Assembly (NCBI GenBank): GCA_964403095.1
Contig: CAYOFS010000002.1
Location: 1 to 50,619, forward strand
Reading direction: 5' to 3'
DNA length: 50,619 nt
Origin: an uncultured Flavobacteriaceae bacterium
GTDB taxonomy: Bacteria > Bacteroidota > Bacteroidia > Flavobacteriales > Flavobacteriaceae
The notes beneath the pieces are model-generated. The model worked only from the letters and a program-made list of their open reading frames with translations. It was not told the origin of the DNA and did not search any database. Below, in pieces: positions 1 to 50,619 of the stretch (its first letter is position 1; every line of letters begins with the position of its first letter). A program made the translations under genes and the position numbers.

Positions 1-137
1 AAAACAGTAATTTTAACACGCCACTAACCATACAGGAACCGTTGATAAAGTTGTTTTTCAATACAGATTTTTTACGTCAGAAAAGAATTTATTTGTTAAA
101 TTACCTTATTAATTCCTGGTTTTATATGTGATTTGTT

Positions 138-3100
138 TTATATAGCTTTAAGTACTTGTAACGCTTTATCTACACTATCGATTCTTATAAAAGTAATAAG
201 CAAACGCAAACCCTGTTTAGTTTCTTTTTCTTTCATTACGCAAGTGGTTTTATTGTTTTGTACATAGGTCAATATACGTGTAAATTTATCGCTATTATAA
301 AAATCAGATTGCTGGTTACCTACAAAATAGCCTATCATTCTTTTTTGTTTTAGGATGATTTTTTCCAATCCAAATTTTCTTGCCAGCCATTTTATTTTAA
401 CCGAGTTTAGTAAATCAACTACAGGTGTTGGAATTTCACCAAAACGGTCTGTTATATTTTTTTCAAATAATAGCAATTCGGCTTCCGATTCAATGATGCT
501 TAATTCCTCGTAAAGCGTTAATCTTTCCGATATAATCGAAATATAATCATCTGGTATTAAGATTTCAAAATCGGTATCTAATTGCACTTCTTTTACATAA
601 TTCTTAATTTTATCGTTTTGTTCTTCTTTGTATAATTCCTTAAATTCTGTTTCTTTTAATTCTTCAATAGCTTCATTTAATATTTTTTGATAGGTATCAA
701 AACCAATATCGTTTATAAAACCACTTTGTTCGCCACCAAGTAAATCTCCTGCTCCACGAATTTCTAAATCTTTCATAGCAATATTTAATCCGCTACCAAG
801 CTCATTAAATAAAATTAAAGCTTCAATACGTTTTCTAGCATCAGTACTCATCATATGGTAAGGCGGCGTTATAAAATAACAGAAGGCTTTTTTGTTTGAT
901 CTACCAACACGACCACGCATTTGATGTAAATCACTCAAGCCAAAATTATTGGCGTTATTTATAAAAATAGTATTCGCATTTGGCACATCTAAACCACTTT
1001 CAATAATGGTTGTAGAAACCAAAACATCAAACTCATTATTCATAAAAGCAAGCATCAAACTTTCTAGTTTTTTACCTTCCATTTGTCCGTGACCAATGCC
1101 TATTTTAGCATTAGGAACTAGTCGTTGTACTAAACCAGCCACTTCTTTAATATTTTCAATTCTGTTATGGATAAAAAACACTTGTCCGCCACGAGAAGTT
1201 TCATACTGAACTGCATCACGTATGGTTTCTTCGTTAAAACGAATAACATTACTCTCAATAGGATGTCTATTTGGTGGCGCAGTAGCAATAATAGATAAAT
1301 CCCGAGCTGCCATTAAGGAAAATTGTAAGGTTCTCGGAATTGGTGTTGCTGTTAATGTTAGCGTATCAACATTTTCTTTAATGGTTTTTAGTTTATCTTT
1401 TACATTGACACCAAATTTTTGTTCTTCGTCAATAATTAACAAGCCTAAATCTTTAAATTTCACCTTTTTATTAACTAGTTGATGTGTTCCGATAACAATA
1501 TCTACCGCACCATTATCTAAGCCTTTTATAACTTCGTTTCGCTGTTTGGTTGTTCTAAAACGGTTGAGATAATCTATGGTAACTGGAAAATCTTTTAAAC
1601 GCTCCGTAAAAGTTTTGAAGTGCTGAAAAGCCAAAATAGTTGTTGGTACTAAAATAGCGACTTGTTTGCCATTATCAACAGCTTTAAACGCAGCTCTTAT
1701 GGCAATTTCGGTTTTACCAAAACCAACATCACCACAAACCAATCTATCCATTGGTCGCTCATTTTCCATATCTGCTTTTACATCTTGCGTTGCCTTGTAT
1801 TGATCTGGCGTGTCTTGGTAAATAAAACTTGCTTCTAGCTCATGTTGCATGTGTGTATCAGGTCCAAAAGCATGTCCTTTTTGCATTTTCCTTTTTGCGT
1901 ATAGCTGAATTAAATTATAAGCAACATGTTTAATTCTAGATTTTGTTTTTTGTTTAATTTTTTTCCAAACACCTGAACCTAATTTATATATTTTAGGAGT
2001 TTTCCCGTCTTTACCAGAATATTTTGATATTTTATGAAGCGAATGAATACTTATATATAGCACATCTCGTTCGCCATAAATTAATTTTATAGCTTCTTGT
2101 TTAGATGTTGTACCTTGATTTACACCAATACCTGCAATATCGATCTTTTGTAAACCGCCAAATTTTCCAATTCCATGATCAATATGCGTAACATAATCGC
2201 CTATTTGAAGATGTGTTAATTCCTTTAAAGTTATGGCTTGTTTTTTACTAAAATTGTTCTTTAAACGAAATTTGTGATACCTTTCAAAAATCTGATGATC
2301 GGTATAACAAACCAATTTTTTATCCACATCAACAAAACCTTGATACATTGGAAAAACAATGGTTTTATATTGAATTTCTTGCTCTTGATTATCCAAAATA
2401 TCGTGAAAACGTTTGGCTTGTTTTTCATTATCGCAGCAGATGATGTTTTGAAAACCTGCTTTGGTGTTTTCGTTTAAATTCTCAATAAGTAATGGGAATT
2501 TCTTATTAAAACTTGGTTGCGGTTGTGTGTTGAATTCCCATCTTCCGTCTTCCCAAAGGGAAGAAACCCCAATCTTTGTTTTGTCTTTGTTGTTGTTGTG
2601 GTGGTTTCCAACCTTGACAGTGTTATTTTTGTTGCGGTTATTAACTCTGGTAAGGTTTAAGTTAATTAAAGAAAACTCTTGTAATTGATTTAGTATTAAA
2701 TCGCCTTTACAAAATAGTGCTTTTGGTGCTGCTCGTTTTATTTCGCCTTCTAAATTTACAAAATCACGTTCTGCTTTAGTAAACAACTTATCTAAATCAT
2801 CTTTTAAATTTATTGTGTTTTTAGTAAAAACAACTGTTTTTGAAGCAATATATTTTAAAAAACTGATGCGTTTTTCTTCCAATGTTTTATTAGCAACATT
2901 TGGTAAAACACTTATTTTTTTTATTTTTTCAATGGAAAGCTGCGTTTCGACATCAAAGGTTCTTATACTATCTATTTCATCGCCAAAAAATTCTATTCGG
3001 TATGGTTCATCATTACTATACGAAAATACATCAATAATTCCACCACGAACAGCAAATTGCCCTGGCTCACTAACAAAATCAACACGAGTGAATTTATATT

Positions 3101-3584
3101 CAAATAGCATTTCGTTTATAAAATCGAGTGATAACTCTTCGCCTACATTTATTTTAAGGGTGTTTTTATCAAGTTCCGTTTTGGTAATTACTTGCTCAAA
3201 CAATGCTTGAGGATACGTAACAATTATGGCTGGTTTTCTACGTGAATTGATTCTGTTTAAAACTTCTGATCGCAATAAAATATTTGCATTGTCGGTTTGG
3301 TCAATTTCGTAAGCTCTACGATAAGAAGCAGGATAAAAAAGCAAGTTTTTTTCTCCTAAAAGTTGCTCTAAATCGTTTAAATAATAAGCAGCTTCTTCTT
3401 TGTCTTCAAAAATTAATAAAAAAGGTTTTTCGGTTTTTTTAAATACTTCGGCAATCAAAAAAGACAATGAGGAGCCAACCAAATTCGATATTTGAATTTG
3501 TTGTTTTTCCTTTTTTAATGCTTGAATAATCTGCTTTGTTTTATCAGATTGCTCAAATTTTGTAGTAATTACTTGGTGTGTCAA
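138..3584 (-). CDS. mfd: Transcription-repair coupling factor Mfd (SF2 helicase)
   Basis: 1148-aa ORF with Walker A GDVGFGKTE, DEEQ box (IIDEEQKFGV), helicase motif HQMRGRVGRS, and typical TRCF length and architecture. Confidence 0.95.
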   Translation of the reverse strand: MTHQVITTKFEQSDKTKQIIQALKKEKQQIQISNLVGSSLSFLIAEVFKKTEKPFLLIFEDKEEAAYYLNDLEQLLGEKNLLFYPASYRRAYEIDQTDNANILLRSEVLNRINSRRKPAIIVTYPQALFEQVITKTELDKNTLKINVGEELSLDFINEMLFEYKFTRVDFVSEPGQFAVRGGIIDVFSYSNDEPYRIEFFGDEIDSIRTFDVETQLSIEKIKKISVLPNVANKTLEEKRISFLKYIASKTVVFTKNTINLKDDLDKLFTKAERDFVNLEGEIKRAAPKALFCKGDLILNQLQEFSLINLNLTRVNNRNKNNTVKVGNHHNNNKDKTKIGVSSLWEDGRWEFNTQPQPSFNKKFPLLIENLNENTKAGFQNIICCDNEKQAKRFHDILDNQEQEIQYKTIVFPMYQGFVDVDKKLVCYTDHQIFERYHKFRLKNNFSKKQAITLKELTHLQIGDYVTHIDHGIGKFGGLQKIDIAGIGVNQGTTSKQEAIKLIYGERDVLYISIHSLHKISKYSGKDGKTPKIYKLGSGVWKKIKQKTKSRIKHVAYNLIQLYAKRKMQKGHAFGPDTHMQHELEASFIYQDTPDQYKATQDVKADMENERPMDRLVCGDVGFGKTEIAIRAAFKAVDNGKQVAILVPTTILAFQHFKTFTERLKDFPVTIDYLNRFRTTKQRNEVIKGLDNGAVDIVIGTHQLVNKKVKFKDLGLLIIDEEQKFGVNVKDKLKTIKENVDTLTLTATPIPRTLQFSLMAARDLSIIATAPPNRHPIESNVIRFNEETIRDAVQYETSRGGQVFFIHNRIENIKEVAGLVQRLVPNAKIGIGHGQMEGKKLESLMLAFMNNEFDVLVSTTIIESGLDVPNANTIFINNANNFGLSDLHQMRGRVGRSNKKAFCYFITPPYHMMSTDARKRIEALILFNELGSGLNIAMKDLEIRGAGDLLGGEQSGFINDIGFDTYQKILNEAIEELKETEFKELYKEEQNDKIKNYVKEVQLDTDFEILIPDDYISIISERLTLYEELSIIESEAELLLFEKNITDRFGEIPTPVVDLLNSVKIKWLARKFGLEKIILKQKRMIGYFVGNQQSDFYNSDKFTRILTYVQNNKTTCVMKEKETKQGLRLLITFIRIDSVDKALQVLKAI

Positions 3585-3704
3585 CTGTCTATTTGTTTAT
3601 TTGTTGATACGTTTATTTGTGGCAAATATAGATTTATTCTTGATGCTATTAGTTATTTTATCTGATTTTGACAAACAAACGATAAATTGTATTAAAACAA
3701 TAAT

Positions 3705-3934
3705 TTATTTTAGTACAAGCTTTATATCCTTTAAATAATCCGTACAAACATCTTTTATAGTTGTTTCAAGACTTTCAAATTCAAAATTCAAATCGTTTTT
3801 AATTTTATCAGAAGAATATTGGTATTTACTTAAAGAAGCACTTGCTGAATGTTTGGTAATCATAGGTGTTTTTCTGGTAATAAAACTTTTAATTGCTTCT
3901 AATCGCCAAGCAACATTACTTAGTGTTTTACCTA
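3705..3934 (-). pseudogene. Orphan 3'-terminal fragment of the NAD-dependent epimerase gene (duplicate of the end of 5084..6121)
   Basis: On the minus strand 3735..3934 encodes the same ~66 C-terminal codons as the intact gene (GKTLSNVAWRLEAIKSF...KDVCTDY). It then continues into a different but related tail (LKDIKLVLK, stop at 3705-3707) where the intact gene has VKDLE-stop. There is no start codon, and an in-frame stop lies just upstream at 3954-3956. Confidence 0.85.
3735..3934. repeat. Direct repeat copy 1 (200 bp, identical to 5102..5301)
   Basis: Base-by-base comparison of 3735..3934 with 5102..5301 shows 200/200 identity. Weaker similarity (about 8 of 11) extends to 3724/5091, and similarity ends abruptly after 3934/5301. 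Confidence 0.95.
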
Positions 3935-3985
3935 TTAAAAATAAGTAAGGAAATCAATAAACTTTATTGAAAATTTAATTAATTG

Positions 3986-3993
3986 TATATTTG
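3986..3993 (+). promoter_or_regulatory. Bacteroidota-type -7 promoter box TAtaTTTG for the RhuM-Doc gene
   Basis: tatatttg matches TAnnTTTG and ends 4 nt before the ATG at 3998, which implies a leaderless or near-leaderless mRNA. It lies inside the unique part of the cassette. Confidence 0.5.
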
Positions 3994-3997
3994 TAAT

Positions 3998-4990
3998 ATG
4001 GAGAAATCTGAAATACGAATATACAAAAACCCCAATGGAAATACTTCAATTGAAGTCAAATTAGATAACGAAACTGTTTGGCTTAATCAGTATCAACTTG
4101 AAGCACTTTTTCAAACAGATAGAACCTCTGTAAATCGACATATCCGAAATATTTATAAGACGGAAGAACTTGACGAAAACCGAACTTGTGCAAAAATTGC
4201 ACAAGTTCAAAAAGAAGGAAAAAGAACAATTAAAAGAAGTATTAAATATTATAATTTAGATGTAATTATTGCTGTTGGATACAGAGTTAATTCAAAACAA
4301 GGTACTGAATTTAGAATTTGGGCTAATCAATTACTTCGAGAATATCTTATCAAAGGATTTACTATAAATCAAGAGAAATTAGAAAAACAAAACAAACAAT
4401 TACTTGAACTCAAAGAAACTGTAAAAATATTGAGTAATGTTGTTTCAGATAAAGAATTATCAAATGATGAAAGTAAAGGTCTTTTAGATATAATTTCTGA
4501 TTATTCTTACGCTCTTGATGTTCTTGATAAATATGATTATCAATCATTAAGTATTGAAAACATTACAACAAATGAATTATACCAATTAACATATAAAGAA
4601 GCGATACTTCAAATACAATTAACAAAAAGAGTTTATGGAAATAGTGATTTGTTTGGACACGAAAAAGACAAATCATTTAGGAGTTCAATAGCGACTATTT
4701 ATCAAACTTTTGGAGGAGTAGATTTGTACCCAAGTATTGAAGAAAAAGCTGCCAATTTATTATATTTTGTTGTCAAAAATCATTCATTTTCAGATGGAAA
4801 CAAACGAATTGCAGCGTTCTTGTTTCTATACTTTCTTGAAAAAAATGGAATATTGAGAACCGATAAAGGAGAAAAAAGAATCGCAGATAATACATTAGTA
4901 GCATTAACATTAATGATTGCAATTAGTAAACCAGAAGAAAAAGATACTATGGTTAAAATTATAGTGAATTTAATAAATAAGAATAATTAA
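3998..4990 (+). CDS. RhuM-family N-terminal domain fused to a Fic/Doc (death-on-curing type) C-terminal domain
   Basis: The N-terminus (EIRIYKNPNGNTSIEVKLDNETVWLNQYQLEALFQTDRTSVNRHIRNIY...YYNLDVIIAVGYRVNSKQGTEFRIWANQLLREYLIKGF) is the typical RhuM family signature. The C-terminal region carries HSFSDGNKR (nt 4781..4807), which fits the Doc variant HxFx(D/N)(A/G)NKR. Start moved from the TTG at 3983 in the ORF track to the ATG at 3998. Confidence 0.85.
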   Translation: MEKSEIRIYKNPNGNTSIEVKLDNETVWLNQYQLEALFQTDRTSVNRHIRNIYKTEELDENRTCAKIAQVQKEGKRTIKRSIKYYNLDVIIAVGYRVNSKQGTEFRIWANQLLREYLIKGFTINQEKLEKQNKQLLELKETVKILSNVVSDKELSNDESKGLLDIISDYSYALDVLDKYDYQSLSIENITTNELYQLTYKEAILQIQLTKRVYGNSDLFGHEKDKSFRSSIATIYQTFGGVDLYPSIEEKAANLLYFVVKNHSFSDGNKRIAAFLFLYFLEKNGILRTDKGEKRIADNTLVALTLMIAISKPEEKDTMVKIIVNLINKNN

Positions 4991-5083
4991 TAACACTCGC
5001 TAATAAAATGTAAATGTAATTGGGGTTTTGTGATAAATACAAGTTTAGTAAGTACTTTAAGTTGGCTACTATTCTTAAATTAA

Positions 5084-6121
5084 TCATTCCAAATCTTTTA
5101 CATAATCCGTACAAACATCTTTTATAGTTGTTTCAAGACTTTCAAATTCAAAATTCAAATCGTTTTTAATTTTATCAGAAGAATATTGGTATTTACTTAA
5201 AGAAGCACTTGCTGAATGTTTGGTAATCATAGGTGTTTTTCTGGTAATAAAACTTTTAATTGCTTCTAATCGCCAAGCAACATTACTTAGTGTTTTACCT
5301 ACTTTTATTGTTGGTCGGTTTTTATTAAAAGCATCGGTAATTTTAAAAAATAAGCTTTTAAACGAACTATTTTCTGATACTAAAATATATCTTTCGTTTA
5401 TAATTTTACTATTCATTAAATCAATCATGGCTTTTACAACATCTTTTACACCAACAAAACCTGTAATTCCTTCCGTGTAAAAGTTAAAGTCGTTATAGAA
5501 TTTTTTAAATAATTCACCAGGTCCATTCTGCCAAAATCCCGAGCCTAAAATCACACCAGGATTTACCATTACAATATCTAAACCTTCTTGAGTTGCTCGC
5601 CAAACTTCCATTTCGGCACCATATTTAGTAATGGCATAACCGTAATTGTTGGTTTCACTATTCCATTCGTTTGTTTCGTCAATTAATTGTGATATTTTAT
5701 CTTTTTTAGAAGACAAAAGATGTGCTTTTTTTTCAATAGTAGCAATGGAACTTACAAAACAAAATTTTTCAATTTTATTAGCTATGGCTAAATTTACCAT
5801 ATTTGCTGTGCCTTCAATATTTGTTTTTCGCATTTGCTTATAATCTATTTTGTCAAATGAAACTATTGCTGCACAATGATAAACATGAGTTATATTTTCA
5901 AACGCTTTTTCAAGCGATGGAACATCAATAACATCAGACTCAATCCATTCAATTTTTTCAAAGTGAGTTTTAAAATCATCGGTATAATAACTAAAAACAT
6001 TCTCAACTGCCTTTAAATTACTATTTTTTCTATGTATTGCACGAATTTTATCTTCGGTTAAAGATAATTTATATAATAAATGCGAACCGACTAAACCTGT
6101 TCCTCCTGTTACTAAAATCAT
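5084..6121 (-). CDS. NAD-dependent epimerase/dehydratase family protein (SDR, dihydroflavonol-reductase-like)
   Basis: N-terminal Rossmann motif MILVTGGTGLVGSHLL and a YxxxK-type SDR core (YAITKYGAE). 345 aa. Confidence 0.85.
   Translation of the reverse strand: MILVTGGTGLVGSHLLYKLSLTEDKIRAIHRKNSNLKAVENVFSYYTDDFKTHFEKIEWIESDVIDVPSLEKAFENITHVYHCAAIVSFDKIDYKQMRKTNIEGTANMVNLAIANKIEKFCFVSSIATIEKKAHLLSSKKDKISQLIDETNEWNSETNNYGYAITKYGAEMEVWRATQEGLDIVMVNPGVILGSGFWQNGPGELFKKFYNDFNFYTEGITGFVGVKDVVKAMIDLMNSKIINERYILVSENSSFKSLFFKITDAFNKNRPTIKVGKTLSNVAWRLEAIKSFITRKTPMITKHSASASLSKYQYSSDKIKNDLNFEFESLETTIKDVCTDYVKDLE
5102..5301. repeat. Direct repeat copy 2 (200 bp, identical to 3735..3934), inside the 3' end of the intact epimerase gene
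   Basis: See copy 1. Perfect identity was read directly from the sequence. Confidence 0.95.
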
Positions 6122-6225
6122 TTTGTAAAAATACGTATTTATTTGGTTGAATTTAATAGTGTAATAAGATAAATCAAGTCTTGTTTCTTTTTTTCTTGAA
6201 CCTTTTTCTATTGGCTCTTTTTAAT

Positions 6226-6233
6226 TATCTTTG
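6226..6233 (+). promoter_or_regulatory. -7 promoter box TAtcTTTG upstream of tyrS
   Basis: tatctttg lies 22 nt upstream of the ATG at 6256. Confidence 0.5.
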
Positions 6234-6255
6234 CATTCTAAAAAACATTAATAAA

Positions 6256-7548
6256 ATGGATAAGTTTGTAGAAGAATTACGTTGGAGAGGAATGTTGCAT
6301 GATATTATGCCTGGAACAGAAGAGCAATTAGCTAAAGAAATGACTTCGGCTTATATTGGTTTTGACCCAACGGCAGATTCTTTACATATTGGTAGCTTGG
6401 TTCAGATTATTTTATTGATGCACTTTCAAAAACATGGCCATAAACCCATTGCTTTAATTGGTGGAGCAACTGGTATGATTGGTGATCCATCGGGAAAATC
6501 GGCTGAACGTAATTTATTAAATGAAGTTGCTTTAGCAAAAAACATTGCTGGTGTAAAAGCACAATTAGAACGATTTTTAGATTTTAATTCAAGACAAGAT
6601 AATTCAGCTGAACTAGTAAATAACTACGATTGGATGAAAGATTTATCTTTTCTTGATTTTGCTCGTGATATTGGTAAACATATTACCGTAAATTATATGA
6701 TGTCTAAAGAATCGGTTAAAAAACGATTGAGTTCTGAGTCTAAAGTTGGTATGAGTTTTACAGAATTCACGTATCAGCTAATTCAAGGTTTTGACTTTTT
6801 ACATTTATATAAAGAGAAAAATTGTAAGCTTCAAATTGGTGGTTCCGACCAATGGGGAAATATTACTACAGGTACGGAATTAGTACGAAGAAAAGTACAA
6901 GGTAAGGCGTATGCACTTACTTGCCCATTAATTACAAAAGCTGACGGAACAAAATTTGGTAAAACCGAAGGAGGAAATGTTTGGTTAGACTCTAAAAGAA
7001 CATCGCCTTATAAATTCTATCAATACTGGTTTAATTCAAGCGATGCTGATGCAGAGAAATATGTAAAGATTTTTACTTTTTTAACAAAGGAAGAAATTGA
7101 AACTTTAATAAAAGAACATCAAGAAAATCCACATTTACGCTTACTACAAAAAACTATTGGCGAAAAAGTTACTGTAATGACACATGGTCAAGATTCTTTT
7201 GAGAATGCTATAAAAGCCTCTAATATATTATTTGGAAAATCTACAGCAAGTGACTTAAAAGAACTTGATGAACAAACATTTTTAGATGTTTTTGAAGGAG
7301 TTCCACAAGCTGAAATCTCTAAAACAGACTTAGAGAACGGCATTGATATTATTACTTCTTTAAACGAAAAATCAGGCTTTTTAAAATCGAATGGTGAAGC
7401 TCGTAGAGCTTTAAAAGAAAATTCCATATCGGTAAATAAAGAAAAAGTGAATGATACTTTTAAACTTGCATCAACCGATTTAATTGCAGATAAGTTTATT
7501 TTATTACAAAGAGGAAAAAAGAATTACTTTTTATTGAAGTTTGTTTAA
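6256..7548 (+). CDS. tyrS: Tyrosine--tRNA ligase
   Basis: HIGH-type motif (ADSLHIGSL), KMSKS-type motif (KFGKTEGG) and a C-terminal S4-like domain. Start placed at [12 protein letters not shown], because the upstream extension from 6181 covers the promoter box. Confidence 0.93.
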
Positions 7549-9995
7549 AAACTACTCAATACAGTAAACGAAAAATTTCTTCCTGGAGCACTTATTGAAG
7601 AAGCAAATTCTTTATAATGTACATCAAAAATATTATCTACGTTAAGCATTAATTTTATTTTACTGCTTAATTTGTAGCTCGTATTAAAATTGAATGTTTT
7701 CCAAGCAGGACTACCTAAATCGTATTCGTTTGTGTCCGAGTTTAAAGGTGTTTGATTAACGTTATCAATTCCTTCAATTAAATTATAATCGGAAAAATTC
7801 TTTTTTGCATTAAACAACACATTAAAACTTAAATCTATTTTTTCTTGAGCATAGCCTAGTTCAAAAAGTCCAAAAATTGGAGGAATAGAAGATAATGGAT
7901 CTCCAGTATCCTTTGCTTTCCCTTTAGTATATGTAGCACTTGCTTTTCCGTAAAAATTAGTGTTTATTTTTCCGTTAAAGCTTAATGTTCCTCCATAAAT
8001 ATATGCTTGACCTTTATTTACATTAGCGATAGTTGCTAAATTTTCACCATCATAATTTATAGTTGAAATTCCGTCTAAAGCAAAGAAATCTCTAGTTATA
8101 TAATTGTTAAGTAAGGTGTAATAAGTAGTAAAGCTAAGGTTGAATTTTTTATTATTAATGTATTTAATTACACCAATTTCAGCATTGTAAATATGTTCTG
8201 GTTTTAAATTAATATTTGGAACAGTTACCAAATCTTTTTTTTCTCTAACTTTACCAATATCATCAATATTTGGCGATCTAAAACCTGAAGAAATAACAAC
8301 ATTTAATTGCATATCTCTTTTAGGCTTAAAAACATAACCAATAGTTGCTGTTGCAGCTGTATTATTTACTGAAATATCATTTTCAGGAAGTGCTATATAC
8401 GTTTCATCATGCCATTTTGCGCTTAATTTAGTGTTGGTTAATCGAACACCTGTATTTAAGGTCTCTCTTTCACTAATATCTTGACGATAATCAACATATA
8501 TAGCCGAGCTCATGTACGAACTTCCTCCATCAGGATAACGAGTTTGCACGTTAAATTCCTCTTCAATACCAACTATATTATGACCATTTACGAGTAGCTT
8601 TTCTCCTTTAGATGTTGATGTAACTTTATTGTAGGAAAATTCGGCTCCATAAGATAAGGTTCGTTTATTTTTTATAGCAATTGGCACTTCAAAATCACCA
8701 TTCACACTAAAAATATCCACATTTTCAAAACGATGGTATCTTTTAAAACTGGTGAATTTACGTTGTATTCTAGATTCTTTCACATTTTGATAAGCAAGTG
8801 TTATTTTACCATTATCCAGCCATTTTTTTTCTGGATTTATGTCTATTTGTGAAGACGCTAAAAAGCGTTTTTGAGGTCCATAATACCATTCGGCAAATTT
8901 TAATTCTCCGTTTTTATAATCCATTAATTTATCAAAACGATTGATATTAGACGATTCGCTATATTGAAAATTCAAATTCAAATCGGTTACTTTAGATAAC
9001 GGAACTACAAATTTTTGCAGTACATCTATTTGGGTAAAACCAACATTTCGCTGCAACTCAGCATCTGAATTACCAACAGAGTTTGCGTTGTAATACGTGT
9101 CGGTATTATTAGAGTATTCGGTTTGTAAACCCCAATTATCAAAACCATGCGTTCTGTTTTTTCCCATTTTTAAATCGCTAAATTTACTACGAGAAATACT
9201 GGTAAAAGAGGCAATTTTACTGCTTTGAATTTCAGTAGAAGCGTTTAATGTTAGCTCATTATTTACTGTACTATATCTAGTTAAAAAATTAGGAATTATT
9301 TTAAGTTTTTTATTTGTTTTAGGTTTTTTAGTATAATAATGTATTACTCCTCCAAGTGCATCGGAACCATACATAACCGACGAAGGACCAAAAACAACTT
9401 CGGTTCTTTCTAGCATGTTTGGCGAAATACTAATGGAATTTTGTAAATGACCTTTACGATAAATGGCATTATTCATTCTAACTCCATCAACAACTAGTAA
9501 GATTCTATTTGCTTCCATACCTCTTAAAACTGGACTTCCGCCACCAAATTGTGATTTCTGAACTTTAATTCCTGGAATTCTAGAAAGCATATCTGCTGCT
9601 GTTTGCGGCGTAGATTTAATAATGTCTTTTTGCGATAATGTCGCTATTTCTTGAGCTATTCTACTCCTTTTAACCTCTTTTTTACTTGCGGATAAAAAGA
9701 CTTCTCCTAAAGCATTTGATAAAGGAATTAAATATACTTTTTTAGTAATTAAAATTTCCTTTTTAGTTGTATTAAAATTAGTAAATGAGATGTGGTTAAA
9801 AAGCAATTTTTCAGCTAAAGAAAAGGAAGATAAATCTACAATTCCATCAATATCTGACACGCAATGTTTTTTATTATCGCTTGATGAAACGGTAACATTA
9901 CTAATTAACTCATTCGTTTTTTTATTTAGAATAGTAATTTTCTGTGCTTGTAAAAAAGTAACGGTAAATAATAAAATAATAGTAATTTTCTTCAC
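7545..9995 (-). CDS. TonB-dependent outer-membrane receptor with N-terminal carboxypeptidase-regulatory-like domain
   Basis: Signal peptide and plug-domain motifs ([27 protein letters not shown]). The 816-aa barrel ends in an aromatic residue (FTVLSSF). Confidence 0.85.
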
Positions 9996-10004
9996 AATAT
10001 TTTC

Positions 10005-10727
10005 TTATGTAAAAATCATTTGCAAAATAGCCAACGATTTGGGTTTTCTAAATTCTGGCAAATGTAAGGCAAAGTACTGAATTAAAATACCTAGTAATAC
10101 CTGCCTGTTTTTTCCATTCATTTTTATTTTAGAAACAGCATCAAAATTTATACCAATTACACTTTTAAATAAATTAAAATCATTACCAGAAATATATGTT
10201 GCAATTGGTTTGTGAAATGAAAAACGACCTTCTTGTAAATTGAAAAAGGAATCTGTTTCTTTTGGAATATTTGGATGAAAACCTAAGAATTTGGATAGTT
10301 TTAGTAAAAAAATAATATGAAAATTACTAGTTTCAGTATGTGTATCTAACCAAATAATTGCATTTTCTATAAATTGAAAAAGACTGTTGTTTTCTGTTTC
10401 TTCTTTCAGAACAGTAGTTAATATTTCGGCTAAAAATAGCACAATAGTGTTTTTATAAATATCTGTATGTATTTTATGTAACGGCTGATAAACATTAATA
10501 TCAGTAATATAATTTAATTGTGATTTATTGTTGTGTTTTGCAACAATATCTAACAATGTGAATGTTTGAAAATAAGCAATTTTAAATTTTTTATTCTTTG
10601 TGTTTTTAGATAATACACCTTTGATTAAGTAAGATTTAATTCCTTTTTCAGTATAACATTTAACTATTAAACTTGTGTCTTTAAATTTTAGTGCGCTTAG
10701 AACAATCGCTTTGGTAGATTCAATCAA
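10005..10727 (-). CDS. recO: DNA repair protein RecO
   Basis: 240 aa with an N-terminal OB-fold-like region (MIESTKAIVLSALKFKDTSLIV). Size and sequence are typical of Bacteroidota RecO. Confidence 0.8.
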   Translation of the reverse strand: MIESTKAIVLSALKFKDTSLIVKCYTEKGIKSYLIKGVLSKNTKNKKFKIAYFQTFTLLDIVAKHNNKSQLNYITDINVYQPLHKIHTDIYKNTIVLFLAEILTTVLKEETENNSLFQFIENAIIWLDTHTETSNFHIIFLLKLSKFLGFHPNIPKETDSFFNLQEGRFSFHKPIATYISGNDFNLFKSVIGINFDAVSKIKMNGKNRQVLLGILIQYFALHLPEFRKPKSLAILQMIFT

Positions 10728-10739
10728 TAGCGTAGTTTT

Positions 10740-13070
10740 TTAATTGATTATAGCAACTTTACAGATAGATGTTTCACTTTTATCGGGTAATGAAAGCATA
10801 ATAATATAAACTCCCGAAGCTACTTTTCTACCAACAAGATTTCGTTTATCCCAAATTGCCTTTCCTCCTTTAATTTCAATTCCTTCCAATATATTGGTTT
10901 CATAAACCAAATAACCTGCGCTGTCTAATATTTTTACATTAGTACCTCTTGGTAAATGTGTGCCATTTCGACCATCAATAGTAATAAAATCATTTTCTTT
11001 TGTTGATGGATTTGGATACGCATAGGTTTCGTCTAATTTATCACCAAATGGCGCAACATTATTATTAAAAACAACTAAACCTTTGGTTGTAGCAAAATAA
11101 ACCTTTCCTGTTGAATCGTCCACTTTTATTTTGTTTATAAAATTAGATGGTAATGGTGAATTGTCAGTATTAAAAACATGTAAGGTTTTTTGTCCGCTAG
11201 GGTTTGTAGATAAAACACCGCCACTAGCAGTACCAAACCATTTATTATCGGCGCCATCTACAGCAATGGATAAAATGGGTTGCTCTCCAAGGAGTACTTG
11301 TCCTTGATTTTCATCAGTTCCTCCTTCTAATTTAATAATTATTGGGTGTGCATTATAATTATCCGAATTGAATAAGCTAGAGGTATTATCAAACCGCACC
11401 AATCCTTTTAAAGTACCAATCCACATTCTGTTATTTTTATCAACAGCAAGTGAATACACAATATTATCAGGTAGGTTTCCATTGCCTAAAATAGTATTAA
11501 GTGCTTTTGTTTTGGTGCCTTCTCTATTTAAAACTAAGACTCCATTTTGACGCATTTCTAACCATTTATTATCATTTCTATCAATTACAACATCACCTAA
11601 ACCTTCTCGGGAATCTGTTATTACATCTGTAAAATCAAAACCTGTCCATGAATTTACAGTGTCAAATTTTTTAAGTTTATCTGCCACATAACCATTTGCA
11701 ACCCATAAATTTCCTTGACTATCAAAATCAGTACTACTAACTGCTGCCCAATTACTAAAATTCTCAGGTCTTTTTTCTAAGCCGCTATTCAAATGTGTGT
11801 ATTTAATATTTAATTCATCATCGATTACTTCTAATAACCCACCTTGCCAAGAACTAATATACACCTTGTTTTCGTGATTAGGATCAATGGTAATATCTAA
11901 TAAATCTCTTGTATTACTCGGAATTGATTGATGTGCGGTGTTTATCCAATTTTCACCATTAAAATGACTAAAACCTCTATGAATACCTAAACCATTAAAA
12001 TTTGATGTATGCTGACCTCCATAAACTACCCATAAATTATTATTTAAAACATCAATAGCAAAAACATCATTATATAAAGGTCCTTCTGGGTGAATTTCAT
12101 CAAATTCAGTTTGGTTAAATACTTTTTTAAGAATTCCATATTTTTTAGTAGCTAAATAGGTGGTGTTATTATTAGAAAAAGAATTATTTAAAGTAAAATT
12201 TAACTCCGTTGATGCTTGTGAAAAATCAACTTGAATTAATTGTTGATTGTATGTGTATGCAATGGTTTCTAATGTGATATTTAAGTAATCAAAAGAGCTA
12301 TTTATATTCACTATTTTTGTAGGATATATATTAAACTGTTGTAGTGTATTCGGGTTTAAAACCTGATATAATATGTTGTTTTTGGCTGTAAATAATTTAT
12401 CTCCAAATGTTTTTATGGCTGTAAAATCACCTAGAAAACTAGCTTGTGGTTGTTGCCAATTATTAAAATCGATTAAATTAAGATTACTAGTATTTGCTGT
12501 ATAAATACCATTTTCGGTTGCAGCATAAATAGTGTTTTCAAAAATTGCTGTTTGATTTATTTTTACAGTTGTTGACTGATCGCCAATATAAAAAGTATCT
12601 CCAAAATTCAAGTTTTCTATATCAAATTCTATTATGGCAAAATCGGTTGAAAAATATAATACGTTTCCATCTTGAATAATGTGATTTACTCTTTTAGAAC
12701 CTGAAATATTTAAACGTTTAATATCATCAAGAATTTTAATAGATCCGTCAAAATTGACCACTTCTACAATACCATTTTCATACCCAATGATTGTTTTTTT
12801 ATGAGTAGTACTGTAAAAAAAACTGGAAGTAGTCTCACCAGACAACCCATGAACAGAAGATGTTTTTTTATATTCTAAAGTAGTTTCATCATAAATAAAA
12901 ATTGCATTATCACAAACAGCATAAATTTTATTATTATCAAAATAAAAATCTTTTACATTATTATACGAAAACATATCTTCCCAAGAATCGCTATAATCAA
13001 TTTGAGAATATGTAGTAGTAATTGTTGTAATTACAGTTAAAATAGAAAGAAGTACTTTTAACAGATTCAT
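10740..13070 (-). CDS. Secreted double beta-propeller protein with T9SS C-terminal sorting domain (PorZ-like)
   Basis: Signal peptide, repeated propeller-like blades (two-component-regulator-propeller type) and a C-terminal T9SS type A sorting domain (YAYPNPS...GVYIIMLSL...KVAIIN). The 776-aa length matches PorZ-type T9SS components. The PorZ assignment itself is tentative. Confidence 0.6.
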   Translation of the reverse strand: MNLLKVLLSILTVITTITTTYSQIDYSDSWEDMFSYNNVKDFYFDNNKIYAVCDNAIFIYDETTLEYKKTSSVHGLSGETTSSFFYSTTHKKTIIGYENGIVEVVNFDGSIKILDDIKRLNISGSKRVNHIIQDGNVLYFSTDFAIIEFDIENLNFGDTFYIGDQSTTVKINQTAIFENTIYAATENGIYTANTSNLNLIDFNNWQQPQASFLGDFTAIKTFGDKLFTAKNNILYQVLNPNTLQQFNIYPTKIVNINSSFDYLNITLETIAYTYNQQLIQVDFSQASTELNFTLNNSFSNNNTTYLATKKYGILKKVFNQTEFDEIHPEGPLYNDVFAIDVLNNNLWVVYGGQHTSNFNGLGIHRGFSHFNGENWINTAHQSIPSNTRDLLDITIDPNHENKVYISSWQGGLLEVIDDELNIKYTHLNSGLEKRPENFSNWAAVSSTDFDSQGNLWVANGYVADKLKKFDTVNSWTGFDFTDVITDSREGLGDVVIDRNDNKWLEMRQNGVLVLNREGTKTKALNTILGNGNLPDNIVYSLAVDKNNRMWIGTLKGLVRFDNTSSLFNSDNYNAHPIIIKLEGGTDENQGQVLLGEQPILSIAVDGADNKWFGTASGGVLSTNPSGQKTLHVFNTDNSPLPSNFINKIKVDDSTGKVYFATTKGLVVFNNNVAPFGDKLDETYAYPNPSTKENDFITIDGRNGTHLPRGTNVKILDSAGYLVYETNILEGIEIKGGKAIWDKRNLVGRKVASGVYIIMLSLPDKSETSICKVAIIN

Positions 13071-13193
13071 GATGTTGTGCTATTTATGTAAATAAAAATC
13101 TTACTAATTTAAAGGTAAATAACGATTTTATTTCAATTTTATTCTATTGCGTACAAAAGTAATGATATTGCGCATGTTTATTGTTAACAATTG

Positions 13194-13201
13194 TATCTTT
13201 G
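13194..13201 (+). promoter_or_regulatory. -7 promoter box TAtcTTTG upstream of gpmI
   Basis: tatctttg lies 18 nt upstream of the ATG at 13220. Confidence 0.5.
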
Positions 13202-13219
13202 TGTTAAATTACAGTAAAT

Positions 13220-14749
13220 ATGCAAAAAAAAGTACAACTTATTATATTAGATGGCTGGGGAATTACCCAGAATCCAGAAGTATCAGCAATTTACAAAGCC
13301 CAAACACCATTTTTCGATTCCTTATTAAAAAAATATCCAAATGCTAGTTTAAGAACTGATGGTTTACATGTTGGTTTACCAGAAGGTCAAATGGGAAATT
13401 CGGAAGTTGGGCACATGAATTTAGGCGCTGGTAGAGTCGTTTATCAAAACTTAGTTAAAATTAATAAAGGCTATAACGAAAAAACCTTAGATACCGAAAA
13501 AGAAGTGCAAAACGCACTCAATTACGCTAAAGAAAACAATAAAAATGTACATTTAATAGGCTTACTATCTAATGGAGGAATCCACTCGCATATTAATCAT
13601 TTAAAAGGTTTATTACGTGCTGCGCATACAGCTAAATTAAATAATGTTTTTGTACATGCTTTTACCGATGGTCGTGATTGTGATCCAAAATCGGGTATTG
13701 GTTTTATAACCGAAATTGAAGAGTACATGCAAAAAACTACGGGTAAATTAGCTTCGGTTATCGGTAGATATTATGCTATGGACAGAGATAAACGCTGGGA
13801 AAGAATAAAGTTAGCATATGATTTATTAGTAAAAGGAAAAGGCTTAAAAGTCAACAAGAAAGAGTCGGAACTTAAAAATGTAATACAAAAAAGCTACGAT
13901 AATAATATTACTGATGAATTTTTAAAACCAATTATTATAACGGATGATAATTCTAAACCTATTAGCCTTATACAAAAAGATGATGTAGTTATCTATTTTA
14001 ATTATCGTTCAGATAGAGGTAGAGAATTGACCGAAGTCTTAACACAAGACAATCACCTAGAGTATGATATGGAAACAATCCAACTATACTATGTTACAAT
14101 GACAAATTATAGCGACACTTATAATGGTCTACATGTTATTTACCCTTCAGAAAATTTAGAAAATACACTTGGTGAAGTATTAGAAAAACACAATAAAAAG
14201 CAAATTAGAATTGCCGAAACCGAAAAATATCCACACGTTACTTTTTTCTTTTCAGGAGGAAGAGAAGATAAATTTAATGGTGAAAAACGAATTTTATGTC
14301 CTTCGCCAAAAGTAGCAACGTATGATTTGCAACCAGAGATGAGCGCAAATGACATTAAAGATGCTATAATACCCGAATTAAAAAATGCAACAACCGATTT
14401 TATCTGTTTAAATTTTGCAAATACCGATATGGTTGGTCATACTGGCGTTTTTAAAGCTGCTGTTAAAGCTGCTGCAACAGTAGATTCGTGCTTAAAGGAA
14501 ATTGTAACAACTGCCTTAGAAAACAACTACACATCAATTATTATTGCAGACCACGGTAATGCTGAAAAAATGCTAAATGATGATGGCTCAGTAAATACCT
14601 CGCATACTACATATCCTGTACCTTTAATAATTGTCGATAATGACATAAAAAAAGTGAAAGATGGTGCTTTAGCTAACATTGCACCAACTATTTTAAAGCT
14701 AATCGGGATTGAAAAACCAACTATAATGAATATGGAATCTTTAATTTAG
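13220..14749 (+). CDS. gpmI: 2,3-bisphosphoglycerate-independent phosphoglycerate mutase
   Basis: MGNSEVGHMNLGAGR catalytic Ser motif and ADHGNAE metal-binding motif. 509 aa. Confidence 0.95.
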   Translation: MQKKVQLIILDGWGITQNPEVSAIYKAQTPFFDSLLKKYPNASLRTDGLHVGLPEGQMGNSEVGHMNLGAGRVVYQNLVKINKGYNEKTLDTEKEVQNALNYAKENNKNVHLIGLLSNGGIHSHINHLKGLLRAAHTAKLNNVFVHAFTDGRDCDPKSGIGFITEIEEYMQKTTGKLASVIGRYYAMDRDKRWERIKLAYDLLVKGKGLKVNKKESELKNVIQKSYDNNITDEFLKPIIITDDNSKPISLIQKDDVVIYFNYRSDRGRELTEVLTQDNHLEYDMETIQLYYVTMTNYSDTYNGLHVIYPSENLENTLGEVLEKHNKKQIRIAETEKYPHVTFFFSGGREDKFNGEKRILCPSPKVATYDLQPEMSANDIKDAIIPELKNATTDFICLNFANTDMVGHTGVFKAAVKAAATVDSCLKEIVTTALENNYTSIIIADHGNAEKMLNDDGSVNTSHTTYPVPLIIVDNDIKKVKDGALANIAPTILKLIGIEKPTIMNMESLI

Positions 14750-14799
14750 AAGAAATGTTTTATTTTTTCTTATTTTTACCATCATAATAAAACTTAAAA

Positions 14800-15198
14800 A
14801 TGTTTCCGAAAAATACAAAAATATTAGCCATTGATTTTGATGGAACAATTGTAGAAGATGCTTATCCTAAAATAGGAAAACCACGACTTTTTGCTTTTGA
14901 AACCTTGTTGAAATTACAAGAAAAAGGACATAGATTAATTTTATGGACTTATAGAAGTGGTAGAAAATTACAAGAATCTGTTGATTTTTGTAAAGAAAAT
15001 GGTATTGAGTTTTATGCCGTAAATAAATCGTACCCTGAAGAAGTTTTAAACCATACGATAAGTAGAAAAATACATGCAGATATTTTTATTGATGACCGTA
15101 ATTTTGGTGATTTACCCGATTGGGGGAAAATTTATCATAATATTTTAAACGAAGAACCTAAACTTCCAAAAAAGAAAAAATTCTGGTTTAACTTTTGA
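14800..15198 (+). CDS. Small HAD-superfamily-like phosphatase-fold protein
   Basis: DxDGT-type motif (ILAIDFDGTIVED) and a C-terminal FIDD motif. 132 aa, TGA stop. Confidence 0.6.
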   Translation: MFPKNTKILAIDFDGTIVEDAYPKIGKPRLFAFETLLKLQEKGHRLILWTYRSGRKLQESVDFCKENGIEFYAVNKSYPEEVLNHTISRKIHADIFIDDRNFGDLPDWGKIYHNILNEEPKLPKKKKFWFNF

Positions 15199-15248
15199 AA
15201 AAAAATCAAGAATAGAAAAATAACTCATACTTTTATATAAAAAACAAT

Positions 15249-15968
15249 TTGAATCTAATAATTGATACAGGAAATACAAGAACTAAATTAGCCGTTTTTT
15301 TAGACGATTCTTTAGTGGCTTTAAAAAAAGTTAAAAATAACAAAGTAGAAAACGAACTTAAAAATATATTTTCTAAAAATAAAATAACACATACTATAAT
15401 TTCATCCGTAGCAAAAAAAGAAAATAAAATAGAGTCTTTAATAAAAGAAAATTCCTATTTGCTTATTTTAACCTCTAAAACACCTGTTCCGTTTAAAAAT
15501 TTATATAAAACTCCAAAAACTTTAGGTGTTGATAGAATAGCTCTTATGACTGCCGCTTACAAAAACTACAATAATAAAAATACCTTAGTTATTGATGCAG
15601 GAACTTGTATTACATATGATTTTTTAAATAAAAAAGGAGAATATTTTGGAGGCGCAATTGCTCCAGGTTTAAAAATGAAATATAAAGCAATGCACAAATT
15701 TACAGCCAATTTACCCTTATTAAAATCAAAAGAGTGGATTGAAACAGGTAATTCAACAAAAAACGCTATACATCAAGGAGTTATCAATGCTACTGTTTAT
15801 GAAATAGAAGGATTTATTAACCACTATGAAAAAAATAATGATAATTTAACAATAGTTTTAACAGGAGGAGACGCAATTTTTTTGGCTAGATTGTTAAAAA
15901 GTAGCATATTTGCCAATCCTATTTTTTTATTAGAAGGATTAAACCATATTTTAAATTACAATATATAA
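15249..15968 (+). CDS. coaX: Type III pantothenate kinase
   Basis: N-terminal IDTGNTRTK motif and GVDR motif. 239 aa, apparent TTG start. Confidence 0.88.
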   Translation: MNLIIDTGNTRTKLAVFLDDSLVALKKVKNNKVENELKNIFSKNKITHTIISSVAKKENKIESLIKENSYLLILTSKTPVPFKNLYKTPKTLGVDRIALMTAAYKNYNNKNTLVIDAGTCITYDFLNKKGEYFGGAIAPGLKMKYKAMHKFTANLPLLKSKEWIETGNSTKNAIHQGVINATVYEIEGFINHYEKNNDNLTIVLTGGDAIFLARLLKSSIFANPIFLLEGLNHILNYNI

Positions 15969-15971
15969 ATA

Positions 15972-17246
15972 ATGATTAAAAAAATAATAGTTTTAGTAGT
16001 TGTTTTTATTGCGATAAATAGTTTCGCTCAAGAAAACAGTATTTCACCATATTCTTTTTTCGGAATTGGTCAGTTAAATGAAGCTAAAACAGTAACTGAG
16101 CAGTCGTTAGGTGTTGCAACAGCGCTTAATAGCAACCATAAAATATACTTTAGTAACCCGGCATCTTTAGCGTCTTTGAGATTTACCACATACACAATAG
16201 GTGCTGCAAATGTTTATACTAAAATTGATGATGGCACAAATCAGCAATCAGCATCAGCTTTTAGTTTATCATATTTAGCATTAGGATTTCCTATTGGAAA
16301 AAAAGCAGGTGCGTCTTTTGGTATTCAGCCATATTCTAAAATAGGATATAATATTACTGAAAAATATACAAACGCAAATAACGAATCTGAAAGCAACCTA
16401 TATAAAGGTTTTGGGAGAACTAATAGAGTATTTGTAAATTACGGACATAAATTACCATATAAAATAAGTGTTGGTATTGAAGGTTCTTATGTGTTCGGAA
16501 ACCTTGAACGTACTATATTGTGGAGAAATGCAGACAGATTAGATCAATTAGCAACTCGATACAAAACAGAAACAAGCGTTAGTGGTTTAGCAGTGAAATT
16601 TGGAGCACAACATCAGTATAAAATTAATGATGATTTAGAATTAAAATCAGGTATTAGCTTATTATTAGAAAATAAATTAACTTATACAGGAACTGAAAAA
16701 TTAATCAGTTTAATAAATACACCTAATGATGAAGTCGCTATTGAAAAAGATAAAATATTTGATAAGGAATTTGAAGGTAAAGCAAATATGCCTTTAAAAA
16801 CCATTTTAAGTGTTGGTGTAGGAAGTGATAATAAATGGTTTGCCGGACTTGAATATGATTTTCAAGCAGCAACCTCATTTGGAGCAGGATTTACTCAAAA
16901 TAACAACTTTGTAAAATATATTGAAGCATCGAATATTGCTATTGGAGGTTTCTACACGCCAAAAGCACAATCTATAACAAACTATTGGGATAGAGTTACT
17001 TATATCGCTTCCGCACACATGAAGCAGACAGGTTTAGAAATAAATAATACAGCTATTAAAGACTTTGGCATATCTTTTGGAGTAAGCTTACCGAGTAAGA
17101 AGCAACTATCTAACATCAACTTAGGATTTGATATAGGCAAAAGAGGAGAAATAAATAATAATGGCTTGATTAAAGAAAATTATTATAACTTTCGCCTTAG
17201 TTTATCTTTAAATGATAAATGGTTCAGAAAACGAAAATTAGACTAA
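15972..17246 (+). CDS. Predicted outer-membrane porin-like beta-barrel protein, function unknown
   Basis: Signal peptide (VFIAINSFAQ) and alternating beta-strand-like composition. Starts 4 nt after coaX. Confidence 0.5.
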   Translation: MIKKIIVLVVVFIAINSFAQENSISPYSFFGIGQLNEAKTVTEQSLGVATALNSNHKIYFSNPASLASLRFTTYTIGAANVYTKIDDGTNQQSASAFSLSYLALGFPIGKKAGASFGIQPYSKIGYNITEKYTNANNESESNLYKGFGRTNRVFVNYGHKLPYKISVGIEGSYVFGNLERTILWRNADRLDQLATRYKTETSVSGLAVKFGAQHQYKINDDLELKSGISLLLENKLTYTGTEKLISLINTPNDEVAIEKDKIFDKEFEGKANMPLKTILSVGVGSDNKWFAGLEYDFQAATSFGAGFTQNNNFVKYIEASNIAIGGFYTPKAQSITNYWDRVTYIASAHMKQTGLEINNTAIKDFGISFGVSLPSKKQLSNINLGFDIGKRGEINNNGLIKENYYNFRLSLSLNDKWFRKRKLD

Positions 17247-17258
17247 AATACTTATATT

Positions 17259-18626
17259 ATGAAAATGAAATTAACAAACTTAACCGTAATCATCTTCCTT
17301 TTAACAGGAATGACAAACTTACTTGCACAAGACAAATATGGTTCTAACCCAGAAGAATGTAAAATGAACCTTTCTTTATTTCACGAAAGTGTTAAAGCAA
17401 AAAACTTTAAAGAAGCAATAGGTCCATGGCAATCAACTTATGACAACTGTCCAAAAGCTTCTATACACATTTATACAGATGGTTTAAAAATAGCAAAAGA
17501 TAAAATTGCTAATGGAGATACCACAGGAGCAACAATGGTTAACGAAATTTATGCAAAAAGAATTGAAAACTTTCCAACAAAAAATTTAGGAAAAGTATAT
17601 AGCGATTGGGCAAAATTCTTAATCAAACAAAAAGCACCAGAAAATGAAGTTTTTGAAAAATTAGATTTAGCTTATAAATCAGATCCAGCAGGAATGAGTG
17701 CTAAAAACATCTTTAGATACTTCCAAAAAATAACCGATAAATATAAAGATACTGATGTGCAATTAATTTTCAATACTATGGATGATGTTGTAGATGCAGT
17801 AAATAAAAAAATTACAAAATATACTGCTGGTTACACAGAATTACAAACAAAAATTGAAAATGGAGATGAGTTAACACGTAAAGAAAAGAGCAGAGTAAAA
17901 TCTAAATTTTATGAAATTAACTTAAATGGTTTAGGTAAAATTGAAGGAGGATTAAATAGTATTGTTAATGATTTAATGACTTGCGATAGATTAATTCCTT
18001 TATATAGAAAAAATTATGAAACACATAAAACAGATGCTGTTTGGTTGAAAAGAGCCGCTATAAAATTACATAACAAAGGTTGTGATAGTGACGCTTTATA
18101 TGTAGATATTGTTGAAAGCTGGGCAAAAGCAGATCAATCTGTTGGTGTATGGAAATATTTAGAAAAAATATATAGAAGGCAAGGAAGAGTCTCAGAAGCT
18201 GATGCCTTAGCTCAGAAAATATTCAATATGGGTACACCAGAAGATAAAGCTAGATTTGTTTATAGTCAAGCAAGTGATTTAATGAAAAGAGGGAAATACA
18301 GTCAAGCAAGAACAAAAGCAAGAGAAGTATTAGGTCATGTACCAAGTTTTGGTAAAGCCTATTTATTAATTGCAAGTATGTATGCTAAAAGTGCAAACAA
18401 AATTGGCACAGATGAATTTACTAAAAGAATGGTTTATGTTGCTGCTGCTAATAAAGCTAGACAGGCAATGAGGGCAGACCCTAGTTTGACTTCAAGAGCT
18501 AAAAAATATATTAATAGTTATACTGCTCAATTTCCACCAAAATCTCTAATTTTTAATAAAAATTTAAAATCAGGAGCATCTCATAAAGTAGGCGGATGGA
18601 TTGGTGAAACAGTTAGAATACCATAA
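17259..18626 (+). CDS. Secreted helical-repeat (TPR-like) protein, function unknown
   Basis: Signal peptide (LLTGMTNLLAQ) and helical, repeat-like composition. 455 aa. Confidence 0.5.
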   Translation: MKMKLTNLTVIIFLLTGMTNLLAQDKYGSNPEECKMNLSLFHESVKAKNFKEAIGPWQSTYDNCPKASIHIYTDGLKIAKDKIANGDTTGATMVNEIYAKRIENFPTKNLGKVYSDWAKFLIKQKAPENEVFEKLDLAYKSDPAGMSAKNIFRYFQKITDKYKDTDVQLIFNTMDDVVDAVNKKITKYTAGYTELQTKIENGDELTRKEKSRVKSKFYEINLNGLGKIEGGLNSIVNDLMTCDRLIPLYRKNYETHKTDAVWLKRAAIKLHNKGCDSDALYVDIVESWAKADQSVGVWKYLEKIYRRQGRVSEADALAQKIFNMGTPEDKARFVYSQASDLMKRGKYSQARTKAREVLGHVPSFGKAYLLIASMYAKSANKIGTDEFTKRMVYVAAANKARQAMRADPSLTSRAKKYINSYTAQFPPKSLIFNKNLKSGASHKVGGWIGETVRIP

Positions 18627-18634
18627 TTATTTTA

Positions 18635-19201
18635 ATGAGTTTAAAATCAAAACATATCATTAGAAGCATTGCTATCATTAGCCTGATAGCAATGCTTTTT
18701 TCTTGTAAAACAGATTTTGAAGAAGTAGATGATTTCTTGGCTGATAAAAATTTACCCATAGCTTTAACAAAAAATATTTCGTTAGTATATACTGATTCTG
18801 GCTATGTAAAAAACAAGCTAAAAGCGCCCTTATTATTAAATTTTGAAAATAGAAAAAAACACCCTTACAAAGAATTCCCAAAAGGAATAAAAATAACAAC
18901 ATTTGATAAAATGGGAGATTCTACAACTATTACAGCAAATTATGCTAAAACATATGATATGACCAAAATTTCTGAAATTAAAAATAATGTAATTGTGTTT
19001 AATCATAGAAAAAAATTAACCCTAAAAACAAGCTTGCTATATTGGGATCAGAAAGAAAATTATTTTTTCTCCAATAAAAAATCAACACTAACTTCGCCAA
19101 GAGATACAATTGTTGGTTTAGAAGGCTTTGATTCTAATGCAGATTTAACCAATGCTACTATGATGAATAATAGTGGAGCACTTTACGTAAAAGAAAAATA
19201 A
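18635..19201 (+). CDS. lptC: LptC-like LPS export periplasmic protein (membrane or lipid anchored)
   Basis: 188 aa with an N-terminal anchor ending in a Cys (IAMLFSCK). Size and gene context (followed by a DUF21-CBS protein and a PpiD-like gene) are typical of flavobacterial lptC. Confidence 0.55.
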   Translation: MSLKSKHIIRSIAIISLIAMLFSCKTDFEEVDDFLADKNLPIALTKNISLVYTDSGYVKNKLKAPLLLNFENRKKHPYKEFPKGIKITTFDKMGDSTTITANYAKTYDMTKISEIKNNVIVFNHRKKLTLKTSLLYWDQKENYFFSNKKSTLTSPRDTIVGLEGFDSNADLTNATMMNNSGALYVKEK

Positions 19202-19205
19202 CATT

Positions 19206-19400
19206 ATGCAAAAACTAAATAAAATAGTTGAATTTATATACCTTATTATTGCTGTCGTTTTTTTTACCGATGCAATTATTACTTTCAGTACCGATAGAAA
19301 TAAAGCACTTTTACTAGTCGCTTTTGCTGTCATGGCTACTTTTATGTTCTTCTTTAAAAGAAAAGTAAGAAGGAGAAATTACAATAATCCAAAAAAATAA
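19206..19400 (+). CDS. Small predicted two-helix membrane protein (64 aa) with basic C-terminal tail
   Basis: Two hydrophobic segments (IYLIIAVVFFTDAII and LLLVAFAVMATFMFFF) followed by KRKVRRRNYNNPKK. Starts 4 nt after the lptC stop. Confidence 0.5.
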   Translation: MQKLNKIVEFIYLIIAVVFFTDAIITFSTDRNKALLLVAFAVMATFMFFFKRKVRRRNYNNPKK

Positions 19401-19401
19401 G

Positions 19402-19409
19402 TATTTTTG
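19402..19409 (+). promoter_or_regulatory. -7 promoter box TAttTTTG upstream of the DUF21-CBS gene
   Basis: tatttttg lies 18 nt upstream of the ATG at 19428. Confidence 0.4.
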
Positions 19410-19427
19410 TATCTATAAAAACAAACA

Positions 19428-20690
19428 ATGGAGATACAATTGCTCATTATTTTTTTATCAATCTTAGCATCTGCATTTTTTTCAGGAATGGAAATTGCAT
19501 TTGTATCTGCAAATAAAATTCAAATAGAAATTGAAAAACAGCAAGAAACATTTCTGTCTAAAATTTTAACAAAACTCACCAAAAACCCATCTAATTTCAT
19601 AACCACTATGCTTATTGGTAACAATATAGCCTTAGTTGTTTATGGTTACTTTATGGGCGATTTACTAGTTAGTTTTATTGAGCCTTATATAGCTAATTCG
19701 TTTTTATTATTACTTATCCAAACGTTTATTTCTACTATCATTATTTTAGTAACAGCCGAATTTTTACCTAAAGCAATGTTTAGAATTTTCGCAAATGAAG
19801 CTTTGCGTTTTTTTGCTATCCCTGCATATATTTTCTATGTATTATTTTATTTCCTCTCGCTTTTTGTAAGTTTTATTTCTGATTTTATATTAAAAACTTT
19901 TTTCAATACCTATGAAGATGAAATTTCTAATGAATTTAGTAAAGAGGAACTAGGTAATTATATAACAGAACAACTCGAGTCAAATAATGATGAAGACATA
20001 GATTCTGAAATACAAATTTTTCAAAATGCTTTAGAATTTCATAATGTTAAAGCAAGGGAAATTATGATTCCGAGAACCGAAATAGAAGCTTTAGATGTAC
20101 ATGAAAGTTTAGATAAGTTAAAAACAACCTTTATAGAAACAGGCTTTTCTAAAATTTTAATTTATAAAGAATCTTTAGATACTATTATAGGGTATGTTAC
20201 CGCTTTTGACCTTTTTAAAAAACAAAAAAGTATACGTACTATGTTGCGCTTAATTGAGTTTGTACCAGAATCTATGACTATTAAGAAAATATTAGAAACA
20301 TTAAGTAAAAAGAAAAAAAGTGTTGCTATTGTTTTAGATGAATATGGCGGAACATCAGGATTAATAACAAAAGAAGATATTATAGAAGAATTATTTGGCG
20401 AAATTGAAGACGAACACGATAGCGTTGATTTAACAGAAGAAAAAATTAATGATACCGAATTTTTATTTTCAGCAAGATTAGAAATAGACTATATTAACGA
20501 AACCTATGATTTAGATTTACCAAAAGACGAATCTTATGAAACCTTAGGTGGTTTTATTGTAAATTATACAGAAAACATACCAAAATTAAATGATGTTATT
20601 TTAATAGCTAATTTTGAAATAACAATCAAAAAAGTAAGTTCTTCCAAAATTGAAGAAATCCAGCTTGTAATTAAAGATTTAGAATACTAA
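19428..20690 (+). CDS. Hemolysin/CNNM-family membrane protein (DUF21 + CBS pair + CorC_HlyC)
   Basis: N-terminal multi-TM DUF21 region, CBS-pair region (REIMIPRTEI...) and C-terminal transporter-associated domain. 420 aa. Confidence 0.8.
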   Translation: MEIQLLIIFLSILASAFFSGMEIAFVSANKIQIEIEKQQETFLSKILTKLTKNPSNFITTMLIGNNIALVVYGYFMGDLLVSFIEPYIANSFLLLLIQTFISTIIILVTAEFLPKAMFRIFANEALRFFAIPAYIFYVLFYFLSLFVSFISDFILKTFFNTYEDEISNEFSKEELGNYITEQLESNNDEDIDSEIQIFQNALEFHNVKAREIMIPRTEIEALDVHESLDKLKTTFIETGFSKILIYKESLDTIIGYVTAFDLFKKQKSIRTMLRLIEFVPESMTIKKILETLSKKKKSVAIVLDEYGGTSGLITKEDIIEELFGEIEDEHDSVDLTEEKINDTEFLFSARLEIDYINETYDLDLPKDESYETLGGFIVNYTENIPKLNDVILIANFEITIKKVSSSKIEEIQLVIKDLEY

Positions 20691-20790
20691 ATCTTTTTAG
20701 TGTGCAATAGCACGCTCTATTTATTAGATATTACTTCTTAGTACTAAGAAAATACTTTAAAAACCACTTCTTAATACAAAATTGTTTTTG

Positions 20791-20798
20791 TACTTTTG
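20791..20798 (+). promoter_or_regulatory. -7 promoter box TActTTTG upstream of the PpiD-like gene
   Basis: tacttttg lies 27 nt upstream of the ATG at 20826. Confidence 0.45.
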
Positions 20799-20825
20799 CG
20801 CACTAAATTTAAACGAAAAAAAGAA

Positions 20826-22943
20826 ATGGCAATTTTAGGAAGTATTAGAAAAAGACCTATATATTTAATATTAATTATCGGATTGGCGCTTTTCGCCTTT
20901 GTGATTGGAGGTATATTTGATGGTAGTGGCGGTCCAAGTAGAAAGAGTATTGGTTCTATAAATGGTGAAGAAATCAGTAATGAGCGATTTTCTAGATTAT
21001 TAGAATCTCAAAAAAACAGTAAAGCTTCTTCTGTTAAAGCAGTTGAAAATGTTTGGAATAGCCTTGTTAAAGAAAAAGTATATGAAAACGCAATAGAGAA
21101 AACAGGTATTGTAATTGGTGAAAAAGCTATTTGGGATGCTATGACTTCAAATTCAGAAATTCAAAATGACCAAAGATTTAAAGATGAATCGGGTTTGTTT
21201 GATGAAAATAAATTAAAAGAATATATTGCTACCTTAAAAGACAATAGAGATACACCTCAAGGAGCAACACAATGGAGAAATTGGGTTAGTTATGAAGAAG
21301 AAGTGAAAGCTAATATAGCCAGAACGACTTATGATAACTTAATTAAATCAGGTTTAAAAGCACCTTTAAAAGAAGGAGAAAGACAATATTATTCAGAAAA
21401 CACAAGTTCTGATATTGATTTTACTTATATACCTTACACTTCAATAAAAGATAGTGAAGTTGTGGTTAGTGATAGCGAAATTAATACCTATATCAGTAGC
21501 AGACCAAAAGAATTTACTGTAGAAGCTAATACAAATATAGAATTTGTTAAATTTGAAGTAAAGCCATCTGTACAAGATGTTCGAAAAATAAAAAAAGATA
21601 TTACTAGCTTATTAAACGATTCTCAATCTTGGAACGATGTAACAAAAACTAATGAAAAAGTTACAGGTTTCAAAAACACAACAGATACCAAAAACTTTGT
21701 TAGAGATCATTCAGATACTCCTTTTGCAGACAAGTTATATTTAAAGAAAGATTTACCAGCATTTGTATTTGATACACTTATGACAAAATCTATTGGATAT
21801 GTTTATGGCCCTTATCGTGATGGTGATTATTTTAAATTAGCAAAAATACTAAGTAAAGATGGTGATAAATCTATAAAATCAAGCCATATTCTTATTGCTT
21901 ATAAAGGAGCGACTAGAGCTAAAGAAACAATCACAAGAACAAGAGAAGAAGCAGAAAAATTCGCAAAAACTCTTTTAAAAAGCGTAAATAAAAATAATTT
22001 TACTGACAAAGCAAAAGCTAATTCTGATGGACCAAGCGCATCAAAAGGAGGTGATATTGGATTTTTCAAACAAGGCCAACTAGCAAAAGAATTTGATGCT
22101 TTTATTTTTAATAAGAATAATAAAATAGGAAAAATAGAGCTAGTAGAAACAAGTTTTGGCTTTCATATTATTAAGATTGATGATAAAAAAACAGATGCAG
22201 GTTTAAAATTAGCCATTGTAACACGTAAAATTGACTCTTCAGAAGAAACTGAAAGTGAAATTTATCAAAACGCAGAAACATTTGCTTTAGATTTAACGAA
22301 AGGAAAAAAGATAACTGATCTATCTAAAGCGAATAACTTTAAACTACAACAAGCAGCTAATATTAAGATATTAAGTGAAAGCATTAGTGGTTTAGGTAAT
22401 CAGAGAGAAATTGTAAAATGGACTTTTGATACAGCAACTAAAGTAGGAGATATTAAACGTTTTGATTTAGATAATGGAGATTATGCAGTTGTAAGTTTAA
22501 AAAACAAAGTAAATAAAGGCTTAATGTCTGTTGAAGATGCACGCTCTAAAGTAGAAACTAAATTAAAGAAAGAAAAGAAAGCAGCTTTAATTCGTAAGCA
22601 AATTTCAGGTACTACTCTAGAAGAAATGGCTAAATCAATGAAAAAAACTATTTCAAAAGCAAAAGCCATCTCAATGACAAATACTAATTTGAAAATTGGA
22701 GGTAATGACGTAAACGTAGCAGCAGCCTTATTATACATTAAAGAAGGTGATGTAAAAACTATTAACGGGAATAGTGGCGTATATATAGTTAAAGTTACAG
22801 GTAAAAAGAAACCTTACGAAATTAAAAACTTCAATACATACGCTAACAAAATCACAGAAAAATTACAAGGCAGAACAGCTAAGATTTTTGATGTTTTAAA
22901 AAATCAATCCGAAGTAGAAGATAATAGAGCGCTATTTTATTAG
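20826..22943 (+). CDS. Periplasmic chaperone / peptidyl-prolyl isomerase, PpiD/SurA-like
   Basis: N-terminal membrane anchor (MAILGSIRKRPIYLILIIGLALFAF) and a parvulin domain (SSHILIAYKGA...GGDIGFF...FGFHIIKI). Start moved to the ATG at 20826 because the ORF-track start overlaps the promoter box. Confidence 0.85.
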   Translation: MAILGSIRKRPIYLILIIGLALFAFVIGGIFDGSGGPSRKSIGSINGEEISNERFSRLLESQKNSKASSVKAVENVWNSLVKEKVYENAIEKTGIVIGEKAIWDAMTSNSEIQNDQRFKDESGLFDENKLKEYIATLKDNRDTPQGATQWRNWVSYEEEVKANIARTTYDNLIKSGLKAPLKEGERQYYSENTSSDIDFTYIPYTSIKDSEVVVSDSEINTYISSRPKEFTVEANTNIEFVKFEVKPSVQDVRKIKKDITSLLNDSQSWNDVTKTNEKVTGFKNTTDTKNFVRDHSDTPFADKLYLKKDLPAFVFDTLMTKSIGYVYGPYRDGDYFKLAKILSKDGDKSIKSSHILIAYKGATRAKETITRTREEAEKFAKTLLKSVNKNNFTDKAKANSDGPSASKGGDIGFFKQGQLAKEFDAFIFNKNNKIGKIELVETSFGFHIIKIDDKKTDAGLKLAIVTRKIDSSEETESEIYQNAETFALDLTKGKKITDLSKANNFKLQQAANIKILSESISGLGNQREIVKWTFDTATKVGDIKRFDLDNGDYAVVSLKNKVNKGLMSVEDARSKVETKLKKEKKAALIRKQISGTTLEEMAKSMKKTISKAKAISMTNTNLKIGGNDVNVAAALLYIKEGDVKTINGNSGVYIVKVTGKKKPYEIKNFNTYANKITEKLQGRTAKIFDVLKNQSEVEDNRALFY

Positions 22944-22962
22944 TAAATAAATATATTTTACA

Positions 22963-22970
22963 TATATTTG
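22963..22970 (+). promoter_or_regulatory. -7 promoter box TAtaTTTG upstream of the OmpA-family gene
   Basis: tatatttg lies about 72 nt upstream of the ATG at 23043. Confidence 0.4.
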
Positions 22971-23042
22971 CAAATGAATTAGCTCATTTTTGCGCTATGA
23001 AAATAAAACAATAAATATATATAAACAATTAATTAATTAGAA

Positions 23043-24473
23043 ATGAAACATTTAAAAAGAATTTTATTCGTGTTTTTAATCGTTTTTACGGTTAACAGCT
23101 TACAAGCTCAGGATGAAAATAATCCATGGGCATTAGATTTCGGTACAAATGCCGTTGATTTTTTCCCAACAAATCACCCTTCAATCATCAGTGCAAATGG
23201 AGATAGCGCTGGTTGGTTAGATGAATTTGCAAATGCAAGAGATCATTACAACTTATTAGCAAGTCCAATTTCTAGAATTCATGTTGGTAAATATATTGCT
23301 GATGGATTTTCTTTAGGAGCAGGAGCGTCTTTTAACAACATTACTAAAATTGGTGAAATGTCAGTTTCTGACATGGCTTATATCGGTTTAGATATGGATA
23401 TTAGATATGCATTAAATAATGTAGTATTGAAAAATGTAAAATGGCTTGATCCTTATGTGTCATTTGGTGGTGGTTACACTATGATAGATGACGAAGGTAA
23501 CGGGACTTTAAATGGAGGTTTAGGTACTAACTTATGGTTTACAGATAACTTAGGTCTTAATGTACAAACAAACTACAAGCATTCATTTGATGACACGAAA
23601 CAATTACCTCATTTCCAACACGCTTTGGGTTTAATAGTTAAATTTGGTGGAGTAGATACTGATGGTGATGGTATATATGATAAAGATGATGCTTGTCCAA
23701 AAGTAGCAGGTTTAGAAGCTTTTAATGGCTGTCCTGATACTGATGGTGATGGTATAAAAGATTCTGAAGATTCTTGTCCTAATGTAGTTGGTACTGCAGC
23801 AATGAATGGTTGTCCTGATACAGATCAAGACGGTATAGCTGATAAAGATGATGCTTGTCCAAAAGTTAAAGGAACTAAAGCTAACAACGGTTGTCCAGAT
23901 AGTGATAACGATGGTGTTATAGATTCAAAAGATAAATGTCCAAAAGAAAAAGGAGCAAAAGCTAATAACGGATGCCCTTGGCCAGATACTGATGGTGATG
24001 GTGTATTAGATAAAGATGATAACTGTCCAAAAGTTAAAGGTCTTAAATCTAACAAAGGTTGCCCTAAAGTAGAAGAAGTTAAAACGGTTGTAGCAGCTCC
24101 AGCAGTTGTAATGACAAAAGAAGATACAGCTAAGTTAGACTCTTATGCAAAAACTATTTTCTTTAATTCAGCTAGATCTTCTTTCAAAACAGGAGTTGCT
24201 GCTAAATTACAAGGTATTTATGAAATTATGCATAAATATCCAAATGCTAACTTTAGTATTGATGGTCATACAGATAGTCAAGGTTCTAATGCTTTGAATA
24301 AAAAATTATCTCAAAAAAGAGCTGATGCTGTGAAAGCTTACTTAGTAGGTAGAGGTATGAGTTCAGTAAGATTATCATCTTATGGTTTTGGTGAAGATTA
24401 CCCAATTGACACTAACAAAACTAGTAAAGGTAGAGCAAACAACAGAAGAGTAGAAATTAGATTAATAAAATAA
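23043..24473 (+). CDS. OmpA-family outer-membrane protein with thrombospondin type 3 (TSP3) repeats
   Basis: Signal peptide, N-terminal barrel region, five DxDxDG-type TSP3 repeats with CP..GC pairs, and a C-terminal OmpA peptidoglycan-binding domain (GHTDSQGS...NRRVEI). Confidence 0.9.
23655..24065 (+). repeat. Five tandem ~81-bp coding repeats (TSP3 units)
   Basis: gatactgatggtgatggt recurs at 23655, 23736 and 23985, with diverged units at 23817 and 23898. A 26-nt block (gataaagatgatgcttgtccaaaagt) occurs twice. Confidence 0.85.
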
Positions 24474-24494
24474 TTTAATTACAACTTAATATAT

Positions 24495-24525
24495 AAAGCC
24501 GCTCCAATTTTGGAGCGGCTTTTTT
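24495..24525 (+). terminator. Rho-independent terminator after the OmpA-family gene
   Basis: GC-rich stem agccgctcca / tggagcggct with loop attt, followed by a T-run. Confidence 0.85.
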
Positions 24526-24532
24526 ATTTTAC

Positions 24533-24540
24533 TATCTTTG
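24533..24540 (+). promoter_or_regulatory. -7 promoter box TAtcTTTG immediately upstream of the AddB-like nuclease gene
   Basis: tatctttg ends 4 nt before the ATG at 24545, the same geometry as at 3986..3998. This suggests a leaderless transcript. Confidence 0.5.
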
Positions 24541-24544
24541 CTTT

Positions 24545-27265
24545 ATGCAAAAATATATCAAAAATGTAGTAGAAGAAATTATTAATTCTTCAGTAAATAT
24601 TGCAAACACAAATATTATATTACCAAGTAAGCGTGCTGCCATTTTTGTTAAAAAGGAATTTAAAACTCAGTTAAATTCAGTTCAATTTTTACCGAAAATT
24701 ATAAGTATCGAAGATTTTATTTTAGATATATCTTATATTGAAAAGGTAGATAATTTAGTATTACTTTTTGAATTCTATAAACTCTATACTGTTACTGATA
24801 ACAAAGAAGTTTTAGATACTTTTGAAATTTTTTCAAATTGGGCTTCTATACTAATCAAAGACTTTAATGAAATTGATAGCTATCTAATTGACCAAACTAA
24901 TATTTTTAGTTATTTAAAAGATATAAATAGAATTGAAAATTGGTTTAAAAATGAACAGCAAAAAACAGATTTAACAACAAAATACATTCGTTTTTTTGAG
25001 CAAATAGAAAGTTATTATACCAAATTTTATCAAATATTACTAGAAAAAAAAATAGGTTATCAAGGTTTACAATATAGAGAAGCATATAAAAACATTGATA
25101 CTTATATAGAAAAACATAAAGCCTCTCATTATGTTTTCATGGGTTTTAATGCGTTAAACACATCAGAAGAAAAAATAATTAAAAGCTTACTTAAAAATAA
25201 ACAAGCTACTATTTATTTTGATATTGATAACACATTACTTCAAGAAGGCATTTCAGCAACTAGATTTATTAAAAATTACAAAACTGAATGGAGCTATTTT
25301 AAAAATAATGAATTTCGAAATATTACAAATGAATTTCAAAATGAAAAGAAAGTAGCTGTAATTGGTGTGCCTAAAAATGTTTCTCAAATTAAATACGCAA
25401 GTGAAATAATAAGTCAAAATATAGAAAAAAGTGAAAGTATCGCATTAGTCTTAGCAAATGAAAATCTACTGACAACTACAATTAATTCCTTACCCAATAA
25501 TGTTGAACATATAAATATTACAATGGGTTTACCGTTAAAAAATATTTTATATGCAGATTTATTTAACCTACTATTTAAACTTCATTTGAATAAAAAGAAA
25601 ATAGGGAATAATAAAAAATTTTATTTTAAAGATATCTTAGCCGTACTTAATCACTCAGTATTAAAAAACAAGTTGATAGATTCTTCAATTACAAACAACA
25701 TAACATTAAATAATTTAATATTTATTGATTATAACCAAATTAAAAAATTAAATACTGAAGAAAAAAACAATGATTTAATACATGTTATTTTTTACGATTG
25801 GTCAAATGATGTTAGTAATTGTCTAAATTTTTTAGAAATATTAAAACTAGAAAATAATAATAATTTTGATATTCAATATATCAATCGTTTTGAACAAATT
25901 TTCAATCAGGTACTTGTGCTTAATCAACAATATGGTTTTATAGAAAATTTAGAAGGTTTGGCTTCTGTTTTCAAACAATTATTAAATAATGAAACACTTT
26001 CGTTTAAAGGCAATGCATTAGAAGGCTTACAGATAATGGGCATGTTAGAAACACGTGCTTTAGAATTTGATACTGTAATAATAACATCGGTAAATGAAGG
26101 TTTTTTACCTTCAGGAAATACAAACAATTCATTTATACCATTTGATATAAAACGAGAAAAAGGGATACCAACGTATCAAGAAAAAAATTCGATATTTTCT
26201 TATCACTTTTTCAGATTAATAGCAAGAGCAAAAAATGTTTATTTACTTTATAATACAGAAACAGATGATTTTGGTTCAGGTGAAAAAAGTAGATTTATTA
26301 CACAATTAGAATTACTAAAAGAGAAGCTTCCAAAGTTAAGTATTAAAGAATATATTGTTAGTCCTAAAATAAATAATGAAGAATTTGAGTTAAAAGAAAT
26401 AAAGAAAAATACAGAAATAATAAAAACACTAATAAAATCAAATAATAAGGGATTCTCACCAACAGCGTTAACAAATTACATTTATAATCCGATAGCATTT
26501 TACAAACAAAAAGTATTAAAAATATACCAATTAGACACTATTGAAGAAACTATTGCGGCAAATACATTAGGAACGGTTATTCATAAAGTTTTGGAGGATT
26601 TTTATTTACCCTTTAAAAATAAATTTATACAAATAGAAGATGTACAAAAAATGAAAATTGAGGTTGCTAAATCAGTAACAAAAAAATTTAAAAAAGAATA
26701 TACAAATGGTGATATTTCAAAGGGTAAAAATCTATTAACTTTTGAAGTATCAAAACAATTCATTATCAATTTTTTAAATCAGGAAATCAATTTATTAAAA
26801 CAAGGCAAACAAATAAAAATAATCGATTTAGAAGTAGATCTATTGACGGAAGTTACTGTTGACGGAGTTGATTTCCCAATAAAATTAATGGGACAAGCAG
26901 ATAGAATTGATATATTAGATGGTGTTTTAAGAATAATTGACTATAAGACAGGAAAAGTAGAGCAAAAACATTTAAACATAAATATTTGGGGTAATATCAT
27001 TAAAGACCATAAATATTCAAAAGCATTCCAAGTACTTTTGTACGCATATATGTATGCAAAAATGAATAAATTATCTTTTGAAGGTACTAAAATTGAAAGC
27101 GGAATAATATCTTTTAAAAATCTAAAACCAGGTTTTATGAAAGTTAATAAAAAACCCATATCACAAGAAGATATGTTACTTTTCGAAAATGAATTAAAAC
27201 ATTTATTATCTCAAATATTTGATATAAATTTACCATTTATAGAAAATGAAAACCTTCCCTATTAG
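24545..27265 (+). CDS. PD-(D/E)XK nuclease superfamily protein, AddB/RexB-like (inactive helicase-like scaffold plus C-terminal RecB-type nuclease)
   Basis: 906 aa with C-terminal nuclease motifs GQADRIDILDGVLRIIDYKTGK and QVLLYAYM. I found no GKT/GKS Walker A motif in the protein. Confidence 0.7.
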   Translation: MQKYIKNVVEEIINSSVNIANTNIILPSKRAAIFVKKEFKTQLNSVQFLPKIISIEDFILDISYIEKVDNLVLLFEFYKLYTVTDNKEVLDTFEIFSNWASILIKDFNEIDSYLIDQTNIFSYLKDINRIENWFKNEQQKTDLTTKYIRFFEQIESYYTKFYQILLEKKIGYQGLQYREAYKNIDTYIEKHKASHYVFMGFNALNTSEEKIIKSLLKNKQATIYFDIDNTLLQEGISATRFIKNYKTEWSYFKNNEFRNITNEFQNEKKVAVIGVPKNVSQIKYASEIISQNIEKSESIALVLANENLLTTTINSLPNNVEHINITMGLPLKNILYADLFNLLFKLHLNKKKIGNNKKFYFKDILAVLNHSVLKNKLIDSSITNNITLNNLIFIDYNQIKKLNTEEKNNDLIHVIFYDWSNDVSNCLNFLEILKLENNNNFDIQYINRFEQIFNQVLVLNQQYGFIENLEGLASVFKQLLNNETLSFKGNALEGLQIMGMLETRALEFDTVIITSVNEGFLPSGNTNNSFIPFDIKREKGIPTYQEKNSIFSYHFFRLIARAKNVYLLYNTETDDFGSGEKSRFITQLELLKEKLPKLSIKEYIVSPKINNEEFELKEIKKNTEIIKTLIKSNNKGFSPTALTNYIYNPIAFYKQKVLKIYQLDTIEETIAANTLGTVIHKVLEDFYLPFKNKFIQIEDVQKMKIEVAKSVTKKFKKEYTNGDISKGKNLLTFEVSKQFIINFLNQEINLLKQGKQIKIIDLEVDLLTEVTVDGVDFPIKLMGQADRIDILDGVLRIIDYKTGKVEQKHLNINIWGNIIKDHKYSKAFQVLLYAYMYAKMNKLSFEGTKIESGIISFKNLKPGFMKVNKKPISQEDMLLFENELKHLLSQIFDINLPFIENENLPY

Positions 27266-28108
27266 ATGAAAAAAATAATAAATACAATTATTCAAGGCAA
27301 ACACAATAAGCCAATATTAGTTGATTATTTTTTTAAAGATAATCAGCAAAAAAAACCTGTTATTATTTTTTGTCATGGCTACAAAGGTTACAAAGATTGG
27401 GGTTCGTGGAATTTAATGGCAAAAGAATTTGTAAAAAATAATTTATTTTTCATCAAGTTTAATTTTTCACATAATGGCGGCACAGTTAATAACCCAATAG
27501 ATTTTCCAGATTTAGAAGCTTTCGCATCAAACAATTATTCTATTGAAATAGATGATTTACAATCGGTTATTGATTCCGTTTTAAGCAATAAACAATTCCA
27601 TAAAGAAATTGACAATACAAATATTACATTAATAGGTCACTCTCGTGGTGGAGGAATTGCAGTACTTAAGGCAAGTGAAAATAATAAAATAACCAAAGTA
27701 GTTTCGTGGAATGGAATTAGTGATATTGAATCACGTTTTCCAAAAGGAGAAGCATTAGAAGCATGGAAAAAAGCAGGAATTGGTTATATTCAAAATACCC
27801 GAACAAAACAACAAATGCCAAATAAGTTCCAAGTTTATGAAGATTTTATGGCAAATAAAGATAAACTACATATAAAATCGGCTATTGAAAAAATTAAAAT
27901 TCCACATTTAATTATCCAAGGAACTAACGATACAGTTGTGCTACCCCAAGAAGCTGAAAATATGTACTCTTGGAATGACAAAAGCGAATTATTAATGATA
28001 GAAAACATGAACCACGCTTTAGGGAATACACAACCTTGGAATAAACAAGCCATGCCAGAAGATTTAGAAAAAGTAATAAATTATACAATAGAATTTTTAA
28101 ATAAATAA
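27266..28108 (+). CDS. Alpha/beta hydrolase
   Basis: Nucleophile elbow GHSRGG and a C-terminal His region (NMNHAL). The ATG directly abuts the upstream TAG stop. Confidence 0.75.
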   Translation: MKKIINTIIQGKHNKPILVDYFFKDNQQKKPVIIFCHGYKGYKDWGSWNLMAKEFVKNNLFFIKFNFSHNGGTVNNPIDFPDLEAFASNNYSIEIDDLQSVIDSVLSNKQFHKEIDNTNITLIGHSRGGGIAVLKASENNKITKVVSWNGISDIESRFPKGEALEAWKKAGIGYIQNTRTKQQMPNKFQVYEDFMANKDKLHIKSAIEKIKIPHLIIQGTNDTVVLPQEAENMYSWNDKSELLMIENMNHALGNTQPWNKQAMPEDLEKVINYTIEFLNK

Positions 28109-28110
28109 TC

Positions 28111-28938
28111 ATGAAAAAAACAATTATTATAAGTCTAATTACACTTTTAGTAATAAGCTTTGGATGTAAAACAAACTCAGTAACTACTACAAGTCAATCT
28201 GATACTAAAACAGTAAAAGAAACATCTAAAAGAGAACACTCTGTGCAAGCTTTACTTTGGCAACAAAGAGCAGCGGAATATAAAGCCCTATGCCATCAAG
28301 CATATAATATTGCCAAATTACGTATTGATGCACTTGCCAATAAGCAACACATAAAACCAATCGCTATTGTAACCGATATTGATGAGACTGTTTTAGATAA
28401 TAGTCCATATAATGCTAGAATGGTTAAATCAGATTCGGGTTATACAAGTAAATCATGGATTTCTTGGGGAAAAGAACGTAGAGCAAGAGTAGTACCTGGA
28501 GCCTTAGACTTCTTCAACTACGCAAATAAAAAAGGAGTAACTATATTTTATCTTTCCAATAGATATAACGTACAAAAAAGCGAAACTATCGATAATTTAA
28601 AAAAGGCAGGATTTCCAAATGTTGATGAAACTCATGTTTTATTAAGAACAAACTCTAGTGGAAAACAAGCAAGAAGAGATATTATTAGCAAAACACATCA
28701 AATAGTGATGTTATTAGGTGATAATCTATCCGATTTCTCTGAAGACTTTGACAAACAACCTTCTAAAAAAAGAAACGCCTTAGTGTTAGAAAAGAAAAAA
28801 TCATTTGGGAATAATTTTATTGTATTTCCAAATCCAATGTATGGTGATTGGGAAAATAAAGGTATTTATGAAGGTTCTTATAAATGGACGGATAAACAAA
28901 AAGATTCCATTCGTAAAGCAAAACTGTTATTGAACTAA
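28111..28938 (+). CDS. Class C acid phosphatase / 5'-nucleotidase lipoprotein e(P4) family
   Basis: Lipoprotein signal (VISFGC), DDDD-type HAD motifs (VTDIDETVLDNSPY and GDNLSDF), and YGDWE near the C-terminus. Confidence 0.85.
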   Translation: MKKTIIISLITLLVISFGCKTNSVTTTSQSDTKTVKETSKREHSVQALLWQQRAAEYKALCHQAYNIAKLRIDALANKQHIKPIAIVTDIDETVLDNSPYNARMVKSDSGYTSKSWISWGKERRARVVPGALDFFNYANKKGVTIFYLSNRYNVQKSETIDNLKKAGFPNVDETHVLLRTNSSGKQARRDIISKTHQIVMLLGDNLSDFSEDFDKQPSKKRNALVLEKKKSFGNNFIVFPNPMYGDWENKGIYEGSYKWTDKQKDSIRKAKLLLN

Positions 28939-29017
28939 AAATGGGTTAATATATGGGCTTTATCACTTGTATTTTTAGTCTGTTTTTTGTACCTTGCCAC
29001 CTTTCAAAAATATATTT

Positions 29018-30100
29018 ATGATAATAGGAGTTTTAAAAGAATGGTTTGATAAAAAAGTAGGATTAGTTCCTGTTGTGGTTGAAAAATTTATAGCAAAAGG
29101 TTATGAAGTACAGATAGAAACAAAAGCTGGTAGAAGATCTTTTTTTGCAAATGCTCAGTTTGAAGAAGCAGGAGCAACTATAAAAACAAGAGCGGAAATC
29201 TTTAAAAATGCAGATATATTAATTTCTTTCACGCCAATAAAAGAAGATGAATGTAGTATGCTAAAAAGTGGAACTATTTATATTTCACATTTCAAACCGT
29301 ATATACTTAAAAAAATTCCCGAACGATTACAAAAGTATAACATACATGCTTTTAGCTTAGACATGATACCTCGGTCTTCAATTGCACAATCTATGGACGT
29401 TTTATCATCTATGTCTTCAATTTCAGGTTACAAAGCAGTTTTGAGAGCAGCAGATTTATTACCAAGATATTTTCCAATGATGATTACTTCTGCAGGAAGT
29501 ATAAAACCAGCTAAAGTATTAGTTATTGGTGCTGGAGTTGCAGGTTTACAAGCTATTGCAACTGCAAAAAGAATAGGCGCAATTGTTGAAGCAGTAGATA
29601 CTCGTTTAGAAACAGAAGACGAAGTAAAATCTTTAGGAGGAAAATTCTTAAAAGTAGCAGGAGCAAATCAGGCAACAGACCAAGGTTATGGAGCTCAACA
29701 AAGTGAAGAATACATACAAAAACAACGTGAAATGATGTTCAAACACATCACAAATGCCGATGTTATTATATGTACAGCAACAGTTAGAAGCAACAAAGCA
29801 CCAGTTATTGTTACAAAAGAAATGGTTGAAGGTATGCGCAGAGGCTCTGTAATTATTGATTTAGCCTCAGATTCTGGTGGAAATTGTGAACTTACTGTAG
29901 ATGGTAAAACAACGCTACATAATTACGTTCACATTGTTGGTGATTCAAATCTATCTGACGCAGCAGTAGTTGATGCAAGTACCTTATTTGCAAACAATGT
30001 ATTTAACTTCTTAAATCACATCTCTAATGATGATTTACAATTAAAAACAGAAAACTTAGATGAAATCTATACATCTTCTTGTATAGCAACACCTAAATAA
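29018..30100 (+). CDS. pntAA: NAD(P) transhydrogenase subunit alpha, part 1 (dI)
   Basis: Alanine-dehydrogenase/PNT fold with NAD-binding motif VLVIGAGVAGLQAI. Start placed at MIIGVLKE. Confidence 0.9.
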   Translation: MIIGVLKEWFDKKVGLVPVVVEKFIAKGYEVQIETKAGRRSFFANAQFEEAGATIKTRAEIFKNADILISFTPIKEDECSMLKSGTIYISHFKPYILKKIPERLQKYNIHAFSLDMIPRSSIAQSMDVLSSMSSISGYKAVLRAADLLPRYFPMMITSAGSIKPAKVLVIGAGVAGLQAIATAKRIGAIVEAVDTRLETEDEVKSLGGKFLKVAGANQATDQGYGAQQSEEYIQKQREMMFKHITNADVIICTATVRSNKAPVIVTKEMVEGMRRGSVIIDLASDSGGNCELTVDGKTTLHNYVHIVGDSNLSDAAVVDASTLFANNVFNFLNHISNDDLQLKTENLDEIYTSSCIATPK

Positions 30101-30109
30101 AAACATATT

Positions 30110-30424
30110 ATGAGCGAAATTACACAATTCTTATCCGAAAATTTAAACATGATTTATGTACTAACCTTTGCAATATTTTTAGGTTTTGAAATCATATCAA
30201 AAGTACCAACAGTTTTACATACACCTTTAATGTCTGGTTCAAATGCAATTAGTGGTGTTATCTTAATAGGAGCTATTTTACTGATTAGACAAACGCCATC
30301 AGATAATTATATTACACTTGGCTTGGCTACTTTAGGAATTGTTTTTGGAACAATTAATGTTGTTGGAGGATTTGCTGTAACAGGTAGAATGTTAGAAATG
30401 TTTAACAAGAAAAAACGTAAATAG
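30110..30424 (+). CDS. pntAB: NAD(P) transhydrogenase subunit alpha, part 2 (membrane dII-a)
   Basis: 104-aa hydrophobic protein located between pntAA and pntB (HTPLMSGSNAISGV motif). Confidence 0.88.
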   Translation: MSEITQFLSENLNMIYVLTFAIFLGFEIISKVPTVLHTPLMSGSNAISGVILIGAILLIRQTPSDNYITLGLATLGIVFGTINVVGGFAVTGRMLEMFNKKKRK

Positions 30425-31819
30425 ATGGTAGTATTTTTTGATATAGTATTGTTTATAGGAGCTATTTTATTAATAATTGGTTTACGAAAACTTTCAAACC
30501 CTGCAACTGCAAATAAAGGTAATAAATTAGCTGCCCTAGGTGTAGGTTTAGGTATAATAGCTGCAATTTTTTATCCTTTAGAAGGTCAGCAATCATGGAG
30601 TGTAAATAACTTTATATATATAGCCGTTGGAATTGCTATTGGTACTGCTATTGGATATATAGCAGCTAAAAAAGTAGCTATGACATCAATGCCAGAAATG
30701 GTATCTGTTTTTAACGGATTAGGAGGTTTATCGGCTGCTTTAATCTCTTTAGTTTGGTTGTTTAATAATCACTCAGCTGGAAATGGAACCGATGTTAGTG
30801 TTGTTCTGGCTAACCTATTTTTAGGTTTTGTTGCTTTTATGGGCTCTATGGTAGCTTATGGGAAATTAAGTGGTAAACTACAAGACAAGCATTTAAAAAT
30901 ACCTTTTTCAACTTTTGTAAATATTAGCTTATTACTTGTTGCAATTGGCTTAATAGCTTATTATGCTTATAACGGACAATTAAGTAATACAGAGCTGATT
31001 GTGTTTTCTGTATTATCAATTATTTATGGAATTACCTTTGTTGCGCCAATTGGAGGAGCAGATATGCCAGTAGTAATCTCACTTTTAAATTCCTTAACAG
31101 GAATTACAGCAGCAATTTCGGGAATAATGACCGATAATAAACTAATGCTTTTAGGAGGAGTTTTAGTAGGTTCATCGGGAATTATTTTAACATTAATGAT
31201 GTGTACAGCTATGAATAGATCGTTATTAAGCGTTTTATTTGGTAGTTTTTCTGCTAAAAAATCAAGTGTAACACAGTCTGAAGATGGCATTGTAAAAGAA
31301 ATAACACCATCTGATTTGGCTATACAGTTAGCATATTCAGAAACAGTAGCCATAATTCCTGGTTACGGAATGGCAGTTGCCCAAGCCCAAAAAGTAATTA
31401 AAGAATTAGAAATTATATTAAACAGAAAAGACGTAGATTTAAAATACGCCATACATCCAGTTGCAGGTAGAATGCCAGGGCATATGAATGTTTTATTAGC
31501 CGAAGCAGATATTAGTTATGATAAATTATTAGACTTAGATGAAGCCAATGATTATCTAGCAAATGCAGATGTAGCCATAGTTGTTGGAGCAAATGACGTT
31601 GTAAATCCATCGGCAAAAGATGATCCGTCAAGTAAAATTTACGGAATGCCAATATTAGATCTTTCTAAAACTAAAAATGTAATTGTACTTAAAAGAAGTA
31701 TGAAACCTGGATATGCAGGTATTCAAAATCCGTTATTCTTCAAAGACAATACAAAAATGTTATTTGGCGATGCTAAAAAAAGTATTGAAACCATTTTAAG
31801 CGAATTGAAAGATTTGTAA
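30425..31819 (+). CDS. pntB: NAD(P) transhydrogenase subunit beta
   Basis: Multi-TM N-terminus plus a C-terminal dIII NADP(H) domain (PGYGMAVAQAQ, HPVAGRMPGHMNVLLAEA, GANDVVNP). Confidence 0.93.
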   Translation: MVVFFDIVLFIGAILLIIGLRKLSNPATANKGNKLAALGVGLGIIAAIFYPLEGQQSWSVNNFIYIAVGIAIGTAIGYIAAKKVAMTSMPEMVSVFNGLGGLSAALISLVWLFNNHSAGNGTDVSVVLANLFLGFVAFMGSMVAYGKLSGKLQDKHLKIPFSTFVNISLLLVAIGLIAYYAYNGQLSNTELIVFSVLSIIYGITFVAPIGGADMPVVISLLNSLTGITAAISGIMTDNKLMLLGGVLVGSSGIILTLMMCTAMNRSLLSVLFGSFSAKKSSVTQSEDGIVKEITPSDLAIQLAYSETVAIIPGYGMAVAQAQKVIKELEIILNRKDVDLKYAIHPVAGRMPGHMNVLLAEADISYDKLLDLDEANDYLANADVAIVVGANDVVNPSAKDDPSSKIYGMPILDLSKTKNVIVLKRSMKPGYAGIQNPLFFKDNTKMLFGDAKKSIETILSELKDL

Positions 31820-31839
31820 TACTAGGTCTAGTATTACAA
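31814..31839 (+). terminator. Perfect 12-bp inverted repeat overlapping the pntB stop (putative terminator)
   Basis: ttgtaatactag / ctagtattacaa separated by 2 nt, followed by an A/T-rich tract. Confidence 0.55.
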
Positions 31840-31848
31840 ATAATATTT

Positions 31849-31856
31849 TATCTTTG
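31849..31856 (+). promoter_or_regulatory. -7 promoter box TAtcTTTG for metK
   Basis: tatctttg lies 129 nt upstream of the metK ATG. This leader is unusually long compared with the other genes in the window. Confidence 0.5.
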
Positions 31857-31985
31857 TCAAAAAGAAATACTAATTTCTTAGAGGAAGAATTTGACTGATT
31901 GCAACCTCATTAAAAAAAATGCTAAAACAGTGTAGATTTTTCTACTTGCAATCGTCTCTCTTTTACTTTAAGATAAAAAAATATT
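31857..31985 (+). promoter_or_regulatory. Structured metK 5' leader, candidate SAM-responsive riboswitch/attenuator
   Basis: Hairpin agaaat/atttct (31864..31879). An 8-bp helix gattgcaa (31897..31904) / ttgcaatc (31946..31953) encloses an A-rich AAAAAAAAUGCUAAAA segment and an inner hairpin gtaga-tttt-tctac (31932..31945), followed by the U-rich gucucucuuuuacuuu. No covariance model was run. Confidence 0.4.
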
Positions 31986-33260
31986 ATGTCATATTTATTC
32001 ACTTCGGAATCTGTTTCCGAAGGACATCCAGATAAAGTAGCCGATCAAATTTCTGATGCACTTATAGATAATTTTTTAGCTTTTGATTCAGATTCAAAAG
32101 TAGCTTGTGAAACTTTAGTAACCACTGGTCAAGTAGTTTTAGCAGGCGAAGTAAAATCAAAAACATATTTAGACGTTCAAAAAATTGCACGTGATGTAAT
32201 TAATAAAATTGGCTATACAAAAAGTGAATATATGTTTGATGGAAACTCGTGTGGAGTTTTCTCAGCAATTCACGAACAATCAGCCGATATTAATCAAGGT
32301 GTTGATAAAAAAAATCCAGAAGATCAAGGCGCAGGCGATCAAGGAATGATGTTTGGTTATGCAACTGATGAGACAGAAAACTACATGCCTTTAGCTTTAG
32401 ATTTATCTCATTTAATTTTGGTGGAATTAGCAGCAATGCGAAGAGAATTAACCGATATTAAATATCTTCGCCCAGATGCAAAATCTCAAGTAACTATTGA
32501 GTATTCTGATGATAATATTCCTGTTAGAATTGATACTATTGTAGTTTCAACACAACACGATGATTTTATAAAAGGCGATGATAAGCAAAAAGTAGATAAT
32601 GAGATGTTGTCTATCATTAAAAAAGATATTGTAGAAATATTAATACCAAGAGTTATTGCAAAATTACCAACAAAAATTCAAGCCTTATTTAATGATGATA
32701 TCACGTATCATATTAATCCAACAGGAACATTTGTAATTGGTGGTCCACATGGTGATACAGGTCTTACAGGCAGAAAAATTATTGTAGATACTTATGGTGG
32801 AAAAGGAGCGCATGGTGGTGGAGCATTTTCAGGTAAAGATCCAAGTAAAGTAGATCGTTCTGGAGCTTATGCAACTCGCCATATTGCTAAAAATTTAGTG
32901 GCAGCTGGTTTGTGTAAAGAAGTTTTAGTCCAAGTATCTTACGCTATTGGAGTAGCAAAACCAACAAGTATTAATGTAGAAACTTACGGAACCTCATCCG
33001 TGAATTTAACAGATGGAGAAATAAGTAAAATAGTAGAAGAACTATTTGATATGCGTCCGTATTTTATAGAAAAACGATTAAAACTCAGAAACCCTATTTA
33101 TTTAGAAACCGCTGCTTATGGGCACATGGGGAGAACTCCTGAAGTCAAAACTGTTCGCTTTGAATCTCCTAATGGAGAAGTGGCTGAAAAAGAAGTAGAA
33201 ACTTTTACTTGGGAAAAATTAGATTATGTAGATAAAGTGAAAGAAGCTTTTGATTTATAA
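31986..33260 (+). CDS. metK: S-adenosylmethionine synthase
   Basis: [30 protein letters not shown] and [16 protein letters not shown] motifs. 424 aa. Confidence 0.97.
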
Positions 33261-33363
33261 TTTTCATACTTTTACTCTACGAAATTAGGAGTCTATGTGG
33301 TATGAGCTCGTTCGCTTAGTAAAGCAAGTTATACCTACAAGTTTAATTACAATAATTCAAAAT

Positions 33364-33411
33364 AAGCCTTTTAGCGTTAATATTCATAAGGATATTAACG
33401 CTAAAAGGCTT
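33364..33411. terminator. Perfect 20-bp-stem hairpin downstream of metK (putative bidirectional terminator / dispersed hairpin element)
   Basis: aagccttttagcgttaatat - tcataagg - atattaacgctaaaaggctt. The arms are exactly complementary. Confidence 0.6.
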
Positions 33412-33456
33412 AAATTGGAAGGTGAAATATTAATTTATAGATTGTAATAAAACCCG

Positions 33457-33464
33457 TATATTTG
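33457..33464 (+). promoter_or_regulatory. -7 promoter box TAtaTTTG upstream of the glycosyltransferase gene
   Basis: tatatttg lies 19 nt upstream of the TTG start at 33484. Confidence 0.45.
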
Positions 33465-33483
33465 TCTAACAAAGCCTTATATT

Positions 33484-34599
33484 TTGCAAAAAATAATTAT
33501 ATCAGTAACCAATGATTTAACTACCGATCAACGTGTTGATAAGGTGTGTAACTCATTAATTAATATAGGATTTGATGTTTTACTTATAGGAAGAAAATTA
33601 CCAAATAGCCTTCCCTTACAACTAAATTATAAAACGCACAGAATAAAATTATTTTTCAATAAAGGTTTTTTATTCTATGCCGAATATAATATCCGATTAT
33701 TCTTTTATATCCTTTTCAAAAAAAAAGAAATTCTATTATCAAACGATTTAGACACTTTATTAGCTAATTATTTAATAAGTAAAATTCAAAACAAAAAATT
33801 GGTTTACGATAGCCATGAATTATTTACCGAAGTTCCTGAATTAGTAAATAGACCAAAAACACAAAAAATTTGGCGTAAACTTGAGAAGAATATTCTACCA
33901 AAACTTAAAAACACCTATACAGTTTGTCAATCCATAGCAGATTATTATAATAAAAAATATAAAACCGATTTTAAAGTTGTTAGAAATATTCCTGTTTTTA
34001 GCAACATACAACACAAAGAGGTAATTAATCACGCCTTACAACCAAAGACTAAAGACCAAATACCCAAAATTATAATCTACCAAGGAGCATTAAACAAAGG
34101 TAGAGGTATCGAATTAATGATTAAAACTATGCAGTATCTAGATAATTGTAAATTTGTTATTGTTGGTGATGGCGATATATCAGAAGAATTAAAAACTTTA
34201 GTAAAATATGAAAATTTAATAAATGAAATAGAATTTTTAGGAAAAAAAACACCATCCGAACTTAAAAAAATAACTCCACAAGCCGATTTAGGTATTAGTA
34301 TTGAAGAAGATTTAGGCTTAAATTATCATTTTGCTTTACCTAATAAAATATTCGATTATATCCACGCAAATATTCCCATTTTAGTATCTGATTTACCTGA
34401 AATGAAGCAAATAGTATCAGATTATCAAGTAGGAGAAATCATTCAAAATAGAAACCCTGAAAAATTAGCAAGACAAATTCAAAATATATTGAATAAAGAA
34501 AGTGATTTTTGGAATAAAAACCTAAAGAAAGCCACTTTAGACTTACAATGGCAGAAAGAAGAAAAACAATTAAAACTAATCTTTAAAAACCTTGTTTAA
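33484..34599 (+). CDS. Glycosyltransferase, GT4/GT-B fold family
   Basis: 371 aa with a C-terminal GT-B region (IIYQGALNKGRGIE...FVIVGDG...LGISIEED.GLNYHFALPNKIFDYI). Apparent TTG start. Confidence 0.75.
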   Translation: MQKIIISVTNDLTTDQRVDKVCNSLINIGFDVLLIGRKLPNSLPLQLNYKTHRIKLFFNKGFLFYAEYNIRLFFYILFKKKEILLSNDLDTLLANYLISKIQNKKLVYDSHELFTEVPELVNRPKTQKIWRKLEKNILPKLKNTYTVCQSIADYYNKKYKTDFKVVRNIPVFSNIQHKEVINHALQPKTKDQIPKIIIYQGALNKGRGIELMIKTMQYLDNCKFVIVGDGDISEELKTLVKYENLINEIEFLGKKTPSELKKITPQADLGISIEEDLGLNYHFALPNKIFDYIHANIPILVSDLPEMKQIVSDYQVGEIIQNRNPEKLARQIQNILNKESDFWNKNLKKATLDLQWQKEEKQLKLIFKNLV

Positions 34600-34675
34600 A
34601 AAAAATATTTTTAAGTGATATGTATCTGATTTGCAATTATATATGTAATCTGTTATAGTTTTATCATGTTAATAA

Positions 34676-36697
<2,022 letters not shown>

Positions 36698-36845
36698 AAA
36701 ACAACCCTACTAGCTGTACATTTACATTTTAAAACGAACTGAAATTAGTAGGTTTATTTTAATATGTAAATAGTTAGTAGTATTAATAAATGTTATTTCT
36801 GTACAGGCAGAAATTTAACCTAAAATCAATTACAATATAACAATT

Positions 36846-37901
36846 ATGAAAAACCTATTTTTCGTGCTTTTTATTTCGATGGTATTTAATACTAATGCAC
36901 AAAACATCGAAGATTTATTGGTTTCTGGTAAAAAAGATGCTTCAATATATCTTGGTCATTATATAGAACCCGTAAATAAAGGGCTAATTTACAATCTAAA
37001 TAACGGCTGGTATCATACTGGTAAAACACACGAAAAATACGGATTTGATATAACTATTCAAGCAACAGCTTCACTCGTTCCTGAAAATGATAAAACATTC
37101 ACTTTTAGAAATAGTAACTATACTAATTTAGCATTGCAAAGTGGATTATCCTCAGATAATTTACCCACAGTAATGGGAGGTGATAGTAATCAATTAATAG
37201 ATGTAAGAATCCCTGTTGATGCGCTTGGAAATACAGTTCCTTTAGGCACACAAGCAGGTTTTAAAATAGCATCATTTGAAACTTTAGATGGTATTGAAGA
37301 TGAATTACCTATTGCTGCAGTTCCAACTCCAATGGTACAATTTGGCTTAGGATTACCTTCAAAAACGGATTTAAAATTACGATTTGTACCAAATGTTGGT
37401 AGTGATGATGTGACATTTAATCTTTTTGGAATTGGTTTACAGCATAATATTTTACAACATTTTAAAGTAACAGATAGAAATCCAATTTTTGACTTATCTG
37501 TTTTGGCAGCCTTTACAACATCTAAAACAGTTTATACTCCAAAAGATAGTAGTATTGGTATAAACCAAGAAACAATTATTAATATTAATGCATATACTGC
37601 TCAGTTAATTGGAAACGTTGATTTGAAAATTATTAACTTTTATGCAGGTATTGGTTATGTAGCAGGCTCATCATCGGTTAAAGTTCTAGGTGATTATACC
37701 TTTAATTATAATTATGTTGGTGTCCCATTGCCAAGTACATCAGCAGTAATTCACGACCCAATAGATATTAACCACAGCCTTAGCGGAATAAAAACTACAT
37801 TAGGTATGCGATTAAACATAGCATGGTTTAAAATTTTTGCCGATTATACTATTCAAGAATATCATACAGCTAATGCAGGAATTGCCTTTAGCTTTAAATA
37901 A
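36846..37901 (+). CDS. Predicted outer-membrane beta-barrel protein, function unknown
   Basis: Signal peptide (ISMVFNTNAQ) and a C-terminal beta-signal-like end (ANAGIAFSFK). 351 aa. Confidence 0.55.
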   Translation: MKNLFFVLFISMVFNTNAQNIEDLLVSGKKDASIYLGHYIEPVNKGLIYNLNNGWYHTGKTHEKYGFDITIQATASLVPENDKTFTFRNSNYTNLALQSGLSSDNLPTVMGGDSNQLIDVRIPVDALGNTVPLGTQAGFKIASFETLDGIEDELPIAAVPTPMVQFGLGLPSKTDLKLRFVPNVGSDDVTFNLFGIGLQHNILQHFKVTDRNPIFDLSVLAAFTTSKTVYTPKDSSIGINQETIININAYTAQLIGNVDLKIINFYAGIGYVAGSSSVKVLGDYTFNYNYVGVPLPSTSAVIHDPIDINHSLSGIKTTLGMRLNIAWFKIFADYTIQEYHTANAGIAFSFK

Positions 37902-37925
37902 ATATTAACGCTAAAAACAAATAAA

Positions 37926-38852
37926 ATGAAAGTAACAGTAGTAGGTGCAGGTGCCGTAGGTGCAAGTTGTGCAGAATATATTGCAATTAAAGATTTTGCC
38001 TCAGAAGTTGTGCTTTTAGACATAAAAGAAGGTTTTGCCGAAGGCAAGGCAATGGATTTAATGCAAACAGCCTCTTTAAATGGATTTGATACAAAAATAA
38101 CAGGTGTAACAAGTGATTATTTAAAAACAGCTAATAGTAATATTTGTGTAATCACAAGTGGTATCCCACGTAAGCCAGGAATGACTCGTGAAGAATTAAT
38201 AGGTATCAATGCAGGTATTGTAAAAATGGTTTCTTCAAGCTTATTAGAACATTCACCAAATACAATTATTATTGTAGTAAGTAATCCAATGGATACAATG
38301 GCATATCTAGTTCATAAAACAACAGGTATTGCCAAAAATAAAATTATTGGTATGGGTGGCGCTTTAGATTCAGCACGTTTTAAATATCGTTTAGCCCAAG
38401 CTTTAGAAGCTCCATTATCCGATGTTGATGGAATGGTAATTGGTGGTCATAGTGATAAAGGAATGATTCCTTTAACAAGACTAGCAACTAGAAATAGTGT
38501 AAGTGTTAGTGAATTTTTAAGTAAAGAACGTTTAGAAAAAGTTGCAGCTGACACAAAAGTAGGTGGTGCAACTTTAACAGGCTTATTAGGAACTTCTGCT
38601 TGGTATGCTCCTGGAGCTGCTGTATCTGCTATGGTTCAAGCTATTGCCTGTGACACTAAAAAAATGTTTCCAGTTTCTAGTTTATTAGAAGGAGAATATG
38701 GTTTAAATGATATTTCAATTGGTGTTCCTGTAATTTTAGGTAAAAACGGAATTGAAAAAATTGTAGAAATTAATCTTTCCGATGCTGAAAAAACTAATTT
38801 ACATCAAAGTGCCGAAGCAGTTAGAAAAACAAATGGCTTATTAGAATTATAA
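37926..38852 (+). CDS. mdh: Malate dehydrogenase (LDH-like type)
   Basis: KVTVVGAGAVGASCA Rossmann motif, the GIPRKPGMTR substrate loop with Arg typical of MDH, and GGHSD. 308 aa. Confidence 0.93.
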   Translation: MKVTVVGAGAVGASCAEYIAIKDFASEVVLLDIKEGFAEGKAMDLMQTASLNGFDTKITGVTSDYLKTANSNICVITSGIPRKPGMTREELIGINAGIVKMVSSSLLEHSPNTIIIVVSNPMDTMAYLVHKTTGIAKNKIIGMGGALDSARFKYRLAQALEAPLSDVDGMVIGGHSDKGMIPLTRLATRNSVSVSEFLSKERLEKVAADTKVGGATLTGLLGTSAWYAPGAAVSAMVQAIACDTKKMFPVSSLLEGEYGLNDISIGVPVILGKNGIEKIVEINLSDAEKTNLHQSAEAVRKTNGLLEL

Positions 38853-38868
38853 ACACATTAATCAGCAT

Positions 38869-38908
38869 AAAAAAGTCAGTACTTAATAAGTACTGACTTT
38901 TTATTTTT
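38869..38908 (+). terminator. Rho-independent terminator after mdh
   Basis: aaaaagtcagtactta / taagtactgacttttt inverted repeat followed by a T-run. Confidence 0.8.
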
Positions 38909-39181
38909 AGGAATATTATCTACGAGACATTAAAAAAAACTTAGCCCGTATTATTCATAGATTTTTGTTATGAAAAGTCAAAACACCAATAGAAACCTAA
39001 CGAAGTGGTTCACGAATACAAAAACAAATATAAAATGAATGAGTAATTGTAGCTCAATTTCGAGCATTTTCAATTATAGTAGATGGTTTGGCTTTGCAAT
39101 AGAAAATTTGTGAATAATTCGGGTTAAATATAATCATAAAATGGAAAATATTATATAAACTATTGTTTCCGTTTTTTATAG

Positions 39182-39189
39182 TACTTTTG
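39182..39189 (+). promoter_or_regulatory. -7 promoter box TActTTTG upstream of mgtE
   Basis: tacttttg lies 18 nt upstream of the ATG at 39208. Confidence 0.5.
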
Positions 39190-39207
39190 CCTTAAATCTT
39201 TACAGTT

Positions 39208-40563
39208 ATGCAATTTGAAGTAAATAAAGATACTATATCAATAATTAAAAAATTAATTATTGATAACAACAATGTAGCTATATCATCTATGTTGAAAAAA
39301 CTACATTATGCTGATATTGCCGAAATTTTAGATGTATTAGATTTTGATTCTTCCATCCATATTTTTAAATTATTAGATAGTGAAGTTACATCGGATATTT
39401 TAACCGAATTAGATGATGATATTCGTGATAGAATTTTAAACGAACTTTCTGCTAAAGAAATTGCCGAAGAAATTGATGAACTTGAAACCGATGATGCTGC
39501 AGATATTATTGCCGAATTACCAGACGAACAAAAAGAAGAAGTAATTGCACAACTAGACAATGTTGAACACGCAAAAGACATTGTTGACCTACTACGTTAT
39601 GATGAAGATACGGCAGGTGGTATTATGGGTAAAGAACTTATCAAAGTTTACGAAGATTGGAATATGTTTACTTGCATACGTGAAATGCGTAAACAAGCTG
39701 AAAATATTGATAAAGTGCATACCGTTTATGTAGTAGATAATAATGAGATTTTAAAAGGACGACTTTCTCTAAAAAGTATGTTAACTACTTCTACAAAAAC
39801 ACCAATTAAAGAAATCTATAATGATCATATAGTATCGGTAAAAGTAGAGGATCAAGGAGAGCAAATTGCATTAATCATGCAAAAATACGATTTAGTAGTT
39901 GTGCCAGTAATCGATGAAATGGGAAGACTCGTTGGTAAAATTACTATTGATGATGTAGTTGATATTATAAAAGAAGAAGCAGAAAAAGATTATCAAATGG
40001 CTGCTGGTTTAACCGATGATGTAGAGGCAGATGATACTATTTTTGAATTAATAAAAGGTAGATTACCTTGGTTAACTCTCGGCTTATTAGGTGGTTTAGG
40101 AAGTGTTTTTATATTAGAAAGCTTTGAAGACGTTATGAGTAACCCTAATTATAGAAGGTTGTTCTTTTTCACACCTCTAATTGCTGCAATGGCAGGGAAT
40201 GTTGGTGTACAATCATCAGCAATTGTAGTACAAGGATTGGCAAATAATATAATAAAAGGAAGTATTTGGAGTAGGTTAATTAAAGAAGTGAGTTTAAGTT
40301 TATTCAATGGTATTGTACTCGCATTAATGGTTGCTGTTTTTGGCTATTTTACAGGTTACTCTTTAAACTTTATATTAAGCATTAGTACTTCATTAATTGC
40401 AGTTATTATTATCGCATCATTAGTAGGTACTTTTATCCCAATAATATTAGATAAAAGAGGTATAGATCCTGCTCTTGCAACTGGTCCATTTATCACTACA
40501 AGTAATGATATATTTGGTATATTTATATTTTTCTATATCGCTAAATTAATTTTAGGTTTTTAA
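39208..40563 (+). CDS. mgtE: Magnesium transporter MgtE
   Basis: Acidic N-domain, CBS pair and five C-terminal TM helices with the PFITTSNDI motif. 451 aa. Confidence 0.93.
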   Translation: MQFEVNKDTISIIKKLIIDNNNVAISSMLKKLHYADIAEILDVLDFDSSIHIFKLLDSEVTSDILTELDDDIRDRILNELSAKEIAEEIDELETDDAADIIAELPDEQKEEVIAQLDNVEHAKDIVDLLRYDEDTAGGIMGKELIKVYEDWNMFTCIREMRKQAENIDKVHTVYVVDNNEILKGRLSLKSMLTTSTKTPIKEIYNDHIVSVKVEDQGEQIALIMQKYDLVVVPVIDEMGRLVGKITIDDVVDIIKEEAEKDYQMAAGLTDDVEADDTIFELIKGRLPWLTLGLLGGLGSVFILESFEDVMSNPNYRRLFFFTPLIAAMAGNVGVQSSAIVVQGLANNIIKGSIWSRLIKEVSLSLFNGIVLALMVAVFGYFTGYSLNFILSISTSLIAVIIIASLVGTFIPIILDKRGIDPALATGPFITTSNDIFGIFIFFYIAKLILGF

Positions 40564-40669
40564 CAAGGTAATCGAGTTGAAAATCCTCTTTATTCATAAC
40601 AAAAAAACTGCTGTTTAAAATAACTGATGTATTAATTGATTACACCTTTACATTATCTAGAACAATTTT

Positions 40670-41931
40670 ATGAAAAACACACTACTACACATTGCATTAC
40701 TTATTATTGGTTTATCATCTTATTCACAAACCGAAACAAACCCGTTAAACATCTTGTTTGTTGGTAATAGCATTACCTATTATAATAACTTGCCTCAAAC
40801 ATTTGAGCAAATTGCAAATGAGCAAGGTAATTATGTTACAATAGATCAACATACTCCTGGAGGAACCGGTTTTATTCATCATGTAGATAATAATAATTTT
40901 GTATGATAAAATTAGAAATACTTTTTGAGATTATGTAGTTTTACAACCTGGCTCTAGTGAATCTATTGGTTATTCCCAACCAATTGCTTCAACAATACAA
41001 AGAGCGCAACGTTTAAAAGACTCTATTATCAAATATAGTCCTTGTGCCAGTATTTATTATTATGAAATTTCTTACGGAATTGTAAGTAACACGCCAGAAA
41101 GTCTACAACAATATTATGATAGGCAAACAATAATCAAAAATAATATTACTCAAATGTCAAATGCAACGGATATTCCGTTAATACCAGCTGGAGAATGTTT
41201 TAAAGCCTCTACACAAACTAATCAAAATATGTTTTTATGGGGAAATTATATGGATATTCATCCAAATACTAAAGGAAGTTATTTAGCAGCATGTGCTTTT
41301 TATAACGCACTATTTAAACAACCAATCATTAACACTTCTATATTGGCTGGATTAACCGATGCAGATGCAACCTATTTAAGAAATCAAGCAGAAACAATTA
41401 CTTTAAACAACCTAAGTGATTGGTTTATTGATGATTTTACTCCTACAGCAAATTTTGATTATACCATTTCAAATAATAGCACACTTAATTTCACTAATAG
41501 CTCTACAAATTTTGATGAACTTTTATGGGATTTTGGTGATGGAGCAACTAGTATTTTAGAAAATCCATCACACCTTTTTGATTTTTCTACAGAAGATAGT
41601 TATACTATTATTAACAGCATTGAAGAATTGTAAAGAACACCATAAAATAATTATAATTACGCCAGAAACATTACAAACACGTGATGTAAATAAACATGAA
41701 ATATCCTTATATCCAAATCCTACAAAGGATCAAATTTATTTTAAAAATATAAGTAATCTTAAAATAGAAAACTGCGCTATTTATAATATACTTGGTAGGG
41801 AAATTTCAAAGGGTGATTATATTCTGCTAAATAACAATGCAATTGATATTAGTAAACTTACTAAAGGGGTTTATTTAATTCTATTTAAAATTGGCACATC
41901 TATTTTTACTAAAAAAATAGTGAAAGAGTAA
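40670..41931 (+). pseudogene. Disrupted gene for a secreted SGNH/GDSL-like hydrolase - PKD domain - T9SS sorting-domain protein
   Basis: Three ORF pieces (40670..40906, 41154..41633 and 41578..41931) form one protein when joined. The parts are a signal peptide plus GNSITY SGNH block, then WDFGDG...NPSH (PKD), then the T9SS C-terminal domain (ISLYPNPTKDQIYF...GVYLILF...KKIVKE). Lesions: a frameshift near 40899..40903, an in-frame TGA at 40926..40928 in the context TF-stop-DYVVLQPG (Trp expected), and a frameshift near 41607..41613. Confidence 0.8.
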
Positions 41932-41938
41932 ATTTTAA

Positions 41939-42757
41939 TTAATCAAAATCTTGATTAACACCAACTTTAACACCTTGTACATTTAAGCAATTATCGTTCT
42001 TATCAACTACAAAAGCAACAATTTCTAAGTTACTTGAGTTTTCTATATAATTAGGTAGTGTAATAGAATAATTTTTTGAATAACGATGATCCGTAGCAAC
42101 TTGATTAGGTAAATTATCTCCTTTAACATTTGTAAAAGAATAGCGCAATACATCATTATGCACATAATTTTCAATAAGTTCTGGGTAATCTGGTAAAGAA
42201 GCATTGTGTTGTGGATAAATAAGTCCATCTTCTAGTAAGAAAACAACTAATTTATAATTATCAATCGTTGTGGTTTCTGTAACAAAACCAACTCTTACAG
42301 TTACATCTAAATTATTTCCAGTTAAAGTAGAATTGATTGCTAGACCAACTGGAGCATACCTATTTAGCTTTGCTTCAAGTGCTGAAACAACATAGTCATT
42401 TGGCCATAAAGCCTCTCTCCTATTCAAATAAACTTTTGGAAAACCCTGTACACCATATCCATTAACAATAGCTTCGGCAAATTCATTTTGCATAACTTCT
42501 GGGTTTGAAACAGCTTTGTAATGTATCGCAACTGGTATAAATCTATCATTATCCTCAACAGCTAACTCAATTGCATGACCAGCTCCAGGACAATAAACAC
42601 ACCAAGTACCTGTAAAATCTTCTAATAATAATTTTTGAGTAAACTCCGATGGGTCAACAATAATCACTCCAGTAACATCATCACTTTTATAACAAGATGT
42701 TACTAAAAAATAGCTTATTATTAGAATTAAAAATTTACTTTGGATGAAAATTTTCAT
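41939..42757 (-). CDS. Omp28-related / thioredoxin-fold outer-membrane lipoprotein with CxxC
   Basis: Lipoprotein signal (YFLVTSC) and LLEDFTGTWCVYCPGAG, the motif typical of Omp28-related proteins. 272 aa. Confidence 0.7.
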   Translation of the reverse strand: MKIFIQSKFLILIISYFLVTSCYKSDDVTGVIIVDPSEFTQKLLLEDFTGTWCVYCPGAGHAIELAVEDNDRFIPVAIHYKAVSNPEVMQNEFAEAIVNGYGVQGFPKVYLNRREALWPNDYVVSALEAKLNRYAPVGLAINSTLTGNNLDVTVRVGFVTETTTIDNYKLVVFLLEDGLIYPQHNASLPDYPELIENYVHNDVLRYSFTNVKGDNLPNQVATDHRYSKNYSITLPNYIENSSNLEIVAFVVDKNDNCLNVQGVKVGVNQDFD

Positions 42758-42845
42758 TTTGGTATGCTTTTTGAATTATATCATACAAATATAACAATAT
42801 AATTAACTATTATTACATACTAACTAATAACCAAATACTATTAAC

Positions 42846-43328
42846 ATGAAGAAAATAACATTATTACTTATTTTAACATTTACAATTTCATTAGTAAATG
42901 CTCAAAAAAATTACCCAAATATCACACTTAAAAATTTAGATGGTAAAGAAGTCAACCTAGTTGAAAGGTCTAAGAAAAAAATGATTGTAGTTAGCTTTTG
43001 GGCTACTTGGTGCGGACCTTGTATTCAAGAATTAGAAGCAATTAATGACAGTTATGAAGACTTACAAGATGAAATGGGTTTTGAATTAATAGCTGTTTCT
43101 ATTGATAATTCACGCTCTGTGTCAAGAGTAAAACCAATGGTAAATGGTAAAGACTGGGATTACGAAGTTTTATTAGATACAAACCAAGAAATGAAAAGAG
43201 CATTAAATTTCTCTGCGCCTCCATACTTATTAATAATAAAAGATGGTAAAATTCTTTACACACATTCAGGTTACACACCAGGAAGTGAAGAAGAAGCTTT
43301 TGATAAATTTAGAGAATTATCTAAATAA
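42846..43328 (+). CDS. TlpA-family periplasmic thiol:disulfide oxidoreductase
   Basis: Signal peptide and the thioredoxin active site FWATWCGPC. 160 aa. Confidence 0.88.
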   Translation: MKKITLLLILTFTISLVNAQKNYPNITLKNLDGKEVNLVERSKKKMIVVSFWATWCGPCIQELEAINDSYEDLQDEMGFELIAVSIDNSRSVSRVKPMVNGKDWDYEVLLDTNQEMKRALNFSAPPYLLIIKDGKILYTHSGYTPGSEEEAFDKFRELSK

Positions 43329-43350
43329 TAGCTTGAGTTCAATATAAAAT

Positions 43351-43382
43351 AAAAAGACTATCTTAAAAGATAGTCTTTTTTT
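43351..43382 (+). terminator. Rho-independent terminator after the TlpA-like gene
   Basis: aaaaagactatctt / aagatagtcttttt inverted repeat plus a T-run. Confidence 0.8.
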
Positions 43383-43413
43383 GCTTACAGATTATTAATT
43401 AAGTTAGCTTTTG

Positions 43414-43421
43414 TATATTTG
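43414..43421 (+). promoter_or_regulatory. -7 promoter box TAtaTTTG upstream of the beta-barrel gene
   Basis: tatatttg lies 33 nt upstream of the ATG at 43455. Confidence 0.45.
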
Positions 43422-43454
43422 ACAAAATATATTAATCTCTTTATAGCAACCTTA

Positions 43455-45164
43455 ATGAAATACTTATTTTTATTTTTATCAATTAGTATAGCATCTATTA
43501 TTTATGCCCAAGACAATGAGCTAAAAGGTAATTTGAATATTGGTGTTGAATCAAATATGCAATACAATTTATTTGATGATCAAGAAAATGAAATTACATC
43601 GGATAATTTTAGATCAAATAATTATGTAACCATTGATTACGATATTAATAAATTTGCTTTTGGAATTCAAGTAGAAGGATATGCTCCTGAGGCTGTTTTA
43701 AATTTTTCACCTTCGTATAATAAACAAATAGCATTGGCAACTGCTTATGCAAGATATAAAACTGATAAATTAGAAGCAACTGCTGGTCATTTTTACGAGC
43801 AATTTGGAAGCGGATTAACCCTAAGATCATGGGAAGACAGGCAGTTAGGTATCAATAATGCTTTATTAGGAACAAGACTAAAATATAATGTAAATAATAG
43901 TATCGAATTAACGGGTTTAGTAGCTAGACAGCGTTATGGTTTTAAATTATCTGAAAGTAATATTTACGGATTTAATTCAGAATTAAATATTAGTGATTTA
44001 TTAAAATATGATAAAGCAGGCTTAAATATTGGCTTAAGCTTTGTTGGCAAAGACGAACCTTATGTGAGCACTACACCTGGTTTTATTGGCAATGATTTTC
44101 CAAATTATGTTTATACTACTTCAACAAGAGTAGGCTTTACACAAGGAGGTTTTTATTCTAATGCAGAATATGTATATAAAAGTAATGATGTTAGAATTAA
44201 AACTAGCGTTGTTCACGAAGGCTTAAAAGATGACGGGAATGCAATTTTATTAACCTTAGGATATTCACAAAAAGGAATGGGAATTTCAGGTACTTTTAGA
44301 CGTTTGGAAAATATGAGTTTTTATAGTGAACGTGCTGCTGCAGGAAATTTATATAACGAACAAATAATGAATTATATTCCAGGTTTAACCAAACAACATG
44401 ATTACTCGCTAACTAATATTTATGTTTATGTAGCGCAACCAAGTGTAGATTTTTCTGGAATGTCTATTAACAATAATGGTGAGGTTATTGGAAAAGTGAA
44501 AGATGGAGAAATGGGCGGACAAATAGATTTTTACTATAAATTTAAAAAGAAATCAGCGCTTGGTGGGAAATACGGAACAAAATTAGCTGCAAATTTTTCT
44601 CAATGGACAGATTTATACACAAACTTAGATCAAGAAGGCCAAGTAAGTATTTATGACACTAATTATACAACAGATTTTTTTAATTATAGAACCTTATTAT
44701 TTAGAGAATTTAATTTAGAAGTCCGTAAAAAATGGTCTAAAAATTTAAGCTCTATTTTTTCTTATGTCAATTTATTTTATAATAAAGACCGTTTAGAAGG
44801 TGCAGAATACGAAGAGGTTGATGCTAATATCTTTGTAGTTGAATCAACTTATAAATTAGGAAAAGGAAGAGCAATTCGTGCAGAATTACAACATCTAGGC
44901 ACAAGTAATGACCAAAAAAATTGGGCTGCAGGAACATTAGAATTTAATGCATCAACAAAATTAGGCTTCTTTGCAACCGATATGTACAATTACGGTTCAA
45001 CCGAAAACCATTATTATAATTTTGGCACAAGCTATACAAAAAATAAAACACGAGTAGCCTTAAGTTATGGTAAACAACGTGATGGCTTACTTTGTGTTGG
45101 TGGTGTTTGTAGAGTAGTTCAAGCTTCCACTGGTGTAAATTTAAGTCTTATCACATCATTTTAA
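43455..45164 (+). CDS. Predicted outer-membrane beta-barrel protein (DUF6029-like), function unknown
   Basis: Signal peptide MKYLFLFLSISIASIIYAQ, a long alternating-strand region, and a C-terminal ...NLSLITSF aromatic end. Start moved from the TTG at 43419 (which overlaps the promoter box) to the ATG at 43455. Confidence 0.6.
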   Translation: MKYLFLFLSISIASIIYAQDNELKGNLNIGVESNMQYNLFDDQENEITSDNFRSNNYVTIDYDINKFAFGIQVEGYAPEAVLNFSPSYNKQIALATAYARYKTDKLEATAGHFYEQFGSGLTLRSWEDRQLGINNALLGTRLKYNVNNSIELTGLVARQRYGFKLSESNIYGFNSELNISDLLKYDKAGLNIGLSFVGKDEPYVSTTPGFIGNDFPNYVYTTSTRVGFTQGGFYSNAEYVYKSNDVRIKTSVVHEGLKDDGNAILLTLGYSQKGMGISGTFRRLENMSFYSERAAAGNLYNEQIMNYIPGLTKQHDYSLTNIYVYVAQPSVDFSGMSINNNGEVIGKVKDGEMGGQIDFYYKFKKKSALGGKYGTKLAANFSQWTDLYTNLDQEGQVSIYDTNYTTDFFNYRTLLFREFNLEVRKKWSKNLSSIFSYVNLFYNKDRLEGAEYEEVDANIFVVESTYKLGKGRAIRAELQHLGTSNDQKNWAAGTLEFNASTKLGFFATDMYNYGSTENHYYNFGTSYTKNKTRVALSYGKQRDGLLCVGGVCRVVQASTGVNLSLITSF

Positions 45165-45181
45165 CAAAAAAAATATAACAG

Positions 45182-47329
45182 ATGAATTATTTAAAAATTA
45201 GTACTCTTATTATTAGTTTTATGTTATTAAACTCATGTAATAAAGAGCTTAAAGACAATAAAAAAATAATTAAAATGGAATACCCAAAAACAGAAAAAGG
45301 CAATGTTATAGATGATTATTTTGGCGAAAAAGTAAATGACCCTTATCGTTGGTTAGAAGATGATCGTTCAAAAGAAACTGAATCTTGGGTTAAAGCTCAA
45401 AACAAGGTAACCTTTAATTATTTAGATCAAATTCCGATGCGTGAAAAACTTAGACAACAATTGGAAAAAGTATGGAACTATGAAAAAATTTCGGCACCAC
45501 GTAAGCATGGTGATTTTATGTATTTTTATAAAAATGACGGCTTGCAAAATCAATATGTAATGTATAGACAAAAAGGAGATAAAAAACCAGAAGTTTTTTT
45601 AGACCCAAATACATTTTCAAAAGACGGCACAACATCTTTAGGTGCAACTAGCTTCACAAAAGACGGAAAATTATTGGCGTATTCAATATCAGAAGGCGGT
45701 TCTGATTGGCGTAAAATCATTGTAATTGATGCCTTAACAAAAGAAATAAAAGGCGACACCATTATTGATGTGAAATTTAGCGGAATTTCATGGTATAAAA
45801 ACGAAGGTTTTTATTATTCAAGTTATGATAAACCAAAAGGAAGTGAATTATCAGCAAAAACAGATCAACACAAACTATATTATCACAAATTAGGAACAAA
45901 ACAAGCAGATGATAAAGTAATATTTGGTATAGATAAGAAGCGTAGATATGTTGGCGGTAGAGTTACAGATGATAATAGTTATTTAATTATTTCTGCTTCA
46001 AAATCTACATCGGGAAATGAACTTTACATTAAGGATTTAACCAATCCTAACAATAAACTAATGACCATAGTAGATAATTTTAATAGCGATAATTATCTAA
46101 TTGATAATAAAGGTAGTAAGCTATATATTTCAACAAATTTAAACGCACCAAACAAAAGAGTAATTACTGTTGATGCAAATAATCCTACTCCAAAAAATTG
46201 GAAAGATTTAATACCAGAAACCAAAGAGGTTTTAAGTACTTCAACTGGTTCGGGTTATATTTTCGCAAAATACATGGTTGATGCTATTTCAAAAGTAAAA
46301 CAATATAATTATGATGGAAAACTTATTAGAGATATAAAACTTCCTGGAGTTGGAACTGCTAGTGGATTTGGAGGAGAGAAAGAAGATGAAACATTATACT
46401 TTAACTTTTCAAATTATATTACGCCTTCGTCTATTTATCAATTAAATCCAGAAAATGGAGAGTCTACCTTATATAAAAAACCAGATGTTAATTTTGATTC
46501 TAGTAAATACGAATCAAAACAAATATTTTACACCTCTAAAGATGGCACTAAAATACCAATGATTATTACCTATAAAAAAGGATTAAATTTAGACGGTAAA
46601 AACCCAACTATTTTATATGGTTACGGAGGTTTTAATATTAGTTTAACACCAAGCTTTAGTGTTGCAAATACTGTTTGGTTAGCAAATGGTGGTGTTTATG
46701 CAGTTGCTAATTTACGTGGTGGCGGAGAATATGGTAAAGCATGGCACGATGCAGGAACAAAACTTAAAAAACAAAATGTTTTTGATGATTTTATTGCTGC
46801 AGCTAAATATTTAATCGATAATAAATATACTTCATCTAATTTTCTTGCTATTCGTGGTGGTTCAAATGGCGGCTTGTTGGTTGGTGCTGTTATGACACAA
46901 AGACCCGATTTAATAAAAGTTGCATTGCCTGCAGTTGGTGTTTTAGATATGTTACGTTATCATACATTTACAGCTGGAGCTGGTTGGTCTTATGATTACG
47001 GAACAGCAAACGATAATAAAGAAATGTTTGAATATTTAAAAAATTATTCACCAGTTCATAATGTTAAAAAAGGAATACAATATCCTGCAACTTTAATAAC
47101 TACAGGTGATCATGATGATAGAGTTGTGCCTGCGCACAGTTTTAAATTTGCAGCAGCACTACAAGAAAAACAAACAGGAAATAATCCTGTTTTAATTAGA
47201 ATAGAAACCAATGCTGGTCATGGAGCAGGAACACCAACCTCAAAAACTATTCAGCAATATGCCGATATTTTTGCGTTTACATTCTATAATATGGGAATAA
47301 CACCAATGCGACATCAAAATACGCTATAA
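45182..47329 (+). CDS. Prolyl oligopeptidase (S9A prolyl endopeptidase), lipoprotein-type signal
   Basis: DPYRWLED N-terminal motif, beta-propeller region, catalytic GGSNGGLL Ser motif, DHDDRV and the GHG triad region. 715 aa. Confidence 0.93.
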
Positions 47330-47347
47330 ATAAATAATTTATAGCGT
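47321..47347 (+). terminator. Hairpin overlapping the peptidase stop codon (putative terminator), followed by a second hairpin at 47351..47389
   Basis: acgctataaa / tttatagcgt 10-bp stem, then atttagaaac / gtttctaaat 10-bp stem with a 19-nt loop. Confidence 0.5.
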
Positions 47348-47564
47348 TAAATTTAGAAACTTTAGCGTACACTAATAAGGTTTCTAAATTCATTCCGTTT
47401 TTATATTTATTCCTCTGATTTTTGCAATCTATCAACGGAATTCAAACAGTATAAAATTTTGCAGTAATTTTATTTCAAATTTTACGATTACCTTTCGAAT
47501 GCCGTCTAAAATTTATACTTTAACCTACAATCATATTTTTAAATTAGATATTGATTTTAAGTTG

Positions 47565-47630
47565 TTCCACTAAATTCGCAGTAGAACCTTTATTATATAT
47601 TTTAATTCCACTAAATTTATAGTAGAACCT
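47565..47630. repeat. Two 25-bp imperfect direct repeats (22/25), 41-bp period, abutting the methyltransferase stop codon
   Basis: ttccactaaattCGCagtagaacct (47565..47589) and ttccactaaattTATagtagaacct (47606..47630). The second ends 1 nt before the TAG stop (47631..47633, minus strand). Confidence 0.85.
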
Positions 47631-48263
47631 CTATTTTTTAAAACTAGCTATTAAAAAGTCACCTAAAGATATTGGTGTTAATTTTCTAGGGAATACTGTT
47701 TTTTTAAAAACTTCCGCATCAGAATTATAAAATTTATGGAGTTTTAAACCAGAGCGATTCATATACTTTACTAAACGGTTTTTATTAAAATCAACAACAT
47801 GTCCGCCTTCCCAATGACCGTTAACTAACAAACCTGTTCCTCCTAATTCTTTACCACAATCCGATGAAGCAGCTTGAGGTGGAACTTTACCTAGCAACCA
47901 CCATAAACGATTGGCTAGTGAAACTATATTGGGCACAGATATAAACAAAATACCATCCGTTTTTAAGCATCTATTAATTTCTTGAATTAATGGTGTTCCC
48001 ATTCGTAAATGTTCTAAAACTTCGGTAAGAATAAAGCACTCAATGCTGTTATTATCAAAGGGTAATTTTATATCTCTTCCGTCTAAATTTACTTTAATAT
48101 CAGGCTCTCCGTATTTATCTAAAATCAACCAACTATCATGCTCAACATGATTTTTAAAAGAAGCATCAACACCACCAATTTCAATAAAATTCTTAAATGA
48201 AATATCCTTTTGTATAGCATTTAAGCTTACTTTAAACCGTTTTTCTTTTTCTATTGTCTTCAT
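47631..48263 (-). CDS. Class I SAM-dependent methyltransferase-like protein (Methyltransf_11-like), substrate unknown
   Basis: Post-I/II region ECFILTEVLEHL...LKTDGILFISVPN is typical of type-11 methyltransferases. Motif I is degenerate (FIEIGGVD). 210 aa. Confidence 0.6.
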   Translation of the reverse strand: MKTIEKEKRFKVSLNAIQKDISFKNFIEIGGVDASFKNHVEHDSWLILDKYGEPDIKVNLDGRDIKLPFDNNSIECFILTEVLEHLRMGTPLIQEINRCLKTDGILFISVPNIVSLANRLWWLLGKVPPQAASSDCGKELGGTGLLVNGHWEGGHVVDFNKNRLVKYMNRSGLKLHKFYNSDAEVFKKTVFPRKLTPISLGDFLIASFKK

Positions 48264-48283
48264 TACAGTAAATTAATATAGAA

Positions 48284-48291
48284 CAAATGTA
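48284..48291 (-). promoter_or_regulatory. -7 promoter box (TAcaTTTG on minus strand) for the methyltransferase gene
   Basis: Plus-strand caaatgta lies 20 nt upstream of the minus-strand ATG at 48263, which suggests a transcription unit separate from queD. Confidence 0.45.
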
Positions 48292-48374
48292 TTTCTTTTA
48301 TATGAACGAAGTCTATTAATTTTAAAATCTAACTAAAGCTTGATTTTAGAGATAGCAACCCATTTCTTTAAAAA

Positions 48375-48824
48375 TTATTGATCACTTGCAAACCATTCTC
48401 CATAAGAATTATTGGTTTCGTATAATTTTAAGGAATGTAATTTTACTTCTTTTGGTAACCTTTTACTAATTTTTTCAGCAAAATCTATTAACATTAATTC
48501 GCTTGTTGGTTGGTATTCTACCAAAACCATTCTATGTGAATAATCTGCTATTTTATGTGCTAAATCTAAATGTTCGGAATTTTTATTCAACACGATAGAA
48601 TGGTCGTAAATATCAATAATTTCAGTATTTACAATTTTTTTTAAATCGCCAAAATCAAGTACCATTCCGTTTTTTGGGTGGCTTTTATCGTCTATTGGTG
48701 TTCCAATTATAGTTACAAATAGCTGATAACTATGCCCGTGAATGTTTTTGCATTTACCATCGTAACCAGGTAAAGCATGAGCAGCTTCAAAATCAAAATG
48801 TTTTGTTATTCTTATTTTTGTCAT
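48375..48824 (-). CDS. queD: 6-carboxy-5,6,7,8-tetrahydropterin synthase (PTPS family)
   Basis: FEAAHALPGYDGKCKNIHGHSY zinc/catalytic motif. 149 aa. Confidence 0.88.
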   Translation of the reverse strand: MTKIRITKHFDFEAAHALPGYDGKCKNIHGHSYQLFVTIIGTPIDDKSHPKNGMVLDFGDLKKIVNTEIIDIYDHSIVLNKNSEHLDLAHKIADYSHRMVLVEYQPTSELMLIDFAEKISKRLPKEVKLHSLKLYETNNSYGEWFASDQ

Positions 48825-48882
48825 TTTTCAGTTTCCTAATTAGTATTAAAGTATTTCCTTTAAAAAAGGTAGAAAGATTAGC

Positions 48883-50076
48883 TTATATCACCTCAAACTG
48901 TTTACCAACTTTTATAAAAGCAGTAATTGCTTTATCTAAATGTTCTTGGGTATGTGCAGCAGATAATTGCACTCTAATACGTGCTTTTTCTTTTGGAACA
49001 ACTGGAAAGAAAAATCCAATTACATAAATACCTTCATCTAATAAAGCATTTGCCATATCTTGCGATAATTTGGCATCGTATAACATTACTGGTACAATTG
49101 CGGCATCGGCACCAACTAAATCAAAACCTGCTTTTTCCATTCCTTTACGGAAGTAATTGGTATTCCACTCTAACGTATCACGTAAAGTAGTATCGTTTTC
49201 TATCATTTCAAACACCTTTAATGATGCGCCAACAATTGTTGGAGCGAGAGAGTTTGAAAATAAATAAGGTCTAGAACGCTGACGTAAAATTTCTACAATT
49301 TCTTTTTTACCAGTAGTAAAACCGCCCATTGCTCCACCAAGTGCTTTTCCTAAAGTACCAGTAATAATATCTACTCTACCTAATACATTTTTAAGTTCAA
49401 TTGTTCCACGACCTGTTTTACCAATAAAACCTGAAGCGTGGCATTCGTCCACCATTACTAAGGCATCGTATTTATCGGCTAAATCACATATTTTATCAAG
49501 CTGCGCAACAATTCCGTCCATAGAAAAAACGCCATCGGTTACAATAATTTTAAAACGATGGTTTTGTTTATTAGCTTCTATCAATTGTTCCTCTAAAGCA
49601 TGCATATCATTATTTGCATAACGATAACGAGCAGCTTTACACAAGCGAACACCATCAATTATAGAAGCATGATTTAAACTATCGCTTATAATTGCATCTT
49701 CTTTGGTTAATAATGGTTCAAAAACACCGCCATTTGCATCAAAAGCAGCAGCATATAAAATAGTATCTTCACAATGAAAAAACTCGGCTATTTTGGCTTC
49801 TAATTCTTTATGAATATCTTGCGTTCCACAAATAAAACGAACCGAAGACATGCCAAAACCATGTGAGTCTAAAGTGTCTTTTGCTGCCTGTATTACTTCT
49901 TTATTATTTGATAAGCCTAAGTAGTTATTTGCACAAAAATTAATTACTTCTTCGCCTGTGGAAACTTTTATTACCGCATCTTGCGAGGTCGTTATTATTC
50001 TTTCCGACTTGTATAAGCCTGCTTCTTTTATGTTTTTCAACTCTTGTTTTAAATGATCTTTTATGTTTCCGTACAT
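48883..50076 (-). CDS. kbl: Glycine C-acetyltransferase (2-amino-3-ketobutyrate CoA ligase)
   Basis: PLP-dependent alpha-oxoamine synthase family with [14 protein letters not shown] and GTLGKALGG (PLP Lys) motifs. 397 aa. Confidence 0.92.
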
Positions 50077-50201
50077 GGTTTTTTGTTTTAAAAAGATATA
50101 TTATTAAATTATAATAAACCCTCTTTTCTATTATACAAACATAAGAATTTTATTGATGCATACTCTAAGGTTTATCATAAAAATAACTTATAAAACCAAA
50201 A

Positions 50202-50224
50202 AAAGACTGCAAAATGCAGTCTTT
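50202..50224 (-). terminator. Rho-independent terminator downstream of tRNA-Phe
   Basis: aaagactgca / tgcagtcttt stem with a 3-nt loop. On the minus strand it is followed by a U-run (plus-strand ccaaaaaa). Confidence 0.75.
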
Positions 50225-50230
50225 AAAATG

Positions 50231-50303
50231 TGGTACCTCCAGGAATCGAACCAGGGACACATGGATTTTCAGTCCATTGCTCTACCAACTGAGCTAAGGT
50301 ACC
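50231..50303 (-). tRNA. tRNA-Phe (anticodon GAA)
   Basis: The reverse complement GGTACCTTAGCTCAGTTGGTAGAGCAATGGACTGAAAATCCATGTGTCCCTGGTTCGATTCCTGGAGGTACCA folds as a cloverleaf. It has a 7-bp acceptor stem, GCTC/GAGC D stem, ATGGA/TCCAT anticodon stem with loop CTGAAAA, and a TTCGATT T-loop. There is one U-U mismatch in the T stem, and CCA is not encoded. Confidence 0.88.
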
Positions 50304-50363
50304 ATTTTTGGTGCGGCAAATATATGTCTATTTTTTAATATCATCAATGAAAAAATAAAAAAA

Positions 50364-50619
50364 TTAATAATTATTTTTAAAATCCTTAACCTCAATAACT
50401 TCACTAGGCTTTATTTGAATCAACACATTACCTACTCTAACTCTAACCAATCGTAAAGTTGGAAATCCAACGGCAGCAGTCATTTTTCTTACCTGTCTGA
50501 ATTTACCTTCGGTTATAATTATCCTTGCCCAACTTTTTGGTCCATGGCGTTCATCTCTTATATATCTGTTTTCAATGGGAATATCTGGTTCATCTTCAAT
50601 TAAAAAAGCTTCACATGGT
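50364..50619 (-). CDS. Pseudouridine synthase (RsuA/RluB/E/F family), C-terminal part; 5' end lies outside the window
   Basis: Not in the ORF track because the start is off-window. Manual minus-strand translation gives ...RHGPKSWARIIITEGKFRQVRKMTAAVGFPTLRLVRVRVGNVLIQIKPSEVIEVKDFKNNY-stop. EG+FRQVR+M is the family signature. Confidence 0.75.
   Translation of the reverse strand, partial: PCEAFLIEDEPDIPIENRYIRDERHGPKSWARIIITEGKFRQVRKMTAAVGFPTLRLVRVRVGNVLIQIKPSEVIEVKDFKNNY

Follow-up and report, generated by a model that had tools for sequence, protein, structure and literature searches.

Orphan 3′ modules left by C-terminal displacement are reportedly present in rhs, cdi and T6SS effector loci (Jackson et al. 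2009; Kirchberger et al. 2017, PMC5361080), and both homology-facilitated illegitimate recombination (HFIR) and C-terminal displacement are known mechanisms (PMC5361080). Additive homologous integration is also known, in the form of merodiploids generated by transformation (Johnston et al. 2013, PMC3784515), and a store of defence genes has been described in chromosomal integrons (Darracq et al. 2024 preprint, 10.1101/2024.07.02.601686).

The locus considered here belongs to a 50,619-nt stretch of DNA from an uncultured Flavobacteriaceae bacterium (contig CAYOFS010000002.1, assembly GCA_964403095.1), which was analysed whole and is called the window below. It shares with Campbell-type or additive integration an A-H-X-H-B layout, i.e., an insert (X) between direct copies (H) of a chromosomal segment, together with a single-H empty allele, alleles split around a crossover block and the lack of a dedicated recombinase. 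It differs from those and from merodiploid cases in being a natural 1.4-kb event at the end of a housekeeping gene, in the pre-formed illegitimate junction of the incoming DNA and in its putative circular or linear intermediate. The topology is also that of C-terminal displacement, as a new 3′ end and a cargo push the old end downstream and the orphan retains homology to the main gene; however, the locus does not belong to that class, because the main gene encodes an SDR epimerase instead of a polymorphic toxin, the tails (5 versus 9 residues) carry no functional module, and the cargo, which has no relation to the epimerase, is read from the other strand. Similar to integron and solitary off-integron cassettes, the cargo is a compact candidate defence gene whose family elsewhere has attC sites, occurs in same-strand arrays and shows circularly permuted boundaries, whereas in the window copy the 5′ boundary and most of the attC are gone; this copy lies outside any array with no integrase nearby and apparently moved with chromosomal flanks by homologous recombination. 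Terminal direct repeats and a replacement 3′ end resemble those of integrase islands at gene 3′ ends (tRNA, tmRNA and protein-gene att sites), but an integrase is lacking, plain homology of 200 bp (49 bp in sister strains) with diverged homologous flanks takes the place of an “att”, and the replacement end is an allele of a related chromosome. Finally, the cargo product shares the HxFxDGNKR motif with Phd-Doc/Fic toxins and the full length of the PDC-S23 profile, differing from Phd-Doc in its N-terminal RhuM fusion, its candidate function and the lack of a separate Phd antitoxin gene. The locus is a natural example of a known process, and not an autonomous element or a new kind of mobile element.

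Organization of the epimerase-mfd locus

The gene order tyrS-epimerase-mfd is conserved in relatives, with mfd adjoining the epimerase gene in the contigs L094, L096 and L008, the last being an 82% relative in which mfd directly follows the epimerase. In the window, the left conserved neighbour is mfd (transcription-repair coupling factor; 138..3584, minus strand), a 1148-aa ORF whose counterpart in L001 carries the TRCF, CarD and helicase Pfam domains. On the other side lies an intact gene for an SDR-family NAD-dependent epimerase/dehydratase of 345 aa (5084..6121, minus strand; Pfam Epimerase and NAD_binding_4).

The perfect 200-bp direct repeat reported in the initial annotation was confirmed by string comparison, positions 3735..3934 and 5102..5301 (both minus strand) being identical at 200/200 positions; with looser ends it extends to 3726-3934 and 5093-5301, 209 nt at 99%. 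An exact match of 200 nt cannot be chance, and no other long dispersed repeat occurs in the 50.6-kb window. The sole other repeat family of the window is a TSP3 tandem array at 23648-24064. The second copy lies within the intact epimerase gene and is, from 5093 on, 99.7-99.8% identical to the alleles at empty sites. The first copy, composed of a 49-nt block (3735-3783) and a 151-nt part (3784-3934), belongs with a different tail to an orphan epimerase fragment (3705..3934, minus strand), which lacks the upstream part of the gene and is, as first described, an orphan 3′ end.

The orphan ends in ...DYLKDIKLVLK and the intact gene in ...DYVKDLE, each followed by a stop codon. These ends had been read as related yet different, one replacing the other, and both descriptions hold: the replacement end exists and shares homology with the end that it displaced. 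The displaced native tail, tail_c (LKDIKLVLK and stop; 3705..3734, minus strand), is identical to that of allele P0244, an uninterrupted 349-aa epimerase on L096, and differs by one residue from the tails of P0001 and P0241. It is followed by the native (“R-type”) epimerase-mfd spacer (3585..3704), which empty-site contigs match continuously with the orphan fragment. The replacement tail now used by the intact gene, tail_e (VKDLE and stop; 5084..5101, minus strand), is homologous to the L008 tail (P0002, ...LKDLE), and, together with the foreign (“E-type”) epimerase 3′ flanking spacer (5044..5083, minus strand), aligns to the tail and spacer of L008 with a score of 60, against 18±3 and a maximum of 33 for shuffled sequences. 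The BLAST match of the window spacer to L008 begins at 5044. Judging by this alignment, the surrogate tail and the ~40 nt beyond it are chromosomal DNA of another epimerase lineage, orthologous to L008, and not an element-encoded adaptation. In a scan of genome contigs with the epimerase, the relatives returned were all at 42-43% identity.

The 1167 bp between the copies do contain the promoter box, the RhuM-Doc gene and the epimerase tail listed initially, but not these only, as a truncated attC (4992-~5038) and the ~40 nt of foreign intergenic DNA (5044-5083) are also present. Just inside the junction between the first copy and the insert (J, 3934/3935) there is a 15-nt linker, TTAAAAATAAGTAAG (3935..3949), outside the cassette homology that starts at 3950; it has weak similarity to the L008 spacer, and its 6-mer AGTAAG occurs again at ~5045-5050.

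The RhuM-Fic/Doc gene and its cassette ancestry

The cargo gene (3998..4990, plus strand) encodes 330 aa, in which Pfam identifies a RhuM domain at E=8e-28 and a Fic/DOC domain at E=3e-12, and matches the PADLOC profile of PDC-S23, a candidate single-gene anti-phage system, over its full length (residues 1-329 of 330, E=1e-140). The NCBIfam DOC_P1 score of 37.1 is just under the cut-off of 38.65; the protein matches the Doc-family chain 9vzc_A and has the Doc-type motif HSFSDGNKR. A TAnnTTTG (Bacteroidota -7-type) box, read from the sequence at 3986..3993 (plus strand), 4 nt upstream of the ATG, is kept upstream of homologous cassettes and is the putative promoter of this gene. The cargo may be described as a candidate toxin for defence or abortive infection that consists of one gene; its product is predicted to join a RhuM domain to a Fic kinase of the Doc type, and it is probably expressed from its own promoter. 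No Phd-family antitoxin gene was found beside it, nor any plausible second ORF in 3935-5083. Scans of viral contigs for junction J and for the RhuM-Doc protein were both empty, and on plasmids the matches were limited to distant proteins with RhuM/Fic/DOC domains, none above 47% identity.

In Bacteroidota-like metagenome contigs, genes of the RhuM-Fic/Doc (PDC-S23) family seem to occur commonly as attC-type cassettes that bring their own promoter. Canonical cassettes (L089-L092) read G/TTAGCGAGC...ORF...TAACGCTCGCTAAC, the slash marking the boundary, followed by a hairpin of ~130 nt, and cassette arrays are found in L075 and L013. The sequence after the stop codon is the reverse complement of the GTT box upstream of the ATG in 27/75 loci, compared to 2/75 under the null. 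The window holds a fossil of such a cassette (3950..5038, plus strand; promoter, RhuM-Doc gene and attC stump), its nucleotide homology being confined to this interval, with 90% identity to L089/L090 over 3950-5031 and a match to L014 over 3962-5038. Complete attC sites, with complementary R″/R′ boxes (…AAC/GTT…) and an imperfect hairpin fold, are present in homologues such as L089, L092 and L014, but the window retains a degenerate R″/L″ arm only (4992..5038, plus strand; AACACTCGCTAAT...), which aligns to the 5′ part of the L014 and L089 attC sites and is cut after ~45 nt. No R′ partner of this stump exists anywhere in the window; the region 4988-5090 shows no fold (z=+1.0), compared to z=-2.2 for the complete L089 attC. 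The box GTTGGCTAC (~5057) was considered as R′ and rejected because it is native spacer orthologous to L008, as was a start of the insert at the canonical G/TT boundary, because the TTAGCGAGC box is absent and cassette homology sets in only at 3950. By its homology, the cargo is a decayed integron gene cassette, truncated at both ends, which does not support the initial description of a minimal mobile toxin cassette with its own surrogate end, as that end is hitch-hiked chromosomal DNA orthologous to L008.

Regarding the enzymes that could have moved it, the window copy is surrounded by no cassette array and is not part of an integron array; no intact attC was found in the 50-kb window, and the ±6 kb around each locus, the arrays L075 and L013 included, showed no intI. 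In line with the initial annotation, no recombinase was found in a Pfam scan that covered 20 of the 30 further window ORFs with 150 aa or more, where 18 look housekeeping and 2 have no match. A tblastn search with an IntI1 query sequence gave no match in the window and, against all loci, only two weak matches to generic tyrosine recombinases. The 1167 bp between the copies hold no recombinase gene, and a site-specific element with an integrase and a defined att core was not found at the window locus. The repeat extent varies between strains (49 versus 200 nt), with diverged homology on the flanks, a pattern typical of homologous, not site-specific, exchange.

Empty and occupied sites in related strains

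The empty site predicted in the initial annotation is present in four contigs (L007, L094, L095 and L096) of near-identical strains (~99-99.8% identity), in the order tyrS, a single epimerase ending in LKDIKL[V/I]LK, and mfd. Each has exactly one H, with the epimerase end adjoining the mfd-side spacer, and is 99.1-99.7% identical to the window up to 3934. Two of them, L094 and L095, were obtained in the sample series that also yielded the occupied contigs, and both occupied and empty alleles occur in one community. The flanking SNPs are a mosaic between occupied and empty haplotypes, showing frequent homologous exchange at the epimerase-mfd locus. L007 has the base of the diverged orphans described below at 3784 and was examined as an excision product; despite this one shared SNP, L007 does not fit a direct product, because its tail allele, KLILK, differs from the KLVLK of occupied sites.

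Both junctions of the window recur in L001 (sample S011), L002 (S012) and L097 (S004), so the A-H-X-H-B layout described initially is real and the duplication is not an artefact of one assembly. In these three assemblies, however, the orphan is only 90.9% identical to the intact copy, with continuous identity over 49 nt only. In L001 and L097, the orphan part 3784-3934 has 17 differences; of those in the portion that L002 covers (from ~3855), most occur there too. The synonymous to non-synonymous ratio in this patch is 9:8, against an expectation of 20% synonymous (p=0.003), and 4 of the 17 sites have the outgroup state; decay of a native copy is rejected because of this synonymous excess and the shared outgroup states, and the patch is, by its substitution pattern, a functional foreign allele. 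The L001 orphan consists of the foreign 150 nt, the 49-nt block and the native tail_c, and its intact copy of the native 150 nt, the same block and the foreign tail_e, so that donor and recipient alleles are split reciprocally around a crossover block in H. A block of 49 nt without differences beside 150 nt at 11% divergence has an a priori probability of ~0.003 and is expected only if crossovers need such a block.

Among the occupied assemblies, 200/200 identity is seen in the window contig only. It had been taken as a sign of a recent event, a reading that fails because the sister assemblies keep the same junction with a ~91% identical orphan; the identity of the window would reflect secondary homogenisation and does not prove recency. 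At position 3950, the window has G, the canonical cassette state, and the three other assemblies have A, so the window haplotype cannot simply derive from the diverged haplotypes that were sampled. The L002 and L097 contigs end inside the repeat, and their graph loops are not evidence of circles. Searches for the donor found no epimerase of ~90% identity with the foreign-type H, no exact match to the 52-aa ORF and, with the orphan peptide, only a frameshifted epimerase on an unrelated contig. A parental chromosome with the cassette in the spacer and no orphan was not found in any collection.

Origin of the insertion

The locus is interpreted here, with a probability of roughly 0.6, as a recombination scar (insertion-duplication), in which one illegitimate join was combined with homologous exchange between related chromosomes. 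This agrees with the single-crossover (Campbell-type) origin proposed initially, the homology-driven version being its best reading. From the comparisons above, we infer in which order the events took place and what topology the intermediate had. In related flavobacterial chromosomes, the epimerase-mfd boundary would have existed in two versions: version c, with tail_c and its own spacer, corresponding to the empty site still present in the same community, and version e, with tail_e, an L008-like spacer and the decayed RhuM-Doc cassette ~40 nt past the stop codon. The illegitimate join J would then have tied the DNA just beyond the cassette 5′ end to an epimerase gene, 76 codons (231 nt, stop included) from its 3′ end, possibly helped by a 9-10-nt microhomology; at J, TAGGTAAAA resembles the L008 spacer CAGGATAAAA, in a local alignment that is not significant and with L008 as a proxy for the donor spacer. 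The homologous anchor for integration is clear (epimerase or mfd), and pairing in these flanking genes may have been followed by a Campbell-type single crossover of a circle or by homology-facilitated or “merodiploid”-type integration of linear DNA. Both versions would thereby come to lie in tandem, the intact gene running into tail_e, with H and tail_c left downstream as the orphan. The primary product was probably similar to L001, L002 and L097, with the foreign 150 nt beside J and the 49-nt identical block, and in the window lineage the orphan may later have been homogenised to 200/200, either by gene conversion from the intact copy or by recombination with empty-site DNA up to J. Points against this history are the searches that found neither the parental chromosome nor an epimerase with the foreign-type H, the weak microhomology at J, the low a priori probability of the 49-nt block and the base at 3950.

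It is conceivable, though unlikely, that the steps ran the other way, J being born in the window lineage by a single homology-facilitated illegitimate recombination, with the perfect repeat as the primary state and the diverged patch of the three sister assemblies imported later from another occupied lineage. The window orphan is indeed wholly native-type, position 3950 keeps the canonical cassette base and the population recombines freely; still, this order needs a second diverged lineage with the same J and its own adjoining allele, hence extra transfer or conversion steps, and the diverged patch is present in 3/4 occupied assemblies. The origin of the contig from a metagenome bin, the assemblies that break at the repeat (L002 and L097 end inside it) and the 200/200 identity seen in the window alone are what an assembly or polishing artefact would leave, affecting either the whole duplication or only the perfect identity of the orphan, if a diverged orphan had been overwritten by intact- or empty-allele reads. 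That explanation is quite improbable: the duplication as such is real, as both junctions recur in three other assemblies, the connection of a native-type H with the insert needs k-mers spanning 3923G...J that diverged-orphan and empty-site reads cannot supply, and 3950, outside the repeat, also differs.

Since members of the cargo family are genuine attC cassettes at other loci, an integron integrase provided in trans could have inserted a circular cassette at a secondary site in the epimerase gene, making J; the insert begins TTA..., loosely like G/TTAGCG, and the L057 junction reads ACG/TTAAAAAA. This is very hard to reconcile with the locus, since the cassette homology starts only at 3950 without the TTAGCGAGC box, the target is A/C and not G/TT, the attC, cut after ~45 nt, abuts foreign chromosomal spacer instead of a GTT site, and no intI was found in the window by the ORF scan (20 of 30) or the IntI1 tblastn. 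Moreover, integrase insertion is not known to make a 200-bp duplication. A recombinase-less mobile minicircle, in which a 1367-bp unit (H, cassette and surrogate tail) leaves via RecA between the repeats and re-enters related genomes by a single crossover, supplying a replacement gene end, is an improbable reading in spite of several features that fit it: the presence/absence polymorphism inside one sample series, an insertion not linked to flanking SNP backgrounds, a diverged-orphan haplotype that is the exact product of one reciprocal crossover in the 49-nt block, and a second RhuM-Doc lineage (L041, L042 and L057) also bracketed by a duplicated neighbour-gene end. Ordinary recombination explains the unlinked flanks equally well, the unit is known from the window locus alone, and neither the predicted circle nor a tandem form or a footprint of excision was seen, the SNP of L007 at 3784 being paired with a different tail allele. 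Excision should also be rare in diverged-orphan strains because their copies share just 49 nt of identity, and one cargo allele already carries a nonsense mutation. Equally doubtful is the wider proposal that decayed RhuM-Doc (PDC-S23) cassettes may persist or spread outside integrons as ~1.4-kb, host-gene-carrying, homology-addressed, recombinase-free units, with the L041/L057 lineage as a second example.

Implications for candidate defence genes

The window locus does not overturn current understanding. It gives, under the preferred reading of a recombination scar, a well-documented case from nature in which a small gene for defence or a toxin, having lost its own mobility signals, can still pass between related chromosomes, with ordinary recombination as the transfer route, dragging along the end of a neighbouring gene and leaving an orphan fragment. 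It also advises caution, as perfect identity between repeats is not to be read as recency when sister strains show that it is secondary. The apparent commonness of the PDC-S23 cassette is in keeping with the recent view that compact defence genes are stored in integron arrays, and the minicircle, if true, would represent a recombinase-free, homology-addressed mobile defence cassette.

Structure of the repeat-bracketed locus

By direct string comparison, positions 3735..3934 and 5102..5301 of the window are identical at 200 of 200 positions (looser repeat ends extend the match to 209 nt at 99%), and this pair is the sole long repeat of the 50.6-kb window besides a TSP3 tandem array at 23648-24064. 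The latter lies in an OmpA-family protein (23043-24473) and consists of five tandem thrombospondin type 3 repeats of 81-87 nt each. An intact SDR epimerase gene (5084..6121, minus strand, 345 aa) has copy 2 at its 3' end, while copy 1 is part of an orphan epimerase fragment (3705..3934, minus strand), and the encoded C-termini differ, being ...DYLKDIKLVLK* in the orphan and ...DYVKDLE* in the intact gene. The sole gene between the copies, RhuM-Doc (3998..4990, plus strand), encodes 330 aa with Pfam RhuM and Fic/DOC domains and the Doc-type motif HSFSDGNKR. A TAnnTTTG box (3986-3993) ends 4 nt upstream of its ATG, which implies a probably leaderless, or nearly leaderless, mRNA; the 4-nt spacing is also kept in homologous cassettes. 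The junction of the orphan copy with the intervening DNA (3934/3935) reads GTTTTACCTATTAAAAATAAGTAAG, the replacement tail of the intact gene with its spacer and an attC stump reads GTGATAAATACAAGTTTAGTAAGTAC, and no break in base composition was seen across the repeat region. The repeat, orphan, two tails and lone gene were correctly described in the initial annotation, as confirmed by the 200/200 identity, the ORFs and the Pfam domains.

Occupied and empty alleles

The RhuM-Doc protein and both junctions recur in three more metagenome assemblies of one sample series (BRAZ22-1, SAMN16557391), on contigs L001 (S011, 14 kb), L002 (S012, 1.3 kb) and L097 (S004, 1.4 kb). The epimerase search also found a 349-aa protein with 99% identity, which has exactly 345 - 5 + 9 residues and ends in ...DYLKDIKL[V/I]LK. 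This protein is encoded at empty sites with the gene order tyrS, epimerase, mfd on L094 (S006) and L096 (JGI sample), whose reverse complements align to ..3934 and 5093.. with one shared repeat copy at 99.1-99.8% identity, and the same arrangement is present on the shorter contigs L095 (S001) and L007 (Logan run). Thus, the predicted empty site, with a single repeat copy and the native tail, exists. In L008, a more distant relative (82% protein identity), mfd directly follows the epimerase gene. As occupied and empty alleles were both found, and L008 also has no insert, the region is a 1367-bp presence/absence polymorphism in a natural population.

In L097 (270-1016, corresponding to 3998..4744 of the window), the otherwise identical RhuM-Doc gene carries a GAA-to-TAA change, which cuts the protein to 248 aa with loss of its Fic/Doc part; some of the population can dispense with the cargo or is under selection against it. 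In a ~71% relative (L098, JGI Ga0366841_1009930, 1-9345), a frameshift splits the epimerase into 207 and 114 aa, and the tyrS side is preceded by RT, Cas1, Cas2, Cap15-like and 2'-5' RNA ligase-like genes, a defence cluster in the same chromosomal neighbourhood.

Foreign DNA flanking the cassette

The 3' ends were compared by alignment in gene orientation. The replacement tail and ~40 nt beyond it (5101 down to 5044) have their orthologous counterpart in the L008 tail and spacer (AGATTTGGAATGATTAATTTAAGAATAGTAGCCAACTTAAAGTACTTACTAAA in the window vs. GGATTTGGAATAATTTAGAAATAGTAGCCAACAAGTTCTTACTAAA in L008), with a local score of 60 compared to 18±3 (maximum 33) for shuffles, and the BLAST match to L008 begins at 5044; the native tail and spacer have no such match. 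This difference shows that the replacement end is chromosomal DNA from another epimerase lineage rather than element-evolved. Therefore, the surrogate 3' end proposed earlier is real as a replacement, but not as a product of the element. In the lineage of the replacement tail, the cassette would have been located ~40 nt downstream of the epimerase stop, and the tail and spacer DNA would have travelled with it. On the other side, the 15 nt at 3935-3949 end in AGTAAG, which occurs again at ~5045-5050, and the orphan start, TAGGTAAAA, is loosely similar to CAGGATAAAA of the L008 spacer in an alignment that is not significant; these likenesses hint at a microhomology join at the 3934/3935 junction.

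The sister assemblies carry a diverged orphan. Over 11 kb, L001 and the window share 99.6% identity. Of the 41 differences, 19 fall in 3784-3955, where the orphan has 17 and the first 21 nt of the intervening DNA have the other 2. Its orphan is 90.9% identical to the intact copy, and the two copies meet in an identical block of only 49 nt (3735-3783 = 5102-5150); the L097 orphan is the same, and that of L002 has most of the changes plus a 10-bp deletion. Since perfect identity is not general, the recent origin previously deduced from it is not supported. The divergent patch is in frame, with 9 synonymous and 8 non-synonymous changes (chance expectation 20% synonymous, p=0.003), and has the L008 base at 4 of 17 sites (two of them also the L098 base), where the native allele is derived. 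Both features rule out a decayed native copy and mark the patch as a segment of a functional epimerase allele that came from another lineage. The occupied site thus has foreign DNA to the left and right of the cassette (150 nt at the junction; the replacement tail and spacer), with native DNA beyond.

At position 3950 the window has G, as canonical cassettes do, and the three other assemblies have A, so the window haplotype is not a simple descendant of the sampled haplotypes. At the equivalent of 3784, the first variable site beside the 49-nt block, the empty-site contig L007 has the base of the diverged orphans (F to Y), which may reflect standing polymorphism or be a trace of recombination. 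L007 was rejected as a direct excision product because its tail allele differs despite this common base.

The RhuM-Doc family and the decayed attC site

RhuM-Doc homologues at 66-95% identity are very common in metagenomes, mostly on very short contigs; for most homologue clusters (P0121-P0240), the only known contigs measure 1-3 kb. There seems to be a systematic tendency for assemblies to end near these genes, which would be expected of cassettes that are flanked by repeats or vary between strains. Many of the 80 JGI loci fetched with homologues have direct repeats on both sides of the gene, and in the loci looked at closely most of these are cassette-array repeat units, not gene duplications. 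L075 (1-7172) has nine copies of a ~136-nt GC-rich repeat between small same-strand ORFs, and L013 (1-9000) holds a similar array of small same-strand ORFs and conserved repeats; both look like attC cassette arrays in Bacteroidota-like contigs, with no integrase seen in the fetched stretches. In L099 (Vibrio anguillarum p292, 177245-192192), a run of small same-strand hypothetical genes flanked by IS66 copies includes a RhuM/Fic/DOC gene with 42% identity; this region of the 292-kb replicon resembles a cassette array.

The nearest complete homologues, L089 and L090 (95% aa, 90% nt), have the canonical cassette form, with an upstream boundary between ...ACG and TTAGCGAGCATAAAAAC, the sequence TAACGCTCGCTAAC immediately 3' of the stop codon, a cassette end between ...GTGCCG and TTAG ~130 nt further on, and a bottom strand folding into a long imperfect hairpin. 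In 27 of 75 loci, compared to 2 of 75 in shuffled controls, the post-stop sequence is the reverse complement of an upstream CGTTA[CG]C..GC box (at least 10 of 11 positions complementary, box 60-88 nt upstream of the ATG), which is the circular permutation that an attC cassette should show. Within ±6 kb, none of the loci had a visible integron integrase, so the integron link is drawn from the attC-like features and array structure only. The protein has a full-length match to PDC-S23, a candidate defence family of PADLOC (E=1e-140), and a match to a solved Doc-family protein, and it scores just below the cut-off of NCBIfam DOC_P1.

In the window, nucleotide homology to other cassettes is limited to 3950..~5038. 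The 5' TTAGCGAGC box is absent, and the attC remnant at 4992-5038 has a degenerate R''/L'' arm only (AACACTCGCTAAT...), with no partner box anywhere in the window and no fold (z=+1.0). A Pfam scan of 20 of the 30 other ORFs of at least 150 aa found 18 housekeeping-like proteins, 2 without match and no recombinase, and tblastn with IntI1 gave no match in the window, in agreement with the earlier observation that no recombinase is nearby. The cassette is predicted to be no longer movable by an integron integrase, and the cargo is a PDC-S23 member descended from an attC cassette but no longer functional as such.

Formation and later history of the locus

The structure is a natural insertion-duplication. 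A polishing artefact, affecting the orphan alone, is unlikely, as native-type repeat joined to the intervening DNA requires k-mers of its own, and viral-contig scans with the junction and the protein gave no support for phage carriage. Integrase-mediated insertion of the cassette at a secondary site is also unlikely, because the junction is not at a cassette boundary, the target lies between A and C, and the attC is cut and abuts a foreign spacer; in addition, such insertion is not known to make a long duplication. The self-propagating, recombinase-free minicircle initially proposed fits the presence/absence polymorphism, the unlinked flanks and a possible second bracketed case (L041, L042, L057); however, it is improbable: neither a circle nor a re-insertion nor a footprint of excision was found, and the unit is known from a single locus. 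The initial interpretation is partly supported, in that an origin resembling a single crossover, the surrogate end and the empty site are retained, but not recency or the new element type.

In that second case (L057:430-2185, L041:5761-7360 and L042), the upstream region and 5' part of an 83-aa minus-strand gene (MWKQYFKF..) are present as two direct copies, with 81-99% identity over 92-265 bp, and enclose a RhuM-Doc homologue of ~71% identity, with the left junction between ACG and TTAAAAAA (with more flank, CTACG and TTAAAAAATTTGAG). This is possibly another cassette enclosed by the duplicated end of a neighbouring gene.

Among known systems, the topology is common to C-terminal displacement at rhs, cdi and T6SS loci, but those comprise a toxin gene and an immunity partner, and the epimerase is not such a gene. 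Islands restoring the 3' end of their target gene are superficially alike, but they possess an integrase and an att core, neither of which was found here.

In any history of the insertion-duplication, one illegitimate event would be needed, at the 3934/3935 junction, and homologous exchange would cover the rest. A single reciprocal crossover in the 49-nt block would give the observed foreign/native partition, the partners being the native chromosome and a donor with 150 nt of foreign repeat, the block, the replacement tail, the spacer, the cassette, 15 nt and the junction. The donor could be a circle, e.g., popped out of a donor tandem duplication, integrating by a Campbell-type crossover; or linear DNA with its homology anchor in a flanking gene could be joined at the junction, by homology-facilitated illegitimate recombination or by the interchromatid "merodiploid" route shown in pneumococcus (PMC3784515). 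Both topologies fit the locus, and a comparable displacement model has been described for effector loci (PMC5361080). Epimerase and orphan searches found neither a parental chromosome with the cassette and without the orphan nor a ~90%-identity epimerase with the foreign repeat.

The 200/200 identity in the window is best explained by later homogenisation of the orphan, which could occur through gene conversion from the intact copy or through ordinary recombination with empty-site DNA running up to the junction. The second route is supported by the left flank, which is L096-like in the window at 1443, 2388-2394, 2943 and 3716 and L094-like in L001 at 1443, 2388-2394 and 2943. Within mfd, 2388-2394 is a tight cluster of 5 substitutions separating the window and L096 from L001 and L094, and private SNP clusters are present in L094 (2100-2145 and 2478-2523) and L096 (2244-2382). 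These clusters are mosaic tracts left by recombination in an mfd insert of low complexity, and the mosaic of flanking SNPs shows that the locus recombines often.
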